DNA from: Candidatus Saccharimonadales bacterium
GTDB lineage: Bacteria; Patescibacteriota; Saccharimonadia; Saccharimonadales; JACQNP01
Length of the DNA: 56,338 bases
Reading direction: 5' to 3'
Assembly: GCA_038257245.1 (NCBI GenBank)
Contig: JBBSJL010000004.1
Coordinates: forward strand, 1 to 56,338
Every line of letters starts with the position of its first letter. Position 1 is the stretch's first letter. Below are positions 1 to 56,338 of this stretch, piece by piece. The notes below the pieces were generated by a model, which was not told the origin of the DNA, did no database searches, and worked only from the letters and a program-made list of their open reading frames with translations. A program made the translations under genes and the position numbers.

Positions 1-451
1 AACTCATTTGCTGGCAGAGTGTAGTAGAGTTAGTCCTGCGCATGATTTCTTTGCTATTAGATTGAGACAGAATATTGAGACTACCGTCCCACAAGATTGA
101 ACCATCTATTATCGCTAACTTCCGGTGACGCATATCACTACAAACGTAAACTTTCACGCCGTTTTTCCTCAAGACCTTAATGGCTTTCCAGGCTTGAATC
201 TCTAAACGCTTACTGTGATGTTTTGGTTCTCTGGTGTTAACCCTGACTTTAATGCCACGCTTTGAGAGCTTTTTAAGCAGTTTGGAGAATTGTTTAGCTC
301 GTCTTTCAGTGAGATATGGACTTTCAATGATCACGTTCGCACTAGCGTCACTTAAGTCTCTAGCGAATGCTTGATAGAAAGTCTTCTCGTTAAACAGTTC
401 TGACTGAAGTAAGTCGCTGCCTGATACAGATTTTCTCTTTAGGCTAAACAT
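1..451 (-). CDS. PLD-like (HKD motif) nuclease/phospholipase D superfamily protein; 3' end cut by the window edge
   Basis: Hand translation of the minus strand from ATG at 451 gives MFSLKRKSVSGSDLL..VIIESPYLTERR..VYVCSDMRHRKLAIIDGSILWDGSLNILSQS. This carries the HxK(x4)D(x6)GSxN HKD signature. It is absent from the ORF track because no stop lies inside the window. Confidence 0.7.
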   Translation of the reverse strand, partial: MFSLKRKSVSGSDLLQSELFNEKTFYQAFARDLSDASANVIIESPYLTERRAKQFSKLLKKLSKRGIKVRVNTREPKHHSKRLEIQAWKAIKVLRKNGVKVYVCSDMRHRKLAIIDGSILWDGSLNILSQSNSKEIMRRTNSTTLCQQMS

Positions 452-584
452 TTTCCGACTCCTCAACAGACGAGTAGGTCATCACGCCATCAACTTCTGT
501 AATACCCAGCGCCTCAAGTTTCTTGTCTAACAGATCTAAATCGGCAAACAGGGTGTTCGACCCTGCACCCGTTAGGGTCACCAA
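444..584 (-). CDS. Mini-ORF 1 (46 codons from TTG): conserved N-part with a unique Ser/Thr/Glu-rich tail
   Basis: An AAGGTGG Shine-Dalgarno (594-600, minus) lies 9 nt upstream of TTG at 584. The stop overlaps the HKD gene start (ATGTTTAG). A paralog sits at 3393-3524, and most differences between them fall at third codon positions. The N-terminal part of the 87-aa track ORF is not conserved between copies. Confidence 0.4.
   Translation of the reverse strand: MVTLTGAGSNTLFADLDLLDKKLEALGITEVDGVMTYSSVEESENV
487..584. repeat. Direct repeat copy 1 (about 98 nt), paired with 3429-3527
   Basis: Manual alignment gives 14 mismatches in about 98 nt (about 86% identity), same orientation. The pair brackets a 2.8-kb two-gene cassette. 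Confidence 0.7.
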
Positions 585-673
585 TATAAATTGCCACCTT
601 GTGTGGCTATTTTTATTGGTGGATTCTTGAAGAGAATCTCGAACCCTCGGGTTCGTTCGTGAGCGTAGCGAAC

Positions 674-710
674 GGTCGCGATGCGACATTCCCCCTGGGA
701 TCACCAATTT
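674..710. repeat. 37-nt repeat copy A with palindromic core GTCGC-N3-GCGAC
   Basis: ggtcgcgatgcgacattccccctgggatcaccaattt matches 1668-1704 at 34 of 37 positions, same orientation. It is embedded among further perfect hairpins at 622-638 and 654-674. Confidence 0.6.
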
Positions 711-735
711 CAGGACTCAAGATTGTCTAGTATTT

Positions 736-1542
736 TTAAGCAGCCTCATTGGGAGGCTTTATTTCGTATTCTTTTTCAGCCGCGTCCGCTTTCTTTAGCA
801 AATACTTATAACCCCAGAAGTAACAAGGGATCATCACGAGCATGGTGGCGAGCAATACGAACTCCCAGGCGCTGTTTTCAATATCTTCATGACCTGTTAT
901 TTTCGCGAAACTTACGCTTAGAATAATGCCAAGTGCGGAGCCCACAATAACGGCTAGGGGGAGCACCGCAAAAGGGGTTATCAGCATCAAAATTATTCTT
1001 TTGACTTTATTGTGCGATCTAGTTCCCTCATCTGTTACTTGTCGCGTCGTGGAAGTACCCAGTGCTTTTAGTGTGCTGAGAAGATTCTTGCCTTCATTAG
1101 TTAAAATATTACGGTTCATGTAACGTCGTATACCGAACGATAAGACTGTTATGGCCGCCAAACCAAATAGTATAAAGCTGATAATTCCCCCGTTCAGCCG
1201 GGGATCTACAGAGCCTAATACGATAAAAACTATTCCATAGATTAAAGCAAGCACTGACACCGTTGCTACCGGCATGAGCAAAAGCCAAGCTATTCGCTTG
1301 GTCATTGGCTCAAATTGCACAAAACACTGGGCATCTTTAGTTGACAAAAGTACATACGGACGTAACCGAGAAGGCTTGCGATATGTTAAATTTCTCATTT
1401 TAGAACTGAAAACTATTTGACCATGTCGTTTATCTATAACTTTTAGAGAGTCTTTGCCAATTTCGAGTGTAGCTTTTTTGTGAGCGGAAAAAATAGTTGA
1501 TATGGGTTTATGAGAGGAATACACTTCTATTGGCTTATCCAT
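736..1542 (-). CDS. Hypothetical integral membrane protein (soluble N-terminal about 85 aa plus about 4 TM helices)
   Basis: 268-aa ORF with hydrophobic helices AWLLLMPVATVSVLALIYGIVFIVL, GGIISFILFGLAAITVLSF, IILMLITPFAVLPLAVIVGSALGIILSV and FVLLATMLVMIPCYFWGY. No catalytic motif is recognised. Confidence 0.65.
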   Translation of the reverse strand: MDKPIEVYSSHKPISTIFSAHKKATLEIGKDSLKVIDKRHGQIVFSSKMRNLTYRKPSRLRPYVLLSTKDAQCFVQFEPMTKRIAWLLLMPVATVSVLALIYGIVFIVLGSVDPRLNGGIISFILFGLAAITVLSFGIRRYMNRNILTNEGKNLLSTLKALGTSTTRQVTDEGTRSHNKVKRIILMLITPFAVLPLAVIVGSALGIILSVSFAKITGHEDIENSAWEFVLLATMLVMIPCYFWGYKYLLKKADAAEKEYEIKPPNEAA

Positions 1543-1667
1543 ACGACTAGCATATCATAATTTCAAGCTTTCAAAATAAGTGTACTAATCTCGGATGGAG
1601 GTCAATAAGCAGCCCGAACAAATCAAGCTCAGCAAGACGGTCATCGAGATCGAGCACGTGAGAAAGT

Positions 1668-1704
1668 GGTCGCGAAGCGACATTCCCCCCGAGATCACCA
1701 ATTT
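1668..1704. repeat. 37-nt repeat copy B with palindromic core GTCGC-N3-GCGAC; possible operator in a divergent promoter region
   Basis: ggtcgcgaagcgacattccccccgagatcaccaattt lies between the divergently transcribed membrane-protein and flavoprotein genes. Confidence 0.6.
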
Positions 1705-1739
1705 AGTTTTACAGAGTTCAAACAGTTCGAAGTTACTGA

Positions 1740-1748
1740 TGTTATGAT
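1740..1748 (+). promoter_or_regulatory. Extended -10 box (TGtTATGAT), 6 nt upstream of the flavoprotein ATG; implies a leaderless mRNA
   Basis: TGtTATGAT is followed by gaaata and then ATG at 1755. No SD is present. Confidence 0.35.
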
Positions 1749-1754
1749 GAAATA

Positions 1755-3404
1755 ATGAAAAAGGTTGCAATTTTTGGTGCCGGCATTGCCGGTTTAACCG
1801 TAGCTCATGAGCTTTCAAGGAAAGGCTATGAAGTAGATGTGTACGAAAGTAATCCTGATGCTGGTGGATTCTTCAGAAGCGCCATCCGCCCAGAAGACAA
1901 GAACACCCCATCAGAGTATTCCTGGCATGGCTTTGGACCTTGGTACCACAATGCTTATGAAATATTGAAGCAAATTCCTTTCGATGGTGACTCTTCTGTC
2001 TATGATCGATCACTATCCAGGCCTATATCGTACGGAGTTGTGCCAGACATAGTGCCGAAGGCATTCAACGAAAAATATGTGTTTAGTAGTCGTTTCGAAA
2101 TGCATAGCCTTGAGCGAGTTAGGTGGGGTTGGCTCATGCTCAAGACCTGGACGGCAAATCGCAGGAGCAACGAAGATTATGCACTCAGAAATGCCTCTGA
2201 AGCATGGAAGCCGGTTTTATCAACTCGTGCATGGAAAACATGGCGATCTGTGTTTGGACCATGGATCGGTTCTGACTGGACCCGTGTTTCCTTGCACCAT
2301 GTTGGGCTATTCTTCCGAAAGAATATATTCATAGGAAGAAAGCATTACCACCAAGCTGACGAAGAGGGTGAATCATGGGCTCAAGGCTCGCGGTGGCTAC
2401 TGATGCGCGGACCTAGTAGTGATTTCTGGTTTAAAAAATGGGTTAAACACTTGCAAAACAGTGGCGTAACCTTCCACTGGGAAACACCGCTAAAAGAGCT
2501 CTTGTATGATGGAAAGACTATTAGTGGTGCAGTGCTTTCATCAGGCAAAACAGTGACAGCAGACAAGTATGTCCTTGCGGTTAACCCTTTTGCTGCGGCT
2601 AAGATTATATCCAAGAACAGTCAGCTTGAAAAATTAGATCAGTTAAAACTCTTTAGGCCTCTAATTGCTGATGGGCCTCATACGCAGGTGTCATTCCAGA
2701 TAGCGTTCTCAGAAGAAGTTTCCTTGACGAGGCCAAGAAGTGCATATGTCTTATCGGACACAGAATTTGACATAACGCTATTTGCTCAAGAACAGGTTTG
2801 GGGAGAAGACTATCATTTGGGTAAAAACGTAAAATCTCTCTGGACAGGGACTATTTGCGCAGGAACCGTCCCAGGCAGAATCTACGGCCTGCCTGTAGAA
2901 AAATGCACCAAAGCCCAATTTATCAAAGAAATTAAAGCACAGATTTTTGACTGTGAAGGGCTCAACTACTTAATAAAGCAAGCTAATGGGGGGCGAGAAC
3001 TCAAAGACTTCAAAATTGAGCGAATCCAGGTCTGGCATGAGTGGAATTTCTCACCTGAAGGCATTGAGCCAAAGCAACCCAAATGGGTTACGTCTTACAA
3101 CACACAACCTTATATACCTACGCAGTCCACACCCATGGAAAACTTGATTTTAGCAGGGGCTCATACTAAAACAGACGCCGACATTTGGAGTATAGAAGGG
3201 GCAGTAGAGAGCGGTAGGCGTGCAGCTAAGATTATTGACCCAAGCGTAAAAGTGATTAATGGATACAAACCAATGTTGCTGAGGGCCGTAGCAACGGTCG
3301 ATGATTTAATTTTCCGCGCACGACTACCGCATGTGCTAGATTTGATCTTAGCCGGTGCAACTTTAAGTTTAATAGTATTTCTAGTACTCAGGCTATTTGC
3401 TTGA
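1755..3404 (+). CDS. FAD/NAD(P)-binding oxidoreductase (amine-oxidase/phytoene-desaturase-like) with a C-terminal membrane anchor
   Basis: The N-terminal dinucleotide-binding fold is KVAIFGAGIAGLTVAHELSRKGYEVDVYESNPDAGG. At 549 aa it fits this flavoprotein class. The C-terminal hydrophobic helix is LILAGATLSLIVFLVLRLF. Confidence 0.75.
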   Translation: MKKVAIFGAGIAGLTVAHELSRKGYEVDVYESNPDAGGFFRSAIRPEDKNTPSEYSWHGFGPWYHNAYEILKQIPFDGDSSVYDRSLSRPISYGVVPDIVPKAFNEKYVFSSRFEMHSLERVRWGWLMLKTWTANRRSNEDYALRNASEAWKPVLSTRAWKTWRSVFGPWIGSDWTRVSLHHVGLFFRKNIFIGRKHYHQADEEGESWAQGSRWLLMRGPSSDFWFKKWVKHLQNSGVTFHWETPLKELLYDGKTISGAVLSSGKTVTADKYVLAVNPFAAAKIISKNSQLEKLDQLKLFRPLIADGPHTQVSFQIAFSEEVSLTRPRSAYVLSDTEFDITLFAQEQVWGEDYHLGKNVKSLWTGTICAGTVPGRIYGLPVEKCTKAQFIKEIKAQIFDCEGLNYLIKQANGGRELKDFKIERIQVWHEWNFSPEGIEPKQPKWVTSYNTQPYIPTQSTPMENLILAGAHTKTDADIWSIEGAVESGRRAAKIIDPSVKVINGYKPMLLRAVATVDDLIFRARLPHVLDLILAGATLSLIVFLVLRLFA

Positions 3405-3524
3405 ACTTGTAGGCCTATAGGCCATCCCCCCATCTATTTCTGTAATCCCTAGTTCTTCCAGCTTCTTGTCTAACGGATCTAAATCAGCAAACAGAGTGTT
3501 CGACCCTGCACCCGTTAGGCTCAC
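3393..3524 (-). CDS. Mini-ORF 2 (43 codons from GTG), paralog of 444-584; possibly a decayed copy
   Basis: It encodes VSLTGAGSNTLFADLDPLDKKLEELGITEIDGGMAYRPTSSSK. The first 32 aa are conserved with mini-ORF 1 and the tail is unrelated. There is no clear SD or promoter, and it lies between the flavoprotein stop and its terminator. Confidence 0.3.
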   Translation of the reverse strand: MSLTGAGSNTLFADLDPLDKKLEELGITEIDGGMAYRPTSSSK

Positions 3525-3527
3525 CAG
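3429..3527. repeat. Direct repeat copy 2 (about 98 nt), paired with 487-584
   Basis: See copy 1; manual alignment gives about 86% identity. Confidence 0.7.
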
Positions 3528-3554
3528 TAGCCAGTTCTGTAATTCAACAGATAC

Positions 3555-3585
3555 AAAAAAGTTCCATGATTTATGGGACTTTTTT
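3555..3585. terminator. Bidirectional rho-independent terminator hairpin
   Basis: The structure is AAAAAA-GTTCCAT-gattt-ATGGGAC-TTTTTT, an 8-bp stem including one G.U pair, flanked by an A-run and a T-run. Confidence 0.6.
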
Positions 3586-3711
3586 GATTTATGACAGATA
3601 TTATGTATCTCATCTGTAAATTGGTGTTCTATTCCCATAGGGCGCATGAGATAGATTTATATAAAACTAGATCTTGCAACTTTATATAGTTTGTGGTAAC
3701 ATTATAAAGTT

Positions 3712-4635
3712 ATGAAACACACTGATCAGTTAGTATCTATTCAAAAAGCCTCCGGCTTGTCACAAGAACGGCTAGCCGCGCGGCTTGATGTTAGCTTTGC
3801 TACGCTTAACTCATGGATCAATGGTCGCTCTCAGCCTCGCACTACAGCACGGGGGCGAATCAACCAACTCTATCTGGAAACAATAGGCGCTGAAGACGTT
3901 AATGAACAAACCTTGCATATCGCAAAGAAAGCAGCATCAGGTCTTAAAGCAACTGCAAACACCATCTCCACCAACAAAGACCATCTGGACAAGCTGACGC
4001 TCTATCTTACATATCATACCAACACCATAGAAGGCAGCACGATGACACTGGCTGACGTTGAAGACGTTCTTTTTGACCATAAAGTCTTGTCAAACCGTAC
4101 AGCCATTGAGCAGACCGAAGCTCGCAATCATCAGGTAGCACTGCATTGGCTACTGGATGAGTTGATCAATAAAGGTAAAGATTTTAAAATTGACGAATCC
4201 TTTATTCTTAACTTACATCTTCGACTAATGAACAGTATTGTTGGTGATGCTGGACAGTATCGAAAGCATCCAGTTAGGATTATGGGAGCACATGTACCGC
4301 TTGCTAATTGGCAAAAGGTACCGAATCTAGTCCAAGATATGACAAAAGAGCTTGGCAAATCTCACAGAGATACGATTGCACTGATTGCCGCAACTCATGC
4401 TCGTTTTGAGCAAATTCATCCATTTAGTGATGGCAACGGTCGTACAGGCAGATTAATAATGCTTGCTCAAGCTTTGCATGCCGGCCTAATACCACCGCTG
4501 GTTGTAAAAGAACGCCGCTTTGCCTACTACAAGTACCTAGAATTCGCACAAACAAAAGATAACCTCAAGCCACTCGAACTATTTGTTGCCGAATCTATTC
4601 AGTTCACAGCCAAAATACTAAATAGAGTGTCTTAA
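3712..4635 (+). CDS. HTH (XRE-type) - Fic domain protein (putative AMPylase)
   Basis: The N-terminal HTH is SQERLAARLDVSFATLNSWINGRSQP. TNTIEG matches the (S/T)xxxE(G/N) inhibitory-helix-like motif. The Fic active-site motif is HPFSDGNGRTGR. Confidence 0.85.
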   Translation: MKHTDQLVSIQKASGLSQERLAARLDVSFATLNSWINGRSQPRTTARGRINQLYLETIGAEDVNEQTLHIAKKAASGLKATANTISTNKDHLDKLTLYLTYHTNTIEGSTMTLADVEDVLFDHKVLSNRTAIEQTEARNHQVALHWLLDELINKGKDFKIDESFILNLHLRLMNSIVGDAGQYRKHPVRIMGAHVPLANWQKVPNLVQDMTKELGKSHRDTIALIAATHARFEQIHPFSDGNGRTGRLIMLAQALHAGLIPPLVVKERRFAYYKYLEFAQTKDNLKPLELFVAESIQFTAKILNRVS

Positions 4636-4656
4636 TAGTGCACGGAGTCGGATCAA

Positions 4657-5076
4657 TTACTGATTCATTAGTTTATCTGGATCAATATTGAATTGATCAA
4701 CAAAGAGACCAAAAAAATTCATGTCAGTAATTTGTGCGTGTTTATTCGTGATAAATCCTAGTGTTTGCAGAAGAGCGTATATGTCGTTATTTTGTCTGCC
4801 TGGATCTGCAATAAAGTACATATCTTCGTAATTTATCTTAATTTTATTTACATACAAATCCGTCGACTCAAGTTTAAAATTATTTGAACTAGTTCGTTGC
4901 ACAATCTCACACTTTTTATTTATTTGCAGTACTTCACCTGATTCTAGTAAAACAAACATTTGTAACCTAGACGATAATTTGAGCATAAATATTGATTTGC
5001 CAAATAAGCCATACCCGGATGTGGCTATTACGGTTTTTTGTTTATCTGCTAATATGTTTTGTGTTTCGGGATTCAT
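4657..5076 (-). CDS. Hypothetical protein (139 aa)
   Basis: Clean ORF convergent with the Fic gene. No motif is recognised. Confidence 0.5.
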   Translation of the reverse strand: MNPETQNILADKQKTVIATSGYGLFGKSIFMLKLSSRLQMFVLLESGEVLQINKKCEIVQRTSSNNFKLESTDLYVNKIKINYEDMYFIADPGRQNNDIYALLQTLGFITNKHAQITDMNFFGLFVDQFNIDPDKLMNQ

Positions 5077-5394
5077 TTTTTTACGCTGTTAGATAGTAGT
5101 TACTATAACCCATAGTTGCACACTGTCAAAGTCTTAGATAGCTAAGCTAGCCTGCGCCGGCCGTCTCTTGATATTCAGACTTACCGGCACCTCACTGAGT
5201 TTTATTCGTTGATGTTTAGTAAGACGAGAGTACGCCTCTGCCTATTTGTTGGTTAGTACAACTAGTTTAGCGAATGTGTCCAAGATGTATGGGAGTCGGA
5301 TAGGATGGGGGACAACAATATTGACAGTGTATGCCAAATCATGTAATAATAAAGCTATATAACACTGACATTTAAAGGCTAAATTATACAAACC

Positions 5395-5979
5395 ATGACC
5401 GAAATAATGACCAACTACGAATTTATTGAAAAACACACATGTAAAATGTACCTAATAGGGTCTTTCGTTTTACCTCACGAAGTCAATGTAATCCAGCTCC
5501 TTCAAGAAGGTCAGGATGCTGAATATAAACAGCTAGTAGCGCAAATGAATGCTGTCGAAGGTGATGGCGATATGAGAGATAATCCCCACAGAACGACCAA
5601 CAATGAAGTCAGTAGAATTAATGAGGCAGTTGAGTCATTGGCAAAATTTAAGATGACAACAGTAGTAGACTACCCAAAAGCTACCGAACAAAGAACTACT
5701 ATTGGCAGCAGGGTTCGCTTAGCACACAAATCAGATGGTGAAGAGAGCATGCTAGACATAGTTGGGTTCAGACTGGGATATCCACGAGGCGTTATTGATC
5801 CTCTTAGCAGCGAAGAAGTCACGGCTTTATCATTAGAATCACCTGTTTCGCAAGCTATCTTAGGCTATGAGGCAGGCATTGAGCGTTCATTCCAGACCAC
5901 AAGTGGAGCAACAGAAATTGTAAGAATAATAAGCGTAGATCAGCTAGCAGTAGCTGAACAATTCACTCAAGACAACTAG
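5395..5979 (+). CDS. GreA/GreB-family transcript-cleavage-factor-like protein
   Basis: GDGDMRDNPHRTTNNEVSRINEAVESL resembles the GDxxEN..Y coiled-coil tip region. The C-terminal IGSRVRL...IVGF...LSLESPVSQAILGYEAGIE...VRIISV resembles the Gre C-terminal domain. The start is uncertain. Confidence 0.55.
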   Translation: MTEIMTNYEFIEKHTCKMYLIGSFVLPHEVNVIQLLQEGQDAEYKQLVAQMNAVEGDGDMRDNPHRTTNNEVSRINEAVESLAKFKMTTVVDYPKATEQRTTIGSRVRLAHKSDGEESMLDIVGFRLGYPRGVIDPLSSEEVTALSLESPVSQAILGYEAGIERSFQTTSGATEIVRIISVDQLAVAEQFTQDN

Positions 5980-6096
5980 CCCATCAATATCGCCATCAAA
6001 AGTACCCCCCCTTTTTTGGTATTTTTGACTACCACTATCTATAATAAATTTTGCCCTTGAAACAGATAAGCATAAGAGGGTAAACTATTAATTGAA

Positions 6097-7533
6097 ATGA
6101 GTAGCACTTCGAAGAAACCGAATGTGCCGGTGGGACAGTTCAAGAGAACAAAGATTATTGCAACAGTCGGTCCGGCAACTAATAGTTATGAGATGATCTT
6201 AAAGATGGTCAAAGCAGGGGTCGATGGGTTTCGACTAAATTTTAGTCACGGTACCCAAAATGAACAGGCCCAACAAATAAAATGGATACGTGCTGCCGAA
6301 TCTGAGTGTGGATGCACCGTAGCTATTATTCAAGATTTGCAGGGTCCAAAGATACGTCTTGGCGATTTTGATGGAATTATTAATGTAGTAAAAGGCCAGA
6401 GTTTGGCGTTTAAATACAAGGCTGACTACGAAAGATCAAAGATCATTCCTACCCAGTATGATTTATCAAAAAAGGTCAAAAGGGGCGAAAGCCTATTACT
6501 TCTTGATGGCAAGATAAAAACTGAAGTTACGAGCGTGAAAGACGGGGTTGTTCATGTTAGGTCAACAGGCTCAGGAATATTGGTGAAACGAAAAGGTATA
6601 AATTTGCCTGATACTGATTTTGCAGGAGATGTAATTACAGCAAAAGATAAGAAAGACATTGCGTTTGGGTCTACCCAAGAAGTAGATTATGTTGCCCAGA
6701 GCTTTGTCCAAAACGTTAAAGATGTTGAGCAACTCAGAAGGTTGCTAACCAACGTCGGTAGTAAGGCCAAAATCATTGCAAAAATAGAAACTAAGTCAGC
6801 GGTTGAAAATATCGAGGATATTGTTAAAGAATCGGATATGGTCATGGTTGCCCGGGGAGATTTAGCCACAGAAACGCCACCAGAGTCAGTCCCGATCGTA
6901 CAAAGAAAGATAGTTGGACTAGGGCAACACTACGCAACGCCAACAATTGTAGCTACCCAGATGCTGCTGAGTATGACTGATTCTACTGAACCAACCAGGG
7001 CTGAAGTTGCCGACGTTGCCTCATCGGTAATAATTGGTGCAGACGCAGTAATGTTGAGCGAAGAAACGGCGGTCGGCAAATACCCAATCGAATCAATAAG
7101 CATGATGAATAAAATTATCATGTACACCCAGGACAATGCTCCACTTAAGGTTCAATATCCTATTTACCCAGACACCCCTAGCCGCCAGGACGCTATTTGC
7201 GATGCCTTGATTGGGCTGGCCGATAGCACTAAGGCTAAGGCTATTGTTGCTGAGACATCCACGGGTGCCACAGCAATTAACCTTTCTGCTCGTCGCCCAT
7301 TGGGTGCAATCATTGCTGTAACCAATAACCCCCATGTTTCTAATCAGCTAGCCCTAGTTTACGGTATCAAATCGTATGTTAGACCAGTTGATGTCAAAGC
7401 CGCTACCAAATTAACTAACTGGCTATTGGTTACTAATGTTTTGAAAAAAGGCGATATTATTGTTTCGGCATTAGGTAAACACCCTGGAGTTGTCGGTTCG
7501 ACAGATACTATTAAAATTAGGATGCTTGAGTAG
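6097..7533 (+). CDS. pyk: Pyruvate kinase
   Basis: KRTKIIATVGPAT...GVDGFRLNFSHG, IAKIETKSAV, MVARGDLA and a 478-aa length all fit pyruvate kinase. Confidence 0.9.
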   Translation: MSSTSKKPNVPVGQFKRTKIIATVGPATNSYEMILKMVKAGVDGFRLNFSHGTQNEQAQQIKWIRAAESECGCTVAIIQDLQGPKIRLGDFDGIINVVKGQSLAFKYKADYERSKIIPTQYDLSKKVKRGESLLLLDGKIKTEVTSVKDGVVHVRSTGSGILVKRKGINLPDTDFAGDVITAKDKKDIAFGSTQEVDYVAQSFVQNVKDVEQLRRLLTNVGSKAKIIAKIETKSAVENIEDIVKESDMVMVARGDLATETPPESVPIVQRKIVGLGQHYATPTIVATQMLLSMTDSTEPTRAEVADVASSVIIGADAVMLSEETAVGKYPIESISMMNKIIMYTQDNAPLKVQYPIYPDTPSRQDAICDALIGLADSTKAKAIVAETSTGATAINLSARRPLGAIIAVTNNPHVSNQLALVYGIKSYVRPVDVKAATKLTNWLLVTNVLKKGDIIVSALGKHPGVVGSTDTIKIRMLE

Positions 7534-7543
7534 TAGGCAATAT

Positions 7544-8863
7544 ATGGGATTTACAAAACAAACTATCAGAGATATTAAACTCACCAACAAACGAGTTTTA
7601 GTACGTGTTGATTACAATGTCCCAATAAAAAATGGCAAAATTACTGACGATTATCGCATACAAAAATCCTTAGAAACGATAAACTTTTTGTTGAAGCAGA
7701 AATGTAAAGTAATTCTCTGTTCTCACTTGGGAAGACCAGAAGGGCGACCTCATAGTGAGATGAGTCTGAAGCCAATCGCAACAAGACTTTCAAAACTCTT
7801 GGAAAAGGACGTTAAATTTGCCAAAGATTGTATGGGTGCCGATACAAAGCAACAGGCAGATAATCTTGCGAGTGGTGAAGTACTGCTGCTCGAAAACCTT
7901 AGATTTCATCAAGCAGAGGAAGATAACGACAAGGATTTTGCCAAAGAGTTGTCAGAACTGTGTGATGTATTTGTTCAGGATGCCTTTGGTGTTGTCCATA
8001 GAGCGCACGCTAGTACTGATGCAATAACAAAGTTTGTCCCAAGTGTTGCAGGGCTGTTGCTCGAACAAGAAGTAATGGTAATCAGTGAAACCATGAGCAA
8101 CCCAGATAGACCACTAATGGCAATAATCGGCGGCGCGAAGATTACTGATAAAATCGATATTTTAGATAGATTTATTAATATTGCAGATGTTGTGGTAGTT
8201 GGCGGAGCGATGGCTAATACATTTTTATTAGCAGAAGGTATCAAAATAGGTAAAAGCCTTGCCGAGCCCGATGAAGTGCCGTTAGCCAAAGAAATTATCG
8301 AAAAAGCACGAACAAGAAGCAAAAAGGACGACTTTGTATTCTATATACCTCAAGACGGTGTGGTAGCGAAGGACTTAGGCAAAACAACCAAGACAAGAAT
8401 TGTTGACTGGGATGCTCATGTAATTGCAGAAGTCGAGAATTACCCTAATCGTCCGCCAAGAGATACTGCGATTGTCGACGACGATGAGTTAATTCTAGAT
8501 ATCGGGCCCTTTTCGGGCGCATTTATTGCCGGCGCCATGCAATTGGCTTCAACAGTTGTTTGGAATGGAGCAATGGGAGTTACCGAAACGCCTAGTGTAA
8601 ATGGTCCAATTGGGCCCTTTTCACACGGCACTGAACTGATCGTCGATGCGTTACTGGGCGAGTTCGGACATAAGCCCTATTCAGTACTAGGCGGTGGCGA
8701 TACTGTTGGTTTTGTAGAACAACGTGGATTAGTCAATAATTTTAATCATGTATCGACGGGTGGTGGCGCCAGTATGGAGCTTATGAGTGGCAAGAAATTG
8801 CCAGGAGTTGAAGCACTAGAAAATGCCAAAGGTGCTACAATTAAAAGGAGAAAGCATAAGTAA
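7544..8863 (+). CDS. pgk: Phosphoglycerate kinase
   Basis: KRVLVRVDYNVPIKNGKITDDYRI, CSHLGRPEG and the C-terminal STGGGASMELMSGKKLPG motif fit Pgk. I chose the internal ATG at 7544; the track ORF start at 7490 overlaps the pyk end. Confidence 0.9.
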   Translation: MGFTKQTIRDIKLTNKRVLVRVDYNVPIKNGKITDDYRIQKSLETINFLLKQKCKVILCSHLGRPEGRPHSEMSLKPIATRLSKLLEKDVKFAKDCMGADTKQQADNLASGEVLLLENLRFHQAEEDNDKDFAKELSELCDVFVQDAFGVVHRAHASTDAITKFVPSVAGLLLEQEVMVISETMSNPDRPLMAIIGGAKITDKIDILDRFINIADVVVVGGAMANTFLLAEGIKIGKSLAEPDEVPLAKEIIEKARTRSKKDDFVFYIPQDGVVAKDLGKTTKTRIVDWDAHVIAEVENYPNRPPRDTAIVDDDELILDIGPFSGAFIAGAMQLASTVVWNGAMGVTETPSVNGPIGPFSHGTELIVDALLGEFGHKPYSVLGGGDTVGFVEQRGLVNNFNHVSTGGGASMELMSGKKLPGVEALENAKGATIKRRKHK

Positions 8864-8864
8864 T

Positions 8865-9659
8865 ATGAGCAAAAGAACACTAATAATCGGAAATTGGAAA
8901 ATGCACCTTAATGCATCGCAGGCCAGTCTGTTATTGCACCGCTTGCATGAGCGAATAAAGATCCACCGCGATATTGAAGTAGTTTTGGCACCAAGCAATC
9001 TTACTCTACAGCCATTATCGGTCCAAATAGATAGACGAAAATTTAGATTAGCGAGCCAGAACGCTTACCACAAAGATGAAGGAGCCTTTACTGGCGAAGT
9101 AAGCTTCACAATGCTCCAGGACCTGGTTCATTACGGAATTATTGGCCATTCCGAGCGAAGAATTCATTTCCAGGAAGATCTCAACACAATAAGAGATAAA
9201 GTCGCGGCAGCAGTTCGTAATGACATCACTCCGATTTTGTGTGTAGGCGAGACACATAACGAACGCAAAACTGGCGAAACCAGACAAGTTTTACATGATC
9301 AAATTGTGACAGCTCTATCAAATTTGACTGCACGCGAAGTCGAAGACATGGTGATTGCATATGAGCCGATTTGGGCCATCAGTACTTTTGGTGGAGAGCT
9401 TGCGAAACCAGATCAAGTAGAAAAAGAGTTACAGTTTGTCCGAAAGCAGATTGCTGATTTATATGGCGCAAAGGTCAGTAAACGAATACGTATTCTGTAT
9501 GGCGGCAGTGTCGATAATCAAATAGTTGGCGGGTATCTAGCTTTGGATGATTGTGACGGAGTTCTAGTTGGAGGAGCAAGCCTTAATTATCATAAGTTTT
9601 CTGGCATAGTTGATGTTGCTTACAAACTTCAACATGGAGACGATAAAGATGGCAAGTAA
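8865..9659 (+). CDS. tpiA: Triosephosphate isomerase
   Basis: IIGNWKMHLN, IGHSERR, AYEPIWAI and YGGSV fit TpiA. An AAAGGAG SD sits at 8844-8850, upstream of ATG at 8865. Confidence 0.9.
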   Translation: MSKRTLIIGNWKMHLNASQASLLLHRLHERIKIHRDIEVVLAPSNLTLQPLSVQIDRRKFRLASQNAYHKDEGAFTGEVSFTMLQDLVHYGIIGHSERRIHFQEDLNTIRDKVAAAVRNDITPILCVGETHNERKTGETRQVLHDQIVTALSNLTAREVEDMVIAYEPIWAISTFGGELAKPDQVEKELQFVRKQIADLYGAKVSKRIRILYGGSVDNQIVGGYLALDDCDGVLVGGASLNYHKFSGIVDVAYKLQHGDDKDGK

Positions 9660-10845
9660 AGACGACAATAAAACAGTTTTTGATGTGTCCAAGCCCGGCT
9701 CAACACCACCAGACGCCTCGAGCAAACCGATAATCGTAACCCATAAGCCGATGATGAAAGATCCTATGGTAAATGGTGAAAAAGAGTTATCAGAAATGGA
9801 TGCGGCAGTAAACACTGAAGGAATTAAAGCTCCAAGCGAAAAGTCTGAGGGTAGTAGCAAGGTTATAGCACCACTGACTGACACTAAAAATGACGAAGAA
9901 ATTAAGACCGAAGATCCGGTTAATGAGAATTTGCCAGCTAACGATAAAGAAGAAAAAACCCAAGAAGAGGCCGTGATAGACGCGGTTATTTCCAAATCAG
10001 AAGATAAGAAAAAGAAACATATTGCCGAAGAACAACAGATCGCTAAGCGTGAAAAAATCAAAAAACTTGTTGAAAGTAAGAAATACTTCGTAAAAGTTAG
10101 ACCGGCAAAAGCCAAGCGTAATAAACGAACGCTTTTAACAATTCTATTGCTAATGGCTATAAGTTTCGTTGGGGTTGGGTTAGCAGCTGATGCAGAGCTC
10201 ATAGACCTAAACGTACCATTTGATTTTATTAAGAAATCTGAACCAAATAAGAGTCAAGCCGTAATTTTAAGTGCAGAACCAAAGGATGAAAATGGTGAGC
10301 CATCTAACGGTGATGCTGATGTAGAACAGACAAACAAATCAGTTACTAAAACATTCAGTTCGGATGAACTAGGTTTGAGTTTTGACTATCCTACAAGTAT
10401 GACACCTGTAGTTACAGAAACTGGTAGTGAATTTACTAGTTCAGGTTTTGCTTACCTATTGAGTTTAAGAGAAAAATTATTAGGCCACGCATTTAGTGCA
10501 GACTGGCAACCAGCAAGTGACGTAGACGTAAAGGGCGAATATAATGGATGCGTTTCGGGAGATGCTACAACAAAAGTAACAGTAGTATTTTACGAAGCAC
10601 AAGATTACTGTGTTAGTGGATACGACTATATTGACTATAGTGTGGACACAACGGGTTCTGTAGCAGCCGTTGTTACTATGCAGAAGAAAATAAGTACGCC
10701 AAAAGGCATAGTTTTACTCGAGATTACATCACAACCAATAGGCAGTGAAAACAATATAGATATAGCGGAAGAAATAATTATGTCATCGTTCAAAGAAACA
10801 GCTGCTGAATTGGAGTTAATTGCCAAATCTGTAAAATCACTTTAA
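9649..10845 (+). CDS. Hypothetical membrane-anchored protein (Lys/Glu-rich cytoplasmic N-part, one TM, extracytoplasmic domain)
   Basis: A GGAGA SD lies 9 nt upstream of ATG at 9649, which overlaps the tpiA end. The TM helix is LLTILLLMAISFVGVGLAA. Confidence 0.6.
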   Translation: MASKDDNKTVFDVSKPGSTPPDASSKPIIVTHKPMMKDPMVNGEKELSEMDAAVNTEGIKAPSEKSEGSSKVIAPLTDTKNDEEIKTEDPVNENLPANDKEEKTQEEAVIDAVISKSEDKKKKHIAEEQQIAKREKIKKLVESKKYFVKVRPAKAKRNKRTLLTILLLMAISFVGVGLAADAELIDLNVPFDFIKKSEPNKSQAVILSAEPKDENGEPSNGDADVEQTNKSVTKTFSSDELGLSFDYPTSMTPVVTETGSEFTSSGFAYLLSLREKLLGHAFSADWQPASDVDVKGEYNGCVSGDATTKVTVVFYEAQDYCVSGYDYIDYSVDTTGSVAAVVTMQKKISTPKGIVLLEITSQPIGSENNIDIAEEIIMSSFKETAAELELIAKSVKSL

Positions 10846-10885
10846 TGGTAGGTCGTACAAAGACATTCTCTGTTAAAATACATTA

Positions 10886-13800
10886 GTGTTAGATTTGCTT
10901 GAGGGACTTAATCCAGAACAAAAACGTGCTGTAGAAACGACAGAAGGCCCGTTACTTATTCAAGCTGGTGCTGGGAGTGGGAAAACAAAAACTCTTACAA
11001 ATCGCATTGCTTACATTATTGCTAATCACAAGGCGACGCCATTCAATATCTTGGCCGTGACCTTTACTAATAAGGCTGCTAAGGAAATGCGTCAACGGGT
11101 TGCAAAGTTGATCGGCGATAATCCGGATAATCGAAGTTTCATGCCGTTTATGGGCACTTTTCATGGAATTTGTGTGAGGCTACTTAGACAGGATGGCCAA
11201 TATGTCGGCGTGCCTAGTAATTTTGTAATTTTTGACGAAAGTGATCGGCTGACTGCTGTAAAACATGCTTGCAGGGCCGCCATGATAGATGAAAAAAGCT
11301 ATCCACCACGGGCTCTAGGGTCGCTGATTAGTAATGCAAAAAATGAACTACTCTCACCGTCGCAATATTCGGGGATTGCCAACAGTCCCATGCAAAAAAC
11401 CGCAGCGACTATTTATCCACTATATGAAAAATCGTTAAAGGACGCTGGTGCCTTGGATTTTGATGATCTAATTAATCGAACAGTACACCTGATGTCATCA
11501 AACCAAGAGATTCGTAAAAAATGGCAACAACAATTCAAGTACATTATGATTGACGAATACCAGGATACAAACGCTGCTCAATATAAGTTGGTAAAACTTC
11601 TAACATCACCAGCAAACAACATTGCCGTAGTTGGGGATGACTGGCAGTGTCTGCTGCCAGGTACTCCGGTTGCATTAGGAAATGGCAATAATAAGAATAT
11701 CGAAATGATTAAAAAGGGTGAATTAGTCAAAGCTGCCAGTGGCTACAAAAAAACAAATAATTTCACCGTATCAAAACAGAGAGAATATTCATACAATGGC
11801 GATGTTATTGAAATAAAGACTGCATCTGGGAAGATGCTAACTTGTACACCAAACCACCTTTTGTTTAGTAGGTGGGGGGTAACAGATTCATACTTTGTAT
11901 ATCTAATGTATTCTTCAGAAAAAGGCTATAGAGTAGGCATGACAAAAGGTACCAGGAATGACGGTAAAAAATATGACATTGGGCTAAGAGTTAGGGCTAA
12001 TCAGGAAAGAGCTGAGCGAATGTGGGTTATCAAGGTTTGTAAAAACCAAGAAGAAGCCATTTACTATGAATCATTGATAGCGTACAAGTACGGCATTCCG
12101 ATGCTTGTTTTTCATGCCTACAAAAATCGAGCAATGGTTTTAAGACAAGAGTATATCGATTCTATTTACGAAGAAATCGATACCAAGACAAGGGCGGAAA
12201 AACTGATGCTAGAAGAGGGTATAGTATTTGAATATCCACATTTTATGCCACAGGGAACAACCAGAAATGACATAAAAAGAATCAATCTAAACGTAGTTTT
12301 ATTTGGTGATAAACGTATTACAGCCCAGAGTCCATGGTCAGCAAGTAGAATATCGGTCAATACTTCAAACAGGGAAGATCTTCAACTATTTAAAGATGAC
12401 GGCTATTCTGTCAGAGCGGGTCGTGCGGGCACGTATAAAACAGAGATTCATAATTTAGACTTTGGCAAAATAGAAACGATTGTAGAGAAAATTAAATCTA
12501 CAGGTGACGTTAATATGCTTGTCCGTAGGTATTCCAATATAACGAACAAAAAGTTTGATTTTTTACCAGCATGTAACTTGCTTGTTGATATGCTAGTTCC
12601 AGTTCTCGACGGTGATTCAATTATTGAAGATAGAGTTGTTGAGGTAATCAAGAGGCAGTATTCAGGTAAAGTATATGATCTAGATATAGGTAAGGTACAC
12701 AATTACATTGCATCAGGTATTGTGGTGCATAACTCTATATATTCATGGAGGGGTGCAGATTTTCGCAATATTTTAAAGTTCGAAAAAGATTATCCAAAAG
12801 TTACAGTAATAAAACTGGAACAAAATTATCGAAGTACCAAATCTATTTTGGACGCGGCACATAAGATAATTACCAAGAATTCCAATAGATCGGACAAGAA
12901 ACTTTGGACTGATTCTGGTGAAGGCAAACCTGTCGCAATTTTGCAGGTTGCTAACGAACGCGCCGAGGGTGAAATGCTAGTTAGGCGGATTAAGAACGCT
13001 GTAGATTTAGGAGCAAATAAATACGAAGATTTTGCAGTTCTGTATCGAACCAACGCTCAGAGTCGATCAGTTGAAGAGGTATTCATTAGATATGGAATAC
13101 CTTACCGCATAGTAGGTGGTCAACGCTTTTATGATCGCAAAGAGATAAAAGACATAATGGCCTACCTAAGGTTTTTATACCAACCAGCAGACAGAGTTAG
13201 TTTCGATAGGATCGTCAATGTGCCAACTCGAGGTATTGGTACAAAGTCTGTCCAGAACTTCATTAGCTGGCAACAAACAGAGGATATGAGCCTCAAAACA
13301 GCCTTAGAGAGAGTAAATGATTGCCCAGACCTAACGCCCAGAGCCAAAAAAGCCTTGTTTGAACTTAGTGATATGTTAACAGCAATGAGAGAAATTATAG
13401 ATAGCACATCCCTGCCGGTTTTGTTAGATAGTCTGCTTAAAAGAATCGATTATTTGGCGTATGTAAATGACGGAACAGTGCAGGGAGAATCACGAGCAGA
13501 AAATGTTCAGGAACTAATTAGTGTGGCGCAGAGTTACCAAGATCTTGGCCTGGATGGGTTTTTAGAAGAAGTTGCACTAGTAAGTGATTTAGATAATGCT
13601 AATTTCGGTAGTAACGCTGTTACCCTGATGACACTTCATGCAGCCAAAGGCCTAGAATTCCCAATTGTTTTTATGACAGGGATGGAAGAAACAATCTTTC
13701 CACATTCTAGAGCTATGTATGACCAAGGCGAGATGGAAGAAGAAAGACGACTTTGTTATGTTGGTATGACTCGGGCCAAAGAAGAATTACACATGAGTTA

Positions 13801-14140
13801 TGCTTCATCACGGATGCTATTCGGAGGCGTTCAACACAACCCACCATCACGGTTTTTAAGTGAAGTAGATGGTCAATTCCAGGTAGATAGCGTAAGTCTT
13901 GGCGGATCAGCCTGGCAAACAACTGATTCGAGCGAAACAATTGATTATTTTTCTAAGTCACCAGAAACCAACAACGAGCCGGAGTATATCTTGGAACTAA
14001 ATGAAGGCGATTCTGTTCAGCACGACGTGTTTGGTGTGGGCACAGTTATGGAGAAAGAAGGCGATAATTTAGCCGTCTACTTCAAGGGGAAAGGTGTCAA
14101 GAAGCTCAACGCAGCATTCGCACCGCTCAAAAAACTATGA
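10886..14140 (+). CDS. pcrA: UvrD/PcrA-type superfamily 1 DNA helicase, interrupted by an intein (precursor 1084 aa, predicted mature 722 aa)
   Basis: Walker A is AGAGSGKT and motif II is MIDEYQDTN. Motif III is split as VVGDDWQ / SIYSWRGA. Also present are QNYRS, TLHAAKGLEF and VGMTRAKEEL. The start codon is GTG. Confidence 0.9.
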   Translation: MLDLLEGLNPEQKRAVETTEGPLLIQAGAGSGKTKTLTNRIAYIIANHKATPFNILAVTFTNKAAKEMRQRVAKLIGDNPDNRSFMPFMGTFHGICVRLLRQDGQYVGVPSNFVIFDESDRLTAVKHACRAAMIDEKSYPPRALGSLISNAKNELLSPSQYSGIANSPMQKTAATIYPLYEKSLKDAGALDFDDLINRTVHLMSSNQEIRKKWQQQFKYIMIDEYQDTNAAQYKLVKLLTSPANNIAVVGDDWQCLLPGTPVALGNGNNKNIEMIKKGELVKAASGYKKTNNFTVSKQREYSYNGDVIEIKTASGKMLTCTPNHLLFSRWGVTDSYFVYLMYSSEKGYRVGMTKGTRNDGKKYDIGLRVRANQERAERMWVIKVCKNQEEAIYYESLIAYKYGIPMLVFHAYKNRAMVLRQEYIDSIYEEIDTKTRAEKLMLEEGIVFEYPHFMPQGTTRNDIKRINLNVVLFGDKRITAQSPWSASRISVNTSNREDLQLFKDDGYSVRAGRAGTYKTEIHNLDFGKIETIVEKIKSTGDVNMLVRRYSNITNKKFDFLPACNLLVDMLVPVLDGDSIIEDRVVEVIKRQYSGKVYDLDIGKVHNYIASGIVVHNSIYSWRGADFRNILKFEKDYPKVTVIKLEQNYRSTKSILDAAHKIITKNSNRSDKKLWTDSGEGKPVAILQVANERAEGEMLVRRIKNAVDLGANKYEDFAVLYRTNAQSRSVEEVFIRYGIPYRIVGGQRFYDRKEIKDIMAYLRFLYQPADRVSFDRIVNVPTRGIGTKSVQNFISWQQTEDMSLKTALERVNDCPDLTPRAKKALFELSDMLTAMREIIDSTSLPVLLDSLLKRIDYLAYVNDGTVQGESRAENVQELISVAQSYQDLGLDGFLEEVALVSDLDNANFGSNAVTLMTLHAAKGLEFPIVFMTGMEETIFPHSRAMYDQGEMEEERRLCYVGMTRAKEELHMSYASSRMLFGGVQHNPPSRFLSEVDGQFQVDSVSLGGSAWQTTDSSETIDYFSKSPETNNEPEYILELNEGDSVQHDVFGVGTVMEKEGDNLAVYFKGKGVKKLNAAFAPLKKL
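11648..12733 (+). mobile_element. Intein (362 aa) inserted in helicase motif III
   Basis: The insert starts with Cys (CLLPGTPVAL) directly after VVGDDWQ. Block B is CTPNHLL. The C-terminal block is VYDLDIGKVHNYIASGIVVHN, followed by the +1 Ser of SIYSWRGA. Removing it restores the canonical VGDDxQSIYxWRGA. Confidence 0.85.
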
Positions 14141-14622
14141 CAAGTAATATCTGGTCAAAAATCGGTAAAGTCTGTTACATAGTTTGCTTGCCTCTGTTGG
14201 CTATATATCTACGAATCGGTAAAAGAACCAGAGTTGTTGTAGTAACAGGTAGTAAAGTTCTGGTTGTTCGCGGATGGTTGGGCGACGACAAATGGTCTAT
14301 GCCTGGAGGTGGTTTGCACAGAAACGAATTGCCTGTAGATGGCGCGAAACGAGAACTTCTAGAAGAAACAGGTATAGATTTGCCAGCCAAAAAACTAAAT
14401 CAACTAGGCAGTCTAAACCAACAAACTAAAGGCATTATCAGCTACAAGTATTATGTTTTTAGCATTGAGGTGCCAAAGACACTAAAAATTACCAAACAAA
14501 AATCAGAGATAGTTGATGCTGCGTGGATTGAAATAAATAGTCTAAATGTTACCAACGCAGACACTGACGTTTTGCAGGCAATTCAAGCCTGGAAGGGTGA
14601 GTTTGCATCTGATACAATGTAA
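14137..14622 (+). CDS. NUDIX hydrolase
   Basis: The Nudix box is GGGLHRNELPVDGAKRELLEETGI. The start overlaps the helicase stop (ATGA). Confidence 0.8.
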   Translation: MTSNIWSKIGKVCYIVCLPLLAIYLRIGKRTRVVVVTGSKVLVVRGWLGDDKWSMPGGGLHRNELPVDGAKRELLEETGIDLPAKKLNQLGSLNQQTKGIISYKYYVFSIEVPKTLKITKQKSEIVDAAWIEINSLNVTNADTDVLQAIQAWKGEFASDTM

Positions 14623-14679
14623 TAGCATTTTTGACGAGATACTACCTGGTTCGAAACTTGTCATTAATCAATTATTTAT

Positions 14680-16002
14680 ATGAGCAAACCACAACTGAAA
14701 AAGTATCTCGATATTAAACGGCCTTCTAAACCCAAAAAGAAGCCAATTTTGAAGGCGCCACCCAAAAAACCCATCAAACAAAGTCTGCACAAACATCCAT
14801 TTGTTGTGCCAGTAGTTACGTTTTTGGTGTTGTTTTTCGTATCTATAGTTGGCTATGTGGCCATTGGTGGCCAAACAATAGGCGCCAGTGACTCACATGT
14901 TGTTAGGGTATCTGTTGAGGGGCAAACGGCTACTGTTCCTACTAGAGCCAAGACTGTTGCAGAATTTCTGGAGCGTGCAGATGTAGATGTTCATGAAGCC
15001 GACGTTATCGAGCCTTCCCTAGATACCGAAATAGATCAAGATGACTTTAGAGTAAACGTATATCGGGCACGACCTGTAACTATTATTGATGGTGAAACCA
15101 GAACTCAGGCTTTGAGTGCCGCCAAGACACCTCGTTCGGTTGTTGCTCAAGCTGGGCTTAAAGTGTACCCAGAAGATTCAGTTGAAATTATTAAACCATC
15201 AGAGCAGATATTAAAAGACGAGGTCATCGGCGAAAAGGTAGTTATAGATCGCGCCACGCCGGCACATCTTAACCTGTATGGTAAACAAATCGAAGTAAGA
15301 ACGAGAGCGAAAAGTGTAGGCGAACTGCTCAAAGAAAAAGATGTCAAGCTTGGCCCAGATGACACGGTTCAGCCAGCAGTAGATACAGCCCTCGCTGCAA
15401 ATTCACAGGTATTTGTTACTAGGACGGGCACACAGATCGTGAGTATCGAAGAGGAAATACCAATGCCAGAAGAAATAATAGAAGATGCTTCGCTAAGTTT
15501 TGGTGCGACAGCAATAAGACAACAGGGTGCGGTAGGCAAGAAGATCGTGACTTACCAGATAGAAACCAAAAATGGCCAAGAAGTTGGAAGAAAAGCAATT
15601 CAGGAAATTATAGCTCTTGAACCAGTAAAGCAAGTTGTGGCTAGAGGCAAAGCTTATTCTGTACCCGATGATAAAAGCGGTTTACTCACAGCTGCAGGTG
15701 TAGCACTAAGTGATTACCCGTATGTGAACCATATTATTAGCCGCGAATCAGGTTGGTGCGCTACTAAATGGCAAGGTCAAGTTGGTTATTGTCCTGCTTA
15801 TTATTCACCAATTCATTCGCCAGATAGTGGTTACGGCTATGGTCTGTGTCAATCAACTCCTGCAGGGAAAATGGCTTCAGCTGGTTCAGACTGGGCCACA
15901 AACCCAGTTACACAGCTAAGATGGTGTTCTGGTTACGCAATTGGTCGTTACGGGTCTTGGGAGGCAGCTTATAACTTTTGGTCAAACAACCATTGGTGGT
16001 GA
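14680..16002 (+). CDS. RpfB/YabE-like cell-wall protein (TM, DUF348-like repeats, G5-like domain, C-terminal lysozyme-like/Trp-rich domain)
   Basis: There is an N-terminal TM. Repeated V.V..dG....v.T.a.TV.e.L segments are followed by a G5-like region (GKKIVTYQIETKNGQEVGRK). The C-terminal region is SRESGW..GYGLCQ...RYGSWEAAYNFWSNNHWW. It sits in the conserved position upstream of rsmA. Confidence 0.7.
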   Translation: MSKPQLKKYLDIKRPSKPKKKPILKAPPKKPIKQSLHKHPFVVPVVTFLVLFFVSIVGYVAIGGQTIGASDSHVVRVSVEGQTATVPTRAKTVAEFLERADVDVHEADVIEPSLDTEIDQDDFRVNVYRARPVTIIDGETRTQALSAAKTPRSVVAQAGLKVYPEDSVEIIKPSEQILKDEVIGEKVVIDRATPAHLNLYGKQIEVRTRAKSVGELLKEKDVKLGPDDTVQPAVDTALAANSQVFVTRTGTQIVSIEEEIPMPEEIIEDASLSFGATAIRQQGAVGKKIVTYQIETKNGQEVGRKAIQEIIALEPVKQVVARGKAYSVPDDKSGLLTAAGVALSDYPYVNHIISRESGWCATKWQGQVGYCPAYYSPIHSPDSGYGYGLCQSTPAGKMASAGSDWATNPVTQLRWCSGYAIGRYGSWEAAYNFWSNNHWW

Positions 16003-16005
16003 TGC

Positions 16006-16806
16006 ATGGGTGATGTAGAAGCAAAGAAATCACTAGGTCAGCACTGGCTAGACGACAAGACTGCATTATCTGCAATTTGTGACGCCGCTGGAGTAATCAC
16101 TGGGGATGAAGTCTTGGAGATTGGACCAGGTAAGGGTTCATTAACAGGCGAGTTGATGCTTCGTGGTGCCAACATATTCGCCATAGAAGTCGACACAGAA
16201 GCGATAAAATATTTAGAGAAAGTATATAAAAGACAATGGGACGTTGTTTTACATGTTGAGCAACAAGACGTTAGGACATTTAATTTTGAACGTATGCCAA
16301 AGGACTACAAAATTGTGGCTAACATTCCCTACTATCTAACCAGTCACTTAATCCAGATAATCAGTGAATCCAACAATCCACCAAGTGTGGCGGCGATATT
16401 GGTACAGAAAGAAGTAGCCGAACGCGTTTGTGCTAAACAGGGGAGCATGTCACTTCTTAGTGTAACCTCGCAGTTTTATTGGCAAACAGAATTAGGAATT
16501 GTTGTCCCGGCACGGCTGTTCACACCGCCACCAAAGGTAGATTCACAGGTTATTATTCTGGAACGTCGAAAAAAGTTACTATTTGATGTTGATAATAAAA
16601 AGTTTTTCCGACTAGTTAAGTCTGGCTTTTCTGCCAAACGAAAAACGTTACTAAATTCACTTAGCGGAGGGCTAAGATTAGACAAGGATCAGACAAATGA
16701 TCTGCTAACGGCTGCTAAAATCGATCCGCAAAAACGGCCTCAAGAACTGTCCATGGAAGACTGGAACTCATTGTATCAACAGTCAATTGCCCGCTCATTA
16801 GTATAA
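16006..16806 (+). CDS. rsmA: 16S rRNA (adenine1518/1519-N6)-dimethyltransferase
   Basis: KSLGQHWL, the SAM motif VLEIGPGKGSLT and NIPYYLTS fit RsmA/KsgA. Confidence 0.9.
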   Translation: MGDVEAKKSLGQHWLDDKTALSAICDAAGVITGDEVLEIGPGKGSLTGELMLRGANIFAIEVDTEAIKYLEKVYKRQWDVVLHVEQQDVRTFNFERMPKDYKIVANIPYYLTSHLIQIISESNNPPSVAAILVQKEVAERVCAKQGSMSLLSVTSQFYWQTELGIVVPARLFTPPPKVDSQVIILERRKKLLFDVDNKKFFRLVKSGFSAKRKTLLNSLSGGLRLDKDQTNDLLTAAKIDPQKRPQELSMEDWNSLYQQSIARSLV

Positions 16807-16827
16807 ACACACTTCCCTTCACAATAC

Positions 16828-16856
16828 TTGACGTGTTAATAGTTAGCAGGTAAAGT
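16828..16856 (+). promoter_or_regulatory. Sigma70-like promoter of the MarR gene (TTGACG-17 nt-TAAAGT), 6 nt before the ATG
   Basis: The hexamers and the 17-nt spacer were read directly. The same GGTAAAGTATA(A/G)ATATG string precedes metG. Confidence 0.4.
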
Positions 16857-16862
16857 ATAAAT

Positions 16863-17294
16863 ATGACTGATTCATCAAATTCTACCGGTTATCTTCTGCA
16901 GCAGGTTGCCACCGCCCTAACCCGCCATTCTGACCAGGTTCTTCAGGACCGGTTAAATATTAGCTACTCCCAGTTGAAGATAATGTTAGTCTTGCAGGAA
17001 AGTAGTGGATTGCGCCAAAAAGATATTGCTAGTTCCCTTGGTCAGACCGAAGCTAGCGTAAGTCGTCAGCTAAAACTGATGAGTGATGAAAGATTAGTTA
17101 AAATTGCTCTTAACTCTAACAATAAGCGTGAACATATCGTTGTAGTTACTAAAAAAGGCGACAGGCTGACCAGTAAAGCCATGATTATCCTCAATAATTA
17201 TCATTTGCCAATGTTCCGTCAGTTGTCACAGGAACAAGCTTTATCACTTCAGGATTCGTTGAAATTGATGCACGAATTCTTGCTGAACAGATAG
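16863..17294 (+). CDS. MarR-family transcriptional regulator
   Basis: 143 aa with the winged-helix segment LRQKDIASSLGQTEASVSRQLKLMSDERLV. Confidence 0.8.
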   Translation: MTDSSNSTGYLLQQVATALTRHSDQVLQDRLNISYSQLKIMLVLQESSGLRQKDIASSLGQTEASVSRQLKLMSDERLVKIALNSNNKREHIVVVTKKGDRLTSKAMIILNNYHLPMFRQLSQEQALSLQDSLKLMHEFLLNR

Positions 17295-17308
17295 AAGTAT
17301 AAATTAAA

Positions 17309-17336
17309 AACAGCTAGCCATTTCTGACTAGCTGTT
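17309..17336. terminator. Bidirectional terminator between the convergent MarR and RRM genes
   Basis: The hairpin is AACAGCTAG-N10-CTAGCTGTT, flanked by an A-run and T-rich sequence. Confidence 0.6.
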
Positions 17337-17365
17337 AGTTATTAGCAGGTTAAAACTATGCTAAT

Positions 17366-17686
17366 TTAGTAGCGATTACCGCCACCACCACCGCCGCCGT
17401 AGCCACCGCCACCGCCGCCGCCACCACGTGGTCGTTCTTCGCGAGGTCGTGCTTCGTTTACTGTGATAGCACGTCCGTCAAGTTCTTTGCCGTTTAGTTC
17501 GTCGATAGCTTTTTTAGCTTCTTCGTCACTAGACATTTCAACAAATCCAAATCCTTTTGATCGACCAGAATCTCGGTCGGTGATTACTGATGCAGAAGCA
17601 ACAGTTCCAACTGCTGAGAAAAACTCATTCAATTGGTCGTCTGTTACGTTCCACGAAAGTGAACCTACAAATAGTTTAGTTGCCAT
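17366..17686 (-). CDS. RRM-type RNA-binding protein with a Gly-rich tail
   Basis: RNP-2 is LFVGSL and RNP-1 is KGFGFVEM. The C-terminal tail is GGGGGGGYGGGGGGNRY. Confidence 0.9.
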   Translation of the reverse strand: MATKLFVGSLSWNVTDDQLNEFFSAVGTVASASVITDRDSGRSKGFGFVEMSSDEEAKKAIDELNGKELDGRAITVNEARPREERPRGGGGGGGGYGGGGGGGNRY

Positions 17687-17893
17687 TAATATTAACTCCT
17701 TTTTCGCACTTGGAGGTAATCTGGCAATGCAGTTAGCTGCTCCTCTGTTCGCACGTTCTTATTTAATTTCTCTAGGTTTCACTAAATGTTACTCAGCAGC
17801 TTCTCTAGGTGCGCTTATTTTAACATATATAGTCCAAAAAAGTAAATAATTATGGTAAAATGTACATTACACAGTTAATTCTGTGGATATTAC

Positions 17894-18310
17894 GGGGCTG
17901 AATTTAAGCTCGACGTTGGACTTTATCAGTTAGAGAAGCAGGTCGCTTGCTGAGCGTTATACGGCAACTACGAATAAATGCAAAAACATTTACTCAGCGA
18001 ATAGCTAGTACTGTAGGTAACGGAGTTAACGCTCTTGTTGCTTCACTTAGTACTCCAGCTTTCGCAACAGCTGCGTAATTAATTTTATGTAGCCATGTTC
18101 TAGCGTGACACCAGATAGTGCTAGTCGTGTTATATTATCTGGATGCTCAGATTATGTGGCCCACATGGTCTGTTAAGATTTAGGGCAATCAGAACCTGCC
18201 TTTTGGTCATTGATCAGCAATGTTTTGATAAATTTAAATGACCTATGCCTGTAGATGCTCTAACAAAGATGAACTAGCGGACGCGGGGGCAGTACCCGCC
18301 AGCTCCACCA
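17894..18310 (+). ncRNA. ssrA: tmRNA (SsrA)
   Basis: The 5' GGGGCTGAATTTAAGCTCGACG pairs with the 3' CAGCTCC-ACCA, giving a G3:U70 pair. The T-arm is GCGGG-GGCAGTA-CCCGC. The tag frame ends ..STPAFATAA-TAA (stop at 18076-18078). A possible resume codon is GCA at 17980. Confidence 0.85.
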
Positions 18311-18321
18311 TAAGCATTATT

Positions 18322-18346
18322 ACCTCTGTTAATTCAGAGGTTTTTG
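18322..18346 (+). terminator. Rho-independent terminator of ssrA
   Basis: The hairpin is ACCTCTG-ttaatt-CAGAGGT followed by TTTTT. Confidence 0.7.
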
Positions 18347-18390
18347 TTTAGTTATGATAATATCCTGACTTTTAATATAATAAACTCCAG

Positions 18391-19155
18391 ATGGCATTAT
18401 CTGAAAAGGCATATAATGACTGCAATAAAATTTTTAGAAATTACACCAACCAGCAAGCAATTATGGTTGACGAAGTATCTAGGTTATTAAATTCGTCAAA
18501 AAATAAGCTAAAAAAAATTACTTCGTATGGTTGTGGTTTTGGAATGTTTGAACTACAGCTTATAGATTCACTCAACTATCAGATTAAAGTATTTCAAGGG
18601 ATTGATAGTAATAAAACAGCGATTTCTAAGCTAGCTAAAAATTTAAAAAACAATAATAAGATCGATGAAGTTAAGTTATTTGCTAAAGATATGACAACCA
18701 CTGACCCCAACTTAATTGAACATTCTGATTTAGGTTTGTTTATACACTCAATCTACTATTTGAAAAATTACCAAGAACTTGCCAAAACTTTGCGAAGTGC
18801 ACTTAAAGTGTGTGATAAGTTGATTTTTGCTGTAACGCCGCTAAATGAATTAAACATAGGCTTTGCCACAAGTTTAAGAGCAAGCGGCACAAGTAATGGT
18901 GTATTTTCAGATGATGTAGAACACCAACTTACGGATATGGGTATTAGCTACAACAAGATAGAGACTAGAGGCATAATAAGGATTCCCAGTGATATTAACG
19001 AACATGACATTAGGCATCTTGCTGCATTTATTTATCACGATGAAACATACTTGAGCCTAAATAGGGAAACTGTATTAAAGAAGATTTCCGAATTAAGTAG
19101 AATTAAAAATGATATTGAAATTGATCACCCAGTTATCTTGCTTATGATAAACTAA
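18391..19155 (+). CDS. Putative class I SAM-dependent methyltransferase
   Basis: ITSYGCGFGMFELQLI is a Gly-rich motif I-like segment. The gene is visibly AT-rich relative to its neighbours. Confidence 0.5.
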   Translation: MALSEKAYNDCNKIFRNYTNQQAIMVDEVSRLLNSSKNKLKKITSYGCGFGMFELQLIDSLNYQIKVFQGIDSNKTAISKLAKNLKNNNKIDEVKLFAKDMTTTDPNLIEHSDLGLFIHSIYYLKNYQELAKTLRSALKVCDKLIFAVTPLNELNIGFATSLRASGTSNGVFSDDVEHQLTDMGISYNKIETRGIIRIPSDINEHDIRHLAAFIYHDETYLSLNRETVLKKISELSRIKNDIEIDHPVILLMIN

Positions 19156-19160
19156 ATTTA

Positions 19161-19469
19161 ATGCCTGCAAATAGCTACCTCCATAAAAAGAGACGAAAAC
19201 AAATCAAAACCAAAAAAGAAATAGATCTTTTATGTTATTTTGGATCTGTATTTATGCCTTTGACTGCACTTCCGCAAATACATCTTTTATATACATCAAA
19301 GAACGCGGGTGGTTTATCGTTAGCTATGTGGATACTATACGGGCTTGGCGTAATTCCATTCCTACTATTTGGAGTAATGCACAAAGAAAAACAACTTGTT
19401 ATTTTGAATTTGTTATGGCTAGTAGTAGACATAACGATGATAACCGGAATCTTAATATATAAAAGCTAA
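19161..19469 (+). CDS. PQ-loop / SemiSWEET-like small transporter (3 TM)
   Basis: 102 aa. The PQ motif (PLTALPQIHLLYTSKNAGGLSL) is followed by WILYG. Three hydrophobic helices are present. Confidence 0.55.
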   Translation: MPANSYLHKKRRKQIKTKKEIDLLCYFGSVFMPLTALPQIHLLYTSKNAGGLSLAMWILYGLGVIPFLLFGVMHKEKQLVILNLLWLVVDITMITGILIYKS

Positions 19470-19551
19470 TAAGCTTTCGCGTTAGGTACAAGCATATTTA
19501 TCACTTATTACCGTAAAAAAACAAAACACAAAATTGCAATAAACGAATAAC

Positions 19552-20343
19552 ATGGTAAAATATAAGTATATGAATAAATTAGCTGAAGTAGCAAGGTCTA
19601 TGGAGTTGAGTTTGGCTGTGCACAGTCCTTCCGGGAGCGAGTCTTTAATAGATGACCGAAGAAGACAATTGGCTGCTTTGCCCAGTATTGTGGAACGACA
19701 CGTTGCCATGGGAATTGACGGTTTTGTTCAAGGCCATCCCAGACCAGCTAAAATGGCGCTGAATGGTTTGGCAAAAGCAATTGCAGGATTAACATATGTA
19801 GGAAATGGGGCCATGAGTTCGGTATATAAGGATCATGGTTCGGTATTGAAGGTCTACAGACATACTGCAACGATGGAAGATCGTCAGCGTGAAAAATTCA
19901 TGCATGAGCGAGATGATATGAGTAGAGACTTAAAGGGCGTAATGGGCGTAATGGTTGCCGGACAGACGTTTGGCATAGAAACACATCCATTTGGAACTTA
20001 TCCAGTAGTTGTTGCTAGACAGCCGTATATAAGTGGAGGTAGTTTAGATTTGGTTGCGTCAAATACCACATACGTTAATAAGCGTGAAATCGAAGCGTAT
20101 TGTGAACGACAGCCCGAAGGTTTGGATAGGCTTAAGAAACTCGTTGGATACATATTTGAGGCGGATGATGAAAGTGGCTTGGTGCCAGATATAAATGGAG
20201 TAGATAACTTTAGATTAACCGGCGAAGCAGAAGACATTGTTCTGATAGACGCAGAACCAATTAGTGCACAAGAACACCCTGCTGTTCATGACATGATATT
20301 ACACCAAGCAGATGCACTTGATTGGTTTTTACGAGTAGCGTAA
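19552..20343 (+). CDS. Hypothetical protein, possibly protein-kinase-like fold
   Basis: GNGAMSSVYKDHGSVLKVY resembles a Gly-loop plus Lys. VPDINGVDNFRL....IVLIDAEP resembles a catalytic D..N segment plus a DxG-like segment. This is weak, by-eye evidence only. Confidence 0.45.
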   Translation: MVKYKYMNKLAEVARSMELSLAVHSPSGSESLIDDRRRQLAALPSIVERHVAMGIDGFVQGHPRPAKMALNGLAKAIAGLTYVGNGAMSSVYKDHGSVLKVYRHTATMEDRQREKFMHERDDMSRDLKGVMGVMVAGQTFGIETHPFGTYPVVVARQPYISGGSLDLVASNTTYVNKREIEAYCERQPEGLDRLKKLVGYIFEADDESGLVPDINGVDNFRLTGEAEDIVLIDAEPISAQEHPAVHDMILHQADALDWFLRVA

Positions 20344-20392
20344 TCTGTGCGATTTGTCGTTCGCCCCGAAGTGTCTTACAATAAATTCATAG

Positions 20393-21028
20393 ATGCGAAA
20401 AGAAAAATTGATTGCTGGGGGGTTGGGAATAACCATGGTTGCCACAATGGTGGTGGTGGGATTTGTGATATGGAACGCCACTAAGACCGAACAAACCATA
20501 ACCCTAAACAATACTAATACCAGCAAAACTCCTAGCACATCTGGTGGTCTTTTGGATGTAGCCAACAATAATGGCATTGGTGGTGGAATTAGTGGGCAAG
20601 GCCAAAGCCTCGGTTCGGCGCCGTCAAGTCAAACAAATTCATCCAGTCAGAAACAAGAAGACTTTGCCCAGTACGATAAATACAAAGACAGTAAAAGTGC
20701 GTTGTTTGGCGAGATAAAAGCAGGTACAGGCCCAGAAGCAAAAGCCCAGAACACCGTAGGCATATATTACAAAGGTTATTTAACAAATGGACAGGTTTTT
20801 GATAATCAATGGCCGGGAAAACCAGGCGACAAGCCCAAACCATTTGAATTTCAGATCGGCACAGATAAGATAATTGCAGGTTTACAGCAAGGAATTGTCG
20901 GCATGAAAGTAGGCGGAATGCGCCGGATAATAATTCCACCAAGTGTTGGCTATGGCGAAAAGGGCCAGGGCGCAATCCCCCCAGACTCTGTACTTGTGAT
21001 GGACGTAGAACTACTATCAGTTAAATAA
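20393..21028 (+). CDS. FKBP-type peptidyl-prolyl cis-trans isomerase, membrane-anchored/secreted
   Basis: An N-terminal TM is followed by the FKBP domain YYKGYLTNGQVFDN..PFEFQIG..IIAGLQQGIVGMKVGGMRRIIIPPSVGYG. Confidence 0.85.
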   Translation: MRKEKLIAGGLGITMVATMVVVGFVIWNATKTEQTITLNNTNTSKTPSTSGGLLDVANNNGIGGGISGQGQSLGSAPSSQTNSSSQKQEDFAQYDKYKDSKSALFGEIKAGTGPEAKAQNTVGIYYKGYLTNGQVFDNQWPGKPGDKPKPFEFQIGTDKIIAGLQQGIVGMKVGGMRRIIIPPSVGYGEKGQGAIPPDSVLVMDVELLSVK

Positions 21029-21035
21029 ATTATTT

Positions 21036-22022
21036 TTATTTAGAAAAATTAATTCGTTTCTGATCGGCCTCGTCTTCGATTTCGTGGCCAATAATTTCTT
21101 CTACCAGATCCTCGATCGTTACTATACCGATTATCTTGCCTGATTTTTCTACAGGCATAAGGTGTGATTTTGCGCCAATGAACTTTCTGAACATGGTGTC
21201 CAGTGCGGTCATACTGCCAACTGCCTTAGTAGTATGTAGTTTAAAATCGCTAACAAGAACAGGGTTGTCGTCAAAGTTAACATCAACCAAATCCTTCATT
21301 AGGAGCACGCCCGAGCATTCAGTCAACGATTTGTTGATTACAGGTATTCGACTCCAATTTCTTAATTTGATTTCATCAAGCTTTGCTTCGTCAATTAGGG
21401 TATCAGGGGTTATCTTATAAACGGTTTTAATATCAGTCATAATTTCGTTAACCCGTTTTTTACTAAGTGATAGGGCGCCCCGCATAATTTCGGCTTCGTC
21501 GTCATCGATTTCACTAGCATGTTCACCGATATGTTCGTTTATTATTACGCCTAACTCTCTACGCGTATGAAGATGTAACTCTTCATCACCGAGAAGTTTA
21601 TCGAGAAGTAACTGAAGTGGTTTAGAAAATGGATAGGTAATTATTATCATTAGCTGTAATATTGGCTTCAACTTAGAACATATAGCTAGCGCTTTTCGGG
21701 CAAAAAACGCTTGAGGAATAATTTCTCCGAAAATTACAATCAGCAGAGTGCTAAGAAGCCCGGCCACCAATCCACTCATTTTACTACCAAGAACCAGTGC
21801 AGTAGTTGAATTGACGGCCACATTACTAAATAAAATAGCCGTTAGCGTTAGATGGGTATTTTCGCGGAACTTTATGACGCGTTTTGCCTGCTTGTTCCCG
21901 GCTTTAACCTTGCGCTTCAGAACCGTAACGTCTAAAGACATAAGAGCAACATTTAACCCAGAACAAATACCAGAAAGGCTAACCAGGATTATTATTTGAA
22001 TCAGTAAGAACAAAACGTCCAT
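21036..22022 (-). CDS. CNNM/DUF21 plus CBS-pair membrane protein (CorC/TlyC family)
   Basis: The N-terminal DUF21-type TM region contains FGEIIPQA. Two CBS-like segments follow, ending IIGIVTIEDLVEEIIGHEIEDE. Confidence 0.85.
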   Translation of the reverse strand: MDVLFLLIQIIILVSLSGICSGLNVALMSLDVTVLKRKVKAGNKQAKRVIKFRENTHLTLTAILFSNVAVNSTTALVLGSKMSGLVAGLLSTLLIVIFGEIIPQAFFARKALAICSKLKPILQLMIIITYPFSKPLQLLLDKLLGDEELHLHTRRELGVIINEHIGEHASEIDDDEAEIMRGALSLSKKRVNEIMTDIKTVYKITPDTLIDEAKLDEIKLRNWSRIPVINKSLTECSGVLLMKDLVDVNFDDNPVLVSDFKLHTTKAVGSMTALDTMFRKFIGAKSHLMPVEKSGKIIGIVTIEDLVEEIIGHEIEDEADQKRINFSK

Positions 22023-22119
22023 TTATTACGCACAATTGTAATTGTTATTGTGCTTTATGGCAACTTCTTTGAAATTATCCTTGACCCCATTGACACAGTG
22101 ACATAGTCTGAGGGCAGGT

Positions 22120-23394
22120 ATGATAAACAAGACTAAAGCAACAGCCAGCAAACTCTTAAACTTTGGCATTTTGAAGCGTAAACGTGATCTTACCGCCAAA
22201 GATGTCGAAAACGCCCGAAAACATATAGAGAATTACTGGGAGCATCTCATAAGATATAATCCAAAAGATGACGATAGTCTAATTGGATTACCTAAACCCT
22301 ACCTTGTACCCGCTTACGATAAAGGTCACGAATTTGATTTTAACGAAATGTATTACTGGGATACTTACTTTATGGTGCAGGGCAAGTTCGGGAAGAATAA
22401 TAAGCAAATTGTTATGGGTATGCTAGATAATTTAGTCTTTCTATTTAATAAGTACCGAATAATTCCCAATGCTTCTAGAACTTATCTGACAGGTAGATCT
22501 CAACCACCACTTTTAACTTCATTTATTTGGGAAGTCTACGACATATATGATCCAGGTATAAAATGGCTAAAAAGAATGATGAGTGTTGCAGAGGACGAAT
22601 ACCACACAGTATGGATGGGTAAGACTAAACCCAATGCCCGGCAGGTCTACCAGGGCTTGAGTAGAAATTACGATATAAATTATGTTGACGACCTAGCTGA
22701 AACCGAAAGCGGATGGGACATGACTACACGATTCAATCGCCATGCGCTTCAATACGTGCCGGTTGACTTAAATGCCTTGTTGTACAAGTACGAAAAAGAT
22801 CTCGAAAAGTTCTATACATTAATAGGCAACGCAAATATAGCCTCGGCATGGAAAACCACAGCTGAACATCGCAAAAAAGTTATGAATAAACTCATGTGGA
22901 GCAACTTAAAGGGGCTTTATTATGACTATAACTTTACAAAGGAAAAACGAGGCACAGTTAGTTCCTTAGCAACCTATTATCCGATGTGGGCCGGCATGGT
23001 TACAGATTCACAAGCAGCTGATCTAGTTAAGGCGCTTCGCAGGTTTGAGAACAAGGGCGGGCTGGCAACCACAGACACACCACCACTTAACCAATATGTT
23101 CCAGGGAAAGTTCCAACACAGTGGGCCTACCCGAATGGCTGGGCACCACTACACTTTTTGGTTATTCAGGGTTTGGAAAGATATGGTTACCATGATGATG
23201 CTAAACGTATTGCAATGAAATGGCTACGAACGAACCTGGCCTGGTACAACCGACATCATGTTTTTATAGAAAAATATAACGTTGTTACTCCTGAAAAACC
23301 GCCCGTCATAGGTCTATATCCTTCGCAGACCGGATTTGGTTGGACTAATGCGATTTTTGAACGACTTTGTAGAGATTATATTGATGAAAAATGA
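22120..23394 (+). CDS. Alpha,alpha-trehalase (GH37)
   Basis: YYWDTYF, GRSQPPLL, ESGWD and QWAYPNGWAPL match the trehalase signature QWD(Y/F)PN(G/A)W(P/A)P. Confidence 0.85.
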   Translation: MINKTKATASKLLNFGILKRKRDLTAKDVENARKHIENYWEHLIRYNPKDDDSLIGLPKPYLVPAYDKGHEFDFNEMYYWDTYFMVQGKFGKNNKQIVMGMLDNLVFLFNKYRIIPNASRTYLTGRSQPPLLTSFIWEVYDIYDPGIKWLKRMMSVAEDEYHTVWMGKTKPNARQVYQGLSRNYDINYVDDLAETESGWDMTTRFNRHALQYVPVDLNALLYKYEKDLEKFYTLIGNANIASAWKTTAEHRKKVMNKLMWSNLKGLYYDYNFTKEKRGTVSSLATYYPMWAGMVTDSQAADLVKALRRFENKGGLATTDTPPLNQYVPGKVPTQWAYPNGWAPLHFLVIQGLERYGYHDDAKRIAMKWLRTNLAWYNRHHVFIEKYNVVTPEKPPVIGLYPSQTGFGWTNAIFERLCRDYIDEK

Positions 23395-23548
23395 AGAAAC
23401 AGACGAAAAACCGTGTAAGGATAAATTAGTACTTGATAGCAAAAAAGAAGCCGAAAACATGGCAGTGGCTGTCGACTGGCAACGTGGCACACAACTAAAA
23501 GCCTACAAATGTCACCATTGCCATTTATGGCATCTATCTAGTAAATAG
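23384..23548 (+). CDS. Small hypothetical protein (54 aa) with a C-terminal YKCHHCHLWH motif
   Basis: The ATG overlaps the trehalase stop (ATGAAAAATGA). The CxxC...WH ending suggests a small zinc-ribbon-like protein. Confidence 0.4.
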   Translation: MKNEETDEKPCKDKLVLDSKKEAENMAVAVDWQRGTQLKAYKCHHCHLWHLSSK

Positions 23549-23671
23549 ATTTTGTAATATAATTAGAGGAATGAAGCGCTACAACCAAGCAGCTATGACT
23601 AATATGCCCATCTGGGCTTAATAACTCTTCTCTAATTTTTTATTGACTATTAAACAAGGTAAAGTATAGAT

Positions 23672-25102
23672 ATGAACTATTATGTAACAACATCAATTCC
23701 GTATGTAAATGGTGATCCTCATATCGGGTTTGGTATGGAGCTTGTACAGGCCGATGTCTTGGCACGAGCAGCAAGACGTAGAGAAATGAAGGTTATATTT
23801 GCGACTGGTTCGGACGAGCATGGCGGAAAAATTTCTGAAAAGGCTGAAGAGCTAGGCATTGACACTAAATTATTTGCGGATCAAATGAGCCAAAAGTTCC
23901 GTGATCTTGGCAGTTTATTGAACATCAGCAATGATAGATTTGTCAGAACAACTGACTCCGGACACGAGCAGCGAGCTCAACTTATTTGGAAGGCACTAGA
24001 AAAAGATATTTATAAAGGCAAGTATAGTGGCTGGTATTGTACTGGTTGTGAAGCCTATGTAACGGACGCAACTGCTAAAGAAAATAAAGGTATATGTCCA
24101 AATCACCAGAAACCATATGAACGAATAGAAGAAGAAAACTACTTTTTTAAGTTAAGTGCATATGCGGATCAGATAGAAAAAGCCATTAAAGAAGAAACAT
24201 TAAACATCATCCCAAAGCCTAGGCGAAACGAAGTTCTGGGAGTGCTTAAAGAAGGTCTAGAAGATATCAGTATTTCGCGTCCAAAAGATAAAATCACCTG
24301 GGGTATAACTGTTCCAGGCGACGATAAGCAAGTTATGTATGTGTGGTTCGAAGCACTTATGAACTATCTGACCGTTTTGGGATATCCTGAGCACCAAGAT
24401 TTCAAAGATTTTTGGCCAGCCAGCGTGCAAGTTGTCGGTAAAGATATTATTAGGTTTCATGCTGCTATATGGCCGGGTATGCTGTTGGCTCTCGGCTTAC
24501 CTCTGCCTAGCATTCTATATGTACATGGTTTCATAACAATCACTGGTCAAAAAATTAGTAAAAGTACCGGATTAGTTGTTCATCCGAAAGAAATAGTCGA
24601 TAAATATAGCGCTGACGTATTTCGTTATTATTTCTTAAGACATATTCCTTCGGCAGGTGATGGCGATTTTAGCTGGGAAAAGTTAGAAGAAGCCTACAAT
24701 AATGAATTGGCAAATGAGCTTGGTAACTGCGTTCAGCGTACATCCGCTATGATTCAGCAATATCAAAATGGAATCATCGGTAATATTACAGAAGCAACGC
24801 ATGATGTAGCTCAATACTGGGATGCAATAGATAATTGTAAGTTCGATAAAGCCTTGGACATAGTTTGGGAGCAAGTCAGAGGACTAAATCAATACATAGA
24901 CGAAACTAAACCTTGGACTATTAACAAACAGGGCGATATGGATCATCTTCGTGAAGTTTTAGCATACCAGGTTACATGTCTTCTTGAAGTCGCAGATTTA
25001 TTGGAACCATTTATGCCTGAAACCTCAACCAAGATTAGACACGTATTCGAAGAAGGCGTAGTGCGTTCTATAGAAGGCACACTATTCCCTAGATTGGCTT
25101 AA
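23672..25102 (+). CDS. metG: Methionyl-tRNA synthetase (short form, 476 aa)
   Basis: The HIGH motif lies in PYVNGDPHIGF. The KMSKS equivalent is KISKSTG. The Cys knuckle is CTGCEAY...GICPNH. Confidence 0.9.
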   Translation: MNYYVTTSIPYVNGDPHIGFGMELVQADVLARAARRREMKVIFATGSDEHGGKISEKAEELGIDTKLFADQMSQKFRDLGSLLNISNDRFVRTTDSGHEQRAQLIWKALEKDIYKGKYSGWYCTGCEAYVTDATAKENKGICPNHQKPYERIEEENYFFKLSAYADQIEKAIKEETLNIIPKPRRNEVLGVLKEGLEDISISRPKDKITWGITVPGDDKQVMYVWFEALMNYLTVLGYPEHQDFKDFWPASVQVVGKDIIRFHAAIWPGMLLALGLPLPSILYVHGFITITGQKISKSTGLVVHPKEIVDKYSADVFRYYFLRHIPSAGDGDFSWEKLEEAYNNELANELGNCVQRTSAMIQQYQNGIIGNITEATHDVAQYWDAIDNCKFDKALDIVWEQVRGLNQYIDETKPWTINKQGDMDHLREVLAYQVTCLLEVADLLEPFMPETSTKIRHVFEEGVVRSIEGTLFPRLA

Positions 25103-25104
25103 TC

Positions 25105-25869
25105 ATGTTAGTTGATACTCATTGCCATGTTCATTTTGAAGACTATAAACTTGACCCTCATGAAGTGGTTCAAGATGCTGTCATTGCTGGAGTGGCCAAA
25201 ATGATCTGTGTGGGTTGCACAGTCGAGGACAGTGAAAAAGGGATTGAGTTTGTGCAAAACAAGGATGGCTGCTGGGCAAGCATTGGGCTTCATCCTCACG
25301 AAGGTGCCGTCTATGCTGATAACAAAGATGCACTAGATAGGTTTGCAGGTTTGGTCACAAAACCAAAAGTGGTCGCTATAGGTGAAACAGGACTAGATTA
25401 CTACTACAATCACTCGCCCAAACACCATCAAATAGCAATATTGGAGTTTCAGTTGGAGTTAGCTAGAAAGCATGATTTGCCAGTTATTTTTCATGTCCGC
25501 GAAGCGTTTGATGACTTTTGGCCAATCGTGGACAATTTCAAGAGTGTAAGAGGGGTAGTTCATAGTTTTACGGCTAATGTCAAAGAACTGGAGAATATAC
25601 TTTCTCGCGGACTGCACGTCGGTCTAAATGGTATAATTACCTTCACAAAAGACGCAGATCAGTTAGAAATGGCCAAACAAGTACCGTTAGAAAAATTACT
25701 GCTAGAAACCGATGCTCCATTCTTGACTCCTAACCCCTTTCGTGGTACAATCTGTCAGCCTAAGCATGTGGTTGTTACGGCGGAGTTTTTAGCAAACTTG
25801 AGAGGAGAATCTTTCGAGCAGCTTTCTGCGGCTACAACCAATAATGCCGAGCAATTGTTTAATATCTAA
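25105..25869 (+). CDS. tatD: TatD-family metal-dependent hydrolase/DNase
   Basis: LVDTHCHV, IGETGLDYYY, IFHVREA and ETDAPFLTP fit TatD. Confidence 0.9.
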   Translation: MLVDTHCHVHFEDYKLDPHEVVQDAVIAGVAKMICVGCTVEDSEKGIEFVQNKDGCWASIGLHPHEGAVYADNKDALDRFAGLVTKPKVVAIGETGLDYYYNHSPKHHQIAILEFQLELARKHDLPVIFHVREAFDDFWPIVDNFKSVRGVVHSFTANVKELENILSRGLHVGLNGIITFTKDADQLEMAKQVPLEKLLLETDAPFLTPNPFRGTICQPKHVVVTAEFLANLRGESFEQLSAATTNNAEQLFNI

Positions 25870-25883
25870 AACACAAGGAATAC

Positions 25884-26180
25884 ATGGATCAACAAGCAGA
25901 AAGACTACATTTATCATCTGAAACACTTGGAGTTGCCCAAAATCGTATTGCAAGACTAAGGCAAGCCGAATCGGCTCTTCGAGGCATTAAGGTTGATATT
26001 CATGGAGTCGTACCAGAGGCAACGGCTGTCCATACAGCTGAATCTTACAGTAACGTTGTTCCAATAAATTCAAGCCTACAAACTGATACTCAACCCGAAT
26101 TAGGTGTATTACGTAATGATAGCGTGCAAGCGGCCCAAGATGCCGTTGCAGCCGCTCATGCTTATGGAGATGCAGCTTAA
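25884..26180 (+). CDS. Hypothetical protein (98 aa)
   Basis: The ORF fills the gap and its stop overlaps the next start (TAATG). No motif is recognised. Confidence 0.5.
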   Translation: MDQQAERLHLSSETLGVAQNRIARLRQAESALRGIKVDIHGVVPEATAVHTAESYSNVVPINSSLQTDTQPELGVLRNDSVQAAQDAVAAAHAYGDAA

Positions 26181-26548
26181 TGATCAAGAAATTTATGACT
26201 AACTACGCTGCTCAGAAGGCCGAAGAGCGCAAATTAGAGCTTGAACGACAGTTAATTCGTCATGAGGCGAAAATCGGTGGTCAAGTCTTTGGTGAAGTAC
26301 CAAATGGACACCGCCGCGAATTCTTTTGCTTAGACGAGCACTCTTGGGTATGGCATGAAGAGTGGGTAGATCATAGTGGCAATAACTTGTCTATGACTAC
26401 AAGGTATGATGTTCGACCTAGTGGTTTGATAAAAGTTCAAAACGGCCAATATCGACCAGTATCAGATGAAGAAACAAAAAGATTCAAAATTGCCACCGAG
26501 CGTTATTTCAAACGAGTTTACAACGAAATTTACGCTGGCGTTGTTTAG
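26180..26548 (+). CDS. Hypothetical protein (122 aa)
   Basis: It is translationally coupled to the upstream ORF. No motif is recognised. Confidence 0.55.
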   Translation: MIKKFMTNYAAQKAEERKLELERQLIRHEAKIGGQVFGEVPNGHRREFFCLDEHSWVWHEEWVDHSGNNLSMTTRYDVRPSGLIKVQNGQYRPVSDEETKRFKIATERYFKRVYNEIYAGVV

Positions 26549-26577
26549 TAAGTTTGTCATTAGGATAGAATAAATCT

Positions 26578-27735
26578 ATGGTCGGCCCAAATTATTTTGA
26601 TTATGCAGCAGCAACTCCTCTAGACCCAAGGGCTCTAACTGTCATGGTCCCATATCTTGGAGATAATTTTTATAACCCTTCGGCTGGCTATTTGGCATCA
26701 AAGAGCGTGGCAAAGGAATTAAAGCAAGCCAGAAGTTCCATAGCGACCGTATTCGGGTGTAAACCAGTTGAAGTAATCTTCACTGCAGGTGGTACAGAGG
26801 CCAATAATTTAGCAATCGATGGGATTATGCAGCAGTTTCCGGGGTGCAATATCGTTACAAGCTCTATCGAACACGACTCGGTAATTGAGCCAGCAAGTAA
26901 GTATAGTCACACAACTATTAAATCAGATCAACTGGGCTACATTGACTTGGCAGATTTAGAAGCTCAGATTAATGATAAGACAGTTTTAGTTAGCGTAATG
27001 TATGCCAATAACGAAATCGGTACCATTCAGCCAATCAACGAGATTTCGGGTTTGGTTAGTGAGGTTCGTGCTAATAGGCTAAAAAGTAGCAATAAACTAC
27101 CAATATTTCTACATACGGATGCTAGTCAGGCCGGCAATTATCTATCGTTAAAAATCAATAGTTTGGGCGTAGACATGATGACCGTAAATGGAGGCAAGAT
27201 ATATGGGCCCAAGCAATCTGGTGTTTTATATCTCAGAGCCGGTATTGAGTTAATGCCAATAATCATGGGTGGAGGTCAAGAAAAAGGGCTTAGGAGTGGT
27301 AGCGAAAATGTTGCAGCCTGCATAGGGCTTGCTAAGGCATTGGAGCTTGCTACAAAAATGCAAAAAGCCGAACTGTCGAGAATTAGAAAACTCAATAAAC
27401 AACTAGCAAAAAATATAATTGATAACTTATCACAAGTTAAAATCAACGGTGGGAAAAAGCGTCTACCTAACATTATCCACTTAACTTTTACTGGCATAGA
27501 TAACGAAATGCTTATGATGAGTTTGGATGAAGCAGGTTTTGAAGTAGCTGTTGGTTCGGCTTGCGCAGCGAGCAACGACAAACCATCTCATGTTCTACAG
27601 GCCATTGGCTTGAGTGAGGAACAGGCCCAATCAAGTATTAGAATCTCTATGGGAAGATTTACTACACCAGCTTCGGTGGATAATTTGGCAAGTGAGCTAC
27701 AAAATAGCTTCAAGAGACTTGCAACCACCCGGTAG
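26578..27735 (+). CDS. Cysteine desulfurase (class V aminotransferase, NifS/IscS-like)
   Basis: FTAGGTEANNLA, HTDASQA, the PLP-Lys region VNGGKIYGPK and the catalytic Cys loop VGSACAAS fit this family. Confidence 0.85.
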   Translation: MVGPNYFDYAAATPLDPRALTVMVPYLGDNFYNPSAGYLASKSVAKELKQARSSIATVFGCKPVEVIFTAGGTEANNLAIDGIMQQFPGCNIVTSSIEHDSVIEPASKYSHTTIKSDQLGYIDLADLEAQINDKTVLVSVMYANNEIGTIQPINEISGLVSEVRANRLKSSNKLPIFLHTDASQAGNYLSLKINSLGVDMMTVNGGKIYGPKQSGVLYLRAGIELMPIIMGGGQEKGLRSGSENVAACIGLAKALELATKMQKAELSRIRKLNKQLAKNIIDNLSQVKINGGKKRLPNIIHLTFTGIDNEMLMMSLDEAGFEVAVGSACAASNDKPSHVLQAIGLSEEQAQSSIRISMGRFTTPASVDNLASELQNSFKRLATTR

Positions 27736-27769
27736 TGCGCTATACTGTTAAAGTATATAACTAATAATA

Positions 27770-28618
27770 ATGTCAAAGACAAAAATAAAACAATTAATAT
27801 CATGGCAGCGGTTATCAGCTATTTTAGCGCTGATTTTTTTGGTTTTACTTAGTAGCGGTAGTCTTTTATTCGCGCAGGCAGTGACACAAGGATTTGGCTC
27901 GGATACTGACCTCCAAAAAGGCATGGTAGTACAGTTAGTTAAAGAAGATACTTCAAAGGTTGAACCAGTAAACTTAGAAAGTATCGAACAGATGTATGGA
28001 GTGGTAGTAGATGCAAATGATGCACCAGTTACTCTTTCTAACGAAGGTAGGAAGATATTTGTAGCAACCGTGGGGCCGTTTGATGTTTTGGTTAGTAACC
28101 AGAATGGTCCGATTAGTCCTAGCGATTATCTAACTATTTCTTCGGTAGAAGGTGTAGCCATGAAGGCGGGCGATTCACAACCTATTGTGGTCGGTCGGGC
28201 TCTAGAAGGGTTTGACGGCAGTAGTGACGTTGTCGGTAGTACGTCAGTAACAGACAACCTAGGTGCTACAAAAGACGTAAAATTTGCAAGAATTAGTGCC
28301 GACATTAGTGTATCTAGGAATCCTCTATTAAGGGGCGAGACAGCCAACGTACCGGAATTTCTGAAAAAGGCTTCAGAAGCGGTTGCGGGAAAACCGGTGG
28401 CAGCTACTAGAATTTACCTAGCAGTATTTGTTTTTTTGGTGAGCACCATTGCGGCGGGAAGTTTACTCTATGCAGGGGTCAGAAACGGCTTAATATCCAT
28501 AGGACGTAATCCTCTGAGCAAAAAATCAATCATTAGAGGAATGTTCCAAGTCATATTAACAGGATTAATAATTTTCATTACGGGGCTTTTTGCGGTATAT
28601 TTATTACTAAAGCTTTAA
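27770..28618 (+). CDS. Signal-anchored protein with a 200-aa extracytoplasmic domain and a C-terminal two-helix hairpin resembling an F-type ATPase c subunit (no carboxylate)
   Basis: The C-terminus is IYLAVFVFLVSTIAAGSLLYAGVRNGLISIGRNPLSKKSIIRGMFQVILTGLIIFITGLFAVYLLL. It reads as a Gly/Ala helix, a polar R-N-P loop and a second helix. It lies immediately upstream of atpF. Confidence 0.6.
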   Translation: MSKTKIKQLISWQRLSAILALIFLVLLSSGSLLFAQAVTQGFGSDTDLQKGMVVQLVKEDTSKVEPVNLESIEQMYGVVVDANDAPVTLSNEGRKIFVATVGPFDVLVSNQNGPISPSDYLTISSVEGVAMKAGDSQPIVVGRALEGFDGSSDVVGSTSVTDNLGATKDVKFARISADISVSRNPLLRGETANVPEFLKKASEAVAGKPVAATRIYLAVFVFLVSTIAAGSLLYAGVRNGLISIGRNPLSKKSIIRGMFQVILTGLIIFITGLFAVYLLLKL

Positions 28619-28646
28619 CATTTTATTAAGGGGTGGGTGATATCTA

Positions 28647-29267
28647 GTGGAAGCGTGGGCATTAGGATTAATATTGAGCAGTATACTAGCTGCAACGGTC
28701 GCATTTGTTTGGCTTGCGTCTAAATTAAGTGGTGGCAAAGCAGGCAAAAACTCCAACGATGCCTTTACCGAACAGGCAGAAAAAGATGTCGAGCATATCT
28801 TTAATGAAGAATTTCGTGAAGAACTTCGCAATAGAGGTAGATTACATTTCGAGAAGATTATTGGCGAAAACGCTATGTTCTTGCAACAAGATTTGCGCTT
28901 AACTACATCTCAGTTAAATGAGTATATGAAAACTGAAATTACTCGAAAACTTCAAGAAGAGTTTTCCAAATACGAAGAATCTATTACTGATGCTAAAGAG
29001 CTAGCGATAGATTCGATAAATAAAACCCAAGAAGCCATAGAGCAACAACGTAAGATGATGACCCAGCAGCTCAGCCAAGAGTTAGCTAATGAAAAAGCTC
29101 GTCTAGTAAAAAGATTCGAAGAAAACATGGCAGACATAGTTAATCACTACGTTTTGGCAGCCATTGGCGATCAGATTGACCTGAATGACCAATTAGAATT
29201 TATTCTGACAGATCTTGATGCCAATAAAGAAGCCATAATAAGAGATATTACTGATGGAGCAGGATAA
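28647..29267 (+). CDS. atpF: F-type ATP synthase subunit b-like stator protein
   Basis: GTG start with an AAGGGGTGGGTGA SD. One N-terminal TM is followed by a long charged coiled coil. It occupies the position before atpH. Confidence 0.65.
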   Translation: MEAWALGLILSSILAATVAFVWLASKLSGGKAGKNSNDAFTEQAEKDVEHIFNEEFREELRNRGRLHFEKIIGENAMFLQQDLRLTTSQLNEYMKTEITRKLQEEFSKYEESITDAKELAIDSINKTQEAIEQQRKMMTQQLSQELANEKARLVKRFEENMADIVNHYVLAAIGDQIDLNDQLEFILTDLDANKEAIIRDITDGAG

Positions 29268-29763
29268 CTCCATACTGTCATTACCAACGGCCGTAACGGG
29301 TCGTATGGATGTTGGGCGATTGGCTCGTGAGGTCGAAGCATTAGATAACTTTTTAGAGCAAGCTAATGTCAGAAAGCCCGGCACCGCTATTCAAATGCCT
29401 AAAACTAGCAGAATATTAGATGAGATTCTAGAACACAACAAGATCAATGCCCTTGTCGATGCAGACAGGCAAAGATTGTTAAACTTCTTAATTACCGTTA
29501 GGGCCAAAGCACCGATTTTGCATATGAGTTTTAGCGCTGATCCCTCACCAATTTTTACTCAAAAGTTAGTAGTGTGGTTACGTGAAAACATTCATCCTTT
29601 GGTGCTGATTCAGATTGGGCTACAGCCCAATATTGGGGCAGGCTGTGTAATACGTTCAACAAATAAGTATTTTGATTTAAGTTTGCGTCAGCACTTTGCT
29701 AAACAACAGGAGCTGCTAATGCTTAAAATTCATGGCGCAACGTCCAGCGAGGTTCCGAAGTAA
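29254..29763 (+). CDS. atpH: F-type ATP synthase subunit delta (OSCP)-like
   Basis: The C-terminal LQPNIGAGCVIRSTNKYFDLSLRQHF resembles the delta consensus dp.liGG..v..gd...D.S.r. The gene order also fits. Confidence 0.65.
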   Translation: MEQDNSILSLPTAVTGRMDVGRLAREVEALDNFLEQANVRKPGTAIQMPKTSRILDEILEHNKINALVDADRQRLLNFLITVRAKAPILHMSFSADPSPIFTQKLVVWLRENIHPLVLIQIGLQPNIGAGCVIRSTNKYFDLSLRQHFAKQQELLMLKIHGATSSEVPK

Positions 29764-31189
29764 TGGCTAGTGGCAACCAACATTTTGATAAACTTGTGGC
29801 TAACGGCAACCCCGTAGGTGAAGTCATTGCTGTAGATAATTTCTTACTACGAGTTCACGGTTTGCAACCCTGCAACATACACTCTCTGGTTATGTTTGAG
29901 GATGGGAGTAAGGGTTTTGTGCATCAGATAGCAAATGATCATGTGGTAATCCTTCACCTAGGTACCGACAAGCTACAAATAGGTATGGTAGCTGTCGTTC
30001 AGCACGAAGAGTTAGTTTGTAAAGTCGGGAAAGATTATATTGGTCGAGTTATTAGCGTTACTGGCGAACCACTTGACGGTAAGGGGCCGATTGCGGCCGA
30101 CTCGGTCTGGGGAGTATTTAATACAGCTCCACCACTTTATGAGCGTAAATTACTAGATACTCAGCTAGAGAGTGGTGTTACAGCTATTGATGCACTATTC
30201 CCGGTTGTAAGGGGTCAAAGAATGGCCTTGCTTGGTGATAGTAAATCTGGCAAAAGCACCCTAGCAACACAGTTAACAATTAATCAGAAGAACACTGACC
30301 AAGTAGTGGTTTATGTATTGATTGCAAAACGAAGAAGTGACATCGATACTTTATTAACTAGACTGCAAGAGACGGAGTCTCTACAGAAAGCCATCGTGGT
30401 AGTTTCCACGATGTTTGAATCATTAATTATGAGTTATATTGCGCCTTATGTTGGCTGTGCAATGGCTGAGTACTTATGGCAAGTTTTGGGTCAAGACACG
30501 ATAATTATCTACGATGACTTAACTACTCATGCTCATGCGTACCGAGAAGTAGCTCTAATGTCTGGAGTTAGCCCAGGGCGTGATTCATATCCTGGTGATA
30601 TGTTTTTCGCTCATTCGAGCCTGCTAGAAAGAGCTGGGCGACTAGACAGAAATGGGGCCCACCTGACGAGTGTTCCTATTATTAATGCTGCAGGTGGTGA
30701 CATCACAGCCTATCTACCAACAAATGTTATGTCAATTACAGACGGGCAGTGGATATTAGATATGGATATTTTCCGAAATGGTATCCGTCCAGCTGTCAAT
30801 ATGGGCTTATCAGTTACTCGTGTCGGTGGCGTTGGTCACAATAAACGACAGAAAGGACTGGCTGCAAAAACACTAAAAACTTTGGCACTATATCGGCAGG
30901 CAGAAGAGTTTTCTCACTTTGGATCTGAACTTGCTCTAGAATCAAAAAAGGCTCTGGAGACCGGTAAACATATATTCGAGCTTTTAACACAGTCCCCTTC
31001 AGATACTTACTCATTGATTGGCCAACAGCTTATGATGGATATTATTCTAAATCTCGAAGATGGAGTTGTGCTAGACATAAGTGCCATGAAGCTTAAGGTG
31101 GCAGAATTTGCCGCCAAGGTTGAAACTGATGAGCAATTCGACAAAGTACGCGATGAACTCAAGTCAGTCAGTCAGGTGGAATTAAAACG

Positions 31190-31193
<4 letters not shown>
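29763..31193 (+). CDS. atpA: F-type ATP synthase subunit alpha (divergent)
   Basis: The P-loop is GDSKSGKST. IIYDDLTTHAHAYREV, PGRDSYPGDMFFAHSSLLERA, PTNVMSITDGQ and RPAVNMGLSVTRVG are also present. Confidence 0.9.
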
Positions 31194-33351
<2,158 letters not shown>

Positions 33352-33367
33352 CGTATGATTGAATAGT

Positions 33368-33688
33368 ATGGCAGACGAAGTAGTCCCACCAGCAGCCCAA
33401 GACAGTAAACCAGCAATCAAAGAAAAGGTTGATACGGGTGATTCAGATCACATGCACATTAAAGTTTACGCTCCGTTCAAGGTTTATTTTGATGGAATTG
33501 CAACCAGCATTTCAGCCGCAAACGATACGGGGCCCTTTGATATATTGCCGGGGCACCACAACTTCATGACTTTAATAAGCCAAGGCGAGGTAATTGTCCG
33601 AACAGACAAAGGCGAAGAAAAGTTTAAAATATCTCACGGTATTATGCATGTAAAAGCCGATGACGTTGTAGTCTTTCTAGACGTTTAA
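33368..33688 (+). CDS. atpC: F-type ATP synthase subunit epsilon (beta-sandwich only)
   Basis: HIKVYAPFKVYFDG...GPFDILPGHHNFMTLISQGEVIV fits epsilon. There is no C-terminal helical hairpin. I chose ATG at 33368; the track starts at TTG 33359. Confidence 0.75.
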   Translation: MADEVVPPAAQDSKPAIKEKVDTGDSDHMHIKVYAPFKVYFDGIATSISAANDTGPFDILPGHHNFMTLISQGEVIVRTDKGEEKFKISHGIMHVKADDVVVFLDV

Positions 33689-33692
33689 GGAT

Positions 33693-34661
33693 CTATTCAA
33701 TTACGATGTAGTCAAAGCTAAATGAAGTTCCTGGAGACGCAGGATTAATAGTGCATATACTAAATCCACTACTGGATCGGTCAATGTAATAGCCAAGCCC
33801 AGCAGCCGCGCCGCCTACGGGCGTCACAACAACATGTGGTGTGGAATTAAAACCATTAGTAAATGAAATAGCCACGAAACAACCAGCACTTGGTCCACCA
33901 CCGATGTTAATATTGACCGTACCTGCTGTATCTGTACCGCTATTAGATGCCGTTCCACCAGAACCTAGCGCTGCACCATTGGATTTTCCGGGGGTGCCAC
34001 CACCAGCATCAATGTGCCGACTGAATTGTAAATCGCCACTAATTTGTAAACTTCCTGTCGAAACTACTGGGGCTGAAATACCACCACCGAATGATCCGCC
34101 ACCAGAAACAGTCAGATTTTTCTCGACAGTTAATTGGCCTTGAACACTTACATCGCCAGATACAGATAATTTGTTAGCTTGAATTTGATCAAAGCTACCT
34201 TGGCCAGATACCGTAATTCCTGGCAGGCTCAATGTTCCACCTACTTTAATTGTGCCTGCTACATCAATACTATCGCGGAACAGAGCTTTACCAGTAAATA
34301 TAGTATTGGATTCTATATTTAACGTTTGTTTTGGATCTCCAACTTTTGTAGCACTGTTACTGAGCTCTTGTATCTGTTCTTGAGTTAGCGACTGCGTGTC
34401 GATTGTTGTAGTAGTTTCGACTTTTTTATTACGCTGAATGCCTACGAACACTATCCCGGCTGTTAAGACCAGTATTAAAATAAACAAAAGCAAGTAAATG
34501 TTTATATGCGAAACTAAACCTTGAATTCGTTTACCAAAACTTACTTTTGGTTTTTCAGGTTTCTTATCACTGCCATCTCCGGGTTTGTTCGTATTTTCTA
34601 CTACTGTATCCGGATCTTCTAGTGAATCTAACTCGTTACTTTCTTTCTGTTCATTCTCCAT
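33693..34661 (-). CDS. Type II membrane-anchored surface protein with a Gly/Ser/Thr-rich beta-helix-like repeat region and a C-terminal beta-sandwich-like domain
   Basis: An acidic N-tail and the TM helix IYLLLFILILVLTAGIVFVGI are followed by repeated G.L.V.G..SV.G segments. The C-terminus is FNSTPHVVVTPVG..GYYIDRSSSGFSICT..SFSFDYIVIE. Confidence 0.65.
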   Translation of the reverse strand: MENEQKESNELDSLEDPDTVVENTNKPGDGSDKKPEKPKVSFGKRIQGLVSHINIYLLLFILILVLTAGIVFVGIQRNKKVETTTTIDTQSLTQEQIQELSNSATKVGDPKQTLNIESNTIFTGKALFRDSIDVAGTIKVGGTLSLPGITVSGQGSFDQIQANKLSVSGDVSVQGQLTVEKNLTVSGGGSFGGGISAPVVSTGSLQISGDLQFSRHIDAGGGTPGKSNGAALGSGGTASNSGTDTAGTVNINIGGGPSAGCFVAISFTNGFNSTPHVVVTPVGGAAAGLGYYIDRSSSGFSICTINPASPGTSFSFDYIVIE

Positions 34662-34792
34662 AAATACTTCAAAGCTTATGCTTTACTGATATATATCATA
34701 CTATGTATCTCTGAAAAACATAACCAAATTGTATTTAAATAACTAATTTGTGATAATAATTATGTTATGGATGCTTAAATCCAAGGGTTGCT

Positions 34793-35488
34793 ATGTCTAA
34801 TAAATACAAAATCGGAGTAAACCACGCTAGACAAAGGCGGTTTCTTCGCTCCGCCCGTGTGTTTATCATCATAGTAATTGTTTTACTTCTTATTGCAGGC
34901 TTATTTATTTTGATTGATGCAATATTGCAAAACCGAAAGGCAAACACGCCGTCCGAAGCTACCACGCCTGTGTCATCTTCCATCGCGCCAAGTATAGAAA
35001 TATTCACTTCTCCTTACTTTCAGTTTCAAACTGATAAGAATTGGCGTTTTATTGCCAACGAGTCCACAGGCACTAAGTTTGTGTACCGTCGTGGTACAGA
35101 TAATTTAGTTAGCGGCGACATGACAGTATATATTAATTCAGGCCCTGCTGATACTCAAGCAACCAGAGTATTGCCCGTCACCCTTCAGTCAGACCCCAAC
35201 AAGCTTAAAGCAAGTTTTGTTTCGGAACATTGTAGCAAAAACCTGGCCAAAGAGATCAGAGATACAACAGGCGAAATAACACTTACATTAAATTCTGTTA
35301 GATTTTTATGTGACGCTGACGGCACAAACTACACCATAATCGTTGGGTTAGAAAACGGTACTTTTTCCATGAATTTCAAACGACCAGACGGAACCAATGC
35401 CACCTACATTGTCTTTTTTAGAGACCTTCGATTTTCAGCGGAACCATCCGAATTCGAAACAATAATGAATTCATTTCAAATTCGCTAG
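34793..35488 (+). CDS. Hypothetical membrane-anchored extracytoplasmic protein
   Basis: A basic N-terminus and the TM helix VFIIIVIVLLLIAGLFILI are present. An AAGGG SD lies upstream. Confidence 0.6.
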   Translation: MSNKYKIGVNHARQRRFLRSARVFIIIVIVLLLIAGLFILIDAILQNRKANTPSEATTPVSSSIAPSIEIFTSPYFQFQTDKNWRFIANESTGTKFVYRRGTDNLVSGDMTVYINSGPADTQATRVLPVTLQSDPNKLKASFVSEHCSKNLAKEIRDTTGEITLTLNSVRFLCDADGTNYTIIVGLENGTFSMNFKRPDGTNATYIVFFRDLRFSAEPSEFETIMNSFQIR

Positions 35489-35524
35489 CAACAAAATAAT
35501 TATCTTTATGCTAATATTTATAAG

Positions 35525-36295
35525 ATGAGAATAAAAGCTCTTTGGTTGTTGATATTTGCGTTTATATTCACTGTTAGTGGCACCACTGTGCTAGCTCAAC
35601 AATCATCCTCTACAAACTACCGGGTTGATGAAACATTTTTTGGTTCTGGAGGTGAACTAGATGCAAGCAGTGCGACATATCGAGCCCAGCAATCAGCTGG
35701 CGGCCTAGGCGTTGGCTATACCTCAAGTACGAGTTACGACGTAAATGGAGGTTTTCTAACTCAAAACAATGCTTACCTGGAAATGTCAGTAGAAAACGTA
35801 ACCGTTGATTTTGGAACTCTTTCCCCCTCCAGTACTTCATCGGGTGCCGCACAAGGCGGCGTATGCAACTGCTCGTTCATCGTCAGAACATATGTGTCAT
35901 CACAATACGTTGTCTATTCAATAAGTGATCCACCTACTAATGAAAGTGGTGACATACTGACGGCCAAGTCAGTACAGGGGTTACCGTCAGTTGATCAAAA
36001 TGTAGAAGAATTTGGCATGAATGTGGTTGCAAATACAACTCCGGCAATAGGAGCTGACCCTACTAATTATCCGGATAATACTTTTGCAGATGGACAAGCT
36101 GGCTCGGGGTATGAAATAACCGATCAGTTCAAATATGCCAAGGATGATATTATCGCCAGGTCGCAAGCGTCAGCCGGTAACCCTGCAACCGGTAGAACCG
36201 ATTACACGATCTCCTACATTGCCAAGATCAATAACATTACCGCCGCTGGTCTGTATACAATGAACCAAACTCTAGTGACTGTACCTACTTACTAA
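35525..36295 (+). CDS. Secreted protein, paralog family member 1 (short form), C-terminal motif GLYTMNQTLVTVPTY
   Basis: The signal peptide ends VLA/QQ. It shares the FGMNVVANTTP block and the C-terminal strand with the next two genes. An extended -10 box (TGcTAATAT) lies 7 nt before the ATG. Confidence 0.7.
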   Translation: MRIKALWLLIFAFIFTVSGTTVLAQQSSSTNYRVDETFFGSGGELDASSATYRAQQSAGGLGVGYTSSTSYDVNGGFLTQNNAYLEMSVENVTVDFGTLSPSSTSSGAAQGGVCNCSFIVRTYVSSQYVVYSISDPPTNESGDILTAKSVQGLPSVDQNVEEFGMNVVANTTPAIGADPTNYPDNTFADGQAGSGYEITDQFKYAKDDIIARSQASAGNPATGRTDYTISYIAKINNITAAGLYTMNQTLVTVPTY

Positions 36296-36316
36296 TTATC
36301 CACTCCCTGTGGATAA
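36296..36316 (+). terminator. Hairpin after paralog 1 (possible attenuating terminator; no T-tract)
   Basis: The hairpin is TTATCCAC-tccct-GTGGATAA, a perfect 8-bp stem. Confidence 0.3.
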
Positions 36317-36332
36317 ACATAAGTGTAATTAG

Positions 36333-36361
36333 TTGCTTATGGTTACGAATAATGGTATAAA
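36333..36361 (+). promoter_or_regulatory. Sigma70-like promoter of paralog 2 (TTGCTT-17 nt-TATAAA)
   Basis: The hexamers and the 17-nt spacer were read directly. They are followed by an A-rich leader of about 50 nt and an AAAGGAG SD. Confidence 0.45.
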
Positions 36362-36411
36362 TCTAAGGCAATCAACCAAAACAAAAAACAATTTAAAAAG
36401 GAGAATATATT

Positions 36412-37701
36412 ATGAAGCAAACTCTTCATAGGCTTGACTATAGGAAAAGTATGTCCAGAATGTTGCAAATTGCAGCAGCCGGAATGTTACTGACCGCAAG
36501 TATTGCCCAAATTATTGGGTTTCAAAGTGCCGAAGCAGCACAGATGGGGTCACGCAAGGTCACAATCAGTGATTCTGAAATAAGCGCCACAGGCGTAGAC
36601 TATACCTTCACCTTCACTACAGCTACATCAGCTGCTATTCAAGGTGTAAGGTTACAGTTTTGTGACACACCACTAGGTACATGTAACGCTGTTTCAGGCG
36701 TGTCTGTAGCTACTGCTGACGCAACCGCTGCCACACAGACCTGGACTAATGCAGGTGACATAGATGACAACGGTAGCTTAGACGAAGGTGACTGTACAGA
36801 AGCAACTAACTCTGCATTTGAAATATGCTTAGAGCGAGCAAACGCAACTGCCGAAGCCGCAGCCTCTAAAGTATTTACACTAAATACAGTAACTAACGCA
36901 GACGCTCAAGACACAGTATATGTACGTATCGCTACTTATAGTGATACAGCATTTGCTACTTTAGTCGACAGCGGTATCGTTGCAGCCGCAATGGTTCGAC
37001 AACTAACAGTTAATGGCCGCGTTCAGGAACGTCTAGAATTCTGTGTATCAGCAATCGATGACGCTGCTGCACTGCCAGCAAACTGTACTGCAATGGGTTC
37101 AAACACCACTATAGACTTAGGTGTAATCGATAATTCATCGGTTAAAATAGCACCGCAAAACGATGCTACTCCAAGTGACGGAGCAAACGATGACTATGGC
37201 ATAGCCATGATTAACACCAACGCTTCTAGTGGCGTAGTGCTAACCTACTTCCCAGAAGCTGCCGCTACAGGAACAAACGAACTGCGATCTTTCCGTGTTA
37301 CAGGTGCTACATGTAATGTTTCCGGTACTGACGTAACTGACCAGTGTTTCCAAGACGCAACACCTAACAACACTGCAGATGTTTTCGCAGCTGGAACAGA
37401 ACGATTTGGAATGGTAGTCCCATGTGTTGACAATACACAAGGTACAACCACTAACCTTACTACAGTTCCTACAGCCTATAACGGTGACGACAACGACGTA
37501 ACTTTTGCTGGTGACTGTGAGAACGAAGCAGAAACAGAATTTGCTTGGAATGATTCAGCTACAGCTGCAACGCTAGCTAGCTCATCAAACGTTGTTGACG
37601 ACGAAATAGTTAAGCTACGATTCGCAGCTACAGCTAGCGCAACGACACCAACAGGTTCATACACAGTAACTACTACTTATATTGCTACACCTACTTTCTA
37701 A
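36412..37701 (+). CDS. Secreted Ala/Thr/Asp-rich protein, paralog family member 2 (candidate major subunit), C-terminal motif GSYTVTTTYIATPTF
   Basis: The signal peptide ends AEA/AQ. Ten Cys occur in apparent pairs. It is homologous block by block to 37747-38805. Confidence 0.7.
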   Translation: MKQTLHRLDYRKSMSRMLQIAAAGMLLTASIAQIIGFQSAEAAQMGSRKVTISDSEISATGVDYTFTFTTATSAAIQGVRLQFCDTPLGTCNAVSGVSVATADATAATQTWTNAGDIDDNGSLDEGDCTEATNSAFEICLERANATAEAAASKVFTLNTVTNADAQDTVYVRIATYSDTAFATLVDSGIVAAAMVRQLTVNGRVQERLEFCVSAIDDAAALPANCTAMGSNTTIDLGVIDNSSVKIAPQNDATPSDGANDDYGIAMINTNASSGVVLTYFPEAAATGTNELRSFRVTGATCNVSGTDVTDQCFQDATPNNTADVFAAGTERFGMVVPCVDNTQGTTTNLTTVPTAYNGDDNDVTFAGDCENEAETEFAWNDSATAATLASSSNVVDDEIVKLRFAATASATTPTGSYTVTTTYIATPTF

Positions 37702-37746
37702 GTAAACGTAGAAACAAAAGCAATAAACTAGTACAATTACAAGCAT

Positions 37747-38805
37747 ATGCGAGGGCCGACAAACAAATACTGGTTACGATATGCAACAATGACGCTACTT
37801 ATAATAGTAGCGTCATTTGTTAATTTATTAATTCCACTGAAGGCAGGCGCTGCTGAGTTAACTAGTAGATCAATAGTCGTAGCTTCAAGTGTTTCCAGCG
37901 CATTAACTAATCACAGATATAACTTCAGAGTTAACGGCGCGATTACTATCGGGTCGTTAGAGATCGAGTACTGTACAAATACACCCTTAATTGGAGCACC
38001 TTGTGTCGCACCTGCAGGCTTTAGCTTAGTTTCATCATCTATGGGGGCACAAACAGGTTTAACAGGTTTTTCTATACATCCAAGTACCACAACGAATAGG
38101 CTTATTCTTGGCAGAACTCCGTCGGGGGTTGTGCCGCCGACCACAGCTGCGATTACAGTTAATAGTATCAATAACCCCAGTACACCAAATCAAGCAGTAT
38201 TTGTTCGCATAAGTACATTCGCCACTAATAATGCTACTGGGATTAGGGGTGATAACGGATCTGTTGTCTTCGCCACTACCAGGTCATTAAATGTTAGCGG
38301 CTTTGTACCACCGTATTTAACATTTTGTGTCGGCAATACTGTGGCAGCAGATTGTTCCAGCGCGACTGGTAACTATCTGGATTTTGGTGAACTTACAAAC
38401 CTAACCACCAGAACAGTTACCAGTCAATTTGCTGCGGCAACGAATGATAATACTGGCTATGTCGCAACCGTATCGGGACTTACTTTGATTTCAGGAAATA
38501 ATATAATCCCTGGGCTAGTAACACCTACAGTGAGTTTACCCGGAACATCACAGTTTGGTATTAATTTGCGTGCCAATTCGTCGCCTGTCGTTGGTACTGA
38601 CAAAACAGGCGTTGGTACAGGAGTTCCAGCTGCTGCATTCAATACACCCAATAACTATGCTTTTCAGAATGGTAATATTGTAAGTTCACCAAAATCTACG
38701 GATTTTAACGTTTTTACGGTAACCTATATTGCTAATGTAGCCCCAAATCAGCCACCAGGTATCTATATATCAACATTTACCTTTATTGCAACGGTGTCAT
38801 TTTAA
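37747..38805 (+). CDS. Secreted protein, paralog family member 3, C-terminal motif GIYISTFTFIATVSF
   Basis: The signal peptide ends AGA/AE. It shares these blocks with 36412-37701: EYCTNTPLIGAPC versus QFCDTPLGTC, VFVRISTFAT versus VYVRIATYSD, and SQFGINL versus ERFGMVV. Confidence 0.7.
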   Translation: MRGPTNKYWLRYATMTLLIIVASFVNLLIPLKAGAAELTSRSIVVASSVSSALTNHRYNFRVNGAITIGSLEIEYCTNTPLIGAPCVAPAGFSLVSSSMGAQTGLTGFSIHPSTTTNRLILGRTPSGVVPPTTAAITVNSINNPSTPNQAVFVRISTFATNNATGIRGDNGSVVFATTRSLNVSGFVPPYLTFCVGNTVAADCSSATGNYLDFGELTNLTTRTVTSQFAAATNDNTGYVATVSGLTLISGNNIIPGLVTPTVSLPGTSQFGINLRANSSPVVGTDKTGVGTGVPAAAFNTPNNYAFQNGNIVSSPKSTDFNVFTVTYIANVAPNQPPGIYISTFTFIATVSF

Positions 38806-38869
38806 CATTTACATAGTCTGATATATTGCTTATACTTGATACCAATAGACTTAAGGAGGGAATGCATTA

Positions 38870-39874
38870 ATGGTTAATATTAAACGTATAATATCGGGTG
38901 TACTTATGGTAGCTTTGCTAGCTATAGCACCATTATCGGTGGGGATCGCACAGGAAGAAAAAGGCGGTAGTGGTTTACAGATCACTCCTACTAGGACAGA
39001 AATGTCTCTGCTCCCAGGTGAACAAAAAGATTTTGATATTACTGTCAAAAATATCACCCAAGGTACTATTCAGGTAAAATCTTTCTTTAACGATTTTGAA
39101 TCTGATGGAGTAACTGGGGATCCGCAAATAGTTATAGATCCAAACCGACAAGTTCCTAACTCCATGAAGGACTATATTAAAGGTATTGATGATTTTACTT
39201 TAGAAAAAGGTGCTTCGAAATCGGTTAACTTGACAGTAGACTTGCCACCAGACACTAGCCCTGGAGGGTACTATGGTGTTGTCAGGTTCGCTGCCTTCCC
39301 AGAAGGAGCAGACACGAGTGGAGAAACTCAAGTATCTCTAAATGCTAGCGTGGCTTCTCTTCTGTTGGTAGAAGCATCCGGTGATATAACTGAACAGATC
39401 CAGATAACTAGTATTAAGAATTGTAATTTAAGTGATGAAGAGGGTTCTAAAACTAATGCTAAGTGTGAAAGTTCTGGTGGGCTATTCTTCGGTACAGGAC
39501 CAAATTACACAAGCATAGCAATCGATAATAAAGGCAATAGTTTCTCTCGACCATTTGGCAGGGTTGCGGTTACGCGTGGTGGTACAGAAGTTTATGCTTA
39601 CGAGCTAAACAATAAAGAACCCCGTGGTGCCATTTTGCCAAATTCATCTCGTATATTTACTGACAAGATTGAAAATGTCGATAAGTTGGGCAGGTACACT
39701 GTTACTACCAACATTTCTCATGGTCAAGGTGGCGAGGTAATAACCCAAACCGCTAGCTTCTGGTATATCCCTACCTGGGCATTACTGGTTGGAGTCGGAC
39801 TATTAATAGCATTAATAGTATTGGTATTTACTATCTATAAAAAGATGGGCAAAAAACGTAAATCGCGAAAATAA
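38870..39874 (+). CDS. DUF916/DUF3324-like (CscA-like, pilus-chaperone-like) protein with signal peptide and C-terminal TM plus basic tail
   Basis: An AAGGAGG SD is present. LQITPTRTEMSLLPGEQKDFDITVKNITQGTIQV is a typical first Ig-like domain start. The second domain reads VAVTRGGTEVYAYEL..AILPNSSRIFTDKIENVDKLGRYTVTTNISHG. The C-terminus is LLVGVGLLIALIVLVFTIYKKMGKKRKSRK. Confidence 0.7.
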   Translation: MVNIKRIISGVLMVALLAIAPLSVGIAQEEKGGSGLQITPTRTEMSLLPGEQKDFDITVKNITQGTIQVKSFFNDFESDGVTGDPQIVIDPNRQVPNSMKDYIKGIDDFTLEKGASKSVNLTVDLPPDTSPGGYYGVVRFAAFPEGADTSGETQVSLNASVASLLLVEASGDITEQIQITSIKNCNLSDEEGSKTNAKCESSGGLFFGTGPNYTSIAIDNKGNSFSRPFGRVAVTRGGTEVYAYELNNKEPRGAILPNSSRIFTDKIENVDKLGRYTVTTNISHGQGGEVITQTASFWYIPTWALLVGVGLLIALIVLVFTIYKKMGKKRKSRK

Positions 39875-39893
39875 AAGCAAGGGATAATTAATT

Positions 39894-39926
39894 CACACCC
39901 AACTGGTTAATTATCAGTTGGGTGTG
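39894..39926 (+). terminator. Strong hairpin terminator after the chaperone-like gene
   Basis: The hairpin is CACACCCAACTG-gttaattat-CAGTTGGGTGTG, a perfect 12-bp stem. Only a weak T-tract follows. Confidence 0.6.
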
Positions 39927-39942
39927 TTAATATAACATAAGC

Positions 39943-40869
39943 ATGAACACCTCTGTTAATAGGCAAAAATCGAAAATTATAACTGCTATTCTTTTAGCCA
40001 CGATCGTGGCTATCACGAGTATGATAATTAGTTCACAAGTGGTAAACGCTCAAACATCTCAATCTGGTTCTATTGGTATAGAAGGTACAATATCTTCGCC
40101 ACCACCAACACAGGGTGCCACGATTAGTCTACCAACTAATGGCCAGGCTTTTACAACCATACCCGTCAATGTGTCTGGGTTATGTCCAAATGATCTACTA
40201 GTCAAAGTTTTTAAAAACAATGTATTTGCCGGTGCCGTGCAGTGTACCAACGGCAGTTATTCTATAGTCATTGATCTATTTCCGGGTACAAATGAATTGG
40301 TTGCTAGGGTATATGATGCCCTAGATCAGCCTGGACCAGACTCAAACGTAGTCACTGTCACATTTCGTGATAATCGCCAAGGAGCGGCCTCTAGGGTTAC
40401 TCTAACTAGCAATTATGCCAAGCGTGGAGCTAACCCAGGCGAAGATCTGGTTTGGCCAATCATATTATCTGGAGGTATCGGCCCATATGCCATTAGTGTA
40501 GATTGGGGTGATGGCTCAACGCCAGATCTGATTAGTCAAGAATATCCGGGCGTGTTTAATATTACCCACAAATACGATTCACCAGGTATTTACAATATGA
40601 TTATCAAAGCCACTGATAAAGACGGTGGAACTGCATATTTGCAACTAGTTGGTATTGCTAACGGACCGCTTAGCCAAGAAAATGGTACAGGTGGGTCTGG
40701 AAGCGGCTCTGGAGGGGATGGCAGTGACTCAGGTGGCACCAAAACCAAAATCCTTTGGCAGCCTGCGGCTCTGACTATTCCATTCGTAATATCTACTTTT
40801 TGGCTTGGCAAGAAGTATGAACTAAGAGTGCTGCGCAAAAAGATCGAACGTGGCGATCGACCTTTCTAA
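39943..40869 (+). CDS. Secreted PKD-domain protein with Gly/Ser linker and C-terminal TM anchor
   Basis: The signal peptide ends VNA/QT. The PKD-like motif is VDWGDGSTPD...ITHKYDSPGIYNMIIKATDKDGG. The linker is GTGGSGSGSGGDGSDSGG. The C-terminus is a TM helix followed by KKYELRVLRKK. Confidence 0.7.
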   Translation: MNTSVNRQKSKIITAILLATIVAITSMIISSQVVNAQTSQSGSIGIEGTISSPPPTQGATISLPTNGQAFTTIPVNVSGLCPNDLLVKVFKNNVFAGAVQCTNGSYSIVIDLFPGTNELVARVYDALDQPGPDSNVVTVTFRDNRQGAASRVTLTSNYAKRGANPGEDLVWPIILSGGIGPYAISVDWGDGSTPDLISQEYPGVFNITHKYDSPGIYNMIIKATDKDGGTAYLQLVGIANGPLSQENGTGGSGSGSGGDGSDSGGTKTKILWQPAALTIPFVISTFWLGKKYELRVLRKKIERGDRPF

Positions 40870-40894
40870 CAAACATTGATATAATTAGATAAAT

Positions 40895-41944
40895 ATGGCA
40901 AAAAAAGTTTATGTTGGGCTGAGTGGTGGCGTAGACAGTTCAGTCACCGCTGCACTTCTAAAAGAGCAGGGTTACGATGTAACTGGTGTTTATATGAAGA
41001 ACTGGAGTCAGGATTTGCCTGGCTTTGAATGCCCCTGGAAAGAAGATTATCAAGATGCCAAGCGTGTAGCCGTACAGTTGGGAATATCCTTCAAAATGTA
41101 CGATTTTGAAAAAGAATATCGCAAAGAAGTCGTCGACTACATGATTGCCGAATACAAAGCAGGCAACACGCCCAATCCCGATATTATGTGCAACCAGGAA
41201 GTGAAGTTCAAATTATTCCTAAATACCGCGCTCAGCGATGGGGCTGACATGATTGCCACTGGCCACTACGCCAAACTAAGTAATGGCAAAATGTACATGG
41301 CTGATAATCTAGACAAAGACCAAACGTACTTTTTGTACCGTGTAACCGAAGACGCGCTCAAAAAGAGCCTGATGCCCCTAGGAGAATTCAAAACCAAAGA
41401 CGAAGTTCGAGCCATTGCCAAGAAATTAGGTCTAGTAACTGCTGATAAAAAGGATAGCCAGGGTATATGCTTTGTCGGTAAGGTTGGGATCCGCGAATTC
41501 TTAGAACAATATGTCGAGGCAAAAACAGGCAAAATTATTGATCAGAATGGCTTAACGATGGGGCAACACGACGGTGCAATATTCTACACTATTGGGCAGA
41601 GACATGGCCTAGACGTCGGCGGCGGTCTGCCATATTACGTATCTGGCAAGAATATGAAAAAGAACGAAATTCACGTCACGACTAATCTAGACGATAAGAA
41701 TCTCTGGCGCAGACAGCTAAAACTCACCAGTATACACATAATTAATGATAAGAAGATATTCAACACGTTAACCCTTAACAAGTTAAGTGTCCGAACCAGG
41801 TACAGGGCACCGCTTATTTCTTGTAATTTTGATCTAAAAACTGGCGTTGTAGATCTTAAAGACGAAATTCGGGCTGTTACGGCTGGACAATCAGCAGTAT
41901 TTTACCTAGATGGCCAGTGCCTTGGTGGCGGAATTATAGTTTAA
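40895..41944 (+). CDS. mnmA: tRNA 2-thiouridine(34) synthase
   Basis: The PP-loop is VGLSGGVDSSV. NPDIMCN and DSQGICFVG are also present. Confidence 0.9.
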   Translation: MAKKVYVGLSGGVDSSVTAALLKEQGYDVTGVYMKNWSQDLPGFECPWKEDYQDAKRVAVQLGISFKMYDFEKEYRKEVVDYMIAEYKAGNTPNPDIMCNQEVKFKLFLNTALSDGADMIATGHYAKLSNGKMYMADNLDKDQTYFLYRVTEDALKKSLMPLGEFKTKDEVRAIAKKLGLVTADKKDSQGICFVGKVGIREFLEQYVEAKTGKIIDQNGLTMGQHDGAIFYTIGQRHGLDVGGGLPYYVSGKNMKKNEIHVTTNLDDKNLWRRQLKLTSIHIINDKKIFNTLTLNKLSVRTRYRAPLISCNFDLKTGVVDLKDEIRAVTAGQSAVFYLDGQCLGGGIIV

Positions 41945-41993
41945 TAATAAGCAATAATTAATTCAAATACAGAGAATATAAAATTGGTATCAG

Positions 41994-42002
41994 TGTTATA
42001 AT
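41994..42002 (+). promoter_or_regulatory. Extended -10 box (TGtTATAAT), 7 nt before the ATG of the HD-domain gene (leaderless)
   Basis: Read directly. No SD lies between the box and the ATG. Confidence 0.4.
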
Positions 42003-42009
42003 TCGACAA

Positions 42010-42597
42010 ATGATAACAGAAGAAATCATCAAACTTCATAAAAAATATGCTTCTAATGACGACGACTTTGAAGCGGTATATACTCACTGCCAGATTGTGG
42101 CAGAAATAGCCGAATGGTGCGTGGGTAATATCAACGAAAAGGTTGACGTAGAACTACTAAAAACAGCCGCCCTGCTGCACGATATTGGTTCCTACCCGTT
42201 CCTAGCTGCTTGGGAAGTCAGAGATGATTACAGAAAATTCTATGCTTTACATGCCTTTCTTGGTTCAAAAATATTAGAGGATGAGGGCTATGATAAAAAA
42301 ATTTGTACCATGGTGCAAAATCACGTACTTATGGGGCTCACAAAAGATGAAATTAACAAGATTGATTTTCGGATGCCAGTAATTAACCTTGAGGCTGATT
42401 CAATAGAAGGACGGCTGCTTTGTTATGCCGATAGGTTCCATTCCAAAAAACCAGTATTTAATTCGTTCAAAAATTTTCATAATAATCTAACAAAAACTTT
42501 ACCCAAACAGGCAGACAAGTTTATGAATTGGTCGACAGAATTTGGCCTGCCAGATATCGAAGCGCTGGCTAAGAAATACAACCATCCTATCAGATAA
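42010..42597 (+). CDS. HD-domain phosphohydrolase
   Basis: The H..HD motif appears as THCQIV....AALLHDIGS. Confidence 0.8.
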   Translation: MITEEIIKLHKKYASNDDDFEAVYTHCQIVAEIAEWCVGNINEKVDVELLKTAALLHDIGSYPFLAAWEVRDDYRKFYALHAFLGSKILEDEGYDKKICTMVQNHVLMGLTKDEINKIDFRMPVINLEADSIEGRLLCYADRFHSKKPVFNSFKNFHNNLTKTLPKQADKFMNWSTEFGLPDIEALAKKYNHPIR

Positions 42598-42599
42598 CA

Positions 42600-42608
42600 T
42601 GATACAAT
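42600..42608 (+). promoter_or_regulatory. Extended -10 box (TGaTACAAT), 7 nt before the alaS ATG (leaderless)
   Basis: Read directly, with the same geometry as the box at 41994. Confidence 0.4.
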
Positions 42609-42615
42609 CTATCAG

Positions 42616-44508
42616 ATGAATGCACAGGAAATTAGGAAGGCTTATCTAAAGTTCTTTGAAGAGCGTGGTCACACAATTGTTCCGCGGGCTCTTCTGGTAC
42701 CTTATAACGATCCTACAACACTATTTACTGGTTCTGGTATGCAACCAATGATTCCGTATCTTTTAGGTGAAAAACACCAAAATGGTACACGTATTACTGA
42801 TAGCCAGACTTGTTTGCGCGTTCAAGACATTGAGGAAGTAGGCGATAACCGACACGATACTTTGTTTGAGATGTTGGGCAACTGGTCTCTCGGCGACTAT
42901 TTTAAAGCCGAACAGTTACCGTGGTTTTTTGAATTCTTAACAGATATTGTCGGTCTCGACCCTAAAAGGCTATATGTCACTTGTTTTATTGGTGATGAAG
43001 CCAACGATATCCCAAGAGATAGTGAAAGTGCCGATATTCTAGAGAGACTATTTGCCGGCAAAGGTATTAAGGCTAAGCGAGCTGACATTGGGTCAGAAGC
43101 TGATGGCCATAAACGTGGCATGAAGCAGGGCGAACGCATTTTCTTTTATGATGATAGTAAAAACTGGTGGTGGAGAGGCAGTCTCATTGCTAACATGCCA
43201 GCCGGTGAGCCGGGCGGTGGTACCAGTGAGGTGTTTTATGAATTTGACTTTGTGCCACACGATACGAAATACGGTGTAAACTGTCATCCTAACTGTGATT
43301 GTGGCCGTTTTATCGAAGTTGGTAATAGCGTATTTATGGAATATGTTAAAACAGATAGTGGACTAGCGAAACTGCCCAAACGGAACGTGGATTTTGGTGG
43401 TGGGCTAGAACGCATTGCTCAGGCTGCCATAAATAGCCCAGATATCTTTAAGATTAGTATTATGTGGCCAATTGTCGAAGAACTAGAAAGATTAAGTGGC
43501 AAAGAATATGATAGTCATACGACGGCCATGCGTATCATAGCTGATCATATTCGTAGTGCAGCTTTTTTGGCTGTTGATGGCGTTGTGCCAAGCAACAAAG
43601 AACAAGGCTATGTAATGCGTAGACTTATGCGCAGAGCGATTCGTTTTGCGCTTGAACTTGGCGTCGAACAAAACCTCTGTGAAAACCTAGTGCCGATTGT
43701 TGCGGATATGTATGCTGATGATTACCCAGAAGTAAAAGCAAAACGCCAAGATATAATCGATATACTCATCAAGGAAGAAAAAATATTTCGTCAAACTTTG
43801 CGCAAGGGAGTAAAAGAGCTTCAGAAGATGGCCAATAAAAGGACGTTAGACGGTGGTGGAATTTTTATGCTTTATGACACATATGGCTTCCCTGTTGAAT
43901 TGAGTGTCGAAGAAGCTTATACATTGGGCTATGAAGTTTCGGAACGTTGGCGCGAGGAGTTTGAAGTAAAAATGGCCGAACAGAGAGAACGATCACAAAC
44001 AGCAACAAAAGGAACATTTAAAGGTGGGTTGGGTGGCCAAAAAGAAATTCATAAGAAATATCACACATCAACCCATTTGATGTATCAGGCGTTACGTGAC
44101 GTACTTGGTGATCATGTTACTCAAAGGGGTAGCAATATTACTGAAGAGCGACTCAGATTTGACTTTAGCCATCCTGAAAAAGTTAACCCAGATCAGATTA
44201 AACAAGTAGAAGATATTGTTAACGAACAAATTGCCAAAGACCTTAAGGTATCATGGGCAGAGTATCCAACCGAGGAAGCAACTGGAAAACTCGGTGCACT
44301 TGGGCAGTTCGGTGATCGATACGGCGATACCGTAAAAGTTTACAAGATGATTGCTGATGATACCGACAAGCCATTTAGCTTTGAAATATGCGGCGGACCA
44401 CATGTCGATCATTCTTTACAACTATTTGAAGACAACAAAAAATTCAAAATAATAAAAGAAGAAGCCAGCTCAGCAGGAATACGCCGTATAAAGGCAGTAT
44501 TGCAATAG
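42616..44508 (+). CDS. alaS: Alanyl-tRNA synthetase, short form (630 aa; catalytic plus editing domains, no C-Ala/DHHA1 tail)
   Basis: IRKAYLKFFEERGHTIVP, LFTGSGMQP and FEMLGNWS fit AlaRS. The editing-domain motifs HTSTHLM and CGGPHV are present. Confidence 0.9.
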   Translation: MNAQEIRKAYLKFFEERGHTIVPRALLVPYNDPTTLFTGSGMQPMIPYLLGEKHQNGTRITDSQTCLRVQDIEEVGDNRHDTLFEMLGNWSLGDYFKAEQLPWFFEFLTDIVGLDPKRLYVTCFIGDEANDIPRDSESADILERLFAGKGIKAKRADIGSEADGHKRGMKQGERIFFYDDSKNWWWRGSLIANMPAGEPGGGTSEVFYEFDFVPHDTKYGVNCHPNCDCGRFIEVGNSVFMEYVKTDSGLAKLPKRNVDFGGGLERIAQAAINSPDIFKISIMWPIVEELERLSGKEYDSHTTAMRIIADHIRSAAFLAVDGVVPSNKEQGYVMRRLMRRAIRFALELGVEQNLCENLVPIVADMYADDYPEVKAKRQDIIDILIKEEKIFRQTLRKGVKELQKMANKRTLDGGGIFMLYDTYGFPVELSVEEAYTLGYEVSERWREEFEVKMAEQRERSQTATKGTFKGGLGGQKEIHKKYHTSTHLMYQALRDVLGDHVTQRGSNITEERLRFDFSHPEKVNPDQIKQVEDIVNEQIAKDLKVSWAEYPTEEATGKLGALGQFGDRYGDTVKVYKMIADDTDKPFSFEICGGPHVDHSLQLFEDNKKFKIIKEEASSAGIRRIKAVLQ

Positions 44509-44556
44509 GTTATAATTCTGTTAATATAGTTCACTGAACTTAACGGAGGTAGTGCA

Positions 44557-44778
44557 TTGGATATATTGGAAGTTTTTCTATCAGGATCAGCTGAACCGTT
44601 TCGTGCTGAAGTTATTATCCATAGAAGTGAGAATTTTAATGATGCAAAAGTTGCCATAGGCGGCAAGCCAATTGAAGCAGTTATGGGTCATTTTGCTGTC
44701 GAACTAGATCAGCAAGGAGTTAGAAGAATAGAAGACCATGGACAAATAAGAATAACCGATAGAAGGGTATTGGATTAA
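44557..44778 (+). CDS. Hypothetical small protein (73 aa)
   Basis: TTG start preceded by a strong ACGGAGGT SD with 6-nt spacing. No motif is recognised. Confidence 0.45.
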   Translation: MDILEVFLSGSAEPFRAEVIIHRSENFNDAKVAIGGKPIEAVMGHFAVELDQQGVRRIEDHGQIRITDRRVLD

Positions 44779-44790
44779 TAGAGGTGATAC

Positions 44791-46086
44791 GTGGTACAAT
44801 ACGTACCGATTATGCTAAAGAAAATTAAGGGATTGCGAACTAAAAAATCTGGTTCTAAGGGCACATACATTGTTGGGCTTGATATTGGGACAGAATATGT
44901 AAAGGCCTTAATTTCTGAAGTAAAAGAAGACGGCGTAGAGATTATAGGCGTCGGTAGGGCTCATCAGGCATACAACGATATGCAGGCAGGAGCTATTTCT
45001 GACATTGGTGCAGTTGTTGCTAATTGCGACAAAGCACTAAGTGAAGCCGAAGAAAAAGCCGGACTAAGTGTCAGGACTGCGATTATTGGAATTGCTGGGG
45101 AACTTGTAAAAGGCACGACAATCACCGTAAAGGCCCATCGTAAAAACCCCAACAAAGAACTGGATCTTGCCGAAATTGAGCAGATAATCAAACTAGTACA
45201 AGAGCGCGCCCAGGCAAAAGCTAAGAAGCAAATTATTATGGAACTTGGTGGAAAAGATCTAGAGATTCGACTAATAAACAGTGCGTTAGTTAGTATTGTA
45301 ATTGACGGCTACCCAGTTACAAATCCAATTGGTTTTCAAGGTAAAGAGGTGATAGTTCAGCTTTATACAGCTTTTGCACCATTGATTCATATAGGGGCAA
45401 TTGAGCGAACAGCTCAAGAACTTGACCTTGACTTGTTGGCTGTAGCAGCTGAACCTTTTGCTGTGGCTAGGTCTGTAATTGGCGATGACCAAAACGCTAC
45501 TATGAGCGCGATCTTGATGGATGTAGGTGGTGGAACCACAGACATTGCAGTAATAAATGATGGTGGCGTACAAGGTACCAAGATGTTTGGTATAGGGGGA
45601 AGAGCCTATACAAGATCTGTCGAACGAGCCATGGATATAACTTACGATGAAGCCGAAGACTTAAAAATAGGTCTTAGCACCAACAAGATTTCTAAACCAG
45701 ATAGAGTAAAAACTGAAGTTGCTTTATCTAGAACCGCTAATATTTGGGTAAGTGGGGTTGAGCTTGCTTTGGACGAATTCCCGCAATTAGATCATTTGCC
45801 GAACAAAATATATCTATGTGGGGGTGGATCAAGTTTGGATATATTGTTCGATGAACTTACAAAGTCTAGTTGGTATAAGAACCTACCATTTACCAAGAAG
45901 CCTATTATAGAGCACATCCATCCCGAACAAGTTGAAGGAATTGTTGACAAAACTGGGGATGTAAATGACCATACCTTTATAACCGCAATGGGCCTGTTGC
46001 GCGTTGGTGTTGACACTTTGCAGCAACAGGATAATAAGGCCACAAATTCAATTAAGCAGAAAATCGACAGGATGTTAAAGGTATGA
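44791..46086 (+). CDS. ftsA: FtsA-like actin-family ATPase
   Basis: The phosphate-1 motif is IVGLDIGTEYVKA and phosphate-2 is LMDVGGGTTDIAV. LCGGGS and a C-terminal amphipathic tail (SIKQKIDRMLKV) are present. GTG start after an AGAGGTGA SD; the alternative start is ATG at 44812. Confidence 0.7.
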   Translation: MVQYVPIMLKKIKGLRTKKSGSKGTYIVGLDIGTEYVKALISEVKEDGVEIIGVGRAHQAYNDMQAGAISDIGAVVANCDKALSEAEEKAGLSVRTAIIGIAGELVKGTTITVKAHRKNPNKELDLAEIEQIIKLVQERAQAKAKKQIIMELGGKDLEIRLINSALVSIVIDGYPVTNPIGFQGKEVIVQLYTAFAPLIHIGAIERTAQELDLDLLAVAAEPFAVARSVIGDDQNATMSAILMDVGGGTTDIAVINDGGVQGTKMFGIGGRAYTRSVERAMDITYDEAEDLKIGLSTNKISKPDRVKTEVALSRTANIWVSGVELALDEFPQLDHLPNKIYLCGGGSSLDILFDELTKSSWYKNLPFTKKPIIEHIHPEQVEGIVDKTGDVNDHTFITAMGLLRVGVDTLQQQDNKATNSIKQKIDRMLKV

Positions 46087-47741
46087 GCGACCAAAAAGAG
46101 ACAATATACATCGATATAGATGATGAGATAACATCTATTATTGACAAGGTAACTACTTCAAAAAAGAAAGTTGTGGCTCTAGTGTTGCCAAAGCGAGCTA
46201 CAGTTATGCAGAGTGTGGTGAATATGCGCCTTTTGAAGCGTGCTAGTGAAGAAGCCAGCAAGAGCTTTGTTCTAATCACATCTGAGGCCAGCGTCTTGCC
46301 TTTGGCTGGAGCTGTGGGGGTTTATACTGCTAAAACCTTGCAGAGTAAGCCAACGATCCCAGACGGCGATGAAACGGAAGAAGCAGAAGAAGAAATTGGC
46401 GAAGAAGAACCAGATGTTGATAATGCCAAAACAGTTGGTGAACTGGCAGGTGTGGCAGCGGTTGCAGCCGTGGTTGATGAAGATGAAACCATAGAAGTAG
46501 ACAATGAGACAAAAGAAGATGGAAGTGATGACACCGAGTCAAACTCAGATAAGTCAAAAAACAAAAAACTCAAAATTCCTAACTTTGACTCGTTTAGAAA
46601 TAAGTTATTCTTGGGTATCGGTATTGTATTATTGCTTGCAATTGGTTGGTATGTGGCATTTTATGTAATGCCTAAGGCTACGATAGCTATTAAAACGAAT
46701 GCTACTACTAACTCTGTTGATATAACTTTTGTTGCCGATCCAAAAGTTTCTGATTTAGATAAAGAAAACAAGATTGTACCAGCAAAGGTTCAGAAATTAG
46801 ATAAAACTAAAACCGAAAAATCATCAACTACTGGGGAGAAAAACTTAGGAGAAAAAGCAACTGGCAAGGCAACAATGAAACTCACAACAGACTGCATCAC
46901 CCCTCTTACAGACGTACCGGCTGGGACAACGATTAGCTCTGGCAATCAGGGCTTCATTACCCAGAAAAAAGCGAGTTTTACGCCACCTCCAGCTCCAGAC
47001 GGTAACGGTAATTGTATATTTACAAGTAACGAAGTTGGTGTCACGGCAGCAGCTGGTGGTGGTGAATACAACCTGAGTGGTAGAGTCTATACTGTTGCTG
47101 GCTTCGGTTCAGTAGTCGCAAATGGCTCTAATATGTCGGGCGGGACTGACAAAATTGTCAAAATCGTTAACCAGCAAGACGTGGATGGTGCCAAAAATAA
47201 AGCCCTGGAAGGAAACGTGGATGAGGTAAAAGCAGAACTATCCAAATCACTAGAGGCCGAAGGTTATTTACCAATCCCAGAAACATTTAATAATACTGAG
47301 CCAGTAATTACGTCAACACCAAATGTAGGCGATGAAGCTAACGAGGTATCGGTCACGGTAGTTACAAGCTATTCTATGGTTGGAGCGAAGAATGATGATC
47401 TTAAAACAGTAGTAGATGAAGAGGCTAAAAAGACTATCGATACTAACAATCAATCAATTACGGACTACGGGTTGGATGCGGCAGTTTACCAGGTTTATGA
47501 GGTTAAGCCGGACGGTGAAACAAGAATTAACTTTAAAACTAACATTACTACCGGAACTCAACTGAACGCAGATCAGATCAAAGAACAATCAGCTGGTAAA
47601 AAACGGGGAGAAGTTCAAGAACAGATTAAATCAGTCTCAGGTGTAGTAGATGTAGAGGTTATATATAAACCATTTTGGGTGACCAAAACCACGAAGAATG
47701 TTAATAAAATCACGGTAATCATCGAAAATGAAGGAAACTAA
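46083..47741 (+). CDS. Hypothetical bitopic membrane protein (cytoplasmic N-domain, acidic linker, TM, large extracytoplasmic domain), translationally coupled to the ftsA-like gene
   Basis: An ATGA overlap joins it to the upstream gene. The TM helix is LFLGIGIVLLLAIGWYVAFYV. Confidence 0.6.
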   Translation: MSDQKETIYIDIDDEITSIIDKVTTSKKKVVALVLPKRATVMQSVVNMRLLKRASEEASKSFVLITSEASVLPLAGAVGVYTAKTLQSKPTIPDGDETEEAEEEIGEEEPDVDNAKTVGELAGVAAVAAVVDEDETIEVDNETKEDGSDDTESNSDKSKNKKLKIPNFDSFRNKLFLGIGIVLLLAIGWYVAFYVMPKATIAIKTNATTNSVDITFVADPKVSDLDKENKIVPAKVQKLDKTKTEKSSTTGEKNLGEKATGKATMKLTTDCITPLTDVPAGTTISSGNQGFITQKKASFTPPPAPDGNGNCIFTSNEVGVTAAAGGGEYNLSGRVYTVAGFGSVVANGSNMSGGTDKIVKIVNQQDVDGAKNKALEGNVDEVKAELSKSLEAEGYLPIPETFNNTEPVITSTPNVGDEANEVSVTVVTSYSMVGAKNDDLKTVVDEEAKKTIDTNNQSITDYGLDAAVYQVYEVKPDGETRINFKTNITTGTQLNADQIKEQSAGKKRGEVQEQIKSVSGVVDVEVIYKPFWVTKTTKNVNKITVIIENEGN

Positions 47742-48138
47742 CATAATTGCACTGGATGTGGGTACGAAGAGGGTTGGTGTTGCTCGGGCGAGTTCTGTAG
47801 CTAGGTTTCCCGGCCCACTTACAACCCTTAATAACGATGACAACTTTTGGCGTAATCTAGCTAAATTGTTGGATGAGGAGAATGTCACGCATATTGTGGT
47901 CGGGCTACCCCGGAATCTACAAGGAGATCATACCGACCAAACCAGTTATACTGAAAATTTTGTTAACGAACTAACTTCTAAGGTAAAAATCCCAATTACA
48001 ATTCAAGACGAAGCTGTTACTTCTATAAAAGCTGAAGAGGAACTAAATGCCAAAGGTAAAAATTATACTAAAGCCGACATAGATGCATTGGCTGCAACCT
48101 ATATATTAGAAGATTATTTGGCTTCGCAAAAGAGTTAA
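47728..48138 (+). CDS. ruvX: Holliday-junction resolvase-like RuvX/YqgF
   Basis: IIALDVGTKRVGVA, IVVGLPRNLQG and DEAVTS fit RuvX. Confidence 0.85.
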   Translation: MKETNIIALDVGTKRVGVARASSVARFPGPLTTLNNDDNFWRNLAKLLDEENVTHIVVGLPRNLQGDHTDQTSYTENFVNELTSKVKIPITIQDEAVTSIKAEEELNAKGKNYTKADIDALAATYILEDYLASQKS

Positions 48139-48140
48139 CC

Positions 48141-49196
48141 ATGTTTAAGAAGTACAAATCCTACAGAAAAAAATCCGTCCAGCCCAAGTTAATTGGGATA
48201 GCTGCGATTATTGTATTGATTATAGCTATTACAGGGGTGTTTATGATCAGAAAGTCATATAATGATAACTTAAAGCCAGTTAGTGCATCACAAAATACAC
48301 AGCTTGTAACAATTCCTTTGGGGTCAACAGTCAAAGAAGTCGGCGAAACTTTAGAAAAGGCTGGGGTCATAAGGTCGGGATGGGCTTTCGAGTGGTATAT
48401 ACGTAACAATAACTTGAGAAATGACATCCAGGCCGGTACATATTACCTGCGACCTAATCAGCATGTCGAGGAAATAACTAACATTATTACTCAAGGCAAA
48501 GTTGCAACTGATCTTGTAACAATCTTGCCAGGTCAGAGGCTGGATCAAGTCAGGGCTGCATTAATCGGCTATGGATACACGGAGGAGTCTGTCGACCAGG
48601 CACTTGACCCGAGTAACTACTCTAATCACCCTGCTCTTGTGGATAAACCAGAATCAGCAAGTTTAGAAGGTTACTTATATCCTGAATCATTCCAGAAAAC
48701 GGCCGATACCAGCGCAGAAACCATTGTAAAGTCATCACTCGATGAAATGCAGAAGCAGCTGACCCCGACCCTGAGAGCTGGAATAGTTAAACAAGGCCTA
48801 ACTGTCCACCAGGGGATAATATTGGCATCAATTATTGACCAAGAAGTAAGCAACCCTGATGATAAGAAAACCGTGGCTCAAGTATTCCTGAAGAGACTAA
48901 AAGAAAACCGGCCACTAGAATCAGATCCTACGGCAATTTATGGCGCAGTATTAGCCGGCGAAGAGCCGAGCATACTCTATTCATCTGCTTACAATACCTA
49001 CGAAAACTTTGGTTTGCCACCGACACCAATTAGTAACGCCTCTGGCACGGCTTTATTGGCGGTTGCAGGCCCTTCAAACACCGACTATTTATTCTTTGTA
49101 GCTGGAGATGATGGTAATACATACTACTCTCGCACACTTGCCGAGCATGAGAGTTTGACCCGTGAACATTGTAAAAAACTATGCTCTTCTAATTAA
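48141..49196 (+). CDS. mltG: Endolytic murein transglycosylase MltG (YceG-like)
   Basis: There is an N-terminal TM. YYLRPN, LEGYLYPESF, LASIIDQEV and YNTYENFGLPPTPISN fit MltG. Confidence 0.85.
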   Translation: MFKKYKSYRKKSVQPKLIGIAAIIVLIIAITGVFMIRKSYNDNLKPVSASQNTQLVTIPLGSTVKEVGETLEKAGVIRSGWAFEWYIRNNNLRNDIQAGTYYLRPNQHVEEITNIITQGKVATDLVTILPGQRLDQVRAALIGYGYTEESVDQALDPSNYSNHPALVDKPESASLEGYLYPESFQKTADTSAETIVKSSLDEMQKQLTPTLRAGIVKQGLTVHQGIILASIIDQEVSNPDDKKTVAQVFLKRLKENRPLESDPTAIYGAVLAGEEPSILYSSAYNTYENFGLPPTPISNASGTALLAVAGPSNTDYLFFVAGDDGNTYYSRTLAEHESLTREHCKKLCSSN

Positions 49197-49384
49197 CAGG
49201 GGTTACCGAAGTTACAAGCTATTGAATTATGTAGATAAATTTGATAGAATTTAGCAGTAATTTCAGATTATGTGATTTTCATGACCTGAAGTTACTCTCT
49301 AACTGTTAATAATAGCTAATCAAGATTGGTCGATCTTTCTTGAAATCAAATTAAGAACCAGTTAGAGAAGTGTCATAACGACAC

Positions 49385-50548
49385 ATGGAGATTTGTATTC
49401 GTATCAATTCAGAAACCTTAAATTTAAAACTTAAGGTTGAAAAAACAACAAAAACCTACAGACGCATCTTTCGTAAAACGATCCTTAAGTCTCGCAAGAG
49501 GATGGTTCGTTATGGTTTATTGGCCGCTAACATTGTTTTGTTAGTTGGAGTAGTTGCTATTGTTCTTAACAATCCTAACGCCAGCCAGGCCGGTAAGCAA
49601 AATGCTTTAGTTGTTGCCAATAGCTCAGAAGTTATTCAAAATCCCCTAGATCAGCTATCATCAGCCGATATCGCTGTTAATGTTGCTCAAATTACCGGGA
49701 TAAGCGAAGCTACAGCAGTGCGGAATCAAGCTGATTCAGAAAACGCACTGTTATCACTTACACCAGCTGATGATAAAGTTGTTGCTCGTCCGCAAGTTGT
49801 GGCAACCGATAGAAAATCCAAACAAGATATTAAAGTTTACAAGGCCATAGAAGGCGACAGCGTAAGCTCTATAGCAGCCCAATTTGGTGTGTCGTCAGAT
49901 AGTATTCGTTGGAGCAATGGTTTGACCGGTGACAGCGTTACAGCAGGAGCTGAGTTGCTAATTCCGCCAGTTGGTGTTGACGGTATTGTTTATACGGTTA
50001 AATCTGGAGACACACCCGATTCTTTGGCGACAAAATACCGCAGCAACAAAGATTTAATAATTGCTTATAACGATGCTGAAATTAGCGGGCTTAAAGAAGG
50101 TGAAAGAATTATTATTCCTGATGGGCAACAGCCTGTAGTAAGGCCTACAGTTGGCTATAATGTTGCAACAGCAGCATCAAGTTCTGGTTTTGCGTGGGGC
50201 GGTAGCTCTGCTGTTTACGGTGGTGGTGGATATGATTATGGTTATTGTACTTGGTATGCATCAGTGCGTCGTGCACAGATTGGTCGACCAGTGCCTAGTA
50301 ACTTAGGTAATGCTAGTACCTGGAAGATTCTGGCTCAGCGAGCTGGTCATGGTATAGGCAATACACCACAAGCTGGCGCAATTATTTGGACTCCACCAAG
50401 AGATTACTACGGGCATGTTGGATTTGTAGAATCAGTTGACGCCGATGGTACAGTACATATATCAGAAATGAATACAGTGGGTTGGGGTAGGGTTAGTACG
50501 AAAACTCTAACGCCTGAACAGGCTGCTTCTTACGGCTATATTTATTAA
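49385..50548 (+). CDS. Peptidoglycan hydrolase: TM, 2x LysM, CHAP domain
   Basis: The LysM repeats are YKAIEGDSVSSIAAQFGVSSDSIRWSNGL and YTVKSGDTPDSLATKYRSNKDLIIAYN. The CHAP domain is GYCTWYASVRR...YGHVGFVESV. The start codon is uncertain. Confidence 0.8.
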   Translation: MEICIRINSETLNLKLKVEKTTKTYRRIFRKTILKSRKRMVRYGLLAANIVLLVGVVAIVLNNPNASQAGKQNALVVANSSEVIQNPLDQLSSADIAVNVAQITGISEATAVRNQADSENALLSLTPADDKVVARPQVVATDRKSKQDIKVYKAIEGDSVSSIAAQFGVSSDSIRWSNGLTGDSVTAGAELLIPPVGVDGIVYTVKSGDTPDSLATKYRSNKDLIIAYNDAEISGLKEGERIIIPDGQQPVVRPTVGYNVATAASSSGFAWGGSSAVYGGGGYDYGYCTWYASVRRAQIGRPVPSNLGNASTWKILAQRAGHGIGNTPQAGAIIWTPPRDYYGHVGFVESVDADGTVHISEMNTVGWGRVSTKTLTPEQAASYGYIY

Positions 50549-50598
50549 TCTGAAGCCAACTCTTTACGCATATCTGTAAAACCTGTAGGCTATAGGTG

Positions 50599-51867
50599 AT
50601 GTTTGTAGACAAAGTAACAGTTGATGTTCAAGCTGGTGATGGCGGTAATGGGGCCGTTAGTTTTCGACATGAAAAGTATGTAGATAAAGGTGGCCCAGAT
50701 GGTGGAGATGGTGGTCAGGGCGGCAGTATCGTCGTACGTAGTAGTCGCAACAACAATACTTTAGCTGAATTTCGATACAGTAAATTGCTCAAAGCCGAAT
50801 CTGGTCAGGCTGGCTCAAAACGAAAAAGGCACGGTAAAAATGCCAAAACCCTTGTAGTCAAGGTTCCAATAGGAACAGTTGTTACAGACGAAAAAGGCAC
50901 GATAATGGCTGACTTAATTGATGATGGGCAAGAAGTTATTATTGCCAAAGGGGGTAATGGCGGGTATGGGAATGCTCACTTTGTTTCCTCAACTAGACAA
51001 GTGCCCAGAATTGCTGAAAAGGGAGAACCAGGCCAAAAGTTGTCTGCTCAATTTGAGCTTAAAATGATCGCCGACGTGGGACTTGTTGGATTGCCGAATG
51101 CAGGAAAATCAACATTTCTAGGAGCTGTAAGCAATGCAAGGCCAGAGATCGCAGACTATCCGTTTACGACACTAAGCCCTAATCTTGGAGTTGTTGATAT
51201 TGATGACAATTCCGTCCTGATCGCTGATATCCCGGGGCTGATCGAAGGTGCCAGCCAGGGTAAGGGGTTAGGTGATGAGTTCTTACGGCATGTCGAAAGA
51301 ACAGCTGTTTTAATCCATCTTATTGATGCATATAACGAAAAAGTAGACCTAGCTTACAAAACTATAATTGATGAGTTAGCCGCATATGAGGTTGATCTTT
51401 CTAGGAAGCCGCAGATTATTGCTATAACGAAAATCGAAGGTCTTGATGACGAGATAATAAATGCCAAAATAGCCGAGATTAATAAAATTTGTCCAAAAAC
51501 AACCTTGGTTACTGCGATTTCTTCTCAGTCAGGTGTGGGTGTTAAGGAACTTTTGCGTAAAGTTGCAGTACTAGTAACAAAAAATCGACAAAAAATCGAA
51601 GAAATCGAGATGACAGAAACAGTTCCAGTACTAACTCTGGAAGATACGTCAGATAGTTGGCAAGTCGAAAAGACCAAAAAAGGTTATGTTGTAAGTGGCG
51701 AAAAGATCGAAAGATTTGCATCACGAACTGATTTCGAAAACCCACATGGAGTAGAACGACTACGTGATATTATGCGCAAAATGGGCATTATGCATGACCT
51801 TGAAAGAAAAGGCATTGATGCTGGTGACGACATAATATTTAAAGACCACGGCAGTATAGAATACTAG
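50599..51867 (+). CDS. obg: GTPase Obg
   Basis: The Obg fold is MFVDKVTVDVQAGDGGNGAVSFRHEKY. G1 is GLPNAGKST and DIPGLIEGA follows. ATG at 50599 lies immediately after the GTG at 50596. Confidence 0.9.
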   Translation: MFVDKVTVDVQAGDGGNGAVSFRHEKYVDKGGPDGGDGGQGGSIVVRSSRNNNTLAEFRYSKLLKAESGQAGSKRKRHGKNAKTLVVKVPIGTVVTDEKGTIMADLIDDGQEVIIAKGGNGGYGNAHFVSSTRQVPRIAEKGEPGQKLSAQFELKMIADVGLVGLPNAGKSTFLGAVSNARPEIADYPFTTLSPNLGVVDIDDNSVLIADIPGLIEGASQGKGLGDEFLRHVERTAVLIHLIDAYNEKVDLAYKTIIDELAAYEVDLSRKPQIIAITKIEGLDDEIINAKIAEINKICPKTTLVTAISSQSGVGVKELLRKVAVLVTKNRQKIEEIEMTETVPVLTLEDTSDSWQVEKTKKGYVVSGEKIERFASRTDFENPHGVERLRDIMRKMGIMHDLERKGIDAGDDIIFKDHGSIEY

Positions 51868-51918
51868 TCACCAAACACGTCAGTATAATATTTAACAGAT
51901 AGTGTTAAACTAGATTTA

Positions 51919-53358
51919 ATGGACAACACATTATACTTCTATGATCTTGAAACGAGCGGGTTCAATCCTCGCGAGGCTCGGATAATGCAGTTTGCCGGGC
52001 AACGTACAGACTTGAAAATGAAACCTATAGGTGAACCAGACAATATGTTTATAAAATTAACCGAGGATATTTTACCTGAACCCGACGCCATATTAGTAAC
52101 GGGCATCACCCCTCAGCAAACAATTGCCGACGGCGTTACAGAATCAGATTTTCTAAAGTATTTTCATGAAAACATTGTTATTCCAGGAACAATATTTACA
52201 GGCTTTAATTCTGTTAGATTCGATGATGAATTTATGAGGTTTCTTCACTACAGAAATTTTTATGATCCGTATGAATGGCAATGGAAGGAAGAAAGAGGCA
52301 GATGGGATTTGTTGGACGTGGTACGAATGACTCGTGCATTACGCCCAGACGGAATTGAGTGGCCGTTCGATAGTTCCGGCAAGCCTAGTAATCGTTTGGA
52401 ACTACTTACGAGCATAAACAAGCTAAATCATTCTAGCGTACATGATGCTTTATCTGATGTTGAAGCTACAATCTCTGTAGCTAGACTTATCCATAATAAA
52501 CAGCCAAAACTCTTCAATTATTTACTAGAAATTAGAGACAAAAAATCAGCAGCAAATTTAGTGTTAAAAGACCAACCATTTGTCTACACATCCGGTAAGT
52601 ACAATAGCGAATACGAAAAAACTACTGTCGCCGGCTTGCTGGCAGAACATCCATCACAACAGGGTGGAGCGCTTGTTTTTGACTTGCGATATGATCCAAG
52701 TGCATTCATTGATCTAAAACCACAAGAATTGGCTGAAGCCATGAGGCGTAGAAGTGATGAAGAGGGTCCAAGGTTCCCACTAAAAACCCTAAAGTATAAT
52801 CGTTGTCCTGCGATAGCGCCGATTAATGTCCTAGATACAGTTACGCAAAAAAAACTTAGTATTGATATAAAAACTATCAACAAAAACCACACTACGCTAA
52901 TCTCTGTTAGAAATGATCTCGAACTGACAGTTAAGCGGGCTCTGGAGCTATTGGATAAGAAACAACAAGCCAAGTTTATAGAAGATAACTTGGATGCTGA
53001 TGGCCGACTATATGAAGGTTTCTTCTCCGAAAGTGATAAGACGAAAATGAGTCTAGTCCGCGCTACAGATCCTTCTGAATTTTCCGAACTGGACGTTATT
53101 TTTAATGACGGTAGACTACAGGCTCTATTACCTCTATATAAAGCTAGAAACTTCCCTACAACTATTAGTGATGAAGACCGCGTAGTTTGGGATCAATTTA
53201 AAGAAAGACGACTACTTGGTGGAGGCACCGACAGTAGAATAATGAAATTTTTCAATCGTATAACTGAGCTTGCTGAAGATTCCAGCCTAACTCCCAAGAA
53301 ACAATATCTACTGCAAGAGTTAAAACTGTACGCAGAAAGCATCGCTCCTATTCTGTAA
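51919..53358 (+). CDS. sbcB: Exodeoxyribonuclease I
   Basis: The DEDDh exo motifs are FYDLETSG, FNSVRFDDEF and HDALSDV. The 479-aa length fits ExoI. Confidence 0.8.
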   Translation: MDNTLYFYDLETSGFNPREARIMQFAGQRTDLKMKPIGEPDNMFIKLTEDILPEPDAILVTGITPQQTIADGVTESDFLKYFHENIVIPGTIFTGFNSVRFDDEFMRFLHYRNFYDPYEWQWKEERGRWDLLDVVRMTRALRPDGIEWPFDSSGKPSNRLELLTSINKLNHSSVHDALSDVEATISVARLIHNKQPKLFNYLLEIRDKKSAANLVLKDQPFVYTSGKYNSEYEKTTVAGLLAEHPSQQGGALVFDLRYDPSAFIDLKPQELAEAMRRRSDEEGPRFPLKTLKYNRCPAIAPINVLDTVTQKKLSIDIKTINKNHTTLISVRNDLELTVKRALELLDKKQQAKFIEDNLDADGRLYEGFFSESDKTKMSLVRATDPSEFSELDVIFNDGRLQALLPLYKARNFPTTISDEDRVVWDQFKERRLLGGGTDSRIMKFFNRITELAEDSSLTPKKQYLLQELKLYAESIAPIL

Positions 53359-53359
53359 A

Positions 53360-53530
53360 CTAAGCTAGGATTTTTTTGTCTGTTTCTTGATTTGGAGTCT
53401 GTTTTTTGCGAATCATAATTCTGGTAGCGTCGTAGGCAACTAGAGCAACGGCTGTCATCACTAACAACCAATTAAAGGTAATAACTAGATTTGTGCCAGG
53501 AATTTCCCCGAGCACCATAAACTCCATCAT
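53360..53530 (-). CDS. Small hypothetical membrane protein (56 aa)
   Basis: Hand-translated as MMEFMVLGEIPGTNLVITFNWLLVMTAVALVAYDATRIMIRKKQTPNQETDKKILA. A GAGGGA SD lies upstream. It falls below the ORF-track length cutoff. Confidence 0.35.
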   Translation of the reverse strand: MMEFMVLGEIPGTNLVITFNWLLVMTAVALVAYDATRIMIRKKQTPNQETDKKILA

Positions 53531-53604
53531 TATGACTTCCCTCAGCCTTAATTAATTACATACTACACGAAATATGCGAAAAGTCAACAAGATTGTTTAA
53601 AACA

Positions 53605-54009
53605 CTAATATTTTTTGCGTATCTTTTTGAATCGGTTTTTATTACCGAGCAGCAAAACGAGGGAAACAATAACCAGCCATACAGCGGCGGTTTTAGCTAT
53701 ATTGCGTGTAAATGTTAAAACTATCATCACAGCTAATCCTAGGAAGATCAGGCCGGCTATATCAACAAGGGTGTTTATGGTTTTCGACCCGTTAAATAAC
53801 TTATCCGAAATATTTATGCCATTTTTCTTTATTAGTAGTAGCCACCTTTGTGCCCAATCATGGTTAATAGACAATAATCCTAGCCCCGCAATTAATAGAG
53901 GAATACCACCAGGTCCTGGCAGCCATCCGGTTAAACCTGCCAGTATTATTAAAAGAACTCCAGCAGTATCTATGAGTATAAATTTAAGTCGTTTGCTAAG
54001 ACCTTTCAT
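53605..54009 (-). CDS. PGPGW-motif small membrane protein
   Basis: It contains GWLPGPGGIPLLIAGLGLLS and four hydrophobic helices. Confidence 0.65.
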   Translation of the reverse strand: MKGLSKRLKFILIDTAGVLLIILAGLTGWLPGPGGIPLLIAGLGLLSINHDWAQRWLLLIKKNGINISDKLFNGSKTINTLVDIAGLIFLGLAVMIVLTFTRNIAKTAAVWLVIVSLVLLLGNKNRFKKIRKKY

Positions 54010-54023
54010 ATACTAATCATAAT

Positions 54024-54872
54024 CTAAAGAGGGTTTTTCTTGTAATTTCCTAGTACTTTAATGTCGCAACCTTGTTCTTTGAGTTGGTCAAAGACTTTAC
54101 TATAGACCGTAGAGTCATAGTCAATCTCTATATCGATATAAAACATATAATGCCATGCTTTGCCAATGATTGGTCGGGAGTGCAGGGCTGATAAATTAAT
54201 CTTGTGATTGTTAAAAACTTCTAATACATGGAAAAGCGAACCAGCTTTGGTGTCTTTGGGCGTTTGTAGTACCAGTGAAGTTTTATTCGCGCCTTCCATC
54301 AAGTTATTTGCGGCATTACGTTGCAATACTACGAATCGTGTAAAGTTATGTTTATTTGTCTCAATAGACTTATTCAAAACTTCTAAACCATGCAATTTTG
54401 CAGCGTCGATACTGGCAATAGCGACCTTTGATTTATCATTCCACTTTTTAATGCATTCAACACTTTTTGCAGTATCAAAATTTTCGAATTTGATAGCTTT
54501 CGGTATATAAGTATCTATAAAGTCATGACATTGTGCCAAAGCGATAGGGTGTGAGTGAATTTCTTTAATCTCATTTAGTTTTGTTCTAGGTAGTCCAATT
54601 AGGTTTTGTTCTATACGCAAGTAAACTTCTCCGTGTATGGTAACTGGCTGGTTAAGTATCAGGTCGTAAACTTCGTTGATTGTGCCGTATAGAGAGTTTT
54701 CTATGGCTACTAGTGCGTAATCTGATTGCATGCCAACAAGCGCCATGATTGCCTCTTTAAAGCTGTCACATGGTATAACTGTTGCTTTGCCGTGGAACTT
54801 TTGCGCAGCAATGTCATGAAATGATGCCGTCTGTCCCTGAATAGATACTTTCATACCATGTAAGACTACCAT
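54024..54872 (-). CDS. pheA: Prephenate dehydratase (PDT plus ACT domains)
   Basis: The N-terminus reads KVSIQGQTASFHDIAAQ. NFTRFVVL and the ACT region with LHSRPI are present. An alternative start at 54854 (MKVSIQG) is equally plausible. Confidence 0.85.
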   Translation of the reverse strand: MVVLHGMKVSIQGQTASFHDIAAQKFHGKATVIPCDSFKEAIMALVGMQSDYALVAIENSLYGTINEVYDLILNQPVTIHGEVYLRIEQNLIGLPRTKLNEIKEIHSHPIALAQCHDFIDTYIPKAIKFENFDTAKSVECIKKWNDKSKVAIASIDAAKLHGLEVLNKSIETNKHNFTRFVVLQRNAANNLMEGANKTSLVLQTPKDTKAGSLFHVLEVFNNHKINLSALHSRPIIGKAWHYMFYIDIEIDYDSTVYSKVFDQLKEQGCDIKVLGNYKKNPL

Positions 54873-54923
54873 AACCTGTGGTAATATGTATTAAATTGTG
54901 GGATAAAACTAATCTGGAGATAT

Positions 54924-55547
54924 ATGCCTAGACGACATAGCAATGTTTATCGTAGATACAGTAGTGAAGCAAACCGAGAATCACGCAAAAAATCAACTCT
55001 AAAAATTGTTAGGATGGTGTCACCAGAAAATACGTCAGAGATCAATGGTGTTATCCATACTCTTTTAGCAGATAATACTTTGCCCGTAATGGACAGAGTA
55101 CCAGGCAGCCATCCTTTATTTGTACTTGATCCAAGACAGGTTAGAAAAGAGTTTAATAACGGCTTTAGAGTTGGATTCGATTGCTACAGGGCAAAAGTGG
55201 ATGCAGAAAACCAAAATGGGAATCGTGATGAGATCGAAGCTAGTATTGGCGGGCTAACTCTCAGGGGTAATAAAGGTAGAAACTTGCTTTTTGCCAAAGT
55301 TGATGCACCCGAACTAACATATGAAATGTTGGCGTATTTTAGTATATTGGGATCTTATGGCTTAAGGGGCTTTGAAAAAAGGTCACATAATACTCCTAGA
55401 GCCCCAGAAATATTTTTAGGAAAATTTAGCGAGTATCCTTCTCGAAGTGTTCAAGAAGAGATAATCGAGGCAGTAGACACAGGATTTGCTATTCATAACA
55501 TTGACAATATAACTCTAGGGCCTTCTCGGTTTGATGTTATAGACTAG
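54924..55547 (+). CDS. Hypothetical protein (207 aa)
   Basis: Clean ORF divergent from pheA. No motif is recognised. Confidence 0.5.
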   Translation: MPRRHSNVYRRYSSEANRESRKKSTLKIVRMVSPENTSEINGVIHTLLADNTLPVMDRVPGSHPLFVLDPRQVRKEFNNGFRVGFDCYRAKVDAENQNGNRDEIEASIGGLTLRGNKGRNLLFAKVDAPELTYEMLAYFSILGSYGLRGFEKRSHNTPRAPEIFLGKFSEYPSRSVQEEIIEAVDTGFAIHNIDNITLGPSRFDVID

Positions 55548-55584
55548 CTTATATCTGTAAAATTAGCTATAATAGACCGACTTT

Positions 55585-56338
55585 ATGAGTGATTCGATTA
55601 TAGTAAAAGGGGCGAGGGAACATAACCTCAAAAATATTGATGTTACTTTGCCGCGTAATAAATTGGTGGTGATTACCGGGCTATCTGGATCTGGTAAGTC
55701 ATCACTTGCCTTCGATACTATTTACGCCGAAGGCCAGAGGCGATACGTAGAATCGCTAAGCAGTTATGCTCGTCAATTCTTAGGATTAATGGAAAAACCT
55801 GATGTTGACCAAATAGATGGCCTGAGTCCAGCAATTAGTATCGATCAGAAGTCCACTAGTAGAAACCCAAGATCAAGTGTGGCGACAGTTACAGAGATCT
55901 ATGATTATATGCGTCTTTTGTATGCTCGAGTTGGAATCCCCCATTGTCCTGTTTGTAATAAATCAGTCGAAAGACAAACTCCGGCGGCGATTGTCGATCA
56001 AGTTATCGAAAATACTAAAAACGACAAAATAATTATTCTTGCCCCAGTTGTAGTAGATAAAAAAGGTGCATTTGAGCACATCCCAGAACAATATCAACGT
56101 GCAGGATTTGCTAGGGCCAGAGTAGACGGTGTGATTTATGCTTTAGATGAGTTTCCAGAATTAGACAAAAACTATAAACATAAAATAGAAATAGTAATCG
56201 ATCGATTAGTCAATAATGAAGAAAGCACAGGGCGCTTAACTCAATCCGTTGAGCAGGCGTTTGATATTGCTGATGGCAATGTAATAATTCTAGCTGCAGA
56301 TAATAAAAAAACACATCACTACAGTCTTCGGTATGCAT
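55585..56338 (+). CDS. uvrA: Excinuclease ABC subunit A, N-terminal part (runs off the window)
   Basis: Hand-translated as [64 protein letters not shown]. It is absent from the ORF track because no stop lies in the window. Confidence 0.9.

Follow-up and report, generated by a model that had tools for sequence, protein, structure and literature searches.

A probable minimal Pam-type pilus operon in a Saccharimonadales (CPR) bacterium, with a chaperone distantly related to the WxL-interacting protein

The window, that is, the whole 56,338-nt stretch of Candidatus Saccharimonadales DNA analysed here, carries seven genes (g1 to g7) at positions 33693-40869 (Table 1). A sequence-only reading of this DNA had described them as encoding seven secreted or anchored proteins, one of them divergent, and the ORF list of the window gave the seven ORFs at exactly the same coordinates and strands, with g1 divergent from six plus-strand genes that are separated by gaps of 36-131 nt. 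A Kyte-Doolittle scan revealed an N-terminal hydrophobic segment in 7/7 proteins, those of g3, g4, g5, g6 and g7 being signal-peptide-like. The Pam models of NCBIfam 20.0 (NF058578 PamR, NF058579 PamT, and NF058581 Pam_pilin_C) matched g3, g4, g5 and g7; the PamR match (g7) and two of the Pam_pilin_C matches (g3 and g5) scored above the curated cutoffs. A motif scan of the seven proteins found no LPXTG, prepilin or WxL motif, and no further pilin paralogues were found elsewhere in the window.

Table 1. Features of the seven-gene locus and its surroundings, in window positions
Feature	Position	Strand	Remarks
F1 ATP synthase alpha, gamma, beta, epsilon	29763..33688	+	directly upstream; ORF list
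g1, type II membrane-anchored, extracellular bactofilin-like/tail-fibre-like beta-helix and conserved C-terminal domain	33693..34661	-	
g2, N-terminally anchored, extracellular domain of ~180 aa, 2 invariant Cys	34793..35488	+	first plus-strand gene
g3, PamT-type single-domain tip pilin	35525..36295	+	NCBIfam CPR_pilus_PamT, Pam_pilin_C
g3-g4 intergenic region	36296..36411	+	small hairpin right after g3 stop (TTATCCAC...GTGGATAA)
g4, PamA-position two-domain pilin	36412..37701	+	429 aa, 10 Cys
g5, PamE/PamB-class short two-domain pilin	37747..38805	+	352 aa; single-copy
Hairpin, perfect 12-bp stem, 6-nt loop, T-rich tail	37788..37817	+	87 nt past g4 stop
g6, PamC/D-type membrane-anchored pilin chaperone	38870..39874	+	AF2, Foldseek, Pfam, hhalign
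g7, PamR, RbmA-like (FnIII/PKD-like)	39943..40869	+	NCBIfam CPR_pilus_PamR equivalog
mnmA	40895-41944		downstream of pam locus; ORF list
alaS	42616-44508		downstream of pam locus; ORF list

The three proteins previously read as paralogous secreted structural subunits, g3, g4 and g5, all match one NCBIfam domain model. BLASTP showed that g4 and g5 share the N-terminal domain (E=7e-8) and g3 and g5 the C-terminal domain (E=1e-5), so that their paralogy, as judged from these alignments, is real but distant. In g3, the signal peptide is followed by a short N-terminal segment rich in Gly, Ser and Thr and then by the strand-accepting C-terminal domain of Pam pilins; g3 scored 110 bits with Pam_pilin_C (cutoff 55) and, over residues 7-256, 233.5 bits with CPR_pilus_PamT, just under the cutoff of 240. 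The region equivalent to the linker is absent from its conserved blocks. In g4, which matched Pam_pilin_C with E=9e-9 but at 35.5 bits, under the cutoff of 55, the most conserved block is the linker strand GRVQERLEFCVS (202-213). g4 belongs to a class of pilins variable in copy number (0 to 4 PamA-like genes per locus among relatives, one in the window), and is likely the major shaft subunit. g5, at 144.4 bits the best of the three with Pam_pilin_C, is the most conserved pilin, present in 41/41 related loci, and the linker PPYLTFCVGNTV is its second most conserved block. Its AF2 model (pLDDT 86.6) comprises an N-terminal sandwich (39-176), a linker strand (191-196) and a C-terminal domain (197-352); searched at full length against a PDB copy without Pam structures, it returned generic two-Ig adhesins with TM-scores of ~0.2. 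All the named ones among the 696 homologues of g5 are Saccharibacteria/Patescibacteria. g5 is likely an adaptor between the shaft and PamR. The assignment of g4 to PamA and of g5 to PamE follows gene order, as deduced from the accession numbering in the preprint that described these proteins, and not sequence comparison.

That preprint reported the Pam pilus of Candidatus Mycosynbacter amalyticus (Troman et al., bioRxiv 10.64898/2026.03.03.709456). The PamA and PamB filaments were solved by cryo-EM and are held together by donor-strand exchange via the inter-domain linker; the system further includes the chaperones PamC/D, whose C-termini form TM helices, the tip pilin PamT and the anchor PamR, for which a role as terminator and membrane tether of the pilus was proposed. 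g7 matched the CPR_pilus_PamR model with 400.7 bits (cutoff 300) over residues 12-303, and it is present in 41/41 loci. It also retained the features first read in it: weak PKD matches in Pfam, a linker of Gly and Ser, and a membrane anchor at the C-terminus, where a moderately hydrophobic stretch precedes a Lys/Arg-rich tail.

The remaining component is g6, which begins with a signal peptide, continues with two Ig-like beta-sandwich domains and ends in a TM segment (295-327) and a Lys/Arg tail (KKMGKKRKSRK). The AF2 model (pLDDT 89.9, pTM 0.78) is a two-domain sandwich with a TM helix, and its top Foldseek matches were 9i1y and 9i25, the solved WxL-interacting protein (WxLIP) of E. faecium (E=1e-11). 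Although g6 itself reached 18.3 bits with Pfam DUF916 (PF06030; cutoff 27.3), 56/57 members of its family match this model, and profile-profile comparison of the family with validated WxLIP by hhalign gave 97.3% probability (E=2e-11, 223 columns; controls <=2%). Domain 1 alone gave 94.6%, whereas the second domain alone was weakly similar (12.8%). Profiles and predicted structure thus identify g6 as a distant homologue of Firmicutes WxLIP (DUF916-DUF3324-TM). The DUF916/DUF3324 call of the sequence-only reading therefore held for DUF916/CscA (WxLIP), the two PapD-like Ig folds and the C-terminal anchor, but not for DUF3324 (PF11797), which had no Pfam match in g6; among the Pfam families that it had proposed to search, PF06030 (in the relatives) and, weakly, PKD were found, while PF11797 and PF13731 were not.

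This homology bears on the possibility, favoured at first, that the locus is a Csc/WxL-type surface complex, as in Lactobacillales, Listeria and Enterococcus, in which g6 as a WxLIP would hold non-polymerising envelope proteins for adhesion or polysaccharide binding, with no pilus. Not only are the chaperone and WxLIP homologous and alike in architecture, but the grammar of the clusters is also parallel, in that a single-domain substrate and larger multi-domain substrates with a common C-terminal domain are followed by their one anchored, chaperone-like partner. WxLIP is moreover predicted to complete the beta-sandwich of WxL by inserting a strand (PMC10599100), the same principle as strand donation by a chaperone. 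However, the substrates are not detectably WxL proteins: PF13731 (WxL) matched neither the window proteins nor 50 relatives, hhalign of the pilins against validated WxL domains gave 0.4% at full length and 0.2% for the C-terminal domain alone, and the W-x-L motif is absent from the window proteins. For this reason the identification as a Csc/WxL cluster was rejected. The substrates instead match an HMM that represents pilins with filaments known from cryo-EM, the donor linker strand ranks first (g4) or second (g5) among their conserved blocks, and filaments of the g4/g5 homologues have already been reported for M. amalyticus. WxL proteins, in contrast, are regarded as wall-bound and not filament-forming, occur in another phylum, and in some of the fetched clusters have a sortase gene adjoining WxLIP, whereas the window locus has neither an LPXTG protein nor a sortase. 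We consider a WxL-type complex improbable.

The Foldseek matches that came next, CfaA, CsuC, Caf1M and FimC (E about 1e-9 to 1e-8), point to the two-Ig-domain chaperones of chaperone-usher pili (Pap/Fim, CFA/I CfaA-CfaB, archaic Csu, Caf1), and the donor-strand logic is likewise common to these systems, in which a donated strand completes an incomplete Ig-like subunit domain and the tip subunit has no donor strand. This raised the question of whether the locus might belong to a Gram-negative-like chaperone-usher, a sortase-dependent or a type IV pilus with its other components encoded elsewhere. No gene for an usher-like large beta-barrel was found, however, at the locus or in 41 syntenic loci, Pfam gave no PapD or usher match and detected zero sequence-level similarity to chaperone-usher proteins in the window proteins, and neither sortase nor LPXTG or prepilin motif was found at the locus. 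The Pam system differs further in lacking an outer-membrane usher, in a chaperone that is membrane-anchored and not soluble, in two-domain pilins that form extended, non-coiled filaments, and in a donor strand that is the inter-domain linker and not an N-terminal extension. A pilus of any of these types is highly improbable.

The two anchored neighbours are less easily assigned to the pilus. In g1, earlier read as type II anchored and beta-helix-like, an acidic/Lys-rich cytoplasmic head precedes the TM segment that the Kyte-Doolittle scan placed at residues 45-78, an arrangement that indicates a type II anchor; 18/22 family members match Pfam Bactofilin weakly (best E=1e-6), and the family profile found bactofilin (E=0.0097) and a tail fibre (E=0.15) in the PDB. 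g1 is present in 41/41 loci and is the counterpart of the 'tail fibre-like protein' that is conserved beside the pam operon and central to the pam neighbourhood network (bioRxiv 10.64898/2026.03.03.709456). g2, as had also been read, is anchored (TM segment 15-48, after an Arg-rich head); neither the protein nor its family matched Pfam, NCBIfam, PHROG or the PDB. It is present in 40/41 loci, with F76, F78, C147 and C173 invariant. The preprint names neither as a Pam component, and either may contribute to the system in some way.

Among the 286 species-representative genomes with a relative, the best 80 loci, all from Saccharibacteria/Patescibacteria MAGs, were examined, and 41 had enough flanking DNA. 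The co-conservation that the sequence-only reading had suggested examining was found: in 39/41 of these Saccharibacteria loci the seven genes occur in identical order, and in every case they are flanked by the ATP synthase operon and mnmA. With the orthologous loci annotated by Pfam, the context of ATP synthase, mnmA and alaS proved to be kept in 40-41/41, and the gene order persists across chaperone identities down to ~35%. An association of the pam operon with ATP synthase was likewise noted by Troman et al. (bioRxiv 10.64898/2026.03.03.709456). A chance run of unrelated secreted or anchored proteins with no common function, for which one could cite the divergent transcription of g1 and the want of informative family matches or a demonstrated pilus link for g1 and g2, is scarcely credible, and effectively refuted for g3-g7, given this constancy of order and the fact that five of the seven genes map onto one described system.

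Taken with the gene content, these observations make it very probable that this Saccharimonadales (CPR) bacterium carries a minimal Pam-type pilus operon at 33693-40869, the filament itself being deduced from the genes and their homologues. The locus is a compact version of the "Pam" pilus operon that was recently reported for ultra-small CPR/Saccharibacteria. It shares with that of M. amalyticus a PamT, two-domain pilins with the Pam C-terminal domain, a TM-anchored two-Ig chaperone and PamR; Sec signals on all of them, a conserved inter-domain linker (donor) strand and the lack of usher and ATPase; and the same two neighbours, the ATP synthase operon and a tail-fibre-like gene, each conserved beside the pam operon (bioRxiv 10.64898/2026.03.03.709456), as well as the restriction to CPR. 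The window locus differs in being minimal, with a single chaperone and two two-domain pilins, whereas M. amalyticus has a second PamB/PamC module, none of which was found within the window. Its pilins, of 429 and 352 aa, are shorter than those reported (55.3 and 38.7 kDa), g3 (with PamT) and g4 score under curated cutoffs, and the conserved anchored g1 and g2 are not among the named components. A chaperone-assisted surface fibre whose locus lacks sortase, usher, ATPase and type IV machinery, as the first reading had it, thus agrees with our results, and the fibre is probably a means of reaching host cells. The novelty then claimed for such an architecture in CPR has been overtaken, since the Pam operon was described in 2026 and curated NCBIfam models exist. 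The locus is of a known kind, although its chaperone turns out to be a distant relative of the Gram-positive WxL-interacting protein.

By analogy with the homologues, in which filament structure and strand exchange were seen by cryo-EM, all Pam products would be exported by Sec, and g6, held in the cytoplasmic membrane by its C-terminal helix, would donate a beta-strand to each pilin that has just been exported, capping its incomplete Ig-like C-terminal domain. Assembly would start from the tip pilin g3 (PamT), whose single domain can only accept a strand, and the two-domain pilins would join by donor-strand exchange, the linker strand of the incoming subunit displacing the chaperone strand in the previous one. 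The strand donation anticipated by the sequence-only reading is seen in the homologues, but from the inter-domain linker and not from a C-terminal strand. g4, in the PamA position, would form the bulk of the shaft and g5, of the PamE/PamB class, a conserved low-copy adaptor, until g7 (PamR), itself membrane-anchored, occupies the last groove with its N-terminal strand, ending growth and tethering the fibre. No usher, ATPase or sortase would be required, and the fibre would most likely extend from the epibiont for first host contact.

The signals for expression were also inspected. The middle paralog, g4, had been credited with its own promoter and the strongest SD. Its SD, AAGGAG, is indeed strong, but the AAGGAGG of g6 is equally so, while g5 has none; a TGgTATAAAt box resembling an extended -10 can be read in the g3-g4 region as a candidate promoter, but a consensus promoter scan called no site in that gap and showed no enrichment (15 sites vs 18.3 expected). 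Downstream of g4, the hairpin listed in Table 1 sits 41 nt into g5, within the signal-peptide codons. A hairpin also follows the major pilin genes papA and fimA of chaperone-usher pili, and the position of this conserved terminator-like hairpin just 3' of g4 fits g4 as the major subunit. As a candidate attenuator or transcript-end element, the hairpin would set a high ratio of major pilin to downstream products. The call as terminator-like was accompanied by an RNA fold z-score of -3.65, and the stem recurs in L001. An ungapped stem of at least 9 bp was present in 32/73 g5 orthologues, compared with 2/38 to 11/89 for g2, g3, g4 and g6. Covariation was tested on an alignment whose anchoring did not depend on the hairpin: 67.4% of cells were paired vs 59.8+-1.1 after shuffling, and 126 cells were changed on both sides vs 72.7, values reached in 0/500 shuffles in either case.

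We recovered all seven ORFs that the sequence-only reading had placed at 33693-40869, and a hydropathy scan bore out its claim that every product carries a signal peptide or anchor: an N-terminal hydrophobic segment was present in 7/7 proteins, and those of g3 to g7 are signal-peptide-like. The three middle proteins, g3, g4 and g5, had been described as paralogues. They are distant ones: BLASTP detected an N-terminal domain common to g4 and g5 (E=7e-8) and a C-terminal domain common to g3 and g5 (E=1e-5), the comparison of g3 with g4 was not significant, and all three match a single NCBIfam domain model, Pam_pilin_C. The features discussed here are collected in the table.

Features of the locus and of the comparison loci (L numbers, fetched related or WxL loci) discussed in the text
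Feature	Sequence	Position	Strand	Remarks
tmRNA gene	window	17894-18310	+	Rfam RF00023
atpA, atpG, atpD, atpC	window	29763-33688		directly upstream of g1
g1	window	33693-34661	-	type II anchor, residues 45-78, preceded by an acidic/Lys-rich head
g2	window	34793-35488	+	anchor, residues 15-48
g3	window	35525-36295	+	PamT-type tip pilin
g3-g4 gap hairpin	window	36296-36330		directly 3' of the g3 (PamT) stop codon
g4	window	36412-37701	+	pilin at the PamA position
g5	window	37747-38805	+	PamE/PamB-class pilin
g5-embedded hairpin	window	37788-37817	+	87 nt after the g4 stop, within the g5 signal-peptide codons
g6	window	38870-39874	+	PamC/D-type chaperone; also a C-terminal TM segment, then KKMGKKRKSRK
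g7	window	39943-40869	+	PamR; C-terminal end of Gly/Ser linker, hydrophobic segment and basic tail
counterpart of the g5 hairpin	L001	8915-8942
strand-flipped chaperone gene	L039	9947-10975
strand-flipped chaperone gene	L045	9863-10879
strand-flipped chaperone gene	L060	4814-5833
sortase-like gene	L086	5771-6580	-	TLITC motif; overlaps the WxLIP gene at its end

The thin filaments of Ca. Mycosynbacter amalyticus have been resolved by cryo-EM into two-domain pilins, PamA and PamB, whose polymerisation relies on donation of the strand between the N- and C-terminal domains (10.64898/2026.03.03.709456; PDB 25PZ, 25QA). The pam operon also encodes PamC and PamD, which are PapD/FimC-like chaperones with a C-terminal TM helix, as well as the pilin PamE, the single-domain tip pilin PamT and the RbmA-like anchored protein PamR; Pam homologues are restricted to the CPR, and the operon adjoins ATP synthase genes and a tail-fibre-like gene (10.64898/2026.03.03.709456). 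We compared our proteins with the Pam models of NCBIfam 20.0 (cutoffs of 240 bits for PamT, 300 for PamR and 55 for Pam_pilin_C). The g7 protein scored 400.7 bits with the PamR equivalog (NF058578, residues 12-303), and this score and its C-terminal end identify it as an RbmA-like, membrane-anchored PamR. The match of g3 to the equivalog CPR_pilus_PamT (NF058579) is full-length and, at 233.5 bits, just below the cutoff, and its position and architecture fit. With Pam_pilin_C, g3 (110 bits) and g5 (144.4 bits) scored above the cutoff and g4 below it (35.5 bits, E=9e-9).

The two-domain layout of the Pam pilins is seen in g4 and g5, in their Pam_pilin_C matches, their homologous N-terminal domains and a conserved linker, and in the AF2 model of g5 (pLDDT 86.6), where residues 39-176 form an N-terminal sandwich, 191-196 a linker strand and 197-352 a C-terminal domain. 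Foldseek with full-length g5 returned generic two-Ig adhesins alone, with TM-scores of about 0.2, in agreement with the distinctive pilin architecture that the preprint claims. Sequence searches of the PDB with g5, g6 and the family profiles A1, A2, A5 and A6 were uninformative; the copy searched does not include 25PZ and 25QA. Gene order, read with the accession numbering of the preprint, suggests that g4 occupies the PamA position, g5 that of PamE and g6 that of PamD. The locus represents a minimal, orthologous copy of the Pam pilus operon. The chaperone-assisted attachment fibre proposed from the sequence was the right reading, and its presumed novelty in the CPR has been overtaken by the 2026 preprint (10.64898/2026.03.03.709456). 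It is a clean minimal set, in which tip pilin, shaft pilin, adaptor pilin, chaperone and anchor are each encoded once, and can help to delimit the core of a system that presumably brings ultra-small epibiotic bacteria into contact with their hosts.

Polymerisation of the subunits into extracellular filaments by donor-strand exchange is known only from the cryo-EM of the M. amalyticus homologues (10.64898/2026.03.03.709456). Under that model, a donated linker is expected to be highly conserved. Among the 12-residue blocks of g4 the linker ranks first in conservation (GRVQERLEFCVS), and in g5 it ranks second (PPYLTFCVGNTV). The equivalent stretch of g3 is not one of the conserved blocks of that protein, as would suit a tip subunit able to accept a strand but not to donate one.

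Relatives were found in 286 species in a scan of species-representative genomes. The best 80 of the 286 were all Saccharibacteria/Patescibacteria MAGs, the closest of them 71% identical; this distribution among the best 80, the neighbouring ATP synthase genes and a tail-fibre-like g1 reproduce the genomic context of the Pam operon. Among the 41 loci with enough flanking DNA for gene content to be counted, g1, g3, g5 and g7 were each present in 41 and g2 and g4 in 40, and all seven genes occurred together in 39. The order atpD-atpC-g1(-)-g2-g3-g4(n)-g5-g6-g7-mnmA-alaS is kept, with synteny in 40-41 of the 41. Across the related loci L006-L085, PamT, the g5-class pilin, the chaperone and PamR have one match each in nearly every locus, and the single-copy g5 is the most conserved pilin. 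Genes of the g4 class (PamA-like) range from 0 to 4 copies per locus (e.g. L041, L046, L058, L079), with one in the window, a variation expected of a diversifying, surface-exposed major subunit. The window holds no second pilin/chaperone module.

The two anchored neighbours, g1 and g2, keep their position as faithfully as the named Pam genes do, and may be Pam components that have gone unrecognised. The g1 family is weakly bactofilin-like or tail-fibre-like, a likeness that indicates a beta-helix, in line with the fold first suggested for g1. Sequence and profile searches with g2 or its family returned no matches, and a PHROGs scan of g1-g4 and g7 gave nothing useful. A term search of the Saccharibacteria Tn-seq paper (PMC10633639) found the locus unmentioned. 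In three Saccharibacteria MAGs (L039, L045, L060) the chaperone gene keeps its place but is inverted, with tight junctions, so that its strand is opposite to that of all its operon neighbours. An inverted-repeat search around these genes found no shared flanking repeats, so an invertible switch is unsupported.

Next we consider the chaperone. The AF2 model of g6 (pLDDT 89.9, pTM 0.78) begins with a signal helix, which is followed by two domains of beta-sandwich fold (about 36-144 and 160-301) and by a TM helix (302-332), and this model and its Foldseek matches correspond to a PapD/FimC-like two-Ig chaperone with a C-terminal TM helix, as in PamC and PamD. The top Foldseek matches in the PDB were Enterococcus faecium WxL-interacting proteins (WxLIPs; 9i1y, E=1e-11; 9i25, 'bound to long WxL', E=3e-11), aligned over 262-289 columns, followed by CfaA, CsuC, Caf1M and FimC (E of about 1e-9 to 1e-8). 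The TM-scores were modest (0.4-0.5), and may reflect differing inter-domain angles in a two-domain protein. About a quarter of the 182 homologues of g6 carry a precomputed match to PF06030 (DUF916), and one is named by NCBI as a DUF916 protein of Ca. Saccharibacteria. When the aligned relatives were searched, 56/57 matched PF06030 (best E=4e-8), g6 itself scoring 18.3 bits, below the cutoff of 27.3, and 0/57 matched PF11797 (DUF3324).

For profile comparison, WxL clusters were fetched from metagenomes via the published DUF916 motif, and the reference sets were validated (WxLIP, 10/10 with PF06030 and PF11797; WxL, 14/14 with PF13731). The Pam chaperones aligned with the WxLIPs in hhalign at 97.3% (E=2e-11) over 223 collinear columns covering both domains; cross-controls gave 1.2-1.6%. 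Domain 1 of the g6 family alone reached 94.6% with the validated WxLIPs (E=7e-8; controls at most 2.4%), and domain 2 alone 12.8% (E=0.002; controls 0.3-2.1%); reversed and swapped controls gave 0.3-2.4%. The g6 protein is a distant WxLIP homologue that lies outside the family at the Pfam threshold, and the homology of the Pam chaperones with the WxLIPs is well supported. Given the PF06030 matches and the Foldseek and hhalign results, the sequence-only reading was correct, as distant homology, in calling g6 DUF916/CscA-type. The DUF3324 half of that call has only the collinear alignment and the fold in its favour: none of the 57 relatives matches PF11797, and domain 2 scores low when taken alone. 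Among the conserved blocks of g6 are two strands, the one that first follows the signal peptide and the long one that closes domain 1 (GYYGVVRFAA); by analogy with chaperone-usher chaperones, these are likely the subunit-binding strands.

A term search of the main text of the Pam preprint found WxL, Csc, DUF916 and DUF3324 unmentioned, and its discussion leaves the evolutionary origin of Pam open (10.64898/2026.03.03.709456). The relationship of the chaperone to WxLIP goes beyond the published description. It offers an evolutionary origin for the system and allows WxLIP to be reinterpreted, in a testable way, as a chaperone that donates a strand. It is possible, if rather doubtful, that the WxLIP (DUF916-DUF3324-TM) family has its CPR branch in the Pam chaperones, and that the Pam pilus and the widespread Csc/WxL clusters of Firmicutes share one ancestral surface-assembly system of single-membrane envelopes, usher-less and with a membrane-anchored chaperone. 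Were this so, the task of WxLIP would be to donate strands during assembly, not to bind host or peptidoglycan as an adhesin, and strand complementation or exchange might also be how WxL proteins assemble. What remains new at this locus is the chaperone-WxLIP homology, absent from that main text, and a conserved hairpin described below.

Neither homology of the pilins with WxL proteins nor a mechanism common to both systems is supported, and the assignment of the locus to the Csc/WxL clusters fails on the defining WxL domain. PF13731 matched neither g3-g5 nor 50 relatives of g5; hhalign gave 0.4% for the g5 family against small WxL proteins, and 0.2% when a profile from 158 non-redundant Pam C-terminal domains was compared with 16 WxL domains, with only a last-strand motif aligned. 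That motif, G-x-Y-x-T-x-T-[YW]-[IL], is the sole resemblance between the Pam pilins and WxL proteins and is not significant, and the WxL chain of 9i25 was absent among the top 50 Foldseek matches of full-length g5. Homology of the pilins with WxL proteins is rejected at the sequence and profile level. A Csc/WxL cluster is recognised by at least two WxL-domain proteins (PF13731), a number that the Pam locus does not reach. In several of the metagenomic Firmicutes-type clusters, a sortase-like gene overlaps the end of the WxLIP gene (L086, with equivalents in L087, L093, L099, L101 and L106) and an ORF of about 120 aa lies between the large and small WxL genes; neither has a counterpart in the Pam locus.

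A classical chaperone-usher pilus does not fit either. Neither the locus nor the syntenic loci contain an usher-sized gene, the Pfam PapD models (PF00345/PF02753) gave no matches for g1-g7 or the relatives of g6, and the likeness of g6 to classical chaperone-usher systems is at the fold level only (Foldseek); their chaperones are soluble and periplasmic, whereas g6 is TM-anchored. Sortase-dependent and type IV pili were dismissed, as the sequence had first suggested, since a regex search for LPXTG, prepilin (G/FTLxE) and W-x-L motifs found them in 0/7 proteins and the locus has no sortase or PilB/PilC ATPase genes.

As regards expression, g4 had been credited with the strongest SD and a promoter of its own. 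It does have an AAGGAG SD, but that of g6 is AAGGAGG, and the consensus promoter scan, which was not enriched, called no site in the g3-g4 gap. In this gap a small hairpin, TTATCCAC-tccct-GTGGATAA, is followed upstream of g4 by a TGgTATAAAt box that resembles an extended -10. The two might form a terminator/promoter pair isolating the expression of g4; the consensus scans call neither.

The g5-embedded hairpin is a perfect 12-bp, terminator-like stem with a T-rich (U-rich) tail, and has counterparts in L001 and in many of L006-L085. Its 5' arm starts with ATG in the window and with GTG in L006. Ungapped stems of 9 bp or longer were present in 32/73 g5 orthologues, with differing, compensating stem sequences, and stems of the same type were far fewer in the 5' regions of g2, g3, g4 and g6 (2/38 to 11/89). 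Explicit pair counting, on an alignment whose anchoring did not depend on the hairpin, gave significant covariation; RNAalifold on the same noisy 70-sequence alignment returned no consensus structure. The hairpin may attenuate transcription past g4, the presumed major pilin gene. Enriched and covarying, it goes beyond the published description, and suggests how subunit stoichiometry is set.

The 5' regions of PamR (g7) orthologues in L006-L085 carry a hairpin whose stem is 9 bp or longer in 22/81 cases, 13 of them with a T-rich tail, a hint that relatives have another, rarer hairpin downstream of the chaperone gene; none was called at this position in the window. The only match in the window at the Rfam gathering threshold was the tmRNA gene (78.9 bits).
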